In this document: positions 1-64,000 of the stretch, in pieces
Layout of the letters: every line of letters begins with the position of its first letter
How positions within the stretch are numbered: the stretch's first letter is position 1
Assembly (NCBI RefSeq): GCF_000143415.4
Contig: NW_003314434.1
Coordinates: 62,001 to 126,000, forward strand
Reading direction: 5' to 3'
DNA from: Selaginella moellendorffii
Lineage: Eukaryota > Plantae > Lycopodiophyta
Length of the DNA stretch: 64,000 nucleotides
Program-made: the position numbers and the translations under genes
Notes under the pieces: generated by a model
What the model was told of the DNA's origin: nothing
What the model saw: only the letters and a program-made list of their open reading frames with translations
The model's database searches: none

Positions 1-163
1 CGAGAATGCTGTAGATTGTGACCAGCTCAACTCCGCTGCCTACATTCTTCTATCAAACTTGGCTCCATCCTGATAAGAAAACTTCTTATCTTTATTTTGT
101 GATCCTGGTGGACTCACCGCCATGTAATCGCCTCTGGTAACTTCATCATATCTGCCAAGCGAT

Positions 164-2008
164 TTAGATGCTACTTCCCTGCAAAAGTAACGGAGAGAGA
201 TGGCTGAAAATGTTATAAACACTAGCGAACCATACCTCTTCACGGCTTCCAACGTTGCATAAAAGGGAAAACAGTACAGTGCCATGTCCAGCAACTTCTT
301 CGGCTAAAACGTTGATCACTGCCACTGGTTTCTGGCTCCAAGCTTCATTTCCAGCGCAAGCTACGTACTCGTCCGTCTCGTTTTTCGGGGTCCTTCGTTG
401 TATGAGGTGTACCAGAGGCAACGTGACCGTTCGCTTCTTCCGCGATAAGTTGAAAAAGGCGATATAGATTTGTCCATTGCCTCGCCCATGAGCGACCCAC
501 ACTCGTTCTGCGTCATTCCCTTGAGCGTTTCTGTTGCCCGTACTGTGAGAGTTTACTTCCAAAACCGTCGGATTTGTAAGCAAGCTCAATGTTTCATTGT
601 CCAAACGTCGTAAATCACCTCCAAACATGAGAGGAGACTTTGCCACTGCCCAGAGCGTCATCTACCAAGAAAAAATGTGAGTGATGTGCATTACAATGTA
701 CACTTAACTGAACCTGTGTTTTCTTCTCCTCCAAAGACAGCCTAGAATTTCGATACGGACCATAAGCAGCAGCTGGAACGAGAAAACCCTGACTTCGTCA
801 AAAGAACAAAACAAAAAACTAGTTTACCAGGATCCGTAAGACGTCCAAATGGTAGCATATCTAAGTCTACCCAAGACTTGCCTCCAACCACGCTAGGAAT
901 GGCAATGAGTCCCGCATCTGCGAAGTCTCTGAAACAGTGCAAGTTAACAGAATACAAAGAATGCAATTCTTGGTACCTTGCTACATCAAAATGCTTCACG
1001 AGATACTTCCAGTCGTCCCAGTCGTCCCCAGTAACTCGATACATGTTTACAAGTTGCGCCACTCTTGCAGCCAACCCGGGTGTTGCTCCATCTCCCGGGG
1101 ACAAAGAATATATCATCGGACGTCCTGAGTTACGAATAGCTTTTGAAACTGTGAGTATCTCGTCGAGCTGGGGATTCTCTGCCCCGAAAACGCAGTCATG
1201 TTTGATGAAGTCTATCCCCCAAGAAGCATATTGATCGTAAAGAGATTGAATGAAAAGCTTTCCACCTTCACTGCTGGTATTGATCCCCACAAAGCATTGT
1301 TGCATCCACGGGCAGGCTTGATCCATCAAAGCAATATCTTTAGCGTTCCATGCATGTCCATTGCTCTTGAATGCGCCCAAGATCGGAGTTTTCTTCTTTA
1401 CTGCTGTCGTGCTGATTCCTCTCATGACGTGAATACCGAGCTTAAGACCCAGTGCATGAACTTTAGCGGCAATAGGTGCAAATCCTTTTCCACCGGTCGT
1501 GGAAGGCCATCGTTTTGGATCCGGAAGCGGTCGTCCCCACTTATCAATGAGATCGTAACCGGGCGACTTTGCAGAAGTTTTAAACCATCCATGTTTTAGC
1601 TTACGATACCACAGGTAATCTATTACGACGTACTGCATCATATCTGACTGTGAGCTTGACAGGCGAAAAACAAGTAGCCGTTACCTCATATCCATGCGGC
1701 TTAAGAGTTTCTGATACAATTTTCGCATTTTCCAAAAATTGTTCCTCAGAAATAGTAAAAGAAAACGAATCATAAGAATTCCAGCCGCGAGGTGGCGTTG
1801 CGGCGCTACGCGCACTGGAAAAGGACAAGCTGCTTGTCAGCTAAAGAAGTAAGAGAGTTTACGCTAATATCGCGCTCAGCAAAAGAATAAGAAGCAGAAA
1901 GCTGCAGCAACAGGGAACCTTGATTCTGTATAAAGCTGCAACAAGTTTAAAGCAAGCACAATTGAGAATTTCGCAAAACATTTACTCACAGCTAGCCAGG
2001 AAACTCAT
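164..2008 (-). CDS. GH27 alpha-galactosidase (melibiase-family), multi-exon, probable signal peptide
   Basis: TPPRGWNSYDSF, IDYLWY, YASWGIDFIKHDC (nucleophile Asp), MYRVTGDDWD (acid/base), DLDMLPFG and MTLWAVAKSPLMFGGD, followed by a C-terminal beta domain. Putative ATG at 2008 is followed by a GT donor; stop at 164. Confidence 0.9.
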
Positions 2009-2128
2009 TTCGTCCTCTGAATCTAGTCTTGGTTAACTGCAATAACCGCCGAACTGTTCTTCGTGAAAAACCAGAAAGAAAAGAGTATTTTTTGTCTTAC
2101 CGTCTCGGGTAGTCAAAGTCATATCGTT

Positions 2129-5100
2129 CTAACGTTGCAAATTACGATGGAAATATGGATGACTTAAAGCTTCGTCCACTGAAATACGATCCTCCTGAAA
2201 ATGTTAAGTCAGGAAACGTATAGAAAAAGCGTTTTAAAGCTCACCGGATACCATTGAAGAAGTTGACGTAGAAGCCGAAATGACCATATGTCTGGCATGC
2301 TGCAACAGAAAGTTAATGCCTTAAACACGTACATGGCTCAGACAAACCCCAATCCTAGTGGATCTCGTTGCTGGATCTTTCTCTGCAGGGCAGCTTCACT
2401 ACAATCCATTGAAGCAAGCTGACTTTCTTCCTGAACAAGTAAATATGTCACAAAGTTTGAGATCAGATAACTATCGGACCTGGTGGTTCACAGTTTCATT
2501 TCGATGATGCCGAGGAGGAACACGAGGCAAGAAAATGCACATCTCCATGAAAGCTCGTAACCTGAAGAAATTCTTGTAACATCACGTTTGGCAGAAAACA
2601 GACAACGTACTGACATGTAAGCAACGTTTTTCGACTCTTCGTCCCAGCCTCCCAAACTTCTGTCGAGAAGAACTCGTGTTCGAGCGCTTATTTGAAATAC
2701 ATGGGGAGTGCCTAGAACGATTTCCAGCATTATTACCCCTACACTCCAGATGTCATGCCTACAGCAACAAAGTAAGACCATTTGCTAAAACAGAACTCAC
2801 TTACGCCTTGGTTTGATTTGGATGGAAATGCATCCAGTGGTCAAAAAGTAGAGCTTCTGGAGGAGCGTACTCCGGCGTGTGCTCATTTCTGAGTCTTGAT
2901 TGTTAGAAGCACACTCAAACAAAGAAATTTACCTGCTTGGTCCCGCAGATCCATACAAATGCTGTAGCGTAAATGGATTTATAGCACTCCCGAAATCAAT
3001 TAAGCGTCTGAAATATATGTATTAGTACCTTGATGCTCCTTCGTTTGAACTTACAAACTGAGATTCGCAGGCCATTTGATACTTTTATTCGTACTATCCA
3101 CAGGTTCTTGGACGACCATGTTTTCTGAGACGTAGAGGTAAGCGAGCAAATAGCTGTAAAACATATGTTATACCTGGTTTTAAGTCTCGATGTGTAATAT
3201 TACGATCGTGGCATGCTTTGACGGCTAATAGCTGAAAAGATACAATTTCAGTTTCCAATGATTCAAACACTAAATCAACCAGGAACGTACCAACTGACGG
3301 AGTAAGTTGCGCATTTCCCGTTGACCTTTTTTTGTAGTTTTCAGCCACCGCCACCATGCCGATGGTCGTACGACTTCAAACAGTCTTTTGTCTTCGCTTT
3401 CAGAGCCATTACTTCCTGGTGCTCGTTCCGATTCGTAAAGCAGCCGAGATAGAGATCGGCCTTCTTTCTTAAACACTAGCCAGAGATTGCCTTGCACCAC
3501 AAACGAGTCCAGGAAACGCGCTACATGGTTGAGTCCTTCCTCGGTACTTAGCCGACTTCTGGACGCGTTTAAGAAAATCTCTCCGAAGTGCCTCTCTCTC
3601 AAACCACTCAATCGAATTTCCGGCCGTCCATTGAGCTGCAGCATTCTTAAAAAATTAGAGACAGTAAGCACATGCTTAAAGAAGAATCTACCAGAATTTG
3701 CTTCAAGACGAAAACATCGTCCTCAAGACCGTCTGCATTTGACTCAAAATTATCCTCGTGCAAACGCCATTCGCAAAACCCCGTTCCAAGCTCTTCAGTT
3801 TTGCATTCCTTTCGGAGAGCCAACCATATTTGCCCGAAAGAACCCCGCGCAAACTTCTTTTTAAGAATGTACCTGCAGTGTTAACATTGTGAGTATGTTG
3901 TGAATAGGATTGTTCTTACCTATAATGATGAAGCATAAAAGAAGGGGGAGCTTCAAAGACTTTTGATGTAGAGACATTTAAGCTTGCGAAGCTCTCAAAA
4001 TCAGTGGGAACTGCAGCAATAAGGTCTATAAGTTGGCATGGTGCGGGATTGTGCTCGACATTTGCAGGAACGGCTTCCCTCGTGTCTGAGAAAAACAGCG
4101 TTTTATTATTTGTAATCCAAACCCGTCTTTACCTGGGAGTACGAAACTAAACTTAGAAGGGCATAGCTTCTCTGGTTTCTTCGAACGACCTTCATACTGA
4201 AAATGAGAAATCACTTCTCTATGTAGAGGTTCTGTGAGTGAATAGCAAAAGCGAGCGCCTTCACGACCAACCTAAAAGAGAACATGAGTGATACTCAAGA
4301 TAAAATGAAAACTTACAATGACACCAGTTACAAGAGATCCTGGTGTCTTAGTAACACTCTCAGGAAAGTAATTACAGCCTGTAGACAAAAAAGCATGAGG
4401 AAAAACATTAAGGGAAAAAAAAAGGTGCTAGAACCTGATGTCGCATTGTCATCCATAGTAGTATCGTGATCGTTCTCGCTCTTTTCAATATTCGGAATAT
4501 CGCCAAGGGCATAGACAACGGTTGCAAGATTGTCTGTACTTCCCAGTTTAAAAGCACTGTCGACGATTCCGTCGGCCATAACATTAAGCTGATATCTGCC
4601 AGAGGTTATCTCGTTCTCCAAATCTGATCGCCCCGGTAAACAGGTATGCAGGAAGTCGCGGCACAAATTCGACTCAGGTGGAGAAGTCATTTCTTTTGGA
4701 GGCGGCAAGGGAATCGCAACTTTCGCAGATAAAAACCTGTTCTTTAGAGTTCGAGAAACGTCCTTTCCGACCTCAATACTTTTTAAGACCGCGCAAACAT
4801 CCTGGGAACTCATAGTCTCAAAAATCCCATCGGATGCTAGAACTAGATATTTGTTCTTGTCACCAATCTTTTTCCAGCCAGTAAATTCGGGTTCTGAGAT
4901 TACACCGTACCTAAACGTAAAACAAAATGAAAATGCAAAGAGACAAGTATATGACGAGAAGTATAACTTACTTCTTAAGCGCCAAGTCTCCAATAGACCG
5001 TGAAACAGCTAAAATTCCAGCGACACGGGGAATGCTTCGGGAGTGTTCGACATAACCACCAAAGGACTCAATTCTCAGCTTCTCGTCTCTTCGGTTGGGA

Positions 5101-5983
5101 TGATGATCTAACGTAAGCTCCTCCGCATTTAGAACGCCAGATTCTGCAGGCGGCAGTTCAGTACTCACGAGTAGCATGCAACACATTAACTTACCTTCAT
5201 CAGATAGAGAACAAATTAAAGCTTTGGAGTCGCCAATATTCGCTACGAGAACATGATCGTCAATTACAATGGCTACACAAGCAGTCGTGCCTCCCATCGC
5301 TTCACCGTCAATGGCTCTCTGTAAATCTTGGCATGAAAACCATCTAGGATCTAGATCATTAGCTTCAGACCTTAATAAAAGCTTCTTCGATGTCGACCAA
5401 AGCCGCTGCGAGTGCTTCCTTCATAATCTTTCTCCAGAAAATTCCTTCCAGCTCTTCATCCGAAATAGAAGATTTAGCGTCAGGAAAGTTGTCATTCCTT
5501 GGCGATTGCAATGTCGCTGTAGATATCTTGTACACGTGATGTAGGAAATACTTATGGAGGCAGTGTGCGCAAATCGAACTGGCTGTTTTACTACCGTGGC
5601 CATCAAAAACTCCAAGCAAAGAAAACGAAAACTTTTTCCCTGTCAACCGAGATGAGCTAGAGAAAAAATGGAGGGAAATTCACGCAATACTGACCTGATA
5701 GAGGAGGAAGATCAATTCCAGGAAAACAAATCAGCGTGTCTTCCTGTGTCGGCCTCCGACCTATCCGAATCGATGTTCCACAGCTGCCATCTGCTACTCC
5801 CGTCGAAACATTACCCAGGCAGCTCCCTGGCGCCACAATCTCGATGAGATTCTTCCAGTCCTCGGAAAATCTTTGCTTCGTCGCGTCATCGATCAGATCT
5901 AGATAATCCACCACCGCATTTGATCCCTGTGCTCGATGAGCCAGAGCGATCCACACCAGAATCCAGAGCAATGACTCCCGCAT
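2129..5983 (-). CDS. PP2C phosphatase + Ser/Thr protein kinase two-domain protein with hydrophobic N-terminus, multi-exon
   Basis: N-term MRESLLWILVWIALAHRAQG. PP2C motifs RRPTQED, VFDGHG, GGTTA, VANIGDS, LAVSRSIGD, LASDG, GSTDN. Kinase motifs RGSFGQIW, HRDLKP, LIDFGSA, EYAPPE, DIWSVG, RISVDEALSHPYF. Stop at 2129-2131. Confidence 0.85.
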
Positions 5984-6505
5984 TTGCTGCTGCGCCGGAA
6001 CAATCCACACAAGATCATCTGCCCCCCACTTTAGGGCTTATACCCTGTTGTTAGGGTTCTAGCGAGAGTGAAAATGTCTTAACCGAATATTTTAACCTAA
6101 CGCCAACCGTCGATACAGGTTCCATTCAGGCCAAGATCCTGTATGCGCTGAAGGTAAAGATTTCCCACGCGAGGCTTGATCCAACGCTCCTGGGCTCGCC
6201 AGCTCAGCAACGTGAAACATCGGTAAACGACTATGATGCCTCCGTACGCCACAGGGAACAATCACAGCGCCAGCATTTGGCCACGTGGATAGGCCTTACG
6301 TGATCGCGTTGAGGCCGTCACTTCCCGCAATCCAACGGTTGAGTAACAAACCTCTCACGGCCTTCTTCCCTTCTTCTTTGCCGCGCGGCCATGCTCCTCT
6401 TTGCATTCTCGCGAATCTTCCAAAAACCTATCTCTTTCTTGTTCTTCTCTTCGCGAAGATGAGGAGTTTCTGGTAGGGGGACTTCCAGCGGGCGATCGAT
6501 CGAAG

Positions 6506-8726
6506 ATGCGCTTCCACTGGCGATGCGGCGCCAATCCCGATCCTCCCGACGCGCTCCCAGCTCATCAAGATCCTGCGCCACAGGTGATTTCGGCTCCGAT
6601 CAACAGGCGCTCCCGGAAATTCGAGAAGGAAGGTCCGTTTGCTGTCGTCCATGGGGCGCTGCCGGCACACGCGAAGAAATTCCAGCAATTCAGGCACACG
6701 TTGCAAGATTTCGTGGAGTTCGTCCTCTTCCGGGCAATGCTGCACACGAAGAAGGGAGCGCGGAACTGGGGAGTGTTTCTATCTGCATTGGCGACGATCT
6801 TTCTCGTCACGCTCAAACTAGTCTCGATCGGGCGGTCTCTTCCAACGCAGGCTGGATTCCGGGTGAGAATTTCTCGCCTCCTCCTTGGAACTTCTCTGAT
6901 TCTTAGCGCTCAAATTTCACAGGATCGTCCTTCCAGCGCGATGCTACGAGCGGTATCGGAGTCGGAGTTCGCGATCGTCGATCCCACACAGAAAAAACTC
7001 CTTTCTTCCTGGGTAGGCCGGCAAGAGGTTCGTAAATTCGACTCTTTAGGTTTTAGTTAGTTTTGGGTGTAAGCAGGACTATGACGAGCTCTGGGCCAGG
7101 CCACGCAGCGATAGATACCGCCAATGCATTGCTCGTTCCCGGCATCATAGAGGTACCTAGAGCTTTTTCCTGTCTTAGCGGATGAAGCTTACATCTTTAT
7201 GGGTGGATGTTTTTTTGCAGGACCAGAAGCAGTGACGAATGGTTACCTTTTAGTGACTGCCAATGGCGGACTCAATCAAATGCGAACGGGGGTATGCTTC
7301 TGAGACTTGTATTTTTCAAAGAAATCGTTGAAGGCCGGAGGTTTTTCTGCTTGATGTAGATTTGCGACATGGTTGCTGTCGCTCGGCTTATGAATGCGAC
7401 CCTCGTCGTTCCTGTCCTTGACAAGACATCCTTTTGGAATGATCCCAGGTAGCTCCAGTTCGTTGAACTGTTCGGTTCGTCGTTTCAACTTACTGTTTCT
7501 TCTCAGCGATTTCAAGGACATATTTGATGTAAACTATTTCATCCACGCGTTAGAGAAAGACGTGTCTATTGTTGAAGCGCTGCCTCCCTCTCTCCGGGAT
7601 GTCGTTCCTTTCCGCAAGGCTCCTGTATCGTGGTCCAATGTAAGCTTTAAGTTTTTGTCTTTGTGCAATGGTTGCTTTATCTTTGTACTGTTCCAGGAAT
7701 CATACTATAGAAACAACATGACGGTATTGCTCAAAGAGCACAAGGTTTTGCACCTGACGCATGCAGACTCGAGGCTTGCCAACAACGGCCTTCCAGACGA
7801 GATCCAAAGGCTGAGATGCCGTGCGAATTACCATGCACTCAAGTTCACAGAACCTTTGCAAAGAGTGGCAGACGCGCTGATCAAGAGAATGCAAAGTACA
7901 GGCCCGTTCATTGCGCTGCATCTCAGGTAGTGAAAACTTGAGCTTGTGTTTCTTTCTCTAATTGCTCGTTCCAGATACGAAAAAGACATGCTGTCTTTTA
8001 CTGGATGTACACACGGTTTGTCCACAGAGGAAGCACGAGAACTGAAGCGCATGAGATACGACGTGCGGCATTGGAAAGAGAAGGAAATTGACGGCGAGGA
8101 GAAACGCAGGCAAGGTGGTTGTCCTCTAACCCCTTACGAGACTGGGCTTTTTCTCAAAGCTCTTGGCTATCCCGAGCCCACGGCCATCTACATTGTCGCC
8201 GGGGAAACTTATGGGAACGGCAGCATGGCGTCGCTGAAGAAGATCTTTCCAGGCGTGTACTCTCATTCGACGTTGGCAACTTATGAGGAGCTCTCAACGC
8301 TCGCTAGGTACCAAAACAGGCTCTCGGCTGTGGATTACGCAGTGGCTCTTGAGAGCGATGTCTTCGTGTTCACACACGATGGAAACATGGCCAAAGCGCT
8401 CCAGGGACACAGACGCTACGATGGCTTTCGGAAGACAATCAGCCCGGACAGGTTCTTTTCCATGCTACGTTTATAGTTTCTCCCATTCTCTAACTTTCGT
8501 TCCACTCTCCTCCAGGCGAAAGCTGATTCCGCTCATTGATAGCTATGGAGCTGGGAATATGTCTTGGGATGAATTTGCGTCTCAAGTGAAAATGCTACAC
8601 GAAGTGAGGACTGGAGGTCCAGCGCTAAGAGTTCCTGGTCCCGTCCCAAAGCACGAAGACTATTTCTTTGCCAACCCGTTTCCTGGTTGCATATGTGGAA
8701 GAAACAGCAGCGCCAGGGAAGTGTAG
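6506..8726 (+). CDS. O-fucosyltransferase family (DUF246/GT106) type II membrane glycosyltransferase
   Basis: N-terminal [18 protein letters not shown]; spliced [28 protein letters not shown]; [18 protein letters not shown]; GGCPLTP; [13 protein letters not shown]; [11 protein letters not shown]. Start could alternatively be 6737. Confidence 0.9.
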
Positions 8727-9864
8727 AGCGCTCTTTAACTTATGTACAAAGCCCAGGAAATTTTTTTTCATGGCATGGTTATGGGTCAATGTAGATTCAA
8801 CATGGCTGAAATTTTCCATTTCAATTTAAGCACAGCACCACAAGTTGAGAACTTTGAGCTTGGATCCAGCAGCGATGGCCAAAGCCAGCGCCACCTTAAC
8901 TCTAGTCGATGAGAAGCGAAAGTTCTCGAGCTGGACAGCCTTCTCGACGAGCCTGGCAAGAGATCTGGCTCCTTGATCGCTGGTCATGTTGTTGTTGTGG
9001 AAGTGGAAGAGCTTGAGAGAGCTGGCGGTGGTGACGATCTCGCATGCAGCACGATGGAGATGTTCCAGGCTCCGAAATGTCCCGGGATGCGCGGCGCTGG
9101 AGTATATAACTCGTGATCATCGTGATCGCTTCGAAGACTTGAGCGCTGTTGATAGTACCACTACACCACCACAGGAGCATCGTGAGAAGAGAACAATGAG
9201 GTTGCCTGGCCCCGCATAGTTGTGTTCTTCACGAGCAAGAGAGTCTTAGCTTCTCCATCACGAGGCCATGGTTCTTCAGCTGCTGTGGTCTCGAGTGATG
9301 GATTGTTCGCTGTGTCGGGAGTTCGTAGTGACTGTTTGTCATGCGAGCTTAGATTGAGACGTACTGCTTCCTACTGGAAAGTTTGTAGCTCCCGGTCCTT
9401 GGGAGCTGCCAGATCGTTAACCTTCATATCAGATGAGCCTGACTTCAGCAGGTAAAACATTGTTTCAGTCCAAGCTACTTAGAACTCTGAGAATGTGAAG
9501 TTGTTTTACCTGGTCACACAGGATTTGTGCAGGCTCAAAGTTTTCGCTTGATCGTGATCGATCACTCGGTCTAGGCTGTGAAGATAAAACGATCACGATA
9601 ATTACGAGTTATATACTCCAGATTAACTTTAATTTTCTCACTAGATCTTTCAGCCATCATCCAGCTGAAGAAGTTGGTAGAACCTTGTAAATTTTTTGTG
9701 AAAATGGAATAAGTAGGCAAAGGAGTTTCATGAGATGGTGCTGATATTGTTGACCATGTTTAGCTGGAGATCAAAGCATTATAAGTCATTAAAGAGCCCT
9801 TACTTGATAATTACTTGATAAAAACGCCCTTCCTATTTATTCCTTAAGATTCTAAACATTCATG

Positions 9865-11135
9865 CACTACAAAAATGGTTAAATACTATTTAATTACTAC
9901 AACTACAATCTCATTTCTTTGTTTTTTTTTTCTGTCTAGTTATTCATGCTTGTGTAGGTTAGAAAAGTTGTTTGAGCTCAATTAGTATATACTAGTACCT
10001 AGCTCTATAGCCAGTTTGATCCAAAGTCAAGCACTCTCAAGTTGGAAGAATTCTCAAGGCAGGGTGGAACAAGTTCCTAGAGCTAGTTCTTACCCAAAGT
10101 CTAAATATTTGAGAGACAAGAGAATGTAAATGTCTTTTGGGATGTATTTTGTGAGCTGATTCTTGCAAGCCTGAGGAACTTGAGCTTCAAGGAGCTAGTG
10201 AGCTGGCCTAGTATCATGCTATAAAGATGTGTACAAAATCTGACTTTCCTCTTAAAGTGAGGTATTCTATTTCATGGTGGTGGTGGATATACTTAAGGAT
10301 ATTCTACTATTTAATGGGTATTATTTAATTAAATTAATCTTGTATTTACAATTTATAGACATGTATATAATTTATAAAATTTCCTAAACACTTTCTAGTA
10401 TATTCTTATTTATTTTACCATCTAATGGTTGATATGCAATAAGATTAATCTTGCTTTATAAATTATAAACATAAAAATTCCTTAATATTCTAAATATTCA
10501 TAGTGATAGTATATTCTAATTCCACACACTACAAAAATGGTTAAACACTATTTAATTACTACAGCTACAATCTTATTTCTTTGTTTTTTTCTGTCTACGT
10601 GCTAGTGTAGGTTAGAAAGTTGTTTGAGCTCAATTAGTTTATACTAGTACCTAGCTCTATATTGCATATCTCAGGGGAATATAAGCTATCCGGATGTATG
10701 TTTGATCCAAAGTCAAGAACTCTCAAGTTGGAAGAATTCTCAAGGCAGGCTTGCACTCCTTAGAGTTGGATTTTCCTCAAAATCTAAATACTTGAGAGAC
10801 AAGAAAATGTAAACATTTTTTGGGATGTATTCTGTGACCTGATTTTTGCAAGCCCAAGGCACTTGAGCTTCAAGAGTCTAGCAAGCTAGCCTAGTATCAT
10901 GGTGCTACAAAATCTCACTTTCCTTTCAAAGTAAGGTTCTATTTCACCCTAGAATTTTGTCTAGGTTGGTGGTGGATATACCTAGAATATACTTAAATAT
11001 TCTAGGATATTCTACTATTTAATGGGTATTATTTATTTTTTATAAAACATGTTTATAATTTATTAACTTTCCTAAATATCCTAGTATATTCTTATTTACT
11101 CTGGTTGGTTAATCTTGATTTATAAATTATAATTA
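9865..11135. repeat. Diverged direct tandem duplication, ~660-bp period (units start 9865 and 10527)
   Basis: Both units begin CACTACAAAAATGGTTAAA and share colinear blocks such as GATCCAAAGTCAAG..CTCTCAAGTTGGAAGAATTCTCAAGGCAGG and GGTGGTGGATATAC. Confidence 0.85.
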
Positions 11136-12572
11136 TAATTATAATTATTAATCAATTAGATTATTTAATAATACTAAATAGCAATGACACTACTATTAAG
11201 CAAATCAAATGTTGCTACATGCAAGGCACAAAAAATTATATTTCTATAGGGTGCTGCCAAGTCACAGTAGAAATTTTTAATAATAAGGTTGTCAAACCCT
11301 AACTGTCAAAAAGTCATTTTATAACCATGTCTTAGTGAATAATTGTGTTGATGTTTGCTTTTAGCTAATGGGAGGTTTGCATATCTTCGATTTTCTTGCT
11401 AAATTGCTTCTAGAGTGCTGTGATTCATAGCTCCTCAATCTCTTTATTTCCCCCAGCATGCTCTAGGGTATTCTCTACAGGCGTGCAACAGCATCATGGG
11501 TGAAAGGGTGAAGCTAAGCACCAAGATATCAATGCACTAATATCTATGCTTGAGAAAATCAATAGTGTCAAGTCAATCAAGTCAATGGTGTTTCAGTTCC
11601 CCACAATGCTCAAGCTTGTCAAAGGGCCACTCCAAAAGGCTGGTTTCAAGCTGAAGATTGGCATGAGTGGCAGCAAGAGGAGTGGCTTCTTCTCAACCTT
11701 AAGGTCACTGGAGTGTTATGACATCCAGAACGTTTTTGTGATGGATCAATCCTTGGTAGAATCTGCAAACCATGGTTTGAGTTCACACTTGAGGTAACTT
11801 CCAAGGCTTAAAGTTCATGTTTATTCAAACTCTTAAGAAATGGCTAAATAATTTAATTTTCTGATGTGATCCCAAGCTCCAACAAAGTTATAGTGACATG
11901 TTTGCAAGTTGATTGTCAAATTGCTCATATAAATGCATGTACTGAATGAAAAATGTAGACCTGACTGTGATTAGCATCAGCTTTAACCAGCTACTTAATT
12001 TAGGACCCTTTTATGATGGCTACAGCAGGTAGGGACTCTAATTTGGGGTCTAAAAACCATGTAGAATATAGTAATTAGTCATCCAAACAATTTCCCTTTG
12101 CAGCAGCAAACTAAACAGATGTAGAGATAGTGAAAGTCTTAGTGCTTGATAAAATGGAATGTAATTACTTTCCTTTCCCAGAATGAGTGATTCCAACTTA
12201 GGTCTTGCCAGCCTAGATACTAAAATCCCATCGACTCAATTTCCTTTTGTCTTTCAAACTTTTTTGTGGCTAGATCCAGACATTCAGAAGCACACTTCCA
12301 GCCAAAGTGTCTTGTAGCATTGTAGGAGGTAATTGATTTTATAATGTTTAGTCTATGTGTTTGTAATGGGATTTTGTAGTTATATAGATGGCTTCTGGGA
12401 TCTGATAGTTTCTTACATGTTTCCTCAAATACAACAATTGCTATTTTGATACTATTCCAACTTAATTTTTAAAAAGCTATAAAGTGTTTGCTATATTGCT
12501 AATTTATACATTAATGTGAAATACATTTTAGTAAGGGTTAGGGCATTAAAGGCATTTTGCAAAGGGCAAGCT

Positions 12573-14270
12573 ATGGCGCGAACAGAGCAGGAGCGCTGTG
12601 GATGCGTCACAGGTTTGTGGTCTCTCTTCCGACCAAAAAAGGCGCACAAGAGCGACAAAAAGGTCCACCCGGAAGCCATGGACGCGGCGGCCTGGAAGCT
12701 GAAGGTCCAAGATCGTGTCTGTGAGGCTGTCTCGGGAGAAGCCGCCTTGAAGTTGAAGGAACTCAGGCGCGAGGTGAAAATCGTCTTAGAAGCGATACGA
12801 CAGGAGCGAGGGCACAAGGAGCCGATCAAGCCGGAACAAGAGAAGGAGGACGAAGAGGAGAATCAAGAGAAGAAAGCGGAGCAGCTGAAGGAAGAGAAGA
12901 AAGCCGAGCAGGTGAACGAGGAGGAGAAAGAAGCCGATCAGATGAAGCCGATGAAGCTGGAACAAGAGGAGGAAAACGAAGCCGAGAAGCAGCTGAAGGA
13001 GGAGGAGCAAGAGAAGAAAGCTGAGCAGCTGAGCGAGGAGGAGCAAGAGAAGCTGAACGAGGAGGAGAAAGAAGCCGATCAGACGAAGGAACTCAGGTGC
13101 GAGGTGAAACAGGAGCAAGGTCACAAGGAGCAGCCACAGCTGGAACGAGAGGAGAAGAACCAGCCGAATCAGCCGATCAAGCCAATCAAGCCGATGAAGC
13201 AAGAGCAGGAACAGGAGGAGGAGCAGCGGATGAAGCCAATGAAGCAGCAGCTGGAACAAGAGGAGGAGCAGACGATCAAGCCGATCAAGCAGCCGCTGGA
13301 ACGGGAAGACGATCAAGAGAAGATGAAGCAGCAGGAGAATGACAAACCCAAGCAGGAGGAGCAGCGACCCAAGCCAATTCTACTGCCAGCCGGGGGTCGT
13401 CGTCCAGGTATGGTTCCTTTTGCTTTTCGCATTCTTCTTCTACTGTGACTCACGATGGCCTCCTGGACTTGCAGGTTCCAGTCCGAAGATGGTTCGCTTC
13501 TCTTCCTCAGCGGAGGACATTCTTCTCGACGGCACCCGACGGCGGAGTGAAACCCATCTTAGCGATGGCCGAGGGGGATATGTTGAGTTCGCGTATCTCG
13601 AATCTTTCCACAAGGCAAACCGGTGGCTAAACCAGAGGGGAAAAACCGAGAAGAAGATCCGCAGCTTGGAAGAGGAAAAGCGCGAGGAAACAGAAGAGGA
13701 AAAGTACGAGGAAAAGTCTTGGAGTGTTAGCGCGCTCCGGATTCTGATCAGACTCACCGAGCAGCTTTACGAGGAGCTCAACGGCAAATCCAGCGACCGA
13801 GAGAGGATCAAGCGAGCGCGGAAGATGATGAGGCTCCAGAAAATGCTGGATAGGATCCCGAGTGAGAGGAAACCGTGGAAGAAGCTTCAGTCCGGCGAGG
13901 TGGTCTTCGTGAAGGAGGCAAAAGAACTATATGATCGTGCGGGGAGAGATTTTGTTGCCGAATTCAAGAGGAGACAGGTAAGTTTGATATACCTTCTAGA
14001 TTCCAGATGGCCGTTTGCTAATAACTTCCGTGTTTGTTGTAGAGAGCTGGAGTGAACAATGAGTGTTTGTTTTGTCGGAACCATGATGATGAGAAGATGA
14101 TCGGCTGGGCTGGAGCGAACTCTAAGACGACTAGACCCTGGGTTTCCCTGAGAAGAGAACACGAGCAAACTATTCTAAGCACGTCGAAGAAACAAGAAAT
14201 GAAGTTGGCTCCGAGCTCGAGAAGTTGGCTGCAAGGATTGGTCAACTGGAGGCCAGTGCTCGGACTCTAG
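12573..14270 (+). CDS. Orphan Glu/Gln/Lys-rich repetitive (coiled-coil-like) protein, 3 exons (12573-13407, 13475-13977, 14043-14270)
   Basis: GT-AG introns 13408-13474 (phase 1) and 13978-14042 (phase 0) join three long ORFs in frame. Internal repeats EEEKEADQ, KELRxEVK, IKPIKP. No recognised family. Confidence 0.6.
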
Positions 14271-14279
14271 CATCGGAGA

Positions 14280-16630
14280 AGCCAACTCTCAAGAGTCAAA
14301 TCCAGAAGTTGGATCTCCAAGCAAGTTGAGCATCACAGTAGGAGGCCACTAAAGCTATAGACCAGTTAAGTCGAGAGAAGATCGACCTTCTCGAGGACTC
14401 GACTCCAAAGATTTGCAGCTGTCCAAGACGTGAAAGCAGCACGTGACGACCGTGTCTCGGGGCTCCAGGTGGAGAAGTCCATCACACTTCAGGCGTCTAA
14501 ACAGGCCAGCGACCAGCGTCTACACTCTTCTAAGTCAAGAGAAGATCAATGGATCAAGTTTGATTACACTCTACAGTGTCTGGAGCAAGGAGGGATCTAT
14601 CTTATCAGCTTTCCAGCCGATGGAGATGAGACAGGAGATACTGCTGCGGTATAATGTTCACAGCTTGAAGGAATAGTAGCAAGGGAACGACTGCAACGAG
14701 ATGGTGATAGCGAGAATATGATATAGCTGAAGCTGCTCGTGACGATGGGGGTATTCAGATTCACAGAGAGGGCTGCAGAGACTATAAGACAGACTACGGT
14801 CGACGTTCTCTGTCATCTGGTAGAGCTCTCTAGTTGACGGAGACTTTGAAAACGGGTCAGGGCTGTCCAGGAATGCTCGTACAGCTGCTCGGATGAAAGT
14901 ATCAGCAAAGAACTCAGTGTCAGATTGCTTCAAGGGAAATCAAATCCAAAAGTTGGAGTGAGAAAACTCGGAGCTGTGGCCAAATATCCAAGCAAGTCGA
15001 GCACCACAGTAGCAGGTCACTAAAGCGTCAAGTCTGAGCTAGAGACCAGTCTCCACACTCTAAGTCGGGAGAAGATCAACGACTGAAATTGAAAGTTTTG
15101 GAGCTGTCCCAGATGGTGGTTGAGATGGAGAGTCGAAAGCGGCGGTTGACGAGGCTCCAGGCGGAGCAGTCGGCTGGAAGTGCAGCAGAGTCCATCAAAC
15201 TTCGGCGTCTAAACAGGCCAGAGACCCGCCTCCACACTCTTCTAATTCAAGAGAAGATCAATGGATCAAGGTGGGCTACACTCTACAGTGTCTGGAGCAA
15301 GGAGGGATCTATCTTATGAGCTTTCCAGTGGACGGAGATGATTCAGGAGCGCCTGCTGCGGTAAGGCTGTCCATGATAGTAGCTGAAGCTGCTCGTGACT
15401 GGGGTTTCGGATGGCTGTGGAGACTATAAGACAGACTACGCTAGACGTTCTCTGTCATCTGGTGGAATGAGGGAAGTGTTCGGACAGGAGTTCTTGAAGG
15501 AGAAGCCCCAGGGGATAATGGCTGACGGAGTCGAATCCGCTGCACNNNNNNNNNNNNNNNNNNNNNNNNNNNNNNNNNNNNNNNNNNNNNNNNNNNNNNN
15601 NNNNNNNNNNNNNNNNNNNNNNNNNNNNNNNNNNNNNNNNNNNNNAGAGCACGTGATGGCGGAGTTTGGAAGCGCAAAGGCGAGGCTGGAGAAGCAAGTA
15701 ACTGGCAGCTGATGGAGAGGATCACGGGGCTCGAGGCGCTGGAGGAGAGAGAGACGTGCCAGATGCAAAGCAAAGCTTTGGGCGAGGAGCTCTGAAGGAT
15801 GAAGAAGACAAGCCGAGGAGAACCGATGAGAGAGCACATGGAGCACCAAGCTCCAGAGGTTTGACGGATCAGATGGACGCTACATGCGACAAGAAGGAGC
15901 ATCTGGCTTCGCAGGAAGCTGTGTTTTTGCATGCTTCCGCTCAAGCTTCTCAGCACGATCAAGGCCTGAAGTGGCGGAAGCATTCCCTAACTGTCAGAGG
16001 TTCTAAGCACGTCGAAGAAACGAGAATGGAAGTTCAAGAAGTAACCAGCTCTCGAGAGTCAAATCCAGAACAGAGGTGTAAGCCAAGTACTGACAGCTCG
16101 AGCAGCACAGGGAAGCAGTAGCAAGCCTCCAAAGCGTCAGAGACCAGTCTTCACACTTCTAAGTCAAGAGAAGATCAACCTCTTCGAGGAGATATCCTCC
16201 CTCGACTCCAAAGTTTCGGAGATATCTTGATCAATCGGGAGATAGCAGATAATTTTGTCAAGATCTGGGCTTCTCAAGCAGAGCTCGCCGAGACGGTGGC
16301 CAAGATCGGAGCAGTCAGCCAGCCGAGTGGAGCAGAGTCCATCAAACGTCTGTGGGGGAACAGCGAGATGAAGGAGAAGATGAGATGCCAAGACAGATCA
16401 AGACAAAGCTCTCTAGTTGACAGAAATGGGACAAGAGCTTCAATGCTGTCCAGGATCGCTCTTACAGTGCTTGGATGATAGAAGATGATAATGGCAAGAT
16501 GATCTCGAACTCGAAGAAACTGCTTGTGGCGGTGGCACCAGAGGTTCGGCTTCACAAAGACTGAAAAACGGCTGATGTTCGCCTCTGACATGTGGAGACT
16601 ACAAGAGCTGGAGCGAACTCTAAGACGAAG
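14280..16630 (+). repeat. Mosaic of degenerate, shuffled repeat modules
   Basis: 14476-14650 ~ 15189-15362; 14737-14822 ~ 15380-15462; 14283-14420 ~ 14935-15080 ~ 16045-16220; 14822-14890 ~ 16408-16475; 14172-14200 ~ 16001-16030. Confidence 0.75.
15546..15645. other. Assembly gap (100 N)
   Basis: Run of N. Confidence 1.
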
Positions 16631-19600
16631 CAACAGTCATAAAGACAGAAGATAGGACGAGTTTCATGGAACGTGGAAGCTGGTGCAAAGCGATTCAGAG
16701 GTTCAATGGCCACCTTTACAATCGAGCAATCTGGACTGAGGGTACGTAGAGTCATTCGTTTTTTCCTCTTCCATTAATTTCATCCGTGTTGTTAAACAGA
16801 AGAAGCAAGCTGCAGCGACACACAAATTGTGATGGTAGCTCCTTTAGTATCAGCAACAAATCCTATGGTATTTTTTTTGTTTTTTAATTTTCTCCTCTGG
16901 TGGAATATCTTCTGAGCTCCAACTTGGTCCAGATCGTAGGAGGTCGTCTCTTCGAGACTAAATAAATAAAACATCTCAGAGACTACGCTAAGGAGCTGTT
17001 TATTCTGGCCAACTTGTGGGTACAACCTTGAGAGATTATGTTTCTTTTCTATTTGGAAAATAGTCTGACTGCCAACTTGGTCCAGATCATAATATGTAAA
17101 TGAGGGTGGAGCAGGACTTGAAGCAGCGAAAGAGAAAACCAGCGTCAGAGATCATAAGAATCGAGCAAGTGGGAATGGAAAACTGTAAGATGATTTTAAA
17201 ACTTGGAGAGAAAGGGAGCAGGCTGAAACAGCTAAGATCGAGCAGCAAAGATTGAGCAGCTTAAAGACGAAAAATTTCTTAAACCAAGCAGGGGCAGCAG
17301 GTTGAAAAATCGAAGTTTTAAGTTCGCCCAGCAGAGCAGGGGCAGCAGCTTCAAAAAGAAAAGTGGAAGCAGCTGAAGAGCAGTGACAAGTTTGATCGAG
17401 CAGCAGAATAGTTCAGACTTGTGATAGTTTTTTTCATACCATTTTCTTTGATTTAGCTGTAAAAACGATGATTTAATGTTCAAATTTATAATGTTTCAAT
17501 CTCTGAAAGGTCCGAGATCCGACTTTGATCCTAGCAACAAGATGATACCTAGAGCACGCTAGGGCTTGGCGGCGCGGCCGCTTGGCAAGGCATCCCCCGA
17601 AAAACTCGTGAACTTTACCATGTAGGCCGAGTATTTGCAATCTGTAGACTTGTCTCTAACATCGTGGATCTTCTTGTACGTTTGCAAGGATTCCTGATCA
17701 GTTTGTCCCCGTAACTTGATTAGAAAATGGAAAAACAAATCCAGCTCAGGAAAATAAGATATTACATAGTTTGCTCCAGAGGCATTACCATCACATAGAA
17801 TGTAAATTTGAACCGACCCGACCAAATGAACGATCTTCAATCCACTGGGAGCTTAGCAACTCCACCTGTGAAATAAAAAGAACGAAACAAGAAAAAACAA
17901 TGATGCGAGTCATACTATTAACAAGAACCTCCAGTGGTTCTGGGAAAAAGCAAAATCGCATGAGACTAGAAGAATTCCAAAGCCTTTGAAGACGTGCACG
18001 TTGATAAAGGACGCTTTGCCTTAAATCTCCTGCTGGACTGTGGGGTAACGATAGTGATAGCGAAGGTGTTTGACTTTCTAGGCACTCAGGCACATGACAC
18101 CACGACACCACGTTAGAGCAAGAACTCAGGAGCTAATATGTACACACCTCCAGTTGTTCCATATGGTATAAAGCCATTTGACTTGGTCTAGAAGGTCATA
18201 AGCGGATGAAAAGGCTTGCCCACCTCCTTCCAGACAGTCAAAGTTGTTACCATTGTATGGGAAAAAAACTAAATTTCTTCACGTCGCCACCAATCAAACT
18301 TGTAAGATTCCTGTATGTGAGCATCAAAGAAAGCTTCAAATCGTAAACAAGAGTCTAAAGGCCATCGCATTTGTAACAATTGGCGAGAGACTTGCCTTCA
18401 CCTCTGCAATTTCTTGCACTTAGTTTGATAAATAGATCAGCATTGCAACTTTTTACCATCTTGTATAGGAAATTTATAAGTAGAAACACTTGTCTTCGTT
18501 TGGTTATTATAAATAAAAGTTCCTACTAAATATTGATTAAATTGAGAATTCTCCATATTTTCCATATTTTGTAATCCAAGTAGAAATTTGATTATTAATT
18601 GATTATTTTCACTCTTTACATTTGGCCTTTGACATTTTCCTTTATTTGGTTATTATGTTGCAATTTTATATTATTATGGGTTTAAATCAAGAATTCTAAT
18701 ATTTAAAGCAAATTTTTATTGGTAATAAAGTTTTATTAGTTATAGAGTAATATATATTTAGTTACACACACACAATATAAAGGTATTCTTAAAGCAGAAC
18801 GCCAGACTGGTATACAACTACTAAATTTCTTACAATTGCATTAGCTGATAATAATATATATTTTATCTAAAACATATTAAACTAATGATATTTTAAAATT
18901 ATCAACATACCAATTAATGTTAAAAACTTTATAGTAATTTTTAAAATAAAAGTATTAATTTTTTCATATTTTAAATAAATAAAAATTTATTTAAAAGTAG
19001 ATTAAAGATATGGTTTTTGTATTCTTTAATAAATCATGGTATTTAAATAGGATATTTATGTGAAGAAAAAACTCCAACAACACCAACATGAGTGAATACA
19101 AAGAAGCACTGCTGCCTAAGGATTAAAACTTCCCTACTATGATGTTAATTATCATGGCTATTTAGAGGTTTGTCCTCCTTAACACCAACATCATCAGCAA
19201 TGCCAATATTATTTTCCATCACAGCAGTCACTTACTCAATTATTCTTTATTTTTCCTAAGGTCTTCTTTTGTATTTTCTCTCCCTCTCCCATCAATATTA
19301 CTATTGTCCTTTAATCCTATATGGTGGAAAACTGCCCAAGGGATCAAAGAAAAGTAAGATTAACATTGCTGATTGAAATGTTTCGGAAAGTAAGAAAATA
19401 AAAGCTTTTGTGTTTTTAATTGTTTCTTTGTTCTTCATATTTCAACTATACTTTTAAAGTTTTGCCTATAAACCTCATAATTAGAAGAGATCTTGTAGAT
19501 GGTATGTGGTCAATATTCTATTTATTGTGTAATCTTTGGTCCTAACACCTAGGTGAATTTGGTGAATTGGCTAGAAGAAAGCCATAAAGTTATAAATCAT

Positions 19601-20589
19601 GTGCTTCTATTATGGACTCTTAACAACCATGAGGAATCAAGTGCTTTTGGATTTCAGAAAAAACCCCCTAAGGGACTAGTGAGTCCAACCAACTTTATTA
19701 TAAGGGCACTTTTAAATACCAATAGACTAGTGAGTCTGGCCAGCTTGACTAGAAGAGCTTGACAAAGATGCTAGAATCTCCAGAACACTAGGTTACTTTG
19801 GCAATATAAAGTCCTTGCAAGGATATTAATTTGTTTCTTCTCAACAACAATCTTTCTAGATGTGTCCAAAGTTCCAATCAAGAGGATTTCCTAATACTCT
19901 TATTGTATTTTTTTGTATTAAAAGTCCAAGTAGAACTTCATATTCACCAAATTTCAAAATTTCACAATTCTAAATAGAAAAACCAAAGAAAAATGTTAAT
20001 AGCTACCAAATAAAAGCTCTAGTAATATTTATCAGTATTTAAGAAGTTGCAAATTGTAAGGATATGAATTTAGGGTTTCCCCTTCACAGAAAGAGAGCTA
20101 ATCATAATATACAATTTCTAGAGGTTTGCTAAAAGACAATCTAAACAAACTACTAGTGGATCATAATTGTAAATTGGTGGATTTATCCAAGTAAATTCAT
20201 TTCATATATAGCATATATTGTAAGTGGTTCATTTGTGTCTTTCATTTGGTTTAGGGATTGTGAATAAACATTTACGGATCTCAAAGATGTGTTGATGATT
20301 CTTTTAGTTTTAGAATATCCTAATTATACTCGACTTTTCATCGTGCATATGTATGCTTATGATATTAATTTTAGAAGTATTACACTCTCTCTTCTGCCAT
20401 AATGGCAAAAGGTTGATATGGTTGGACCACTTTATTATTGGCCCCTCTTGTGCTAGTGGACTCTTAAGTGTACTTAGACCAAACAAGCATAAGGGTGGAA
20501 TTTTTTATATATTATTAGATAAACATATTGTGTTAGCTAATGATAAGAACCCTCATATGTTGAGTTTAGTTCCTCAATAATGCTATATA

Positions 20590-21186
20590 ATAGTTTATCG
20601 TGTCCACCAAACACCCTCACTATCATGCCTTATATATTGGTTCCATTCCAGTCTTTTATGCTATTTATAGTAAGTGTTTAGATTTGTCTAAAAGGCATAT
20701 TTATAGAATGTAAAGAGTGTCATAAATCCCATAGTGTTATTCCCACAGCCCAATTCACAATCTAGTTCTATTCCATATCTAGTAAATTTTCAAGTTTATC
20801 CCATAAACTAATTCTTGAGATTGGGGTGAAAGCCCAAAAGCATGCATTTTTCTAGGGTGAGGGATGGGGAGTTTTGGGGGATTTTAAATATATAGTAGGG
20901 ATAGTGTTTAGAAGCATTATTGACCACTTGAGATATTAGTTTGGCTCTTACTAGGCTATATTACTCTTTATTCTATGTCTAGCTTAGGAATAAATTCAAG
21001 TTTTATGTTGCTCTAGTTAGTGGGGTACCCACCTCTTTGTTATAAGCCACTAGTATGCTAGAATTGGGCTAAACACTATCTAATACTATTTATATGCAAA
21101 AGTTGGATATGGGGAGTTGGTGCTCGTAAAAGATATTAAGTGCATACTAGATCTTGATTTTGTTTCATAAAGGGCTTGGAGTTTGA
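20590..21186 (+). mobile_element. LTR fragment related to the 33842-34967 solo LTR
   Basis: Colinear similarity with ~34150-34620 (CCAAACACCC..CTATCATGCC; GGGGTGAAAGCCCAAA; TATAGTAGGGATAGTG; CCAC..GTATGCTA). Confidence 0.65.
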
Positions 21187-21560
21187 TGTAAGCCATAAAT
21201 ATTTCCTTTCTAATTTGTCAACTTACTCTTTTATTCAACCACCTTTACCTTGGCCTTAGTTAAATTCCCTTGCTAAGGTCCCCGCCTATTGTACCAGCTT
21301 CTACTTGGTCCTATTTAGATTCAACTACTCACTATATGAGCAATAGAGTGTTAGCTATCCATTTATAGAGTCCCAAATTTTCTTTTAATCCCCTTCCTTG
21401 GGTTAAACAAGATTTAAGGTTCAATTACACTCCCCGTAACCACAACCATCTAAGCACACCAAGCCTCCAGATTCCTTATATGCATAGGTACAACAAGATT
21501 TGATCATAAAACCTTCTAAATCCCAAGACTTGGGTGTATTGCTTACTTCGGGTGTTACGG
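21187..21560 (-). mobile_element. Inverted LTR 3'-end fragment related to the 23496-25310 solo LTR
   Basis: TGTAAGCCATAAATATTTCCTTTCTAATTTGTCAACTTAC at 21187 approximates the reverse complement of the LTR end at 25272-25310; similarity continues to the ~24960 equivalent. Confidence 0.7.
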
Positions 21561-22928
21561 CACTAACTCATGGCCTTCTCTTTGTGTCACATGTTGCAAT
21601 CAGAGAGACCACTCTTACTCTTGCTTCTACCCCTGCTTCTACTCCTACTCCCAGTCTTATTACTACTCCTACTCCCAATCTTACTCCTACTTCTACTCTA
21701 TGGTTGCAGCCATGGGCATCTAAGTTTCTAAAAAAAGGGACACAAAAGGACTAACACATGACACGTGGAAGTGTCCGAGATGGAGTGCGAGGAGTCTGAG
21801 ATGGACCCGCGATGGACCCGAGATGGAGTGCGAGATGGACCCGAGATGGAGTCCGAGATGGAACTAAAACTGAGATTGAGACCGAGACCAAGACCGAGAC
21901 CAAGACTGAGTCCAAGTCCAAGTCCAAGTCCAAGTCCGAGTTTGAGTTTGAATACTAATACATGCTATTGGGCTGTAGGGGTTTCCAAATGAATAATAGG
22001 GGGAGTGTGGGGGTTGGACCTCAGTGGAGCTAATTTGGCCAAGAAAGGCTAATGTGGCCTAGGAAGGCTATACCCATGTGTTGGGTGATGTTATAACCAT
22101 TGAGAAGTCTAAAGCTAGAGTGAATATGAACAGACAAATGGAGTAGCTTGGTGAAGTGTTCAAGAGCTAACTCTAGTTCCTATGGGAGATTGAATAGTCG
22201 ATTCTCCCAGTCCAAACGTGGGTGGCACTACCTACTTGGATACCTGGCATGGCTCAATGGAGCCTTGCTTTAGAGCACCCAAAGGCAAAAGGTGGGGAGA
22301 GTACCCATGAGGCTTACATAGGGCCGCGATGTTCCGAAATGTTATCTCAAAGTCCCAGACTGTGAAAAGGAAGAGGAGCAATCCTTTAGTGTAGTGACCA
22401 AGGATACAATTATATGGTAAGGAAGTCTCAGATGATAGTGGGATTTAGTGATTAGGCCTGTGGGCTTTGATTTAGTGGTAGTGTTGGCGAACATGGCCAT
22501 GGACGGAAAGGGATTTGGTGGGGACTGAAAAAGGGATATTAGGGAAAGCTATTCCCCATGTTTGCGAGCATTCTGAGGATGCTAAGGAGTGGATCTAGGA
22601 TGATTGCTCATGGACAAATGCCACATTCTTTGAGAGATGGGACTGTGAGGTAAGTGGTTTGGATCACTAGTGTGAAAAAAGTGAATAGGCATAGCTTTAG
22701 CTTAATGGGCTAATATTTCAATGGTACCTTTGGGTGTCGATCATGTGATTGGACATATGAAGCACTTGAACCAAGTGCAAAAGTTGAGTGGCATGGATGC
22801 CATTCTCAGGGCTAGTGAGCCCCAAGTTTGAAATAAGACTTATGGAGGTTATGAGTGAGACTTCTCTAAGTGGTCGAAGGTGTGGTTAAATGACTAAAGT
22901 AGAATGGAAAATTTAGTTGCTTACAACT

Positions 22929-22940
22929 TGGTATCAAAGC
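22929..22940 (+). promoter_or_regulatory. Primer-binding site (tRNA-iMet type)
   Basis: TGGTATCAAAGC, 11/12 match to TGGTATCAGAGC, 3 nt after the LTR end TTACA. Confidence 0.8.
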
Positions 22941-23495
22941 TGTTCCTTAGTCTAACTCTTATTGGTGGTCAAGTATATCACTATTTCTAATTAGAAGGTT
23001 TTAGGAGTGGGCCTATTCTTGAGGAGTAGCATATCGAAAAGGGCATGACTCTTCACCTTAGTTCATAAGTGAACATGTTTGCAATATAGTGGGCAAAAAG
23101 GGGCCAATTTGGGAACGACTTTGGGATCTTAGGAATAGTATAAGGTTTTCCTCAAAGAGTTGAGGATGTAATCCAGATAAGCATTTAACTTAGCAAACTA
23201 GCTAATATAATTGTGGTAAATAACTATAGTTGGGATCACAGGAAAGATAAAAACTCCAAAACAATAAAGGAGTCACAAGATTATCTTTATATAGTTAAGG
23301 CTAGTGTTTATAATATTGAAACCAAAATTAATGACCGTGAGAGGTTAAATACGGATGAGGATATAAGTCCTTAAAATGGTAGTGGGGGCTACTTTTTATA
23401 AATGCTGAAACAAACCCAAGGAGTTGAGGGTGTATTTAGAGGATGCGTCGGTATTCTCATTATATGGACAGATAGTCCTAAAGGGCAAAGGTAGC

Positions 23496-25310
23496 TGAAG
23501 GAACCAACTCCCTAAGGTGTCATAGGCTAAAGGATCCCCGAAAGCATGACCGAAATGACAAAGAGTTCATCGGATGGGACCAGGTCTAAGATCGAGTCCA
23601 AGATCGACTCTGAGACTGAGTTCGAGATAGAGTCTAGGATCGAGTTCGAGGCCGATTCGGAGACCGAGTTCGAGATTGAGTTTGAGACCAAGTTCGAGAC
23701 AGAGTCCAAGATCCGAGATTGGGTCCGAGACCAAGTCCGAGGTTGATTCCGAAGTTGAGTCCGAGATCGGGTCCGAGATCGAGTTCAAGATCGAATCCGA
23801 GACCGTGTCTGAGTACTAATACAAGTCAAGGGGTGAAAGCCCAAAGCATGCATCTCCTAGGGGGGGGGGGGGGGGGGGGGGNNNNNNNNNNNNNNNNNNN
23901 NNNNNNNNNNNNNNNNNNNNNNNNNNNNNNNNNNNNNNNNNNNNNNNNNNNNNNNNNNNNNNNNNNNNNNNNNNNNNNNNNNNNNNNNNNNNNNNNNNNN
24001 NNNNNNNNNNNNNNNNNNNNNNNNNNNNNNNNNNNNNNNNNNNNNNNNNNNNNNNNNNNNNNNNNNNNNNNNNNNNNNNNNNNNNNNNNNNNNNNNNNNN
24101 NNNNNNNNNNNNNNNNNNNNNNNNNNNNNNNNNNNNNNNNNNNNNNNNNNNNNNNNNNNNNNNNNNNNNNNNNNNNNNNNNNNNNNNNNNNNNNNNNNNN
24201 NNNNNNNNNNNNNNNNNNNNNNNNNNNNNNNNNNNNNNNNNNNNNNNNNNNNNNNNNNNNNNNNNNNNNNNNNNNNNNNNNNNNNNNNNNNNNNNNNNNN
24301 NNNNNNNNNNNNNNNNNNNNNNNNNNNNNNNNNNNNNNNNNNNNNNNNNNNNNNNNNNNNNNNNNNNNNNNNNNNNNNNNNNNNNNNNNNNNNNNNNNNN
24401 NNNNNNNNNNNNNNNNNNNNNNNNNNNNNNNNNNNNNNNNNNNNNNNNNNNNNNNNNNNNNNNNNNNNNNNNNNNNNNNNNNNNNNNNNNNNNNNNNNNN
24501 NNNNNNNNNNNNNNNNNNNNNNNNNNNNNNNNNNNNNNNNNNNNNNNNNNNNNNNNNNNNNNNNNNNNNNNNNNNNNNNNNNNNNNNNNNNNNNNNNNNN
24601 NNAGGGATAGTGAGGTCCAAGAACCAGTCTTGAAGGAACTCTCCAGTGGTGCTTCCAAACTAACTTGAGGTTGAGACTAAGGCCAAGGGGTCTTGGGTGG
24701 GAGTGAGCATGGACTCGGGTGGTGCTGGAGGGGCCACCCAAGGAAGTGCTCAAGAGCAGCTCCCACTCCCGAAAGGGAAACTGACTGCAATGCTCCCGGC
24801 TCATGTAAAGTGGTGCCCCACTTGAGTACCTTGTGGCTCATTGGTCCTCGCCCTTCCTAGGGGCTTGGGCCTTCCCTTCGGGATTGAAGTGGGGGGTTAG
24901 AGGTACCTATACCAGGCCGTTAGGCCACAGTGTTTTGCCCTGTGTCCCGAAGCAAGTGTTGCACCTAAGGCTTGGGATTTAGAGGGTCCCATGATCAAGT
25001 CTTGTTGTACTAAGGGAGGTTAGGAACTTAGAGGCTTGGTGTGCTTGGCTGCTTGTGCCTGCGGGGAGTGTAATTGAACCTTAATTCTAGTCTAATCCGG
25101 GGAGGGGGATTGGGAGAAATTTGGGAATCCGTGGATAGATGGCTAACGCTTCGTTGCTCGTGCAATGAGTAGTTGAAACCAAGTAAGACCAAGTAGGAGT
25201 TGGTACAATAGGCGGGAACCTTAGCCAGGGAACTTAGCAAAAACCAAGGCAGTGTTGGTCGGATAGACGAGGTAAGCTGGCAAATTGGAAAGAAAAATTT
25301 GTAACTTACA
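23496..25310 (+). mobile_element. Solo LTR (second family) spanning the assembly gap
   Basis: TGAAGG...CTTACA termini. Flanks GTAGC (23491-23495) and ATAGC (25311-25315) form a 5-bp TSD with one transition. Removing the insert restores colinearity with ~28980-29050. Confidence 0.7.
23882..24602. other. Assembly gap (721 N) after a poly-G tract
   Basis: Run of N preceded by >20 G. Confidence 1.
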
Positions 25311-27039
25311 ATAGCCCACAGGGAACGGAAAATAATGAAGTGTTGGAGTAACATTTGCAAAGATGGTCCTTATGAGTAGGACATGAATACAAGAAGTTGT
25401 ATTCTAGTGAGCTAGCACCTCAAAAGTAGGATTTTATGGGTCATTAGATTAGCAAAGTCCAAAAGGTTATATGACTCAAATAGAATTAAGGAATAATCCT
25501 AAAGGATTGGTAGAAGCATTTGGACTAAGGTGTGTTATTCCCCACAAAGGATGGGGAGGATCATAAGATTCAAGGATGAGAATAGTGGGTATTTTATTGA
25601 GGGTAGAATATGCTATACTAAAGCCGTATCCAATAAAAAAGCAACTTTGGCACAAAGCTGTGTATAAACACTATGGTATAGTATTAATGGATAGTTGGCA
25701 TGAGAAACAATTGTATTGGTTTTGGCAAAGACCTAGACATAAGTAGAAAGTGTCATAAAGGTAGGCTCATGGAGCCAATAGTATAGAGATATTAAATATG
25801 CCAATGCGTGATGCCTTGAGGTCAAATTAGTAGGTTCATGAGAACCCCTTGCTAAAGGAATCCTAATAGAAATGGGAATGGTGTAGCCTAAGCTGGAAGG
25901 CATGCAGTTGGAGTGTGGTGACCTTGAAGTCGTGATGTAAAATTCAATTGTTTAGTGTGAAAGCTCGACATATCTAATTTGAACACTTTGGTGCAAGTGG
26001 CACTAATGATGTGGTAAATGAGATGGGGATACCTAGTCTCAGTTGTTATGGACCTTGGCTGGAAGGGCTAGCTTGGGTGCACTACCAAGTATGGGGGATG
26101 CCCTTGGGGTCATGGTCAATAATTTAAAAGTTTGGAAGATTTAGTACCTATTAGCAACCTGTTAAGGTGTGAAAGGTTAGATCACTAGGTGATTTTACGG
26201 CTAAATAACGAGGAAGTCCTTGTGAGGTTAAGGAATAAAGTCTTTAGTTCAAAGTGTTGATTTGAACTATTAATAATGGTATGGCTTGGTCAAGGTGATT
26301 AAGTGGGAAGCACACCAAAAGGGAAATCAATTGTGTCAATAGGATGGTATGATGAGTCCAAGAAAATAATCTCTAGGAAAGACCCATGGGAGGGTCGCAA
26401 AGGTGGGCCATAGATAGAACTCATAGTAGAAAATGCTAAAGAGACCTATTAGGGGTAAACACCCTCTAGACTTAGCAAAGTGGAGCCTTTGCCATAGAAT
26501 TGAAATAATACCTCAAGGATGGACGTAGTGATCCTATATTGCTTAGTGGAACAATTAACAAATAGGAGCAAAAAATTAATGGTCATGTTTGGGCCATAGA
26601 ATTCATTAAAAGGAATTTAAATAGCAAAGTTAGGTAAAGAACACTAATGTGTTGGGTGCTAACGGATTGTGGGAGTGTGTTTTTAGGGATGGATTCCCAA
26701 ATGCTCCAATTTGGCAAAGGTGAAAGCTCCAAAGGAAGGAGTGACAAGGTAGCCAAATGATAGGGCTGTGAACAGCCCTAGCACAACTTATGATAACTAA
26801 AACTTAGTGCCAAAAGTGGCATAATAAAAAAGAGGATAATGATGCCCTCAAGTAAAAAATTGTGAGACACAAATCCTTAAGCCCCAAAGTGGAGCCAAAA
26901 GGGTGCCATGTGGTAGTGACCGAAGCAAAAGCCAAACGAGCGTAACACGTTTGGACTAAAAGTCTCCAACTTGAAAGGTCGAGAGCGGGAGTGGAACTCC
27001 CAACAAAGTGCTCAAGGAATGAGCCTGAAGTGAGCAATA

Positions 27040-27465
27040 AAGGAGTCCGAGATGGACCCGAGATGAAGTCCGAGATAGACCCGAAATGGTGCCCGAGATG
27101 GAGTCTGAGATGGACCCGAGATGGACCCGAGATAGAGTCCGAGATGGAGTTTGAGATGGAGCCTAAGATGGAGTCCGAGATGGACTCGAGATGGAGTCCG
27201 AGATGAACCCAAGATGGAGTTTGAGATGGACCCAAGATGGAGTCCGAGATGGACCCGAGATGGAATCCAAGATGGAGTCCGAGAAGGACCCGAGATAGAG
27301 TTTGAACTCAAGACCGAGACCGAGACCAGGACCGAGACCAAGACCAAGACTGAGACCAGGACCGGGACCGAGACCGAGGCCAAGGTCGAGACCGAACCCA
27401 AGCTCGAGTCCAGATCCAAGTCCAAGTCCGAGTCCAAGTTTGAGTCCAAGTCCAAGTTTGAGTCT
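27040..27465 (+). repeat. Compound tandem array inside the LTR: 12-mer GAGATGGA(GT/CC)CC, then 6-mer GAGACC, then 6-mer AAGTCC (related arrays at ~21770-21950, 23570-23815, 32660-32870, 33720-33841)
   Basis: Periodicity directly visible; it produces the low-complexity ORFs in the track. Confidence 0.9.
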
Positions 27466-28451
27466 AAGAGGGTGAAAGCCCAAAGTATTTATCTCCTAGA
27501 CTCTGGGGGGTTTGGTGAGCTCCAAAAGTATAGTAGGGGGCAAGACTTCAATGGAGCCAGTTTGGCCTAGGAAGGCCATACCCAAGTGTTGGGTGATAGG
27601 ATAACCATTGAGAAGTCCAAGGCTAGAGTGAATACAGACCGACAAATAGGGTAGCTTGGTGAAGTGTTCATGAGCCAGCTCTAGTTCCCCTGGGAGATCG
27701 AATGGTCGATGCTCCCAATCCAAGTGTGGGTGGCACTACCTACTTGGATACCTAGCGTGGCTCAACGGAACCTCGCTCTAAGCCCATGGCTAGAGCATCC
27801 AAAGGTGGAAAGTGGGGAGAGTACCCACGAGGCTTACATAAAGCCACGGTGTTCCGAAATGTTGTCCCAAAGTCTCAGACTGTAAAATGGAAGAGGAGCA
27901 ATCCTCTGTAGTGGTGACCAAGGATACGGTCATGTAGTGAGAAAGTCCCAGAGGATAGTGGGACTTAGTGATCAGGCCTGTGGGCATTGTCTCAGTGGCA
28001 ATGTAGGCAAACTCGGCCATGCACAGAAAAGGGACTTGGTGGGGACTGTAAAAGGGACATTGGGGAAGGTGGTTCCCCATGTTTGCGGGCATCTTAAGGA
28101 TGCTGAGGAGTGGATCTTGGTTGGTCACTCTTGCACGGATGGCTCAGTCGTTGAGAGATGGGATTGCGATGCAAGTGGTGTTGGACCACCGGTGTGACCA
28201 AGGTGAATGGGTATGGCCTTAGCGTAACGGGCTAGTATGTCGGTGGTACCTTGGGGTGTCGATCTTGGGACTGGACACGTGGAGCACTTGGACCAAGCAC
28301 AAAGGATGAGTGGCATGGATGCCATTCTCAAAGCTAGCAAGTCCCAAGTCTTGAATTGGACTTAAGGAGGTTGTGAGTGAGACTCCTCCAAGTGATCAGA
28401 GGTGTGGTTAAGTGACTAAAGTAGAAATGAAAAATTTAGTCATTTACAATT

Positions 28452-28463
28452 TGGTATCGGAGC
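28452..28463 (+). promoter_or_regulatory. Primer-binding site (tRNA-iMet type)
   Basis: TGGTATCGGAGC, 11/12 match, 3 nt after the LTR end at 28448. Confidence 0.85.
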
Positions 28464-31400
28464 TATTCCTTAGTCCGACTTTTATTGGTGCTCAAGTATA
28501 TCACCACTGGTTTTGGCATTGGAAGGTCCTAAGAGTGGGCCTATTCGTGAGGAATTGCAAGTTAGGAAGACATGGCTCTCCACTACAATTTATGTGTGAA
28601 CTTGTAGATGAGGTGGTGGATAGAAAAAGGGTTAATAATTGAACGACTTTAGGATCTTGGGAACAGTATAAAGTTTTCCTCAAAGAGTTGAGGATGTGAT
28701 CGAGATGAACGATTGATTTAGCAAACGGGTTAATGTAGTTGTGGTAAAAAACTATAGTTGGGATCACGGGAAAAATAAAGACTAGATTATCCTCATATAA
28801 TTGAGGTTGGTGCTCATGAATTTGAGACCAAAATTAATGATTGTGAAAGGTCAAATACGGAAGAAGACACAAGTCTTTGAAATGGTAGCCGAGGCTACCC
28901 TTGATAAATGCTGGAACAACCCAAGGAGTTGGGGGTGTACTTAGAGGATGAGTGGGTATCCTCATCACATGGACAAATAGTCCTAAGGGATAAGGTTGCC
29001 CCCAGGGAACAACATCAAGTGTTAGAGTGATACTTGCAAAAATGGTCCTTATGAGTAAGACATGAATACAAAAAGTTGTATTCCAGGGAGCTAGCACCTC
29101 AAATAAGACCTTATTGGTCATTGGATTTTAAAGTCCAAAAATGCTAGATGACTCAAGTAGAATCAAGGAATGGTCCTAAAGGATTGCTAAAAGCATTTGG
29201 AATAAGGTGTATTGTGCCCCACAAAGGTTAGGGAGGATCATAGGATCCAAGTATAAGAACAGTGAGTATCTCATCAATGGCGGAATGTGCCATACTAAAG
29301 TTGTGGGGAAGGAGTTCCCAGAAGAAAACAACTTTGACACAAAGTTGTGAGTAAACTCTATAGTGTAGTGCTAACGGATAGTTAGCATGAGAAATAACTA
29401 TATTGGTCTTGGTAAGGACCTAGACACAAGTAAGAAGTGTTATAAAGGTAGGCTCGTAGAGCCGATAATGTGGAGACACCGAATGTGCCAAGGCGTGATG
29501 CCTTAAAGTGAGTTGGCGGGTTCACAAAAACCCCTTCCCAAAGGAATTCTAATGGAAATCAGAATGGCATAGCCTAAGTTGGAAGGTATGCAGTTGGAGT
29601 GTGGTGACCCAGATAATGATAAAGGTGTGAAAGCATCAGTAATGAGTTGTAGGACTTGACAATTATGAGGTAACTAAGCAAAAGGTGCAAAATAATCGGT
29701 TAAACTGGTAGTAGGTAGCTACCTAAGACTTCTTAATGGTATAAGGAAGTTAGATATACCATTATAGGGGGATAAATTGCTTATGTGCTGATATAGTAAA
29801 TCAATGTCATAAAAGAGAATGCTCATTGTCAAAGAGGCCATCATTGGGGCACCTAAACACTCTAGAACACCAAGAGGTGGTGTTTGATGTCGCGAGGGCA
29901 ATAAATAAGGCCCAAGGGACTAAGTCCCTAGTGAATGATGGATAGAAAGTGCTATCCAAACGTTCAAGATTGCAAAGACGGGAGAAGTCTATCTACCCGA
30001 ATTGGACAAAACCAAAAATAGAATTTTGGCAAGGCTAATGATGGGCATATAAAGGTCTATATGTAGCAACGTTAATCCTGGTGTGTGGAATTATAAGGTG
30101 AGCATACCCGAATTGAGGAACCACTCCCCAAGCTATTGGGTAGGTTCATCCCCAAGAATACTTGCTAAGGCATGGTAGAAAGTGCAAAGCTATCCTCCTA
30201 GTTTGGAGGCAAATAATTGAAGGAAATGTATGAGGCTAAAAGTAAGTAGTAAGGGGATAGAACCAAACTATAAGAATTGAAAAGCATAACCAAGGGTGGT
30301 TATGTCAGTTGAGAGTGGAAAATCAAGTGGGTGCTCGAGCATGTTGTTATTAGCAACTGTGGTGCCATAAAGAGTCTAAAGCATGGAATTGTCCATGCTA
30401 GACCATATGGCAATTAGAAAGCTTGTGAAAGGAGAGGCTTTAGCAAGCTAAGGGACAGGATTCCTTCAAGGTTCCCAAAAACAATTTTAGGTAGTCTAGT
30501 ACCTAGAAAGCCAAGTGTAAATGGTTCATAGAACATGCGAAATCAGAGTGGTGCAGCAGAAACGTGGTCTTGAAGCTTGCGATAAGACAATGCTATCAAG
30601 GTTGGGGAAGTAGTTCCCAAGTGTTCAAAGGGATAACTTTGAATGAAAGTCAATAGTCAAGAGCTTTCACACTTATGCATAAGACCATGTTACATTGGTC
30701 GAATAACTTGCAAAGCGAGAGTGGCAACTCAGGGGAACAAATCCGCTAGTTGAAGGTGTTAACTTCAAAAAGGGTGGCACATAGAGCCAAGTATGGAGGA
30801 GTCCATACATGATCATAGACTTGTCAAGTGAGAGGACTTTGCAATTTGGAAGGACTAGGTTCCTAAGCTATGATCTGTAACGTGCTTTAGAGATAAATTG
30901 GTGCACCATCATGGGGAGTCACGCCAGGCATCTAGGATGATGCCATTTGTAGATGCATATAAGGAGGTTAGGTTCGAGTCCCAACCCTCTAATGCTTGGG
31001 TTCAGGTCCCAAATCACTAGGGCGTGGTAATGGTTTGGAATATGCAGACACTCATGTTTCGGTGGTCATGGACTCTCAGTGAGGAGACTAGCCCACTAGG
31101 CGGGGGATGCTCTAGAGTCGTGATATACGGTTAGATTCCTTAGAGTGAAAGCTCGGTATATCTAACTTGAACACTTTGGTGCAAAGGGCACCAAGGATGT
31201 GATGAATGAGATGGGGACACCCAGTCTCAATTGCTATGGATCCTTGGCCGGAAGGGCTAGCTTGGGCGCACCGCCAAGTGTGGGGGATACCCCCGAGGTC
31301 ATAGTCAACAATTTAAAAGGGTCTAAAAGACCTAGTTCCTATTGGTAGACCTGTTAAGAGGTCAAGATGAAGTCACTAGGTGATTTTATAGCTAAACAAG

Positions 31401-33841
31401 GACAAAGTCTTTGTTTGGGTTAAGAAATATGATTCCTAGTTCAAAGTGTTCATTTGAACTATTGATAATAGTGTGACTTAGTCAAGGTGACCAAGTGGGA
31501 AGGACACCTAAAGGGAAATTAGTTGTGCCAATATGATGGTATAGTAAGTCCAAGAAAGTAGTCTCGGGGAGAGACCCATGGGAGGGTCGCAAAGTTGGGC
31601 TGTGGACGGAGCCCATAGCAGAAAATGCTAAAGAAACCTATTAGGGGTGAGCACCCTCTGGACTTAGCAAAGTAGAGCCTTTGCCATGGAACCAAAAAAA
31701 TACCTCAAGAATGGAGGTAGTGATCCTATGTTGCTCAGTACAACAATCAATGGATAAAAGTAAAAGACTAGTGGCCAAGTGTGGGCCATGGAGTTCATTG
31801 GAAGGAATCCAAATGGCAAAGTTAGGCATGGAACACTAATATGTTAGATGTTAACGGATTGTGAGAAAGAAAGTGTGCTTCCAAAGATGGATTCCCAAAT
31901 GCTCTAAGTTGGCAAAGGTGAAAGATCCAAGAGAGGAAGCGGCGAAATAGCCAAAGGATAGAGCCGTGGACAGCTCTAGCACAACTTACGATGGTTGGAA
32001 CTTAGTGCCAAAGGTGGCATAAAATAGAAAGGAGGTTAATAGTGCCCTCAAGTGGAGAACTTCTTAGAATGGGGAAGTGAAGTTGCACAATATGTGCAAT
32101 GAAAGGTATAAGAGACACTAAGGAAATTGACTTCGAGAAGTCAAAATTAAAAGTTCCAAGGTGAACTGGTTATATCAATAAAAGTTGAAACTACTCGAGA
32201 ATGAGTAGTGGGATTGAGCTAGAGAAGGTGTCTCTAATGGGTTTAGCAAGAGTTAAACCAATAAAGGGAAAGAACCACCTGAGGTGGTCAAATGAGTCTC
32301 TGTGTTGGAACACTATACTCCTTAGAGGTTAGACAAGGCATGGCAAGCCTTCGGTGTCAAACCATTAACGAATATTGGCTATATGCCAAGGATGGAAAAG
32401 GTAATACATTCTGGTGTTACTTTATAAAATGGTTTATCGTTCGATGATGACATCGAACTTTGTGTAGGGGTGGTGGAGTTGTGAGACACAAATCCCTAAG
32501 CCCCAAAGTGGAGCTGAAAGGGTGCCACATTGTAGTGGCTGAAGCAAAAGCCAAACGAGCGTAACATGTTTGGACTAAAAGTCTCCGACTTGAAAGGTCG
32601 AGAGCGGGAGTGGAACTCCCAATGAAGTGCTCAAGGAATGAGCATGAAGTGAGCAATAAAAGAGTCCAAGATGGACCTAAGATGGACCCGAGATGGACCC
32701 GAGATGGAGTCTGAGATGGACCCGAGATGGAGTCCGAGATGGAGTCCGAGATGGACCCAAGATGGACCCAAGATGGAGCTCGAGATAGAGTCCAAGATGG
32801 ACCCGAGATGAAGTCCGAGATGGACCCGAGATGGAGTCCGAGATGGGCCCGAGATGGAGTCCAAGATGGGGTGTCAGTCTTGGGACTGGACACGTGGAGC
32901 ACTTGGACCAAGTGCAAAGGATGAGTGGCATGGATGCCATTTTCGGGGCTAGCAAGTCCCAAATCCTAAATAGGACTTAAGGAGGTTGTGAGTGAGACTC
33001 CTCCAAGTGATCGGAGGTGTGGTTAAGTGACTAAAGTAGAAATAAAAAATTTAGTCACTTACAAGAACTTCTTAGGATGGGGAAGTGGAATTTGCATAAT
33101 ATGTGCAATGAAAAGTGTCAGAGACACCTAGGAAATTGACTTTGAGAAGTCAAGATTAAAATTTCTAAAGTGCAATGGTTATATCGATAGAAGTTGAGAC
33201 TACTTAAGAGTGAGTAGTAGGATTGAGATAAAGAAGGTGTTTCTGATGGGTTTAGCAAGAATTAAACCAATGAAAGGGAGAAAACCACCATAAGTGGTCG
33301 AATGAGTCTTTATGTTGGAGAGACTATGCTCCTTAGAGGATGGACAAGGCATGGTGAACCTTTGGTGTCAAATCATTGACGAATGTTGATTAGGTGCCAA
33401 GGATGGAAAGGGTAATACGTGTTGTGTTACTTTATAAAATAGCTTATTGTTTGATAAGGACATCAAACTTCGTCTATAGCTGGTGGAGTTGTGAGACATA
33501 AAGTCCCTAGGCCCCAAAGAGGAGCCAAAAGGGTGCCATGTGGTAGTGGCTAAAGTGAAAGACAAATGAGGTAACACATATGGACTAAAAGCTCTAACTC
33601 GAAAAGTCAAGAGTGGGAGTGGAACTCTTAACGAAGTGATTGAGGAACGAGCATAAAGCGAGCAATAAGTGAGTTTCTAAAAAAGGGACACAAAAGGACA
33701 AATATATAATATGTGAAAGTGTTTGAGATGGAGTCTGAGATGGAGTCCAAGATGGAGTCCGAGATGGACCCGTGATGGAGTCCGAGATAGAACTAAGACC
33801 GAGACTGAAACTGAGACCAAAACCGAGAGTGAGACTGAGTC

Positions 33842-34967
33842 TGTTGCGAATGTGACTTCAGTATCGAAAGTTACCTGTCGGCTAGTCCTTACGGACACTT
33901 TTTCCTTACTGCCACGATGGCAGGAGGTCGGTATTGCTAGTTCCCTTTATCAGCCCCTCTTGTTCAAGTGTTAGTAAACTGGACTTTGCATCTGTACTTA
34001 GCCAAATGGACATAAGGTAGGAACTCTGTTGAGCATACTCGGCCTGGCTCTTAGTTCTCTTTTGCTTTGTCTTGCACTTGCTAGTGTTGGGAACCCCTGT
34101 GATATTGAGACTAGTCCTTCAATATTCACTAGATGATAGCTTACCATGTTTGCCAAACACCCTTGCTATCATGCCCTTTGTGTTAGTCTCATTTCGGTCC
34201 CAAGTGCTATTTATGGAAAGTGTCTAAATTAGCTCATTTGGCATATCTATGAAATGTAGAGATCGGCCTGAACACAATGGTGTTCGTCCTGTGTCCAAAT
34301 TCGCAATTTAGTGCCATTCCATATTTAGTAAGTTTTGGACTTGTCCTAGAGACTAACTCCTGGTACTAAGGGAGGCTTGGGGTGAAAGCCCAAAGCATGT
34401 GTCCCTTAGGGGGGGTGGGGGGTGGGCTGTGGGGGGTTCCAAATGTATAGTAGGGATAGTGGGTAGGTTAGGTATGGCCGACCAACCTGAGGCATAGTCT
34501 AGCTTCTGCTTGCGTGCCTATTCTTGTTCTACGTCCAACTTGGGTCTAATCCTAAACTCCACCCCATGCTAATTGGTGGAGTATCCATATCCTTGTGTTA
34601 GGCCACCGGTATGCTAAAATAGCACCAAACTCCATTTTACTCCGTTTTGCATGTTAGTCCTGGCATTGGGATGCTGGATACTCTAGGACTGTTCCAAGTC
34701 GCTTCGGGCTCCTATCCCTTCGCTCCTTAGGCTATATGCTTGGGAGTTGCTCCGTGGTCCGGTTTTGCCACTCCTTGGTTCCATGATTAGGAGTTTGGCT
34801 TCGTACCTTTGTTCAATGGCCCAAGGCCTTGAAACTTGGGTTCTGCACCACTGTCCTTGGACACGTGGCATGTGTCACGTGGCATAAAGAGGGTTTAGGT
34901 TTCGCTTCATGGTGTTATCCTATGGTAAATCACCATAGGATAAAAGGTCAAAACCACATGCGCTATA
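33842..34967 (+). mobile_element. Solo LTR (third family, 1126 bp) inserted in the host 3' LTR
   Basis: TGTTGCG...CGCTATA (probable CA>TA decay) with a perfect TSD GAGTC at 33837-33841 and 34968-34972. The host LTR resumes immediately after. Confidence 0.8.
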
Positions 34968-36899
34968 GAGTCCAAGTTCAAATACTAATATAGGCTGCTG
35001 GGTGAAAGCCCAAAGAAATCGTCCCCTAGAGGGGGGAGAGTCAACTCTAGTTCCCCTGGGAGATCAAATGGTCGATGCTCTTAATCCAAGTGTGGGTGGC
35101 ACTACCTACTTGGATATTTAGCATAGCTCAACGGAACCTTGCTTTAACCCTATGGCTAAAACACCCAAAAGCAAAAGGTGGGGAGAGTATTTATAAGGCT
35201 TGTGTAGGGCTATGCTGTTCTAAAATGTTATCCCATAGTCCTGGATTGTAGAAAAGAAAAAGGAGTAGTCCTCTGGTGTAGTGACCAAGGATATAGTTAT
35301 ATGGTAAGGAAGTCCCGAGGATAGTGGGACTTAGTGATTAGGCCTATGAGCCTTGACTCGGTGGTAGTGTTGGTGAACACAGCCATGGACGGAAAGGGAT
35401 TTGGTGGGGACTAAGAAAGGGATATTAGGGAAGGTTGTTCCCTATGTCTACGAGTATACTGAGGATGCTAAGGAGTGGATCTAGGATGATCATTCATGGA
35501 TGGATGGCCCATTATTTGAAAAATAGGATTATGAGGTAGATGGTTTGGATCACCGATGTGACAAAAGTGAATGAGCATGGCATTAAATTAATGGGCTAAT
35601 ATATCGGTGGTACCCTTGGGTGTTGGCCATGGGATCGGACATGTGGAGCACTTGGACCAAGTGCAAAGGTTGAGTGGTATGGATGTCATTTTCAGGGCTA
35701 GTGAGCCCCAAGTCTAAAATAGGATTTATAAAGGTTGTGAGTAAAACTCCTCCAAGTGGTTGAAGGTGTAGTTAAATAATTAAAGTGGAATGGAAAATTT
35801 AATCGCTTACAGAAAGAATAGAGAGTTCTTTTAGGAAATTGAGAGAAATCTTGAGTTCTAGAGGTTAGATTCAAAGACCCTAGGATCATTAGGGGTTTCT
35901 ACTTCCATGAATCCAGAGTGTAAGTTCAAAGATTTTTCTTGTTCTTGCATTAATTTTCTATATTACCTCTTTCCACTTGGTTTTCTAGTGATTTTTCATG
36001 ATTGGGGTATTGATTTTAGTTTTGCTTTCTTTGGGTCGATATGACTTAACGTCCTCTTTCCAACAAGCTAAAGAGCACTTTGTTTTGTGGAAAATTTAGT
36101 TGCTGATTTGATAAAATTTTGTCCATCACACTCCTCTATTTTCACGGCAAATTTCTAGCACTTTAAGCTTGCAATTTTGGGACCGATTCAAGAAATTTTT
36201 TTCTGGACATATAGATCTAGAGAAAAGCTTTCCGAAGAGTCTTTTTTTGGTGGCAAATTCACTCTAAGTTATGACATGCAGTAGTTTTTCTCTCACGGCG
36301 CTTCATAGCTCAAACTTGCAAGTTTCTAACTTGATCTTGGGGGAATTTGAGGTGCCATTCTCATGGAAATTATTACGGCCATGTTATTATCTTATACCAA
36401 TGCCAAAAATCAGTGTTTCTTGTGCTAGGGAGTGCATTTTCTTTTCATTTATTTTCTTTCTTTTTGTCTAGAATTTATTGTTTGAGTCAATTTTTCTTAA
36501 GTTTTTGGGCATTTTAACTTGTGATTTTGGTTTCATTCTCTTGGTTTGAGTATAAGCTTTCAAACAAGTCCATCCACATTCTTGTGTGCAAAGTCGAGAG
36601 ATTTCCATGCAAATGTTTTCCCTTAGGCATTTTGATTGTTGGAGTTTAATTTTGCTTCTTTTCCCTTTTCCTTTGCTAGATTTTTTTCTTTTCATTGTGA
36701 GAAATTGGCATTTGCAAGAGTGACAGTGATTTTAGTTGGGGAAATCTATATGAGGATACTCTTTTATTTGGAATTAGTTAGATTTTAATTCTAAAATATT
36801 TAAATATTTTTCTCTAAATATTTTGCCCATTTAAATATTTTGCTCTCACAAAAGTTAGAGTTCTTAGTGTGTTGGATTTTCCATGACCTGGCATCTACT

Positions 36900-39800
36900 A
36901 CATAGTGGACACTTTATGCCAGTTTGCACTCGTGCTAGTTAGAGATAGCAACCAGCAAACTTCCATACAGTGTCTAGGGTACGGGGATATTTTTCACACC
37001 TATGAAAGCTTGATTATCAAATTACTCAGGATTCATGATTCACTACAGATATCGAGTCGGAGAGTCTGCCACCCATGGCTCTTCCTGCACAAATCCACAT
37101 TCTACAGCAAGACACTAACTTGACATACTTATTTGGCAATGGCAACATCTTTGCCAAGACACATGTCACTTATTTCGAGCAATATTGCATGTCGAAGGGC
37201 ATCATCGAGGATGATTATAAAACTCCATGACTTCTTGCAATCGCTCATTAGCCGAGCAACAGTGTGGGCAGAGACACTCTTAGAGGTAGACATGGCTGAC
37301 TACTCCACATTCAAAGCATCTTTCTAGGGTTACTTTGATCAATAGCAACCGGCATCACTTACTCATGGATTTGTTCACTTTTTGGCAAGGAGCATATGAA
37401 TCTATGCTAGAATATGTGATGTGGTTCAAGTTTTACTGGAAGGGGTGTGTCCAATGCAAGGTCATCACAAATGAACCTCATTGTTGTAGTAGAGACTTTA
37501 GAGTGGGATCTTCTCCAAGAGCTCAGGATTTCCAGGGTAGAGGAGGCTTTCCTCCCACTTTTAGATGAGAGCTCATATGCTGCCGTGGTCCATTTTTCTC
37601 CAACCCCACACAACAATGATAGAGTTTCCCTAGTGATCAAGAAGGCATTGTCAGAGCTTGCAAGATACAAGGAGATCATCTAGTAGCAGCGACAAATGCA
37701 AGAGAAGCTACTTGAGAAGTTTAGAGCATGCTGCTTACAATAGGTAGAGAGACTGAGATGCCCTCCTTGTTCTTGGTACTACTCACATTGCAATGTTACA
37801 ATGCACAACACAGAGAGATGTTGGAAGCTTCACCCAAAACTTCGACCACCTTCTGTCCAGCATGTTCAGCCGAAACCTCTACCAGACAACACATTTCTTC
37901 CATGGCCAAAGATAGATACCAGCAACAACTGGAATAGAAAGCAATCAAAGACACCCCATCATTGAGCTGTGGAAAGATAGTAATGTATGTCAACACAATT
38001 TATATTGCAGAGGATGGTTATAAGGTGGCTGTTGTGACTCAACGGCGCAAGAAGGTTTCTCCTCTAGCCCCAGATATTGATGGTGAGCAGGATCCAACTC
38101 CAGTTTCCAGAACTTCCCCATCTCTCATGGCGTACAAGTTACCCCATATTTCGGTATTTACAGCACCACCCACATCCTTGGCCACAACTTCGAATCCAAC
38201 AGCCAGATATTCATCCAACTTTTAGTGTGAAGTCTCCCAGTTGCCCTCCACTCTTTCTCGGGTCCCACAAGAGGTTCTTGCTCAGATTGTTGACACTCCA
38301 GTCCAGATCACACTTGGTGAGCTTTTGCAATGTATACCCGGTTTTATTCCTTAGCTGGAGGCTTTTGCAAAGTCCACAGGCATCCCCGTGGAACTTCAGC
38401 ATGACATGCACATCATCAACACTCAAACCACTCATGATCCTAGAGCATTCTTTGTGGAGGTCAACATTGGTGATAGATTTTTGACAACATAAGCATTACT
38501 TGATTCTGGATCCCAGAGCAACATCATCTCCCTTGACTTGGCACTTTCCAGTGGCTTGGAAGTGGTGAGAAACACAGTTGTCATCCTCAAAATGTTTGCC
38601 AATCACTCAGTGGTCCTTGCAGGCATTTGTCAGAATGTCAAGATCTTTGGTGCAAGGAGTGGTATCCATGCTAGATTTCCTTGTTATGGACTTCCAACAG
38701 CTAGGATCTGGGAAGCTGAAGGACTCCATCATCTTAGGACGGCCATAGCACCTTGTAGCCACTTGCACAACAACTTAGGCCAAGGGAGAATCAACAATTA
38801 CTGATAGCATCCATGTAGCAACTTTTCTCAACGCCCATGGTTGTTCTCTACTTCTATCTAGCTTGTCTCAAGTGGATGCTTCTTCCATCACTGAAGTTGA
38901 CTAGGCTCTCAAGGTTTTTTTCCTGATGAAACTTATCAAGGATGACATGCTGCTAAAGATTCAAGTTATTGACTGCAATATGATTGAGGATAACATTATT
39001 ATTGGTTCAGCTCTTATAGAAATACGCTCCTATCCTTGACTAAAAAAAGCAAAAAAGAAAAAGTTTGAAAGGGATCTCTGGACTTGTGTAGTGATGGCAA
39101 AGAAGTCAAGTGTTGATGTAGTCCAATCCATGTTGAAGAAGTCAATAACAAATTTAGGGATTTCACATCGATTCCTTTGCTGTAGCATAGTGAAGGATCT
39201 ATCAAAGTGGTGGATTTTCCAAGCACTTTTCCAACTCTAGCACCACTTAAGGAGTCACTAGGGGCCCCTACTGAGGATCTATTGACCACTTTCTTCTAGA
39301 CAAATAGCCATCTCCAATTTCCTCCAACAAATGCCTTGGAGTGGTATCTGCTGCAGCCATGGATTTTTTGACTTGCTTTATAGTGTGGAGCTTCCATCTT
39401 GAGCCTATGTCCACCCTAAGTTGTACTAACTCTACCTTTACAGAAAATTCCCCAAGAAGCATATACTTTACCATACAACCTTGGAAGCTTGCCTGCCAAT
39501 GTGCTCACACCTTCTCAAAATACAACTTTTGATCCTAGACTTCTTCATTACTTTCCTTAAAGTCCTTTACATGATCTTAGCATTGAGACAAAGCATTTTC
39601 AGGTGGTACATAGTAGTTTTTGAGCTGTCAACGAAACAAAGTCACAAGGCATCAACAACACTTTGGAGAGCACAACTTTTTCACTCTCTTTGAGTACACT
39701 TTTGACTTTCCAGCTTAGTGACTACACTCTTGGTGGCACGAAGGGAGAGAAACTTGGACCACCAAAGCTTTGTATTGGCGAGTCCAATAAGATTTGCAAT

Positions 39801-39900
39801 GGGCCAAGTGTGTTCTTGGCCAGCACGATAGTCTTGAGGAGCGGAACCTCCATTGGTTGGTAGCAATCTCAAGATGGACCATTCAAGTTTCCACAGCAGA
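36900..39900 (+). mobile_element. Decayed Ty3/gypsy-like gag-protease remnant; most of pol missing or unrecognisable
   Basis: Gag-like ATVWAETLL..YSTFKASF and LFTFWQGAYESMLEYV; QIVDTPVQITLGELL; aspartic protease ALLDSGSQSNII (~38493-38528); many stops and frameshifts. 35812-36900 may be its LTR/leader. Confidence 0.7.
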
Positions 39901-40308
39901 ACTTGATGTTGTAATCTTCGAAAGAAGAAAAATCTTACAAACTTCAAGTTTAGATCAAGGACTTACTGAAAGGTCAACTTTATTCCACTCATCCTTGTGT
40001 CTAAACTTTGTACCAGTGGATCCACTGTTGGTATTTGTGATTATCCTGGTGAGCATCATGGATCTGTTGCTGACAGCATTGTCGAACCACCATACAAAAA
40101 AGAAATAAAAGCATTTGACATTAGATTAAATAAAAGTTACAAATAAAAAAAAGGCAAATATTAGTTACTTAAAACAGTGTTTTTGAATTATAGCAACACA
40201 TTTTTTTAAAAAATGAATAAATAAGCTTAAAAAAAATTTAAATTTGATTATTGTTGATTTTTTATGAATACTTATTAACAAACACGGTATACACAAATTT
40301 CATTGCTC

Positions 40309-41398
40309 CTACTTACTTGAAGATGTATACAATGTGAGGGACAGCCCATCCAGGTTTTCAGCATTACTGGATGCGCTTGGCGTGGAAATACTCTCTGTGT
40401 TATAATTTGCAGCAGCAGCTGGACTACTGCCAATCCCCTTGCTCTCTTCCAGCAGCTGGTGATTTGCTACGACAAATCTCCTCGAGGGATAGAAACTTGC
40501 CTGGTCATGCTGGCTCAAGAGCTCTTCCTTGACGTTATAAGAAGGTACGCCGCTTTGGTTTAGCGATCTTGCATGATCCACGGGAAACACGGGAAGAGCG
40601 AACGCGTGATCATGCCTTGCGAGAGGAAGGAACTGGTGCTCCAGGCTCAAGGCTGCTGCTGGAAATGGTGGCGGCGAAGCTGCGGGAGTTGATGATCGAG
40701 GCGATCCAAGCCGTGATTGGCAGTCTTGGAAGCTGTAGATTGCGCTGGCATGATCGGCGCCGATAGCTAGAGATGATTGCCGGTGAGCGAGAAGATCACG
40801 CAGAGCATTTTCCTGCTGCTGCTGCTGCTGGTGATGGTGGCTCTTCTTCCTGGCGCTCAGGTCTTCTCCGCTCGAAGTCTCGCTTTGATCGTGCTGCCTG
40901 CTATTCAACGAAGACGAAGGACTCGTCTCCAAAGGCTTCGCGGAGGAAGTCTCCTTCGCTCTCTTCATCATCTCGCTACACCCCTAACAGAGCAAAGAAC
41001 TAGTGTAAGTTGATGATCATAGTTCTCTTGGACAAAACTATAAGAACGTCTTCAAGGGGAAAGTATGGAGAGCTTCTTACTTTCTTGTAGATGGTGCCAT
41101 CTTCCTCGACGTGCCAGCCCGCCTCGTCGCACAGCGCCTTGAGAACCTCGTTGTGATCGGCGTGCTTGGGGAGAGCGTAGCCACCATGCGCTCGCAGCCC
41201 AGCAAAGATCTTGGCCGCCACCGCGCGGCGCCGCCTCTCCCTCTTCTTGTTGTTCTCGCGCTCCCGCTCCGTGGGATTCCTCCACACCACGCCGCCTTTC
41301 CCAGCCGGCCTCTTGACCTTCCATGGCCCGGAGGTGGGCTTGATGCAACCACGCACCGTGCATTTCCTTCCCGGCCTGGACGACGCCGACTCCTCCAT
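40309..41398 (-). CDS. BES1/BZR1 family transcription factor, 2 exons
   Basis: [65 protein letters not shown]; Ser-rich second exon ending LSLTL (EAR-like). Confidence 0.92.
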
Positions 41399-42633
41399 TG
41401 CGACTTGATCGATGCTCGCGAGTGCTCGTGATCCAAGCGAGAAAGAAGACTGTTCTAGAGAACGCTTGGCGACGATCCTATCTCTCTCCAGCAGCGCTCA
41501 TATCTCGACTAGAGTCTATAAGATACACAGCGTGTGGGAGAAGCCAGCTCGAGGAAAGAGAAAAAAATCCTCTCTCTCTCTCTCTCGCGGTGGCTTGCAC
41601 TTCACGAAAAGATAACGATCGAGAATTGGGATGGAGCAGCGACGATCTTAGAGCTGGAAGCTGAGAATTGGAATGAGGAAGAAAAAAATCGTGACTGTCT
41701 GACCGACCAAATTCTCCCAGCAACGAGAGCGAGAGAAGAAAAAAAAAGAGAAGAAATAGATTTGGATTGAGCAAACTTTCGCTTACAACTTTTTTTTGTT
41801 CTTCCGACTCGCCCTCACTGTGGTTAATCCTTTTTTCTCCAAGCTGCGCTGGGGACTATCATTTAGATTTGTCGCCAGTGGCAGCGGTCAGGAAAAACGA
41901 AACGAAACGCTATCAAATCTCACCGGGTGTCAGTGTTCTTCACTGCCGGTAAGTTTTCGCTAACATTTTTATCTCGTCTTAAACAAAGTTGGTAAGAGAA
42001 AAGAAAACATTCTCAAACGAAGCACAGGGTAATTATTTCCAATTACCAGTGCCAAAGTTTTTGGTATTTTGCGATCACATTCACCTGCGCTCGAAAAATC
42101 TTGCCACATTTTCTTTTTTTTCTCTCGGTCCAATCAAAGGCGAGTGTTGGCTTTCCGTTGCGTTGCCTAAAACTACGATGCCGCCAAAACGCCACTATTG
42201 CGCAGCGTGTCAGCCATTTCCATGGGCTCCATGTCCTGGGATATTCCCAGACGTGGCGAGGCATATACCCCTCCCGCTGTGGATTATCCCGCGGATATGC
42301 TGCCAGGAAGTCTCACGCCAGACAATCATGGTTGATCATAATCTTAAGTAACAACTAGATTCCAGCGAGCGGCAGCAGAGCCTTTTGGTTTTTTTTTCTC
42401 ATTGGTTCTCTTTTGGAGGAACTCTGTTCTCCGTCGTCGAGAGAGAATGGATTGCGAGAACAAATCGAGGAGCAAATCTTCCCTGCGAGCGAGAATTTCT
42501 TCTGTAACGGCTTCCAACCTCCAACACTGATCTTTAATATTCCTTCGCAAAATCTACGTCTGGAGCAGCACAAAAACAAAACAAGACAAGAAGGAAATCC
42601 AAAAAAAATGGGAGGAGCTTACCAACGTCGTCT

Positions 42634-45200
42634 CTACTGCTCCGGACCAGTGCCTGCGATTTGCGACCTCCGGATCCCCCAAAAGCCTTTCGGATTCATG
42701 CCGCTCTTTGCAGCCGTGAATCTCCATCCCATATGTGCGTCGCACACGCAGTTCGCGATCGTCCAGGCATAGCTACGATAGAAAACAACTCAAGTGAGAG
42801 AGAAGAGGAAGAGAATACTGTAATCTTACCCGGGAAACCAGCTGTGCTGTGTTTCCGGACGACCACGTAAGTTGAGCCCCTGTGCTTTGCGAAGAGTAAG
42901 CGTCTCATGCACGTAGCCGTGCTCGTTCACGAAAGCGTTCATAGGACCGTCAGCAGACATGACAAGCATGTCACTCCGCCTAGCAATTGTTGCCTGAAAA
43001 AAACATTTACAGATCACATGTAAAGAAAAACAAAAGAGAGAGGCCTACTTTGCAACTCTTGCAGCGAATGAGATCCATACTCTCGAGAAGCTGGACTTCC
43101 CTTCGCAGCCTGTAAACGACGTCCAACTCAAGAAGCTCCTGCCTAGTCTCGTCTGGAAGCGGCATCTTGCTAGCAATGAAGAACGACAGTAGTCCAGGAT
43201 TACCGACGAGTTCATCCATGCTAGGAAGCTCGACCATTTGTCTCCACATATCTGGGATCAAGCAGAGTTAAGACCACCGAGGAAAAAGCTCTCAGAATTT
43301 GTTTTTCTGTACCTTACCTGCTGCTCTGCGAGATAGATCATACGCGTCATACATCCGGTAGACCCAGTGTGGCCAAGCAGCCCGTTGTCCCCTAGAAATC
43401 CACTTGGCCTCGTCTCTAGCCCAAGCTTTGGAAGCACCACCCCACTCTCCATCCGAGCGGGACCATTTACGAGTCATGGCGTTTTCAGAGCTCTCGCCAG
43501 CTTGGTTTTGATTAACAGGCTGAGACGATGTTGCTGGTAAGTTTCTTTCCACGGACGGTGAAGTATCCAGATCCTCTACATTCCGTCTTCTGAGCCATCT
43601 GGGAAGTACCATACTACCGTCCTCTTCGTCACTGTCGTCGTGGTGAAACTGTAGTAGCAGATGCGTCAGAGTTCCCTGGCCATTCAGGAACCGTGTCACT
43701 TGACTCCTTATATCACCACTAGCTTCAGGGCCCGCGTCCAGAGGTACCTCATCGTCGTCTTCCACGGGATCAGGAGACTCATGAATGGCACGAGGGACTT
43801 TTCCACTTTCTCTGCTGGGCACAGCAGCCTTGGCCGAAAAAGCATCTCTTGGGACTTGCAAAGGTCTCGTTTCTTCAAGTATCTTGACTAGACAACATGG
43901 CTGAGGAAAGAAAAGAGAAATAACAAAGCATCCGGGAAATGAATATAAAATCTCGTTACCGTATCATTGTCATCACTCCACGCATCTTGAACTCGAAACC
44001 TTTGACGGCCCCTTGCAACAACGGTGATGGAACCATCAAGTGAGTGCCTTAGTTGACGAATCTGCTAGTTGCAAGCAAACGTAAATGAGCAAAACCGAAA
44101 CGATGATGTCATACCTCAGCTGTGGTTCCCACGAGAGCAGGATAAACAGCATTGTCCTTCCGCCCAACGTGAAGCTGGAAAATGAAAACCGGGGAGATTA
44201 AAGAACTACTGATTCTTACTGATTAAAGAACCGGTTAATGCTTACGTATCAGGAAATAGTGCTGCACATAGCTAAGTTAGAAAGATTTTCTCTCCATCAA
44301 CACACGTTACTGTCTGGCAACCATCTAAAGAAAGCATTGTTTTTTGAAGTGCATGGACAGAAATGCAAACCAAGAAGAGTCAGAACAATACCACAGCGAG
44401 TGTATACGGTGCATGGTCCTGACTTATAGCCGTCACGACGGCGGCCTTACACCTCCGCCGCACAACTTTGAGAGGAAGCGTGGCTTCTGGAAAAAGAACA
44501 ATGCCTGCAAAAGAAAACTTTAGAAGCGATCACCCCAAAGGCACAAATCTTCACCTTCCAAGTATAAAATAGGAAGCCTCACGACGCTACCTTCTTCCAG
44601 GAACGCACGAATGTGTCCCGTGTCGTCCACATCTACCGAGTTGACTCTAAGATCTGGACCGATAGAACAATAAGATCTTACCACCAAGGTACACGTGTCT
44701 GCTCGCTAGAGATGTATCAAACGTGAATCCAGGCCGAGGAGCTCTAGCGATGCGTCCATGCCTGCGTAGCAACGTTCTTTTAGTTCTTGCCAGAAGAAAC
44801 GAATATCTAAATCATGAATCCTCAAGAACTTATTCGCAGCAGAAGAAAACACACAAGAATTCCTTGAAGAAAAGGTCTGTGGTTCATGAACAAAAAATGC
44901 AGATCATACCAAAGAATTCCGAGGCAAAGAACACATGAAAAGAAAAGAATAGATCAATCAAACAAGCTAGCAATCCCATAATCCAATGATCGAAAGAGAA
45001 AAATGGAGCTACCTGATGTGCGAATCATTGTCTTCCTCCTCCTCCTCCTCCTCGAGCTCTTCCATCTCGAGCGCCTCGATTTGCTCCACCTGATGCCGCT
45101 CATTGTCCGTCATCCGGCGACGGCTCTGCTGCTCCACGACGTGATCCAGCGCCGCCTCATCGATCCCTCCAGCGCCATCCTCGTGTTCTTCGTCGCTCAT
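42634..45200 (-). CDS. CRBN: Cereblon homolog (LON N-terminal substrate-binding domain + CULT domain)
   Basis: Acidic N-term; LPILYLE/GIVLFPEATLPL; RGRQRFRV; CKSC; FVNEHGYVHE; QHSWFPG/YAWTIANC..HMGWRF; FWGIRRSQI. Confidence 0.9.
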
Positions 45201-45697
45201 ACCTCGCTCTCACCCTAAATAATATTTCATGCCAATCCAGAAAGCTAGGGTTCTTACGTCTCGTCCACAATGGCGCCCACAATATTATGGCGCCCACACG
45301 TATGTCTCTTTTAAGCTCGATCGCGCGCTTGGCTCTCAATCGCGATTTTCTACCGCATTCTTTCTAGGTAGGCTTTAGATCGATTCTCTTGCATTTTACC
45401 CCGGATTCTTGCGTAGTTCTCAGCTGCAAGAAGGAAAAAAAGATATAGATAGAATTTCTTAGTACTCCTTTAAAGTCGAACGTAGTTTCTGACAACTCAC
45501 ACAGATCTTAGAGATTTCTAAAATCCTCAAAGAAAGTATAAAAGAGAGCGCCTCAGGAGGGAGAAAACATACTAGAGTACGCAAGCTTTTGCAAAGTGGA
45601 TGATGGAATCATCCCACCATGCTTTCTTTCTAATCGCAAGTGCCTTCCTTTTTTCTCCTTATTCTTTGCTTTCTCTTTGTTCTCCGTTTGATTTGAT

Positions 45698-46922
45698 TCA
45701 AACCGAGCTGACATATTCTTCGTGCTCCTCCTTGTTGTCAGGAATTGCCGGCGGTGCCGCGCTCGATTCAACGTAGCCGCCATACACATACGATACGAAT
45801 CCCCAGCAGGAGAGGAGCAGAGCCATGACTTTAAGCCCACCAAAAGCGTCATGGAAGAAGATATATGCAAACACTGCTCCCACTGGGATCACCACGGTAA
45901 GAATCACTCCAGCCAGCAGCGACGATGAGAGAAAAATAACACCCATTGTTCCCAGGAACGCAGCTTGCCAGGCCAGAGTGGAGCACAACAAAGTCACGAA
46001 GTAGGCGAGACTTCCGGCCTTGAACACCGCGGCCTCGACGTGAATGGCCTCAAAGTCGTTGTTGATGGCCATGCCGACAGTGGAGACGATGGTAGCAACC
46101 AGCGCGGTGGAGGTTTGCATTTGCAAGACTAGCAAGGTGGACTTTCGGCCCAGGACTTTGGCAAAGACGAGCTCGGTGAGGGACAGGATGAGGCCGTAGA
46201 GTCCAGCAGCAGTGATCGTCATGACATAGCCGTGCCCCGTCTGCTCCCGGCTAACTCCCGGAAGCTCGTCGGAGCTGGAGTGGAGGCCCAAGAGCACGGC
46301 ACTGGAGCTGACGAGCACGATGGAGTTCCAGACGTATGGGCCGATGCTCTTCCGGAGGAGGAACAAGGCGAAGAGGGAGTTGAAGGCGAGCTGGCTGGAT
46401 GTCAAGAGTCCTGCAGTGGAGGCCGGGAGATACGACATCCCCCACGAGTAGAGGAAGTTGTCGAGAGCGATGAGGCAGCCGATGGAAGCGAAAGCAGCGA
46501 CGAGTTTGAAGCTGAAGGGTGCGAGAAGGTGGTGGTGGCCGGGGGAATCGCTGCTGCTGCTGCTGGCTTTGAAGTAGACGATCAGCATTGCGAGCGCACA
46601 GACCGGCCAGCCAGCGGTTTGGACCCAGCCGCAGAGCCAGCGCCGGGAGCCACCGTTGGAATAGTAGAAGCGCATGAGCAGCGTGGCGGCGATGAAACCG
46701 ACGAACATTCCGGTGGAGCTCAGGCACAGGAGCAGCCAGTGCTTGCGGCTCTTGCTCCTCAAGGCCCGCGCCAAGGCCGTGCTCCATTCGCCATCGAAAG
46801 CACTCAAGCCTGGAAAACCAAAATACCAACACCGTACGTTTCGGTTCTTTATATGCAAGGTGGATCTCACCTTTGGGCATGGTCTCTTCTGGAGCAACTT
46901 TGTCGGCATTGAGCTCCGCCAT
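45698..46922 (-). CDS. Purine permease (PUP) family transporter, 2 exons
   Basis: RFYYSNGGSRRWLCGWVQTAGWP, DNFLYSWGMSYLPAST, SQLAFNSLF, SSLLAGVI; many hydrophobic segments; ATG at 46922 with a short first exon. Confidence 0.9.
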
Positions 46923-47439
46923 AGATACTCGGCTATTTTGTCGATCTAGCAGCCTAAAATTCTCTCTTTTCCAGGACTGCAAGTGAACAAGCTGCGATAC
47001 GATTATAAAACTCGAGCTCGCAGCTACTGGCAAACAGCGGGACGTGATATTGGGCGACAATGACAAGCACAGGCGCAGGCATGCACTCTTAAGTTGGATA
47101 CACTCTTCCAAGCGCTCGCGCGCTCGCCATTTCTTTATAGTGAGGACACACCCATTGGGAGGACGGATGCGAAACCATGACATCACAGGCTTTGATGTAA
47201 GATCGTCTTTTTCAAATCCATTTCTCACAGGACACCTCAAATTCTTTGGCAAAGACATATAATATAAGCATCATGCTGGTCAGTGTCTCGGGAGTGTCGT
47301 GGTGGATTTCAGCCTCAAACTAAAGTTTTTGATTCTCTCATGGATAAATTCGCTTACTGTTACTTGTATATAATACAATGGCCATTAAGTCAAAAAGGAA
47401 ATATTTTGGCATATAACAAGCATCATAGCTCTCCAACTT

Positions 47440-48270
47440 TGGAGCCTTAAAAACGCTCTGACCGCACAAATATAAGTTTCCGGCCCATTCACGAGATTAC
47501 AGCTGACGATACTCCTAAGGATTAAGCAAGACCACGCTTTCAAGAAAGAAATCTAGAATATTTTAGAGAAGTTTTTTAGAGTACCTTGTGAGCTTCGAAC
47601 TTCTCTCGCGTGTAGCAAGAGCCAATTTCCTGATTGAGGAGGTGCGCATATGAAACAGTATAAAGCCAGGAAACTTTACCACAGAGAGAGAGACAGATGT
47701 TCCAGGAAGGCCTGCTGCCGTCTTGCAATATCCCCGAGCATGATTTCCAAGCGATTCGCAGCAGCAACTGCTCGGGGGAAATGGAAGAGTTTTTGACGCT
47801 CTTTAGAGAATCGTCCGAAGGCTCACGCGTGGCAAATACTTTGGAAGCAGGAGGAGTATCTGTCTGCAATCAAGAGTGAAAATCAAAATCTTACAAAGAT
47901 TGCCTTTTCCCTGGAAAGCGAACCTGGAGATTTGAGTGCGGAGTGTGCGGAGTGCGGAGTGTCCAGCACAGGGACCGTTGAAACTGCGCCCCTCAAAACG
48001 GCTTCCCTAGTTGCTGGACACAAAGCTCGCTCCGATGATGGATGGAATCACACCGTTAGCTCAATCATTTTAAGACGAGCTTACCTGGGAATATAATCGA
48101 TTTCATTCGCTCAATCGCGCTCCTCACAGCCTGAGTAAAGGGGCAAGAGAAAAGAGAACAATACGGGGCACCACAGACCTTCTGATGTAACCTTTCCAGC
48201 AGAGCTGTAAGATTTTAAGAAATCGCACGGACCATATCTCAGTGGAGCATCTCGGCACATGCATCGTAAT
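47440..48270 (-). pseudogene. Possible small spliced gene or gene remnant of unknown product
   Basis: Several GT..AG pairs with pyrimidine tracts and short open segments (e.g. 47576-47869). No recognised motif and no convincing full model. Confidence 0.25.
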
Positions 48271-48325
48271 TTTATATAGTCCGCGGAGCCTCCTTTCTAC
48301 GTAAGCGAACAGTTGTCCCCTCTTA

Positions 48326-50008
48326 CTAATCTTCCTCCGGGTCCTCCATTAATGTCGTGTCATCCAAATAGTGCTGGCCACCGTCAACGTTGTTGGAAAG
48401 CATGCTAGCATCGATATGTTTCCATTCGCTTTGGAGCTCATCCAGAGCTTTCGAGGCAGCACGAGAGACCTCGAGATTTTCGTCTTCAGCTAATCTCTGG
48501 CCAGGGGCATAGGGCGCGTGGTAAATGCCGCTGTATGGAAAAAAAACAGAGCTAACCTGTAATGCGCTGATTCCAGCATTTCCAAGGGCCAAAAGAGACG
48601 GTGCATTTGCAAGGGCATCAACTAAAGCACGCCTGCGTGACAAAAAGGAATTAACGACCTCGGACCACAATTCGCAAGATATAGAACATAAAAGGCCTTG
48701 CCTGGTTGCAATATCTGGAGAGCTCGCGGTCTGCGTGACAAGAGTTGCACCACTTGCACCATGAACTTCATCCATATCGAGAAGTGTTGCTATTATATAT
48801 TCGAGCTAGACAGATGCAAACATCAGCAGGAATTGAAGCAGGATATTCATATACCTCATCCGGATCACTATCGTCCAAAACATTGACCTCCGCCAACAGT
48901 GACGCCATTTTCACGTAGGCTTCCTGTTGACTAGACGTGTTGTGTACGGCTTAGAAATTGTTACAACAAGTGAAAGAAAGAGACCTCAAATTCGGCAACT
49001 CGGTCCAAGGTTGTTTTCTTTACAGGACGTGAAGTTTCGTCCGTACCAGGATTCAGCGTTGTAGTTTCAGCATTTTCTCTGCAACCAAATAATAAAATGC
49101 TCACTACCGCAAAGAAAAAACACAAAATCTCTTACTTCATCAGCAACACCTTGACGGCAGCATCATGAATGCTCTTCACTGCCTGCATGCGGAAGGAGAG
49201 TCTTACACATTCATATTTATATGCAAGCCACCTGAACAGTTGCAAAAGAATCTTCCATAGCTCGTCTACGAGCTCGTAAATCGGCCAAGCGGAGATCGGC
49301 CTGTAAGAGGAATACATTACGATCGAAAGAACAGGACTTAGGAGCTTACATCCAGAGCTCCGTCATTCCAATGCTCAGTTGCTGCTACTTTCAATTCGCT
49401 GCCTGCAATCTCCTTCAACTTCTGAAAATGGGAGAATCACAAGAGAAAATAAAACGGAAAAAACTTCAGCTGGGGTGGAAATCATCCTCTAAACTAAATA
49501 CTGTGGCTATACGATTGACGCGGTCAGCCTTTCTGTGCGCCCTCTCCCTGGCACGAGCTTTGGAAAAAGAATTATATAAACGTCAAAGCAAAATGATAGA
49601 AGTTCCAGAAGGATGTTCTTACCATCTAGTTTTGTCACTGTCGATCCTATCAACGCCATGTCTTGGCGAGCACGCATGTCCAATCTCGAAAACTCCCTGC
49701 CATGGTAGAAATAAGAAACAAGGCTACAAGGCTCTTACTCACCGAGCTAAAAGAAGAAGATTACTTCGAGCTTTCTCGTCCATATTCTGCGCTGCGGCCG
49801 TCACAAGCATCGCATCCTGCCGGGCATATTTCGCCGCCTCGGCTAAGCGGCACTGGTGCCCAGACTTGTCTTGCTCTTCCAAGCCAGACGAGCCATTCGG
49901 CTTCGCAGCCCGGCAGCAGCACGGCTTCGCGGCGGCGGCGCTGCCGCAATCCCACGCGCGAAAGCTCGATATTCTTCCATTCTCGCGCACTCCCGCCTGG
50001 ATTCTCAT
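48326..50008 (-). CDS. Senescence-associated chloroplast protein AAF/SPA15-like
   Basis: ARQDAMLVT..MDEKAR; spliced LVDALANAPSLLALGNAGISALQ/RLAEDENLEVSRAASKALDELQSEW; transit-peptide-like N-term. Start uncertain. Confidence 0.75.
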
Positions 50009-50310
50009 GACTTACAGCGGCGGTGCTCACGCTGCTAGGGTTCTTGCTCGCTTTGCCATGCCGGGGCCCCCGACCTAGACAGTGCTAAGTAGTGGCCACG
50101 AGAGCGCCACAAATCAAAGACAAAAAGAAAATGATTCCAAAGCTGAATATCCCGCCCCTAACAGAATGTACAGAATATCCCCTGACTGAATATACAAAGC
50201 AAGCAGAATATGCTTGCAGGTTGTGACACGTGGCGGTCGGGTGGCAATGTGCATATACGCCACTTGGCAAGAGGGTTTTAGCTCGTCGATTGATCGAGAG
50301 GAAGAAGAGA

Positions 50311-51274
50311 ATGGCTGCTGTTGGGCCTGGGCCGGTGGCGACGAGGGAGTATGTTCCTGGCGATGCCAAGGAGACCAAGACCAAGGTCTTGGAGTCCGGC
50401 GCTTCAATCCTCCAAAGCTTCGCTCCAGTGAACAAGATCCATCAACATCTTTGCGCGTAAGATCGCAAGCTCCTTCTAGATCTCTCTCGCCTTTGTTGTT
50501 GTTGTGGTTCCCGATTTTCTCTTCTCTGTTTTGGAAGAAGCTTTTCTCCATAGAGTTTTTGGTGTTCCAGCTTCCCTCTTGTGCGTTTTCCTGCCACGAG
50601 AAAACATCAACTTAGAGCAAAGAAGTTTCTCTTTTTGCTTGCCTTTGGCTGACGCCTTGTCTTGGTTTCTTCTCAGCTTCCACGGCTATGGACACGACAT
50701 GAGCCGCCAGGTAGAAGCCCACCACTACTGCGGCCATGTAAACGAAGACATGCGGCAGTGCGTTATATACGACAGCGATGACGCGAACGCGAGGCTCATC
50801 GGCATCGAGTATATCATCTCCGAAGCTCTCTTCATGGGGCTGCCGGACGAGGAGAAGAAGCTCTGGCACTCTCACGAGTACGAGGTGAAGAGCGGCATCC
50901 TCTTCTGTCCGGGCCTGCCCGAGATGGCCGAGCACGCCGAGCTTGCCAAAGTCGCCAAGACGTATGGCAAGACGTTCCACTTCTGGCAGTTTGATCGAGG
51001 AGACGCGCTGCCTCTGGGGCCGCCGCAGCTCATGATGTCCTTCACAAAGGATGGTCAGCTCCACGATAAATTGGCCAAAGGTAAGACTTTGTTGTACCTC
51101 TAGTAATGCTGATCACTCCGTGATTGTCTAGATGTCGAGGAACGATATGGCGTCTCGTTTGCTGCGAAGAAGAAGAAGCGAGCTGATATGAAAGGACCCG
51201 ACCTTGGAATTCATTCCCTGGCTGACTACTGGGAGAAAGGAAAAGGCTTCCAAACTGTCGTTAAGGAGATGTAG
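50311..51274 (+). CDS. Oil-body-associated protein (OBAP/DUF1264), 3 exons
   Basis: [34 protein letters not shown]; [11 protein letters not shown]; [14 protein letters not shown]; [11 protein letters not shown]; [12 protein letters not shown]. Confidence 0.92.
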
Positions 51275-51349
51275 GCGTGGTGTTAGTCCAGGAACTAGAA
51301 ACTAAAAGTGAATGATGTTCTTCAAAAGGCACCTGGATTACACGCTTGT

Positions 51350-54300
51350 CTAGAGCCTCTCTTTGACTATGAATGTACGCAGCGTGGTGCCTCCTCTTTC
51401 CATCACCTCAGTCTGCCTGTGGACTCTTCGTCCCCTTCCCTCAAGGCAAAATGCACTAGGGACATGTCTGCAGTGAGCTATCTTGATTGTGGAAATGGAT
51501 CTCCAGTCTCCATCCTAGGATGGAGAAAGCATGTAAGATTTTATATACTGTGTCTAGTTTACTCACCTGAGGCGTGTTGAAATGCCCTGACGTATCACAT
51601 GAGTCCAGAGATAAGCATCTCAGCAGTGGGAACTGCAAATAGAATATCTTAGAGATCTTTCAGCTACCCCCGCCCAGATTTAAGTACCTGATACGAAGCA
51701 TCCATTATGAAGTTCCTTGGCAGACCAGCTCCCTGCTCAAAGCAAACGAATTAAGTAAGGCATTCCCAACGTTTCCATCTTACATTATGACGTAATGTCA
51801 ACGATTGGAGTCCATACAAGCAGAGTAAGACAGCGGCACCTTCCCTTGTAGCCTCACCACAATCCTGCAAATAAGAGAAAGAGCGTCAGCTAAGACGTTG
51901 GTTCTAGATGTTAATTCAAACCTCCAGCTTAAGTTCAGAAAGTGCAGGCCAGGCTTTAGAAATTATGCTCAGAGCACCTGTTGACAATAAGAAAACTGTT
52001 ATGTGGAAGTACGAAGAAAAATAAGATTTACAGACCAGAATCAAGGCAACGGCAAGCCGTCAGTGACAGTTGACGCAGACCTTTACAAGAAGTCGCAATT
52101 GATGCAAGTTGAGCATTTGTAAGCGAAGGGCAAACATCTTCAAGCTTCAGAGAGACAAGATTGGAAGTTAAAGATTCCAAAAACTTTCCCGACAATGGCT
52201 GCAAAGTATGACGCAGTTTCAGCGTAGTCAAGAATGGTAACTTCGCTATTGCATGATTTAAGTCGTCATCTAAAAGGTCCTGCAATCATGGAGAAAACCG
52301 TAAGTAAATAGATAACGCAAACAACTGATCTTACCTGGAGAGACAGAGAAAGATGTTGTAACTGTGGACAACGACTGGGAAGCTCACGAAGAAATGTGCT
52401 GGTAATCTGTGCTCCGAGTCCCAGGTGAAGTGTTTGTAAAAAGGGAAGTTTTGCGTTTGCCAGTATGTGTGCCACACCCCACCCGGCTTTCAACCTACGA
52501 AGATCCAGTTTTTCCTCTTTCAAACCTTCATACGAAAATGCTCCTCTACAGTCTCTGAAGTTCAGACTTGTAAGTTTAAAATTTTTTCTGATTGTGTATG
52601 ATATAGCCGCTCCAGTAACCTGCATTGCTAACATTTTAAGTGATTCTTGCAAAAAACAGCTTACGCGATCCTTACCTGCGTTCCTCGTATATTTAAAGTT
52701 TCCAGAGAGGTTCCACAAGACAGAAAGAGGCCATCATCAATGAGGTTCGTGTAACAAAGCGATAGGCTTAAGAAACTGGATATTCGTGTCAGCAGACGAA
52801 CAAGAGCTCCAGCAGACAATCCTGTAGTTTTGTGAGTTGAATTTTCTTCGGTTAAACACATGAAAGAGATCAGGAAACCTGTACAGTAGGCAAGGTCCAA
52901 TACTTCCAGGTTACATTCTTGATCAGAAGCCGCCAGTAATGCACATACAGATTGAAATCCAAATGCGGTGATAGCAGCTCGGAGAAACCGCAGTTTTGGA
53001 TGGCCTTGCAAAAACTTTGCAATGCCCGAGTCACTGAGATTACTGCATCCACTTAATGAGATTGCAGATATACTTGGACACTTTTTCGATATCAAAGATA
53101 ACTCAGAATCTGTGATGCAAAGCAGATTAACGCATGGTAGCAAAAAGGAGTATACTTAGAAGACGGACCTTTGAGCTCAGTATGCCCCGTAAGATGAAGT
53201 TCGACTAAATAACGATGAGTGTCCCATGAACCTTTCTTGTACGAAGTCGTCAACAGTTTTCCAGTACAAGGCTTCTTCACGGTCGCAAGGTGGATAACGC
53301 TTAAATCTCGAGAAAAGTCCGCTACCTCAATAAAAGGGCAAGCCGAAGCCAAATGCGATAGGAAAAAAGCCGAAAATTGAGGACACTGCGACACGTTCAA
53401 CTGTTGCAGGCTTGAGCACGTCGTCTTTATCCAAAGAAATAGCTCCTCTGGTCTTACTCTCCAGCACTTACCGAGAAGCAAAATTCGAAGGCTGTTCAAA
53501 AGTGGAATACCGGATCTATCTGGTTTGTTAACTTCTTCTGATACGCTTGGAAGTTGCATTAGCTCAAATTGCGTCCTCTCTTCTTGAAGAGGATACAGGC
53601 TGACTAGGTGATTGAGGAACGGACCAGCTGCAGAAGAGTTTGAATATCGAGAAGAACTGTTCAGGAATGAATGAAGTATGTACTCTCCTTCAACTTTTAT
53701 AGGGGAACAAAGAACCGAGTCGAACAATATCACGTCTGTAACTTGCTGGCATCCAGTAAGATTTAAAATCTATCAAGAAAAGAATAAAATAAATCACAAG
53801 AAAGCACAAAAACAAATATCTGACCTTTGTGTATTGAGAAAGGCGAAGGCCCGCGGATTTTATTTCAGGAGGTTCCAAAGGAAGGTCACGATTGTGGGAG
53901 TTCAATAATGAGTTATCCGACTGAGCTGGATAGGTAGAGAAGTGTAAGAAAGAAGAAAAGACACGTATTATGGATCCACCGACCTGCTAGAAAGTCCACC
54001 GGCACCCAATGCATTCTGACCTGTCTCGGTAAATGATTTTAGAAATGAGTTCATACAGAAGGTATAATAATGTGCAACCTTGCTTATTAGCTCGAGTGCG
54101 CAATCCCTTGTTTCAAACCTACACCTGCGTAAGATAGCCTGGAAAAGGTTTCTCTCGCTGTAAAAGAGATTGTTGTTGGCCACAAGACATAGCTTTGTAA
54201 ACAACCGCACCTGGATATTGTGAGAAATGGATGGTTTACAGCAGCTTGAAAAAGTAAAAGTGGAATGTTTTCGAGGAATTCACCAGAGCCCGCATCTTCC

Positions 54301-55084
54301 TGAAGTCACTGCCGCTGGACCAAGTTACTTCCATAAAGAGAGGAAACAAAGTTAAAAGGTTTACTTACAAAGTTGATTGCGAGGTAGCGCGCGCAAGCAC
54401 TGGCAATAGTAGGGACTCCTGAATGCATACCACAGGTTTCCTTGTGATTTCAGATATTAAGAAACAAACCTGTTTCAGTGGCAACTTTCCAGAGACGAGG
54501 AACGTACTGCAAAACATCTTGGTTGTCTCGAGAACACGAGAGCATGTCAGAAGCAATCCAAACTTGACACTCAGAAATAATAGAATCGCAGCCAAAAAAT
54601 GTGGCGCCCTGCATGCAAAGAGCAAAGAGATGAAAAGAAGAAGCTATACTTGCGATGGTTTTTACCTCAAGCAAGTCTGCGACGCTGCAAGGAGCTACGT
54701 CGAGGCGCTCGAATAGAATTCCTTGCAAAATGTTGGCTAGAACTTCCAAATTCCAAGTCACAACAACGTGATCACTATGGGCCTCCCTGAAAACGAAAAG
54801 GATTAACCGAAATCCCGAGTCGAGCGATAGACAAGAACCTGAAATTGCTGAAGAGCGATCGAAAATAGCTGGATCGCTCCGATAATCTGTAGACCCTACG
54901 TTAGCAGGAGCGAATATCTCGACTCGCAAACGTACATGACCCTGGACGCACGCAAGAAAACCTTGCACTTCCTCGCGAGAAGCAGCGGAATCCAATCCTC
55001 CCTCTCCATCGCCGCAGCGTGAACCGCAGCTCCTCCCTCCTCGCAATCGCTGTCGCGGAGCTCCAAGATCACCTCGTCCTCCAT
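51350..55084 (-). CDS. BTB/POZ-BACK + leucine-rich-repeat protein (FBL11-like), multi-exon
   Basis: MEDEVILEL..; degenerate BTB (AIFDRSSAIS/EAHSDHVVVTWNLE..QGATFFGC); SERNLFQAIL; many Cys-containing LRRs (ISLSGCSNLSD, LDLAYCTG, LSLTACRCL). 3' end approximate. Confidence 0.7.
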
Positions 55085-55343
55085 CGCGAGGATGGAAACC
55101 CTGAGATTTTAGGCTACATTTTCACAGACATAGAACATTCCCGCGGAGGAATTGACGATGAATCTGGACCGTCGGATCATGGTCGGTGCCTTGTCTTGTC
55201 AGCTAACCGGCCCCAGATCTACCTGTGTGCTTGGCCATTGCAGCGAGGGCATTGGGTCTTCTTTTTCTCACACTCTCCGCGGTTAAGATTCCAGATTTGT
55301 GGAGAAGTTTCTCTTGTGTGGGAAGAACTGGCAATCGATCAGG

Positions 55344-56364
55344 ATGGCGCGGAGGTGCTCGCATTGTGGCCACAATGGCCACAACTCGAGGACGTGTCCG
55401 GATCGCGGCATCCGGTTGTTTGGCGTGAGGCTCACGATGAAGGCCACGGACGGCGCGAGCGGCGTAGCGATGCGGAGGAGCGCCAGCGCAGGGAATTTGG
55501 TGACAATGCAAGCAATCGCGACGCCGACGAGCAGCTCCGCGGTCGCGTCGGAGCAATCTGAGTCGGGCGGCGATGGCTACGCCTCGGATGGGCTCGTCCA
55601 GGCGTCGAGCTACGCGAGAGCGAGGAAGAAAGGTAAATTGCAGCCCAATTCTCGCCCATTCTCGCGATCTCTCGGCTTGGGTCGCTTCCAATCCTCCTCA
55701 ATTCACGTCGTCCACACCGCAATTGGCTGAATCTCTCTGGAAATTTTCCAGGTGTTCCGTGGAGGGAGGAAGAACACCGGCTGTTCTTGGTGGGTCTCCA
55801 CGCGCTGGGGAAAGGAGATTGGCGGGGGATCTCGAGGAATTACGTGACGAGCAGGACGCCGACGCAGGTCGCGAGCCACGCGCAGAAGTATTTCATCCGC
55901 CAGAGCAATCTCACCAAGCGCAAGCGCCGCTCCAGCTTGTTTGACATCTCCCCAGAGGTAAGAAGAAGCATCCACTTGTTCTTCCACTGACCTTGGAACA
56001 AGGACAGGCGGATTGTAATCCCCGGAGAAATCTTCGTGGCAAGCAGGCAATGGACGATGCAACGAGCTCGGATCCAAGGGAATCTCCCAGATTCCAAAGG
56101 CATCTTCCACCGCTCGCGCCCCAGGAGGAGAGCATTTCGTCATCTTCCGTGGAAAATCCGCGACAGTGGCTGTGTATATCCACGTCGCCAAATCCAGCGG
56201 CGGATAAGTTAGCGGGGCCTAAGCCCAAAACCCCTGCTAAAACCTTAGCACTGGAGGAGGAACCGGAGGACCTGACGAGGCTAAGCCTCGGCTCCGCCAA
56301 CTTAGTGGCCCCGCCTAATCTGGAGAAGCTTGCCCCCACTTCGGAGCCAATAAGCGTAGTTTAA
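55344..56364 (+). CDS. CCHC zinc-knuckle + 1R-MYB (SHAQKYF) repressor, MYBS3/KUA1/MYBH-like
   Basis: [23 protein letters not shown] repression motif, [46 protein letters not shown]. Confidence 0.92.
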
Positions 56365-56738
56365 ACCAGACCTTGAAAAACGTACATACCTTTTATTTGA
56401 CTTTTTACTGGAGAAAGGGAATACGAGCAGGAGGAGATATGGCGTATCCAAGCACGTGTTTCGTGTGCCAGGTTTAGGGCAAATATATCTATCAGAATTT
56501 ACCCTTGCATTTTGTCCAATGGATAAAGAAATATATATACGGCAGGAGAAAAGATAAAAATGCATTGCAGTTATTTTACCCCTTTTATTATCGCAGTGAG
56601 CTGGAGAGAGTTTTGGCCTAGGTCTGAAATAAAATTAGGGTTTGTGCGTGCGAGTGGAGCTCACAATCGAGGTAAGCGTGCGAGCCCGAGAGCACGGCGC
56701 CGGCGCATCGCGTGGATTACCAGGAATGCGCGTTCGAA

Positions 56739-59700
56739 ATGGAGGAGATTTCTGGCAGCAGCAGCGGCAACAGCAGCAGCAGCAGCAGCAGCAACAACGG
56801 CGGCGACGAGTGGGCGGCGAGAGGGCTGGAGAATGAGCCCCATTCCTCCATGCCCGAGTTGGAACAACAGGAGCGCCGGATCCTGAGAGGGAAAGGTCTA
56901 GCTCGCAGCTCCAGCGGCATTAGCGGCAGTGAGGACATTGGAACGAGCTCCACTGCCGCTGGCGCTGGCGAATCGCTCAGGGGGTACCAGAGCAGTGCTG
57001 CGTTGAAGGCTTGCTCGGATTCCCTGTCTCTGGGGTTTGAGTTTGGGGATGTAGATGGTTCCAGGATCGCGGCGGAGATTATCTCGGAGCTTGGGCGGGG
57101 GCTTCGCAATCAAGCCGAGGCACTGAGGATCATGGAAGAGGATACTCCTGAGACCGAGCAGCAGTGTTTTTTGCTAGCGCCTCCGGGAGCTAACAAGTCC
57201 CAGCTACACAAGCTTTCCAAGAGGACGAAGCTTGTTACTTTTGCTGCGTAAGTCTTGGTGGTTTTACCTTCCATAAATTCCTTTTGGATTTTTTATGACA
57301 CCACTGCAGGCGTAGGAAGACTCGAGAGACGCAGGCTTTTGAGCTACAGATCCAGGAGCTTCGCAGGGAGATGTCTATCGCAGAGAAGGAGGAAGAGAAA
57401 ATCGTTCCCATCGCGCCCCGGGAGGTGGAGCCAGAAGAACCTTTTGCTGGAGAGGCTAGGATGGATCTTACAGATGATTTGCTTCACAAGGTAACTTTTG
57501 TTTATTGATGTGGAGCTAGAATACCTGTTGAAACTGTGCAGGTTTTCTCTTATCTGGATGACGTCTCCTTGTGTCGTGCGGCAATAGTTTGTCGGCAATG
57601 GCGTGTCGCAAGTGCGCACGAGGACTTTTGGAAGATTTTGAATTTTGAAGGCCGACGGGTGACTCCGAAGCAAGGTGACCGCATCAATGTTGCAATTGTT
57701 TCTTACAAAATCTTCTGCAGTGAGAAACTTATGCCAAAGGTATCCCAACGCAATCGAGCTAAACCTGAAATGTAAAATTGTGGAGGATCTACTTGCGCTT
57801 GACGCAATCCGGAGCCTCAGGTGACGAGTAATTCAAGTGATTACTTTTTCATGCACTCATCCCTGTTTTTTCTTTGAATTTCAGAGCACTGCAGGTTCTT
57901 AGCTTGGGAGAGGGGTTATATGGTGATCCGTTCTTTCACGCTTTATCGGCCGAATGCGCTAGTTTGAGAACTTTGAGTATTTCAGACGCTGTCTTAGGCA
58001 GTGGAGCTTCTCAAGAGATACAGATCCGTCATGACCACTTGCTAAAACTCGATATTGTAAAATGCCGAGTTTTACGAGTTCATGTCCGGTAGGTACAGTG
58101 CTAAATGTTCAAGTTCTTGGTCCGTAACCTTATGTCTCGTTTGCAGAGGTTCACATTTGCAAGGGTTGTCTCTAAGACGCACAGGCACAGCTGCTGTAAT
58201 ACTTCACTGTCCTCGACTCTTGCGTCTTGATATATCGTCATGCCATAAGCTTTCTGATACTGGAGTGAGAGCAGCAGCGACAACCTGTCCACTTTTGTCG
58301 GAGCTGGATATATCTCATTGCTCTTATGTCAGTGATGAAACTCTGCGAGAGATTGCTATCGCGTGCTCAAACTTGAGGTCCCTTGATGCTTCAAATTGTC
58401 CTAACATTTCTCTTGAAGTAAGCATGAGAGTTGTAAGTTTGCGGATTAAATTCTGAGTCCGATTTTGCAGGGTGTTCGGATGCCAGTGCTCGTTTCTTTG
58501 ACCCTTGTCAATTGCGAAGGAATCAATTCCTCGTCTATGACGGCCATCTCTCATTGTTACATGCTCGAAGTAAGTCAAGGATGGACTTTGCACCCTGTTA
58601 ACTTTAGTCCTTCTCTTGCAGGAACTTCTTCTTGATTTTTGCTGGTTGCTGACGACGGTATCGCTAGACTTACCGCGCCTAAAGAAGATCAGTTTGACAA
58701 ACTGTCGGAAGTAAGTCCTCTTTTGTTTTATGGTCCCTTTCACTTTTTGGCATCTTTCACTTGGATCAGGTTTTCAGAGCTTGCTCTTCGTTCGCCAGCT
58801 CTGACATCGATCGATGTCACAAAGTGTCCAATGCTCAACAGAATTGATATAAGTTCGAGTAGCCTTCAGGTAAAGTGTCGGCTACGTGTTATAAATTACT
58901 TACATTCTATATACATTTTCTAACAGAAGCTAGTTCTAAATCAACAACAAAACCTGGCGACCATACTTTTGCAATGCCCATCCTTGTACGAGGTCGACTT
59001 GACAGACTGTGACTCGCTTTCGAACTCTTTATGTGAAGTCTTCAGTAATGGGGGCGGATGCCCGCGATTGAGATCACTTATCCTCGACAGCTGTGAGGTA
59101 TGTCCTTTCTGTTTCTCGAAATGGCAAGTGCACATGAGTACGCTGTGCAGGGTCTAACGGCTATAAGGTTATCGAGCTCATCGTTACTTTATTTATCTCT
59201 TGCTGGCTGCCGAACAGTTTCCTCTATCGATCTTCAGTGTCCAGAGCTTCAACGCTTGCTGTTAGATGGATGTGACCATCTCAGTCGGGCAAGCTTAAAA
59301 CCGGTATGTTTTCTTGGTTGGGTAATTGATGACTTAGATGCTGCTGTGTTGTGGCAGGTCGGATTGAGATCCTTAAATCTTGGAATCTGTCCCCACCTGA
59401 AAACACTTGTCATCAGAGCGGATCAGATGGTGGCTCTTGATCTCAGGGGGTGTGGAATTCTTCGCCAGGCGGAAATCATTTGCCCGTCTCTCCTGTCTTT
59501 AGATGCTTCGTACTGCAGGTTTGATCTGATAACACGTACGTTACTTGGTTGTTACTGATGCTGTACTGTGCAGCCAACTAGGAGATGACTGTCTTGCGGC
59601 CACGAGTAATGCATGCTCGCTTATACAGTCCCTTGTTCTGGCGTCATGTCCTTCCGTGGGACCAAGTGGTTTGCTAGCCTTGAAGCAGTTGCCGGGCTTA

Positions 59701-60676
59701 ACAGTTTTGGACCTCTCTTACACATTTTTGACCGACTTGTCTCCCATCTACGAAGCATGTCCTCAGTTGGAGGTCAGTGATTATCTTCGGAAAATTGTTG
59801 GGTGTTAAATTTTTTTCTCTCCAGGTCTTGAGGCTCTCTGCGTGTAAATACCTCGCCAACGACGCTTTGGTCGCCTTGCATGGTGGAAAACTACTTCCGG
59901 ATCTGCAAGAACTTGATCTTTCGTATGGGAGCCTTGACCGGAATGCAATCGACGGGCTGCTGTCGGAATGTCCCCACCTCAAACACGTCAGTCTCAATGG
60001 CTGCTCCAACGTGTTTGACATCGAGTGGCCGTCTGCAAGCACCGAGGAGGATACCCATATGCACGATGCTGACCGTGAAGAACAGCCAATGGAAGTTTCA
60101 GCGGAGAGGTGCTTGCAGACTTTGAACTGCGTCGGGTGCCCCAACATCAAGAGAGTTTTCATTCCGTCATCGGCTGGTTGCCTCCATCTCTCGATTCTGA
60201 ACCTCTCCTTGTCCACCAACATAAAGGAGGTACGACTGGCGTGCACGAACTTGATAGCTTTGAACTTGAGGTATGTGGATCGCATTCGCCTATCACCTTT
60301 GCCCTCTAACTTTGTGTTCTTTTAGTAACTGCCTGTCGCTCATGGATCTTAAACTGGATTGTCCCAAGCTCGTGAGCCTGTGTTTGCAGGTACTTAGTTT
60401 TCTTACGCCCAAAAAAAAAAACCTCTTTTCATCTCACCTCCTCGCTTGTAGGCATCTGGAATCGAGGAAGGCGAGCTGGAAGAAGCCATAAGAGATTGCA
60501 GTTTGCTGGAGACTTTAGACCTTCGGAACTGCCCAAAGGTGTGCCGACTTTCACTTTATTGCTCTTCTTTTCGCTAAAGCTGTTCCTTACAGATACAAAC
60601 TTCTACCCTGGTGAAAATACGAGCGATTCGTCCTGGAATAAAGCGACTCTATAACAGTTGGGGGACACCCGGCTAG
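56739..60676 (+). CDS. F-box/LRR protein 15 (SLOMO-like), multi-exon
   Basis: MDLTDDLLHK/VFSYLDDVSLCRAAIVCRQWRVASAHEDFW; CEVFSNGGGCPRLRSLILD; LSLDASYC; LTVLDLSYTFL; many Cys-LRRs; stop at 60674-60676. Confidence 0.9.
56754..56806 (+). repeat. (GCA)n microsatellite encoding poly-Ser/Asn
   Basis: GGCAGCAGCAGCGGCAACAGCAGCAGCAGCAGCAGCAGCAACAAC. Confidence 0.85.
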
Positions 60677-60855
60677 TAGCGCTGCTATTGTACAGGAAAA
60701 AGGAACAAAAGATAGCCGGCGACCAAAGATTATGAAAAGGAAAGGAGCTCCACCATCATCCAAGTGAGTGTGGATGGCTTGTTAGCATTGTTCGTGCTAA
60801 TAGCCATATAGTTTTGACAGGATATTATTGCCGGATAGCTGCCACAGTGAAAGCC

Positions 60856-61500
60856 TCAAAAGGTCCATTGTAATATCATAAATTCCCAGTATGTATGTTC
60901 AAGCTTCTTCTTCTGTCTTCTTCCGATGGTTCCTTCTGTCTTCTTACATGTGAAAGAAACATGCCGATGAGATATCAAAACTCGAAGCATGAAAACTCTA
61001 GTACCTGGAGCTCGCTAAGTTGCTGCTGCAAATAGACCTTCCGAACCAGTGGAATTTGCGAGAGGTTTTTAAGTGCAGCGAGTTCCTGTTTACAATCTAA
61101 AGACTTTAGTATGAATCACAACGCAAATTCCAACTTGCCTTTTCTAGCTCTGTGAGTTCCAGCGAGTAGGCGTTGGACACACGCGCAGAGAGTTCTTCCG
61201 CACGCTGGATAGCCTCCTTTGCGAGGTTCCCAGTCACCGCAACCAATCGCCTCGTACCCTTGGCGACTCCCTCTTCCGAGACAATAGCAAATGCCTCGGC
61301 CTGTCTAGTGTTCGAGAGGTGCGTTCCTGATAGTCGAATTTAGCGAGCTTTTTCGTTGCTAAACGATATCAACTTACCTCCGCACAGCTCCACCGAATGG
61401 GTCACGCAAGATGGATCATTAAGTTGGCGAGAAAGGAGGGAGATAAGCTCGCCAAGGCATGGATCCGCACCATCTTCTGGGTGTGCTACCGCGTCAACCT
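60856..61500 (-). pseudogene. Intron-containing alanyl-tRNA synthetase fragment (editing tRNA_SAD subdomain + linker)
   Basis: SVELCGG/THLSNTRQAEAFAIVSEEGVAKGTRRLVAVT..ELEK/ELAALKNLSQIPLVRKVYLQQQLSELQ/KTEGTIGR. The upstream frame is disrupted. Confidence 0.8.
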
Positions 61501-61746
61501 GCCAGGAAAAGGCTGCCATCTCCTTCGATGATGCCTGGGAGCTCCACCGGAAATGCACTCCCGGCCAACTCGGCCAGCTCTCTTTCATCGTCAAGCGTCA
61601 ACGCCGCGCCTGTGAGCCGATCAACAAGTTTGATGTTCTGAGAGCCTTCTCTCTAGGATTCCCCGCCGTAGCCGTCGAGGACGAGGCTGTGGCTGCAGCC
61701 ATCCTTAACTTAGTTCTCGCATAACGGTACGAGTTCATCTGTTTTA

Positions 61747-61813
61747 CATTTGTTTCATACAGCTCTTGACAATTCTCCCATTTGTTTCATACAGCTCTTG
61801 ACAACTCTCCCAT
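61747..61813. repeat. 32-bp tandem duplication
   Basis: CATTTGTTTCATACAGCTCTTGACAA(T/C)TCTCC x2. Confidence 0.9.
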
Positions 61814-61886
61814 CTTTAGAACACTACCGCTAATGGTATGGTACTTTTTATTCTTGTTTCGTTCAGCTCTAACAGTTATCGCATTT

Positions 61887-64000
61887 TTAGGATGAAAAAA
61901 TGTGAGCAGCGTGCTCCTCGGCTATGAGCATCGCTTTGCTGATTCCATCAACGTTGCTGCCCTGAAACAATATGAACATGTAAACGAGACGAGAAACTAA
62001 TACAAGGAAGGAGCTTACTTGTCCCTGAGCAAACATGGACTCGCCACCACTGTTCCCATTCAATGGCTCCAAAGCCTTTCTCAGCCACTCGACAGCGCCG
62101 ACTCCATTCCCCGCCACGAAACTTGGGACTCCAGCGCAGACCAGCACCTTTCTCGCCACTGAATCGACACTGAAGATCATCGTCGCAACGCTCTGAAAAT
62201 TAGCACACCACGGCAAGAAGTCATGATTGGTGATCGATCGAAAACACAGCCTTACTCTCTCGGTGCCTGCTGCAACACCTTCCCGGAGAGCAGTCGTGTC
62301 GAGGCCAACGTCGACTCTTAGAACGGACCATTTGAGGCCCCGCAAAACTGCCTGATCCACACAGCAAACTGTTGTCTCTATTGCTCTCTGCAGATTCAAG
62401 TCCAGAGCCCGTTGTCTTCCGATGGTTTCTTCTGTTGTGGTGGTTATGGGGGTTGACAGTAGCACAGATATCTCGAGCCCGCGGCTAAAAGCTTGGTTGA
62501 AGAGAATGCGCGTGTGGAGTGGAGAGATAAATGGGAACCACGAGAGGAAGATGATGGGAGCGAAGATCACGTAGCCCATGCCGACGTCGTAGCTCCAGGC
62601 CCAGACGGACATGAGCCACCACAGCCTCGCCTTCTTGAGCCATGGTTTGCAAGCTATGCCAATCTGCGAAGAAAGAGTTGGAGGTGATAATGGATTGGAG
62701 GGAAGCTACACAAAGCTTACGCTGAGAATCCCCCAGCCGGTGGGAATGAGAGCTAGGATGCTCGCTATAACATCCAGGACTTGGAGCCTCAGCGTGAAGA
62801 CGCATCCGGTGATGAAGGCAGCGAGAAGAACTATGAATGCAAGGAAGTGAACAAAGCGGAGCTTGTTACTGCTCCTTGGGCTGAGCGACAGGAACTACAA
62901 AAGAGAGAAACGTTTGATTAGCGTGAGAGCTGGCTGGGTTTGGAGCTTACCGCCACTAGCAAGCCTATGCAAACGAACAACACCCATGAACTTGCGTACA
63001 CCTGACAGCACAAGCTCTCTTGTTTGTGCATGCTCTTAAAGACGAAAACACAGCTTTTACCAGCAGAGAGATTGTTCCGACACCCGACCTGAGGTGATAA
63101 GCCACTCCAAACTGGATAAGGAAGAAGCGTAAGCTCAGGATGCATTCCACGGCTCTAGCTCGGAAGCCCATCAAATCCGTCTAGCAGAAAGAACAAGAGA
63201 AACACGAAACTAGTAGTTTTCAAGTTGGATAACTTTTCTTGTACCCGTTTTTCCCACCAGGTGGCCCAGCTCTCGTAATCCGGGGCGGAATGGCTCTTGT
63301 TTGTAAGCCAGTTATTCCAGTTGGTTATGTCTTCCACAGTCCTGGAAAAGAAGAATTTATCATTCGTGCAAACAACGCCATCAGACTAACTTACTTTTGC
63401 CACTCAAAGCTGAGTGGATTGAAGAAAAACGGGGCGTAGAGCCAGCATATGGCAAGGAAACCGATGTCCAGAGCCAGTAGAACGTATCCTTTTCTTGTCC
63501 GTTGTGCTCCATATACCACGTAGACGAACAACAGCATTGCTATCTCCAAACTACACGGGGATTAGCTTCGAACGAGGACATAAAAGACGTACCCTTTGAC
63601 AAAATGGCTGCGCGAGTAGAAGCGATAGTTCTCAGCAAAATGGACGTGCTCAATGACAAATCCACGCCCAGTGCTGCGATACTGACACACAACATCCATG
63701 GTTTAGAGGAGCTTCGAAGTTAATTCTTTCTTCACTTGCCATTGCACCTCCATGGAGTATCGTCCTACCAAAGTAGTGTGTTCTTGTGGCCAACGAGAAA
63801 GCAAAGAAAATAAACGAGCCCAGCAGCCACATGAGAATGAAGTACTGTAGAGCCTGAAAGTGAATAAAACTGAGCTTGTGAGACATTCCTTGTAAACTTG
63901 GAAAACATCACCTTGAGAAAGCCTTGCTCCAAAATGTAGCCCGTGACCATGGGAGCGCAGTTTAAGAACCCATACTGAAAAATCGCTTGCGTTGCAAGCA
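61887..64000 (-). CDS. Callose synthase (GSL/CalS, GT48) 3' portion with an in-frame AlaRS C-terminal extension; 5' part lies beyond the window
   Basis: RTHYFGRTILHGGA/YRSTGRGFV..FAENYRFYSRSHFVKG; YAPFFFNPLSFEWQK; ILSLRFF; IPTGWGILS; LSWFPFIS..TRILFNQAFSRGLEIS; the frame then continues into VLRVDVGLD..VCAGVP..EWL..AL.PL.G..AQGQG. Confidence 0.9.

Follow-up and report, generated by a model that had tools for sequence, protein, structure and literature searches.

The analysed window is a stretch of 64,000 nucleotides of Selaginella moellendorffii DNA (scaffold GL377738.1), to which all positions below refer. In the last codons of a callose synthase (CalS) gene on its minus strand lie about 1.5 kb of intron-bearing DNA derived from alanyl-tRNA synthetase (AlaRS), in circularly permuted order. 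Read along the minus strand, the last CalS exon continues in frame into AlaRS exons 20-22 (62435-61887), which are separated by a 454-bp spacer from a second AlaRS piece (61432-60919) running from the 3' part of exon 17 to exon 19 and through intron 19 into a second copy of the 21 nt that open exon 20. With a unit length of 1496 bp, the insert amounts to a little over one full turn and consists of three pieces, A (exons 20-22), the spacer, and B (exons 17-19), with the following features.

62436-62672, minus strand: divergent last exon of CalS (...FNQAFSRGLEISVLLSTPITTT) up to the junction (tblastn with P0047; open frame through the junction)
62415-62435, minus strand: 21-bp repeat copy 1 (ACAGAAGAAACCATCGGAAGA), with which AlaRS-like exon 20 begins
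62256-62435, minus strand: AlaRS-like exon 20 (A1, 60 codons, TEETIGRQRALDLNLQ...GTER; profile match, P0066 exon 20)
62193-62255, minus strand: retained intron 20, 63 nt, GT-AG, stop-free and in frame
62019-62192, minus strand: AlaRS-like exon 21 (A2, C-Ala/DHHA1 core, ...AVEWLRKALEPLNGNSGGESMFAQGQ; Pfam, PDB and profile matches)
61962-62018, minus strand: retained intron 21, 57 nt, GT-AG, stop-free and in frame
61887-61961, minus strand: last AlaRS-like exon (A3), including a TAA stop, 37% identical to plant AlaRS C-termini
61725-61886, minus strand: AT-rich sequence 3' of the AlaRS piece, containing an AATAAA motif
61434-61724, plus strand: GC-rich spacer with a plus-strand ORF, without AlaRS homology
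61378-61432, minus strand: 3' portion of AlaRS-like exon 17 (B1, SRQLNDPSCVTHSVELCG-G; profile positions 706-732)
61327-61377, minus strand: intron before exon 18, 51 nt
61139-61326, minus strand: AlaRS-like exon 18 (B2, THLSNTRQAEAFAIVSEEGVAKGTRRLVAVTG...; profile E 1e-22)
61086-61138, minus strand: intron before exon 19, 53 nt, GC-AG
61005-61085, minus strand: AlaRS-like exon 19 (B3, ELAALKNLSQIPLVRKVYLQQQLSELQ; profile match)
60940-61004, minus strand: retained intron 19, 65 nt, ending ...gtaagaag
60919-60939, minus strand: 21-bp repeat copy 2 (ACAGAAGGAACCATCGGAAGA), the exon 20 start again, where AlaRS homology ends
60899-60918, minus strand: purine-rich flank AGACAGAAGAAGAAGCTTGA with a third ACAGAAG and the putative original CalS stop (TGA, 60901-60899)

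Every junction of the insert can be read at base resolution.

In a tblastn search, the CalS protein P0047 matched over 64000-62454 with intact exons, at 48% identity over 62861-62454. An ORF of 241 aa (61887-62612) passes through the CalS/AlaRS junction, in agreement with the preliminary description, which had placed the insertion within the last CalS exon. The conserved C-terminal membrane region of GT48 CalS proteins (...FNQAFSRGL(E/Q)IS) is present, and the short natural tail that follows it, 7-24 residues after 'EIS' in complete CalS termini, is replaced by the AlaRS piece. CalS would have lost about four codons and gained an in-frame AlaRS C-Ala domain of 142 residues if the transcript is spliced, or 182 if it is not, together with the AlaRS stop codon and an AATAAA motif.

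The AlaRS identity of both pieces was established with a profile of 959 positions built from 46 plant AlaRS. Piece A matches at 62408-61890 to profile positions 826-939 (E 4e-23) and piece B at 61339-61109 to positions 723-788 (E 1e-22), with weaker collinear matches at positions 706-732 and 785-816. Piece A also matches the C-Ala domain of human AlaRS (PDB 5T5S, E 2.7e-4), exon 21 matches Pfam DHHA1 (E 0.005), and exon 18 is 57% identical to moss and Ginkgo AlaRS. Profile positions 826-959 precede positions 706-816 in the window, which establishes the permutation, and the exon order, checked against the S. moellendorffii AlaRS gene P0066, confirms that the AlaRS 3' exons come before the editing-domain exons, as first reported. 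Across the two pieces, the profile coordinates are contiguous (706-816 and 826-959), and the 21-mer spans the missing positions, approximately 817-825. The editing-domain exons, formerly delimited as 61500-61005, are indeed of AlaRS origin; their start needs to be moved, since B begins at about 61432 in the middle of exon 17 and 61433-61500 has no AlaRS homology. On its upstream side, the junction at about 61433 adjoins some 290 bp of non-AlaRS DNA. With only positions 706-959 of 959 present, the insert falls short of a functional AlaRS, which takes a class II catalytic core and a complete editing domain, and blastn and tblastn found no AlaRS sequence in the rest of the 64-kb window.

P0066, a eukaryote-type AlaRS gene on GL377658.1, shares with the insert the exon-intron structure of exons 17-22, and the introns of the two pieces occupy the same five positions. 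These introns are 51-65 nt long, the usual Selaginella size, and exon A1 with its 60 codons corresponds to P0066 exon 20 (59 codons; L001:13776-13952). Because introns are kept at the annotated Selaginella AlaRS positions, the copy must have been DNA-mediated, as had been proposed, and a processed retrocopy is ruled out. The C-Ala core is preserved in the insert, and in the untranslated B piece the exons and all splice sites are intact and the CGGTH editing motif is retained. In contrast to these likenesses, amino-acid identity to P0066 is only 35-59% per exon, and almost no DNA identity is left.

The insert is bounded, as originally noted, by a direct repeat, TCTTCCGATGGTT(C/T)CTTCTGT, at 60919-60939 and 62415-62435, the copies of which are identical at 20 of 21 positions and lie 1496 bp apart. 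No other match occurs in the 64 kb at up to three mismatches, and none is expected (100 shuffles). The single mismatch is at position 8. Copy 2, in B, is preceded by an intron that has an AG acceptor. The homology of the two copies begins precisely where exon 20 does, and upstream of that base their sequences differ. Inspection by eye showed no extension of the match from the 21-mer to the adjoining intron or flank. Judged from the sequence, the 21-mer is the native start of AlaRS exon 20 and constitutes a terminal redundancy of the insert rather than a pre-existing homology between CalS and AlaRS. The earlier idea that the 21-mer served as CalS/AlaRS integration homology is weakened by this assignment.

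A better candidate for the junction is the purine-rich ACAGAAG(A/G)A, which both the tail of CalS and the opening bases of AlaRS exon 20 contain. A 9-mer, ACAGAAGAA, is found on both sides of the insert, at 62435-62427 (the first 9 nt of repeat copy 1) and at 60916-60908. Rejoining the flanks in silico at this 9-mer yields a CalS end of ...TTTTEEEA-stop with a 15-residue tail, within the 7-24 range, which counts for the 9-mer junction; this end, including its reading frame, is probably the original one, and the empty site expected under the microhomology model would read ...ACCACCACAACAGAAGAAGAAGCTTGA.... The same DNA gives "RRQKKK" only in a different frame from ...TTTTEEEA-stop, and the GRRQKKK stretch previously taken for the displaced CalS end would put 37 residues behind 'EIS', more than the 7-24 observed in complete CalS termini. 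Within the insert, a 13-mer (AAGAAGACAGAAG) at 60922-60910 repeats 60945-60933 at a distance of 23 bp, and a 32-bp tandem duplication lies at 61747-61813 in the 3' flank of the AlaRS piece; both are marks of local slippage.

No AlaRS homology was found in the spacer (61434-61724) with the plant AlaRS profile, and searches of Pfam, NCBIfam and ESM Atlas returned nothing for it. Its plus-strand ORF has a weak phmmer match in PDB to the N-terminus of ribosomal protein L3 (RPL3, residues 3-78, E 0.36).

Identity of the pieces to any AlaRS is no more than 35-59%, and their distances to the moss and gymnosperm enzymes are similar. The searches returned a single Selaginella AlaRS, P0066, which was rejected as the donor in view of its divergence per exon and because only 62 bp of DNA could be aligned, at 77%. 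Protein searches, run with single exons or uninterrupted ORFs, revealed no near-identical AlaRS donor in the length ranges 45-476 aa and 541-1720 aa, where no protein exceeded 60% identity, so that the unpermuted copy anticipated elsewhere was not recovered from these size classes. A representative protein search with the 241-aa ORF returned nothing at E < 1e-30, and none of the best 120 of 961 matches to the P0066 C-terminal region exceeded 57% identity to the fragments. The best matches in protein searches were 60% identical for the last CalS exon (82 aa) and 59% identical for a 272-aa stop-free stretch. The 241-aa fusion ORF itself was absent from the public protein collection searched, and a spliced chimeric transcript product was not found among the public proteins searched.

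The most likely mechanism, to which we give somewhat better than even chances, is that repair of a chromosome break in the last few codons of the divergent CalS gene copied a genomic mosaic of an AlaRS paralogue, slightly more than one unit turn in length. The mosaic, introns included, would derive from a Selaginella paralogue of cytosolic AlaRS. Repair synthesis may have completed a round of a circular template and continued a little further; a head-to-tail duplicate may have served as template instead, or synthesis may have re-invaded the same linear donor upstream (two-pass template switching). The same purine-rich microhomology, ACAGAAG(A/G)A, probably fixed both ends of the insert. The circular permutation of the AlaRS segment is the footprint expected from a circular or head-to-tail template, and the circle integration put forward in the preliminary description becomes one of several equivalent mechanisms, alongside a tandem template and two-pass switching. 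Break repair is supported by the mismatch at position 8 of the 21-mer, which is the place expected for a crossover from CalS to the donor, and by the non-AlaRS DNA in the spacer, which resembles complex filler DNA. The insert displays the traits of filler DNA and templated repair, namely an ectopic mosaic and local slippage without transposon termini, with the microhomology being inferred. On the other hand, three observations count against break repair: no donor was found among the proteins searched, a purely DNA-level model would place a breakpoint precisely where an exon starts in only about 1-2% of cases, and the right junction requires an extra 23-bp slip to fit.

The same final sequence would arise, as in the alternative offered in the preliminary description, if a colinear AlaRS fragment, newly inserted or already present downstream of CalS, had been tandemly duplicated and two later deletions had left one permuted unit plus 21 bp, and the small tandem duplications indicate the local instability that such a history presupposes. 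This explanation is unlikely, since it takes at least three events with two independent endpoints within 21 bp of the same position of the unit, and no remnant of a first B copy or a second A copy is seen. It is distinctly unlikely that a small circle carrying part of the AlaRS paralogue reintegrated in the spikemoss germ line and gave a heritable, expressed CalS with a C-Ala domain. Integration of an AlaRS circle by a single crossover at a 21-mer already present in CalS, with the GRRQKKK... tail as the displaced CalS end, is quite improbable: direct repeats around a permuted unit are its classical product and an open frame is kept on rejoining there, but the 21-mer is native to the AlaRS exon behind its intron acceptor, CalS is very unlikely to match it at 20 of 21 positions by chance (none expected), and the rejoined tail, with 37 residues, exceeds the 7-24 of complete CalS termini. 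An equally low probability is given to an in-situ origin, in which a second AlaRS paralogue just downstream of CalS was broken by local rearrangements with no separate donor. The failure to find a donor among the annotated or transcript-derived proteins searched fits such an origin; against it, nothing of AlaRS exons 1-16 is seen in the window, the intact exons, splice sites and CGGTH of the untranslated B piece suggest a recent copy of a gene under selection, and only about 220 bp lay between the CalS end and the convergent F-box gene.

Helitrons have 5'-TC...CTRR-3' termini with a hairpin, and Pack-MULEs carry long inverted repeats at their ends and duplicate 9 bp of their target; both occur in multiple copies. 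Capture and insertion by such an element is very improbable: they mobilise intron-bearing gene fragments in plants, and the 9-bp flanking repeat is compatible with a Mutator-type target duplication, but terminal inverted repeats were not found at the insert ends, no Helitron-type CTRR end with a convincing hairpin is present (the best stem is weak, with 6 pairs), direct repeats of gene sequence form the ends, and neither the window nor the fetched loci contain another copy. Least credible of all is an artefact of the two-haplotype Sanger scaffold assembly, which does contain gaps (an N run at about 23.9-24.6 kb of the window), because a 21-bp overlap is too short for a misjoin, no gap lies near the locus, and frames and splice sites are coherent over all junctions.

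To our knowledge, germ-line insertions shaped like products of circular or concatemeric templates have rarely been documented for plant single-copy genes. MMBIR/FoSTeS events involve several microhomology-dependent template switches, short tandem slips and the insertion of unrelated DNA. The Selaginella insert has the same traits, with switch points that are inferred. Complex rearrangements of this type are discussed in PMC7403614, where a first and a last unit that are both truncated and add up to a single monomer are regarded as a possible sign of reintegrated circular DNA. The Drosophila Rsp-like satellites (PMC7403614) share with the insert permuted ends adding up to one unit and a short microhomology of 7 bp at the host junction; in contrast, the Selaginella unit is not a satellite but a fragment of a single-copy, intron-bearing protein gene in a land plant, known from sequence and not as a circle. 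Filler DNA, from NHEJ or SDSA with ectopic templates, has been reported at plant breaks, for example in the maize p2/p1 chimeric gene (PMC2686159), and resembles the insert in its ectopic mosaic at the junction, chimeric gene, small local duplications and lack of transposon ends. The Selaginella insert differs in measuring about 1.5 kb rather than tens of bp and in copying a little over one permuted unit from just one gene.

The event has by chance built an in-frame chimeric gene, which as it stands may be regarded as a structural oddity. If the circle reading is true, it would represent natural exon shuffling in a land plant via extrachromosomal circular DNA; were both the donor and the empty allele in hand, exon shuffling by break repair could be followed cleanly in a natural case. 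The allelic haplotype, split from this one by roughly 2-3%, was located on scaffold GL377684.1 via the purine-permease gene. Towards its CalS end, a Myb gene and an F-box gene intervene.

A minus-strand open reading frame of 241 codons (61887-62612) begins in the last exon of a callose synthase (CalS) gene (...FNQAFSRGLEISVLLSTPITTT) and runs stop-free into sequence resembling alanyl-tRNA synthetase (AlaRS). This AlaRS part matches the C-Ala domain of human AlaRS (5T5S, E 2.7e-4) and, weakly, Pfam DHHA1, and in a representative protein search it matches AlaRS proteins, including P0066, the annotated S. moellendorffii AlaRS (locus L001 on GL377658.1). A profile built from 46 plant AlaRS proteins was searched against the six-frame translation of 59500-63000, in which no other AlaRS-like sequence was found beyond the following matches to the A piece (exons 20-22, fused to CalS) and the B piece (exons 17-19).

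Matches to the plant AlaRS profile
62408-61890, minus: A piece, profile positions 826-939, E 4e-23
from about 61432, minus: B1 (exon 17, 3' part), profile positions 706-732, E 0.12
61339-61109, minus: B2 (exon 18), profile positions 723-788, E 1e-22
within 61115-60978, minus: B3 (exon 19), profile positions 785-816, E 0.12

The circular permutation noted in the preliminary description is thus real, because profile positions 826-959 precede 706-816; the missing positions, about 817-825, are covered by a 21-bp direct repeat (the 21-mer). The permuted segment corresponds to record positions 122919-124435 of scaffold GL377738.1 in GCA_000143415.2 (record position minus 62000 gives window position). 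Its exons were mapped by placing P0066 on its own locus and then fixing the splice sites in the window.

Exon-intron structure of the AlaRS fragment
62435-62256, minus: exon 20 (60 codons; 59 in P0066)
62255-62193, minus: intron 20 (63 nt)
62192-62019, minus: exon 21
62018-61962, minus: intron 21 (57 nt)
61961-61887, minus: exon 22 with stop
61432-61378, minus: exon 17, 3' part
61377-61327, minus: intron 17 (51 nt)
61326-61139, minus: exon 18
61138-61086, minus: intron 18 (53 nt, GC-AG)
61085-61005, minus: exon 19
61004-60940, minus: intron 19 (65 nt)
60939-60919, minus: exon 20, first 21 nt, in the B piece

Each of the five introns sits where P0066 has one, and no splice site is disrupted, so the fragment is a DNA-level copy, as had been proposed, and a processed retrocopy is excluded. 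The introns are short, in line with the S. moellendorffii genome; the GC-AG boundary of intron 18 has a strong donor context (AAG/GCAAGT). Introns 20 and 21 are both multiples of three and stop-free, for which the chance was estimated at roughly 1-2%, and the CalS-AlaRS frame is therefore open whether spliced or unspliced.

The two copies of the 21-mer (60919-60939 and 62415-62435) are 20/21 identical and spaced 1496 bp apart, and no further match with up to three mismatches was found in the 64 kb, nor in any of 100 shuffles, which bears out the repeat. They differ only at position 8, where the copy next to CalS has A and the one after the intron has G. The B copy directly follows intron 19 (...gtaagaag/ACAGAAGG), and AlaRS homology ends after it; the A copy forms the first 21 nt of the 60-codon exon aligning with P0066 exon 20, and the sequences upstream of the copies, intron 19 and the CalS tail respectively, are unrelated. 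The 21-mer is therefore AlaRS sequence at both insert ends, making the insert terminally redundant (one unit and 21 bp more), and it gives no evidence for a 21-bp homology in CalS.

Beyond the B copy the sequence continues AGACAGAAGAAGAAGCTTGA. Two occurrences of the 9-mer ACAGAAGAA flank the insert, one opening the A copy (62435-62427) and one at 60916-60908. If the flanks are joined there, the sequence reads ...ACC ACC ACA ACA GAA GAA GAA GCT TGA and encodes ...VLLSTPITTTTEEEA-stop, a tail of 15 residues beyond 'EIS'; in complete CalS C-termini from the representative search, this tail measures 7-24 residues, mostly 12 or 16. On this comparison of termini, ...VLLSTPITTTTEEEA-stop is the likely original CalS end. 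The tail would have 30 residues with a blunt rejoin lacking the 21-mer and 37 with a rejoin at the 21-mer, under which the GRRQKKK tail had been suggested as the displaced CalS end; the latter exceeds the 7-24 residues of complete termini, and 'RRQKKK' is the same DNA in another frame.

The data fit a templated insertion, in which a break in the CalS tail may have been filled with AlaRS DNA by repair synthesis covering little more than one unit of template. Whether the template was a circle, a head-to-tail duplicate or a linear donor invaded a second time, the resulting sequence would be identical. A crossover in the imperfect CalS/AlaRS microhomology ACAGAAG(A/G)A would put the 21-mer mismatch at position 8. 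The least likely variant is the single crossover at a pre-existing CalS 21-mer that was first proposed: its permuted DNA-level copy stands, but the 21-mer is the start of AlaRS exon 20 rather than CalS homology, and the rejoined CalS tail would be too long. The insert breakpoint lies exactly at an exon start. A match between the GAA-rich composition of exon starts and that of the CalS tail is offered as the reason, but models at the DNA level alone make this a coincidence with odds of roughly 1-2%. The 13-mer AAGAAGACAGAAG, which straddles the junction of intron 19 and exon 20 and has a second copy 23 bp further on, and a 32-bp tandem duplicate in the 3' flank (61747-61813; 2.1 copies, 97% identical; presumed AlaRS 3' UTR) look like slippage during repair synthesis. 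The locus would belong with templated, or perhaps circle-derived, gene-fragment insertions, and both mechanisms have precedents: filler DNA is reported to create chimeric plant genes (PMC2686159), and truncated end units summing to one monomer have been read as possible circular-DNA reintegration with a 7-bp microhomology (PMC7403614).

The parent AlaRS was not found within the 64-kb window. P0066 was rejected as donor, with 35-59% identity per exon and only 62 bp of alignable DNA, at 77%. In similarity to moss, Ginkgo and conifer AlaRS, the fragments are roughly on a par with P0066, and their exon 18 exceeds it when compared with Physcomitrium AlaRS (57% vs 46%). The B piece is untranslated, yet its exons and splice sites are undamaged and the CGGTH motif is retained, which points to a separate AlaRS lineage, with introns of Selaginella size and under selection until recently, as the source. 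With single exons or uninterrupted ORFs as queries, no donor-like protein was found among the best 120 of 961 AlaRS matches and no donor below E 1e-30 among representative proteins; neither set held any fragment from a transcript of the chimeric 3' end, and two window-derived searches with proteins of 45-476 aa returned neither donor nor such a fragment. P0066 itself is unusually divergent (with ...LLFTNSGVVQFKRLLL... at its motif region), and its 90% cluster contains no allelic counterpart. Its model ends, at L001:14171-14689, in two non-AlaRS exons (...YGFLSNFY...), and this 3' end looks mis-modelled.

Between the two pieces, 61886-61725 is AT-rich, with an AATAAA motif about 40 nt past the AlaRS stop, and is plausibly the donor's 3' UTR. 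The remainder (61724-61434) is GC-rich and not AlaRS-like. Its plus-strand open frame of 97 codons is collinear with residues 3-78 of ribosomal protein L3 (E 0.36, PDB), sharing the PRHGS motif (RREISSPRHGS vs HRKFSAPRHGS), and had no matches in Pfam, NCBIfam or Atlas; the apparent resemblance is a lead only. It starts at 61434, within 2 nt of where AlaRS homology sets in on the other strand (61432).

The CalS exons in the window (62454-64000, minus) are structurally intact but unusually divergent: across roughly the final 420 residues, identity to the best full-length representative is about 46%, much lower than is normal for CalS. Convergent to it lies an F-box/LRR gene (FBXL15-like, 1016 aa; plus, 56739 to about 60677), and given where that gene ends, the inferred CalS stop would originally have been only about 220 bp away. 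A single-exon purine-permease ORF (45701-46909, minus) exactly matches a gene product on GL377738.1, and its 90% cluster leads to EFJ07515.1 on GL377684.1, the allelic scaffold, which runs collinear to the window with 2-3% divergence and numerous indels. On it the CalS end would fall about 5.5 kb past the compared 10-kb flank, and spliced genes for a Myb (283 aa) and the F-box/LRR protein lie between the two. Window 35698-56909 aligns with L004, the allelic locus (GL377684.1:323225-344247); divergence rises to about 11% at one end, and the 21-kb alignment has 76 gap openings. An assembly gap (run of N) at about 23900-24600 is flanked by proline-rich and poly-G sequence.

Follow-up and report, generated by a model that had tools for sequence, protein, structure and literature searches.

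A callose synthase/alanyl-tRNA synthetase chimera expressed from one of two haplotypes of Selaginella moellendorffii, probably a young and neutral allele

The DNA analysed here (the window) is a stretch of 64,000 nucleotides (nts) of Selaginella moellendorffii, scaffold GL377738.1:62001-126000 (GCA_000143415.2), with which it is identical; one of its ORFs matches an NCBI protein exactly, and SELMODRAFT_236291 belongs to the cluster of that protein. The window was compared with GL377684.1 (L002), the allelic scaffold of the same assembly, with three RNA-like runs from three studies (X25, X10 and X11), which may all derive from one clonally propagated genotype, and with a Hi-C-like DNA run (X1) of a third genotype. 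The window ends within a callose synthase (CalS) gene on the minus strand, whose last exon runs, in frame, into sequence of an alanyl-tRNA synthetase (AlaRS) gene. The features are given below in ascending coordinates.

60876..60941, minus strand: displaced original CalS end, with the codons for RQKEPSEEDRRRSLNIHTGNL and the stop codon TGA (60876-60878), as read from the translations of the joined form and of L002; it serves only the insert-free allele.
60919..60939, no strand: copy 1 of a 21-nt direct repeat, of which copy 2 is located at 62415-62435.
60942..62414, no strand: insertion of 1473 bp (1.47 kb), in this haplotype only, a circularly permuted copy of a contiguous genomic piece of about 1.49 kb from the 3′ part of AlaRS.
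60943..61424, minus strand: near-silent AlaRS piece comprising the coiled-coil exons and the last part of the editing domain (..LNDPSCVTHSVELCGG / THLSNTRQAEAFAIVSEEGVAKG..), which lies upstream of the C-Ala exons in the parent.
61425..61738, no strand: presumed downstream sequence of the parental AlaRS, with no Pfam match and at most a trace of RNA.
61739..61886, minus strand: 3′UTR of the fusion transcript, derived from AlaRS; the RNA-like contigs stop at 61739 (X25) and 61768 (X11).
61887..61960, minus strand: tail exon 3, GSNVDGISKAMLIAEEHAAHIFSS, which matches the extreme C-terminus of plant AlaRS; its stop codon (61887-61889) is AlaRS's own.
About 61961..62017, minus strand: tail intron 2, 57 nt, GT..AG with a 1-nt shift.
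62018..62192, minus strand: tail exon 2, SVATMIFSVD..VEWLRKALEPLNGNSGGESMFAQGQ, the core of the DHHA1/C-Ala fold (Pfam DHHA1, E 0.0036; aligns to 5T5S), covered by RNA-like contigs.
62193..62255, minus strand: tail intron 1, GT..AG, 63 nt long, which came with the AlaRS sequence and is spliced out in contigs of X25, X10 and X11.
62256..62414, minus strand: tail segment 1, the last CalS exon continued, QRALDLNLQRAIETT..VDVGLDTTALREGVAAGTER; RNA-like contigs of X25, X10 and X11 cover 62256-62444 with 0 mismatches.
62415..64000, minus strand: 3′ part of the CalS gene (GT48, CalS9/10-like), of which the window contains 379 codons in 9 exon blocks, up to ..FNQAFSRGLEISVLLSTPITTTTEETIGR; the gene continues beyond the window end.

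The spliced reconstruction of the CalS part is open over all 379 residues in the window, and its canonical splice sites are the same as the joints found in RNA. Residues 1526-1897 of the CalS9 protein P0047 matched the window from 63998 to 62454 by tblastn, and the Glucan_synthase (GT48, Pfam PF02364) and FKS1 domains of callose synthases were recognized in the allelic gene model, of which the window's copy comprises the last 379 residues only. The conserved WFPF..FNQAFSRGL(E/Q)IS motif after the last transmembrane helix is present as WFPFISPLHTRILFNQAFSRGLEIS at about 62540-62466. The gene resembles plant callose synthases of the CalS9/CalS10 type in its GT48 core, its many short exons and the terminal WFPF..FNQAFSRGLEISVLL, which is as in P0047. 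It differs in the number of residues after the motif, which is 12 in P0047, 38 in the empty (insert-free) allele of this gene and 152, including 135 foreign ones, in the fused allele.

The ORF carrying the fusion (61887-62612, minus strand) encodes 241 aa with no internal stop, from the last CalS exon to ..AAHIFSS. The junction of CalS and AlaRS is at 62414/62415, inside the gene's own variable tail (..VLLSTPITTTTEETIGR/QRALDLNLQ..), and the fused allele reads CalS..EETIGR-QR-ALDLNLQ..IFSS, where the last 21 residues of the gene's own are swapped for 135 new ones. These are QR, whose nucleotides presumably belonged to a parental intron, followed by 133 AlaRS residues. Both tail introns are stop-free and multiples of three, and therefore the unspliced ORF is open too.

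When the spliced tail was compared with four plant AlaRS proteins of the cytosolic type, tail residues 1-134 aligned end to end with the last ~130 residues (852-974, 843-972, 863-997 and 859-991, respectively) at 45-49% identity (E 1e-27 to 1e-25), and the best solved structure was the C-Ala domain of human AlaRS (5T5S, E 4.5e-4). The score of the Pfam DHHA1 profile (PF02272) was 18.2 bits for exon 2 alone (E 0.0036) and 17.7 bits for the unspliced ORF, below the gathering cut-off of 25.9 in both cases. The conserved G-x-G-G-G-K motif before AQGQ is changed as well: the tail has NGNSGGESMFAQGQ here, with NGNSGGE versus NGNGGGK, and S and E occupy the positions of G and K in the parent-type contig of X1 and in other plant AlaRS. 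Altogether the tail exons differ from the X1 parent type by 3 synonymous and 2 non-synonymous changes, the direction of the five being deduced by setting them against other AlaRS proteins. That the Gly/Lys motif carries two derived substitutions suggests relaxed constraint on the tail. Compared with AlaRS C-Ala (DHHA1-like; human 5T5S/5T76), the tail is the whole globular C-terminal domain up to the stop codon of AlaRS; it differs in being detached from the aminoacylation, editing and helical parts, as well as in its profile score and its Gly/Lys motif.

Inspection of the three RNA-like runs gave contigs that join 61768/61739-61960, 62018-62192 and 62256-62444 with 0 mismatches, and thus cross the chimeric junction with both introns removed. 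The contigs are short, and the tail and the far-upstream CalS exons are on separate ones. The transcript end, the stop codon and two introns of the fused allele are all supplied by the insert, and its 3′UTR includes a 32-nt tandem repeat (61747-61810). Only the C-Ala exons, the stop codon and the 3′UTR of the insert are transcribed, and the editing/coiled-coil part gives little or no RNA: depth is 0 or near 0 over 61672-61005, and the sole contig in 60943..61424, from X10 with a depth of 2.4, continues as the parent does. The depth of the tail contigs was ~0.4-0.7 of that of the CalS trunk, although contig depth is a poor measure of expression.

The first-pass annotation of this DNA, made from the letters alone, had described an in-frame chimera of CalS and the AlaRS C-Ala region with cleanly spliced CalS exons, and the stop-free frame, the identity to the plant AlaRS C-terminus and the RNA joints bear this out, the CalS exons in the window being intact. 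The AlaRS resemblance for which a search of the tail was proposed is found, the DHHA1 profile staying under its cut-off, and RNA-like contigs with the tail introns removed cover the region 62400-62480 up to 62444. The junction, which had been placed right after the terminal motif, is 17 codons further on. As for the predicted tail of ~150 residues with two introns, the introns are real and supported by RNA, and the length is 135 aa; the exon ends needed correction in that the first tail exon continues through ..REGVAAGTER, and the introns stand at 62193-62255 and about 61961-62017.

The allelic scaffold GL377684.1 aligns to both flanks of the insert, with an identity of 98.7% on the left and 98.5% on the right. 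The alignment covers 55315-60945 and then jumps directly to 62415-62755 with a 4-nt overlap, indicating that 60942-62414 is exactly missing from GL377684.1. CalS there has an ordinary end (..EETIGRRQKEPSEEDRRRSLNIHTGNL and stop), and the annotated model of 1600 aa has FKS1_dom1 and Glucan_synthase as its only domains and terminates at this ordinary stop (L002 20555). On the window's haplotype, where the annotation was examined up to 61274, no gene is called in 60677-61274. The empty form, with the joint 60941->62415, was found in the three RNA-like runs and in X1. Contigs of all three RNA-like runs contain both the fused and the empty form, and their other-haplotype letters at 60605, 60707 and 62463 are differences of L002. 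The insert is hemizygous, being on one of two chromosome copies in the reference plant. Whether the other haplotype also has the tail had been raised by the first-pass annotation; it does not, and the fusion is thus not the fixed state of the gene.

The insert is far from a functional AlaRS gene, which would have tRNA-synt_2c and a complete editing domain; it holds only the equivalents of residues ~720-983, in permuted order. The 60943..61424 piece matched Pfam tRNA_SAD (E 2.9e-8, 34 bits versus a cut-off of 24) and, by tblastn, AlaRS residues ~720-807. Pfam gave no match for the 84-aa and 46-aa ORFs on the AlaRS side and none for the ORFs of the middle piece (61356-61738), and no further AlaRS similarity was found elsewhere in the 64-kb window. 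The parental AlaRS locus is known here from short contigs of X1 alone; it was not recovered using the S. moellendorffii AlaRS P0066 (region 700-960), as P0066 and the 120 matches listed were at most ~49% identical to the insert.

The order of the parts was determined from X1. One of its contigs has the native parental order, in which 62409 is followed by 26 nt and then by 60943. At the permutation junction, 61424/61425, X1 contigs break off at 61421 and 61424, and their native continuations depart from the window sequence. One contiguous source segment of 1493 nt therefore corresponds to 1472 nt of the insert in circularly permuted order. Between the insert and the X1 parent-type contigs there were 18 mismatches in 1022 nt (about 1.8%) and 6 gaps; the haplotype flanks differ by 1.3-1.5%.

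We consider it very probable that this is a young, hemizygous and probably neutral chimeric allele that arose when a circular or tandem AlaRS fragment was end-joined into the gene. Because the other chromosome copy is without the insert, the fusion is to be regarded as a structural variant of recent origin rather than as a new enzyme that has become established. According to this model, a stretch of ~1.49 kb would have been copied or excised from an AlaRS locus elsewhere in the genome. It would have begun at the end of the editing domain, taken in the coiled coil and the C-Ala/DHHA1 exons together with the stop codon and 3′UTR, and reached about 300 bp past them. The two ends of the fragment would have joined each other at a microhomology of 4 nt (AAGT), and the putative circle may then have been opened once, at a point that the reading frame places in the intron preceding the C-Ala exons. 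Finally, end-joining would have placed it in a break within the last exon of CalS, where 21 nt were lost and the ends overlapped by TCTT/CTT, the C-Ala exons coming into frame by chance. The fusion protein would probably be translated and keep its function as a CalS, the new domain being attached on the cytosolic side. A tolerated appendage of this kind is plausible, since CALS has a short C-terminus besides 16 transmembrane helices and an N-terminal and a central region that are both cytoplasmic, and CALS1 with a C-terminal SBP tag served as purification bait (bioRxiv 10.64898/2026.05.05.722910).

The arrangement has likeness to the reintegration of extrachromosomal circular DNA (eccDNA; reviewed in PMC9527254; eccDNA and microhomology in rice, PMC10948907). 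The two ends of the insert adjoin in the parent (..CGTTG/CTTACATG..), and the outer ends of the parental piece are joined at the shared AAGT inside the insert, a permuted layout that a circle cut once would give. The size of ~1.5 kb is within the range reported for plant eccDNA. Most of the documented reintegrations are somatic or from cancer cells, whereas the present case is a germline one with an in-frame expressed fusion, and the circle is a candidate only; the same permuted product could also come from template switching during replication or from a source in tandem duplicate. Likewise, young chimeric genes formed by DNA-level fragment capture (exon shuffling by illegitimate recombination, filler DNA of double-strand break repair, Pack-MULE/Helitron) have an intron-retaining gene fragment inside another gene, which is transcribed and spliced with the host gene, the insert giving a new C-terminal domain, stop and transcript end, and they have 3-4-nt microhomology at the junctions. 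In contrast to these, no transposon ends or target-site duplication were found here, the fragment is circularly permuted, and it is still hemizygous.

A target-site duplication of the transposon type was considered for the 21-nt direct repeats and rejected, since both copies are already in tandem in the empty haplotype (L002 20598-20643) and in the joined-form reads. The repeats belong to a tandem duplication of 23 nt at the 3′ end of the CalS coding sequence, each copy representing one unit, and the same C/T difference between the units is present in both haplotypes, indicating that they are older than the insertion. The insertion is almost exactly between the two pre-existing 23-nt units, which a random break leaves unexplained.

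It could also be argued that the fusion is functional, with the C-Ala/DHHA1 tail as a nucleic-acid-/tRNA-binding or oligomerisation handle and the allele under selection. The frame is intact, both inherited introns are correctly spliced, the whole globular C-Ala domain is included, and the level of the fused transcript, deduced from contig depth, is comparable to that of the other allele; as the stop codon is in the last exon, nonsense-mediated decay is not expected. A C-terminal addition is also tolerated by CALS1.

However, an insert ~98% identical to its parent is expected to have an intact frame without any selection, it is on only one of the two assembled haplotypes, with the empty form also in X1, and the motif has lost its G and K to derived residues. 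The helical part of C-Ala, which contributes to AlaRS dimerisation and tRNA contact, was left in the untranscribed portion of the insert. No other protein combining CalS with DHHA1, or CalS with AlaRS stretches, was found by the exhaustive HMMER search or by the word search with the 241-aa ORF, which gave only short CalS fragments of other plants. A search of the literature for papers dealing with both enzymes gave nothing relevant. One protein, P0002, was a candidate CalS with an extension past the motif and was rejected as mere read-through into non-coding sequence.

We regard a functional fusion as very unlikely, and the same holds for a stable plasma-membrane CalS whose behaviour is altered by a folded cytosolic C-Ala (e.g. 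by tRNA/nucleic-acid binding or a changed assembly of the CalS complex), in an allele kept by selection in S. moellendorffii populations. The RNA-binding or interaction tail suggested in the first-pass annotation finds no support, as nothing points to such a function and the Gly/Lys motif is altered. The statement that no example had been described agrees with these searches, and its fallback of a neutral, young or silent fusion fits best as neutral and young, silence being refuted by the spliced fusion contigs.

The polarity of the event could be reversed if the filled state were ancestral and the other haplotype had lost the segment, either by microhomology-mediated deletion or by excision leaving a 23-nt target-site duplication. 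The insert is indeed flanked by the 21-nt repeats, the 4-nt TCTT is present at both deletion end points, and the divergence of insert and parent (1.8%) is not clearly below that of the haplotypes. Nevertheless, both end points are within a few bases of where AlaRS homology stops: on the left the agreement is exact to the base (60943), and on the right the similarity reaches 62409, the final 5 nt of the insert being once more identical to the parent. A deletion would need to excise the foreign DNA precisely and, in doing so, give CalS back a coherent end with stop and 3′UTR. With the repeat units older than the event and the empty form in the third genotype as well, an ancestral filled state is highly improbable.

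There is hardly any chance that the CalS/AlaRS junction is a scaffold misjoin. Misassembly could produce a permuted order of AlaRS parts, and the two inner junctions (61424/61425 and 60941/60942) are backed by the assembly only. At the expressed junction, however, three RNA-like runs read through 62410-62444 without mismatch into the spliced tail exons, and since the parent-type sequence diverges at 62409/62410, these contigs cannot stem from the native AlaRS. Transcription also ends where the fusion model predicts, and a misjoin at this junction is largely refuted. Finally, the 1473 nt could be read as an atypical intron that is spliced out of only some transcripts, one allele then giving both protein forms. 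This has almost no probability and is refuted as a necessary explanation. The joined form, which occurs beside the unjoined form in every RNA-like run examined, exists as DNA in X1 and the allelic scaffold, which fully explains why it is found in RNA. The segment also has TC..TG at its ends, and moving the boundaries within the 4-nt ambiguity produces neither GT-AG nor AT-AC, whichever strand is read.

The chimeric allele from an end-joined AlaRS fragment, presumably via a circular intermediate and probably without selected function, has several consequences. One of the two haplotype models of this CalS gene in S. moellendorffii has a foreign C-terminus, which is a warning for annotation. The permuted order and the exact adjacency of the insert ends in the parent make the locus a candidate plant case of circular DNA that reintegrated in the germline. 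The impact on the biology of callose synthases is small unless the fused protein behaves differently; if a C-Ala-bearing CalS were under selection, it would be a domain fusion caught right at birth. The locus is a natural snapshot of a new domain architecture at its start, in which a fragment of a housekeeping gene came in frame into an unrelated membrane enzyme and was transcribed and spliced at once, and the unaltered allele on the sister chromosome is a built-in control.

The minus-strand ORF at 61887-62612 (241 aa) begins in the last exon of the callose synthase (CalS) gene (..WFPFISPLHTRILFNQAFSRGLEIS) and is free of stops up to ..AAHIFSS*. When the CalS exons of the window were spliced according to the RNA joints, an open C-terminal part of 379 residues with canonical sites was obtained, co-linear with residues 1526-1897 of the CalS9 comparison protein P0047. 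The switch from CalS to alanyl-tRNA synthetase (AlaRS) lies 17 codons beyond the conserved C-terminal CalS motif (..VLLSTPITTTTEETIGR then QRALDLNLQRAIETT..). The in-frame fusion described in the first-pass annotation thus stands with its open frame and AlaRS homology, while the junction position and the first intron needed small corrections. After splicing the tail comprises 135 aa and aligns end to end with the final ~130 residues of cytosolic-type AlaRS from plants (45-49% identity, E 1e-27 to 1e-25), confirming the suspected resemblance to the plant AlaRS C-terminal domain (C-Ala). Among solved structures the C-Ala domain of human AlaRS (5T5S, E 4.5e-4) came closest, and the Pfam DHHA1 match was under the family cut-off.

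Contigs of three RNA-like read runs from three studies (X25, X10 and X11) spanned 61739/61768-61960, 62018-62192 and 62256-62444 with 0 mismatches, and the tail introns (62193-62255 and about 61961-62017) were absent from them. The transcript predicted across the junction was therefore recovered in all three runs with both introns removed. Parent-type AlaRS diverges at 62409/62410, and the RNA-like contigs go 35 nt further into CalS-specific sequence; the CalS contig begins at 62415, so the two overlap by 30 nt, as is usual where a k=31 graph forks. On the alternative path at this fork a joint, 60941->62415, skips 1473 nt and translates as ..EETIGRRQKEPSEEDRRRSLNIHTGNL*; each of the three RNA-like runs contains it, and so does X1, which is a DNA run of a third genotype with loose ends that start or finish in GATC (Hi-C-like). 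The joint was rejected as a canonical intron, as no canonical ends were found at any shift within the 4-nt ambiguity. RNA depth was 0 or near 0 over 61005-61672, indicating that the fusion transcript ends in the AlaRS-derived 3′UTR and that the permuted upstream part has little or no RNA. This 3′UTR holds a 32-nt tandem repeat (61747-61810, perfect/97%), and the RNA contigs stop at this repeat or close by (61739, 61768), which makes the exact poly(A) site uncertain.

The two allelic scaffolds were reached through the gene of ORF 45698-46909, which is an exact NCBI protein with a 90% cluster representative (SELMODRAFT_236291, S. moellendorffii) on another scaffold, and through a DUF1264 gene. 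The first, GL377738.1 (stretch L003), is identical to window 40311-61274, so that the window corresponds to GL377738.1:62001-126000. The second, GL377684.1 (stretch L002), represents the allelic haplotype; it matches 55315-60945 at 98.7% identity and resumes directly at 62415-62755 at 98.5%, with an overlap of 4 nt (TCTT), and hence 1473 bp (60942-62414) are missing there. The fusion proposed for the window thus does not extend to the other haplotype, which holds the CalS gene with an ordinary end: its model has 1600 aa with FKS1_dom1 and Glucan_synthase only, and its stop lies 199 nt from the end of a convergent F-box/LRR gene. RNA-like contigs carried letters of this haplotype (60605 G, a 1-nt gap at 60707, 62463 G), indicating that the sequenced plants express both alleles, and X1 contained the empty form with letters of neither assembled haplotype (e.g. 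62481 T). The S. moellendorffii assembly is reported (Banks et al. 2011) to include the two haplotypes of a single heterozygous plant, which agrees with the allelic scaffolds of ~98% identity seen here.

The F-box/LRR (FBXL15-like) gene that converges on CalS (window 56739-60676, plus strand; L003 16429-20366; L002 16424-20356) has annotated products of 1016 vs 1033 aa, and unstranded RNA contigs fuse it with CalS. The purine permease PUNUT (window 45698-46909, minus strand; L002 5375-6397) is annotated with 403 aa in this haplotype and 340 aa in the other, and OSA15_N 365 vs 388 aa; these length gaps may be haplotype differences or inconsistent gene models. One A at 60707 of the window is missing in all four runs and in the other haplotype, being either a haplotype difference common to all data or a single-base error in the window scaffold.

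The missing block contains, besides the C-Ala exons, further AlaRS material downstream of them on the same strand, and a direct repeat flanks the block.

Within 61424-60943, minus strand: final part of the editing domain of AlaRS (tRNA_SAD match over the cut-off, E 2.9e-8)
Within 61424-60943, minus strand: AlaRS coiled coil, by AlaRS similarity
60919-60939 and 62415-62435: 21-nt direct repeat around the whole AlaRS block

Since the editing-domain end and the coiled coil precede C-Ala in genuine AlaRS, the AlaRS material in the insert is permuted. The repeat was rejected as a target-site duplication, because both 21-nt copies, with the same C/T difference, are already in tandem in the empty allele. 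They belong to a 23-nt tandem duplication of ~2.6 units in the CalS 3′ coding end (window 60918-60941 and 62415-62437; L002 20598-20643), whose period, not being divisible by three, puts the units in different frames (EETIGR / RQKEPSEED / RRRS); the insertion point lies 1-5 nt from a boundary between units.

The left edge of AlaRS similarity coincides to the base with the indel end point (60943); on the right, similarity reaches 62409, and the insert's final 5 nt, CGTTG, again agree with the parent. Since the AlaRS limits match the indel ends, and coding end, stop and 3′UTR are coherent in the empty allele, the filled state is derived. In X1 an AlaRS contig in native order runs 62409, 26 nt, 60943, with both insert ends directly adjacent (..CGTTG|CTTACATG..). 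At 61421 and 61424, X1 contigs part from the window sequence, and one of them goes on as AlaRS coding sequence (..VAIGEPVSKL|LNDPSC..). The source measures ~1493 nt, and its outer ends have AAGT in common, which is the insert junction 61421-61424. An open frame in the middle of the insert (61397-61531, plus strand), ending ..KKLARKEGDKLAKAWIRTIFWVCYRVNLPGKGCHLLR* and extended upstream in an X1 contig by ..TLAAMANDAK, had no Pfam match and could represent the 3′ end of a gene that converges on parental AlaRS.

Such a permuted insert is what would be left if a circle, closed at a microhomology, had been cut at one point and then end-joined. An AlaRS fragment would have been closed in this way and, once opened, joined into a chromosomal break with loss of 21 nt near one end. 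Judging from the reading frames, these 21 nt probably held the intron acceptor of the parent together with the opening codons of the C-Ala exon, and the first two residues of the tail (QR) would derive from former intron sequence. Formation of eccDNA with microhomology, and its reintegration, have been described (PMC9527254; PMC10948907). The permuted order could also have arisen by template switching during replication or repair, or from a tandem duplicate as source. As to age, comparison of the insert with the parent-type contigs of X1 shows 18 mismatches in 1022 nt (about 1.8%) and 6 gaps, compared with 1.3-1.5% between the haplotype flanks, indicating that the insertion is no older than the scale of haplotype divergence. 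Among the differences listed between the tail exons and X1, three were synonymous and two non-synonymous, and the G-x-G-G-G-K motif has S and E in the window vs G and K in X1 and other AlaRS. This suggests relaxed constraint on the tail, in a tiny sample in which X1 stands in for the reference plant's own parent allele.

Relatives were sought with the 241-aa ORF. Exhaustive HMMER against 1.84 billion representatives gave 198 matches, and none of the 150 listed combined CalS and AlaRS in one protein; a word search returned CalS fragments only. This is weak evidence of absence, as clustering of the representatives at 50% identity could hide a short foreign tail on a long CalS. No paper found in the literature search connects callose synthase with alanyl-tRNA synthetase. 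The protein searches did not return the parental AlaRS; the sole S. moellendorffii AlaRS retrieved, P0066, has an odd C-terminal end and is ~45% identical to the insert, so a second AlaRS of cytosolic type, more canonical than P0066, must exist in the genome as the parent. Two proteins of 1210 aa from Logan assemblies (P0169, P0179) join glutathione S-transferase domains to a full AlaRS, a fusion of another kind than CalS-AlaRS.

Callose synthases have 16 TM helices, their N-terminal and central regions are cytoplasmic and their C-terminus is short, and CALS1 with a C-terminal SBP tag has been used as purification bait (bioRxiv 10.64898/2026.05.05.722910). With this topology the fused tail would sit in the cytosol; the 21 residues it replaces belong to the variable tail of CalS, and the predicted tail presumably need not disable the enzyme. 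The chimeric CalS-AlaRS allele is real, expressed and correctly spliced, and it is confined to one haplotype, young and without sign of selection. Chimeric genes that arise when a gene fragment is inserted at the DNA level are known, and this allele is a further instance; what makes it noteworthy is the permuted, circle-like footprint and that the allele was caught while still hemizygous.
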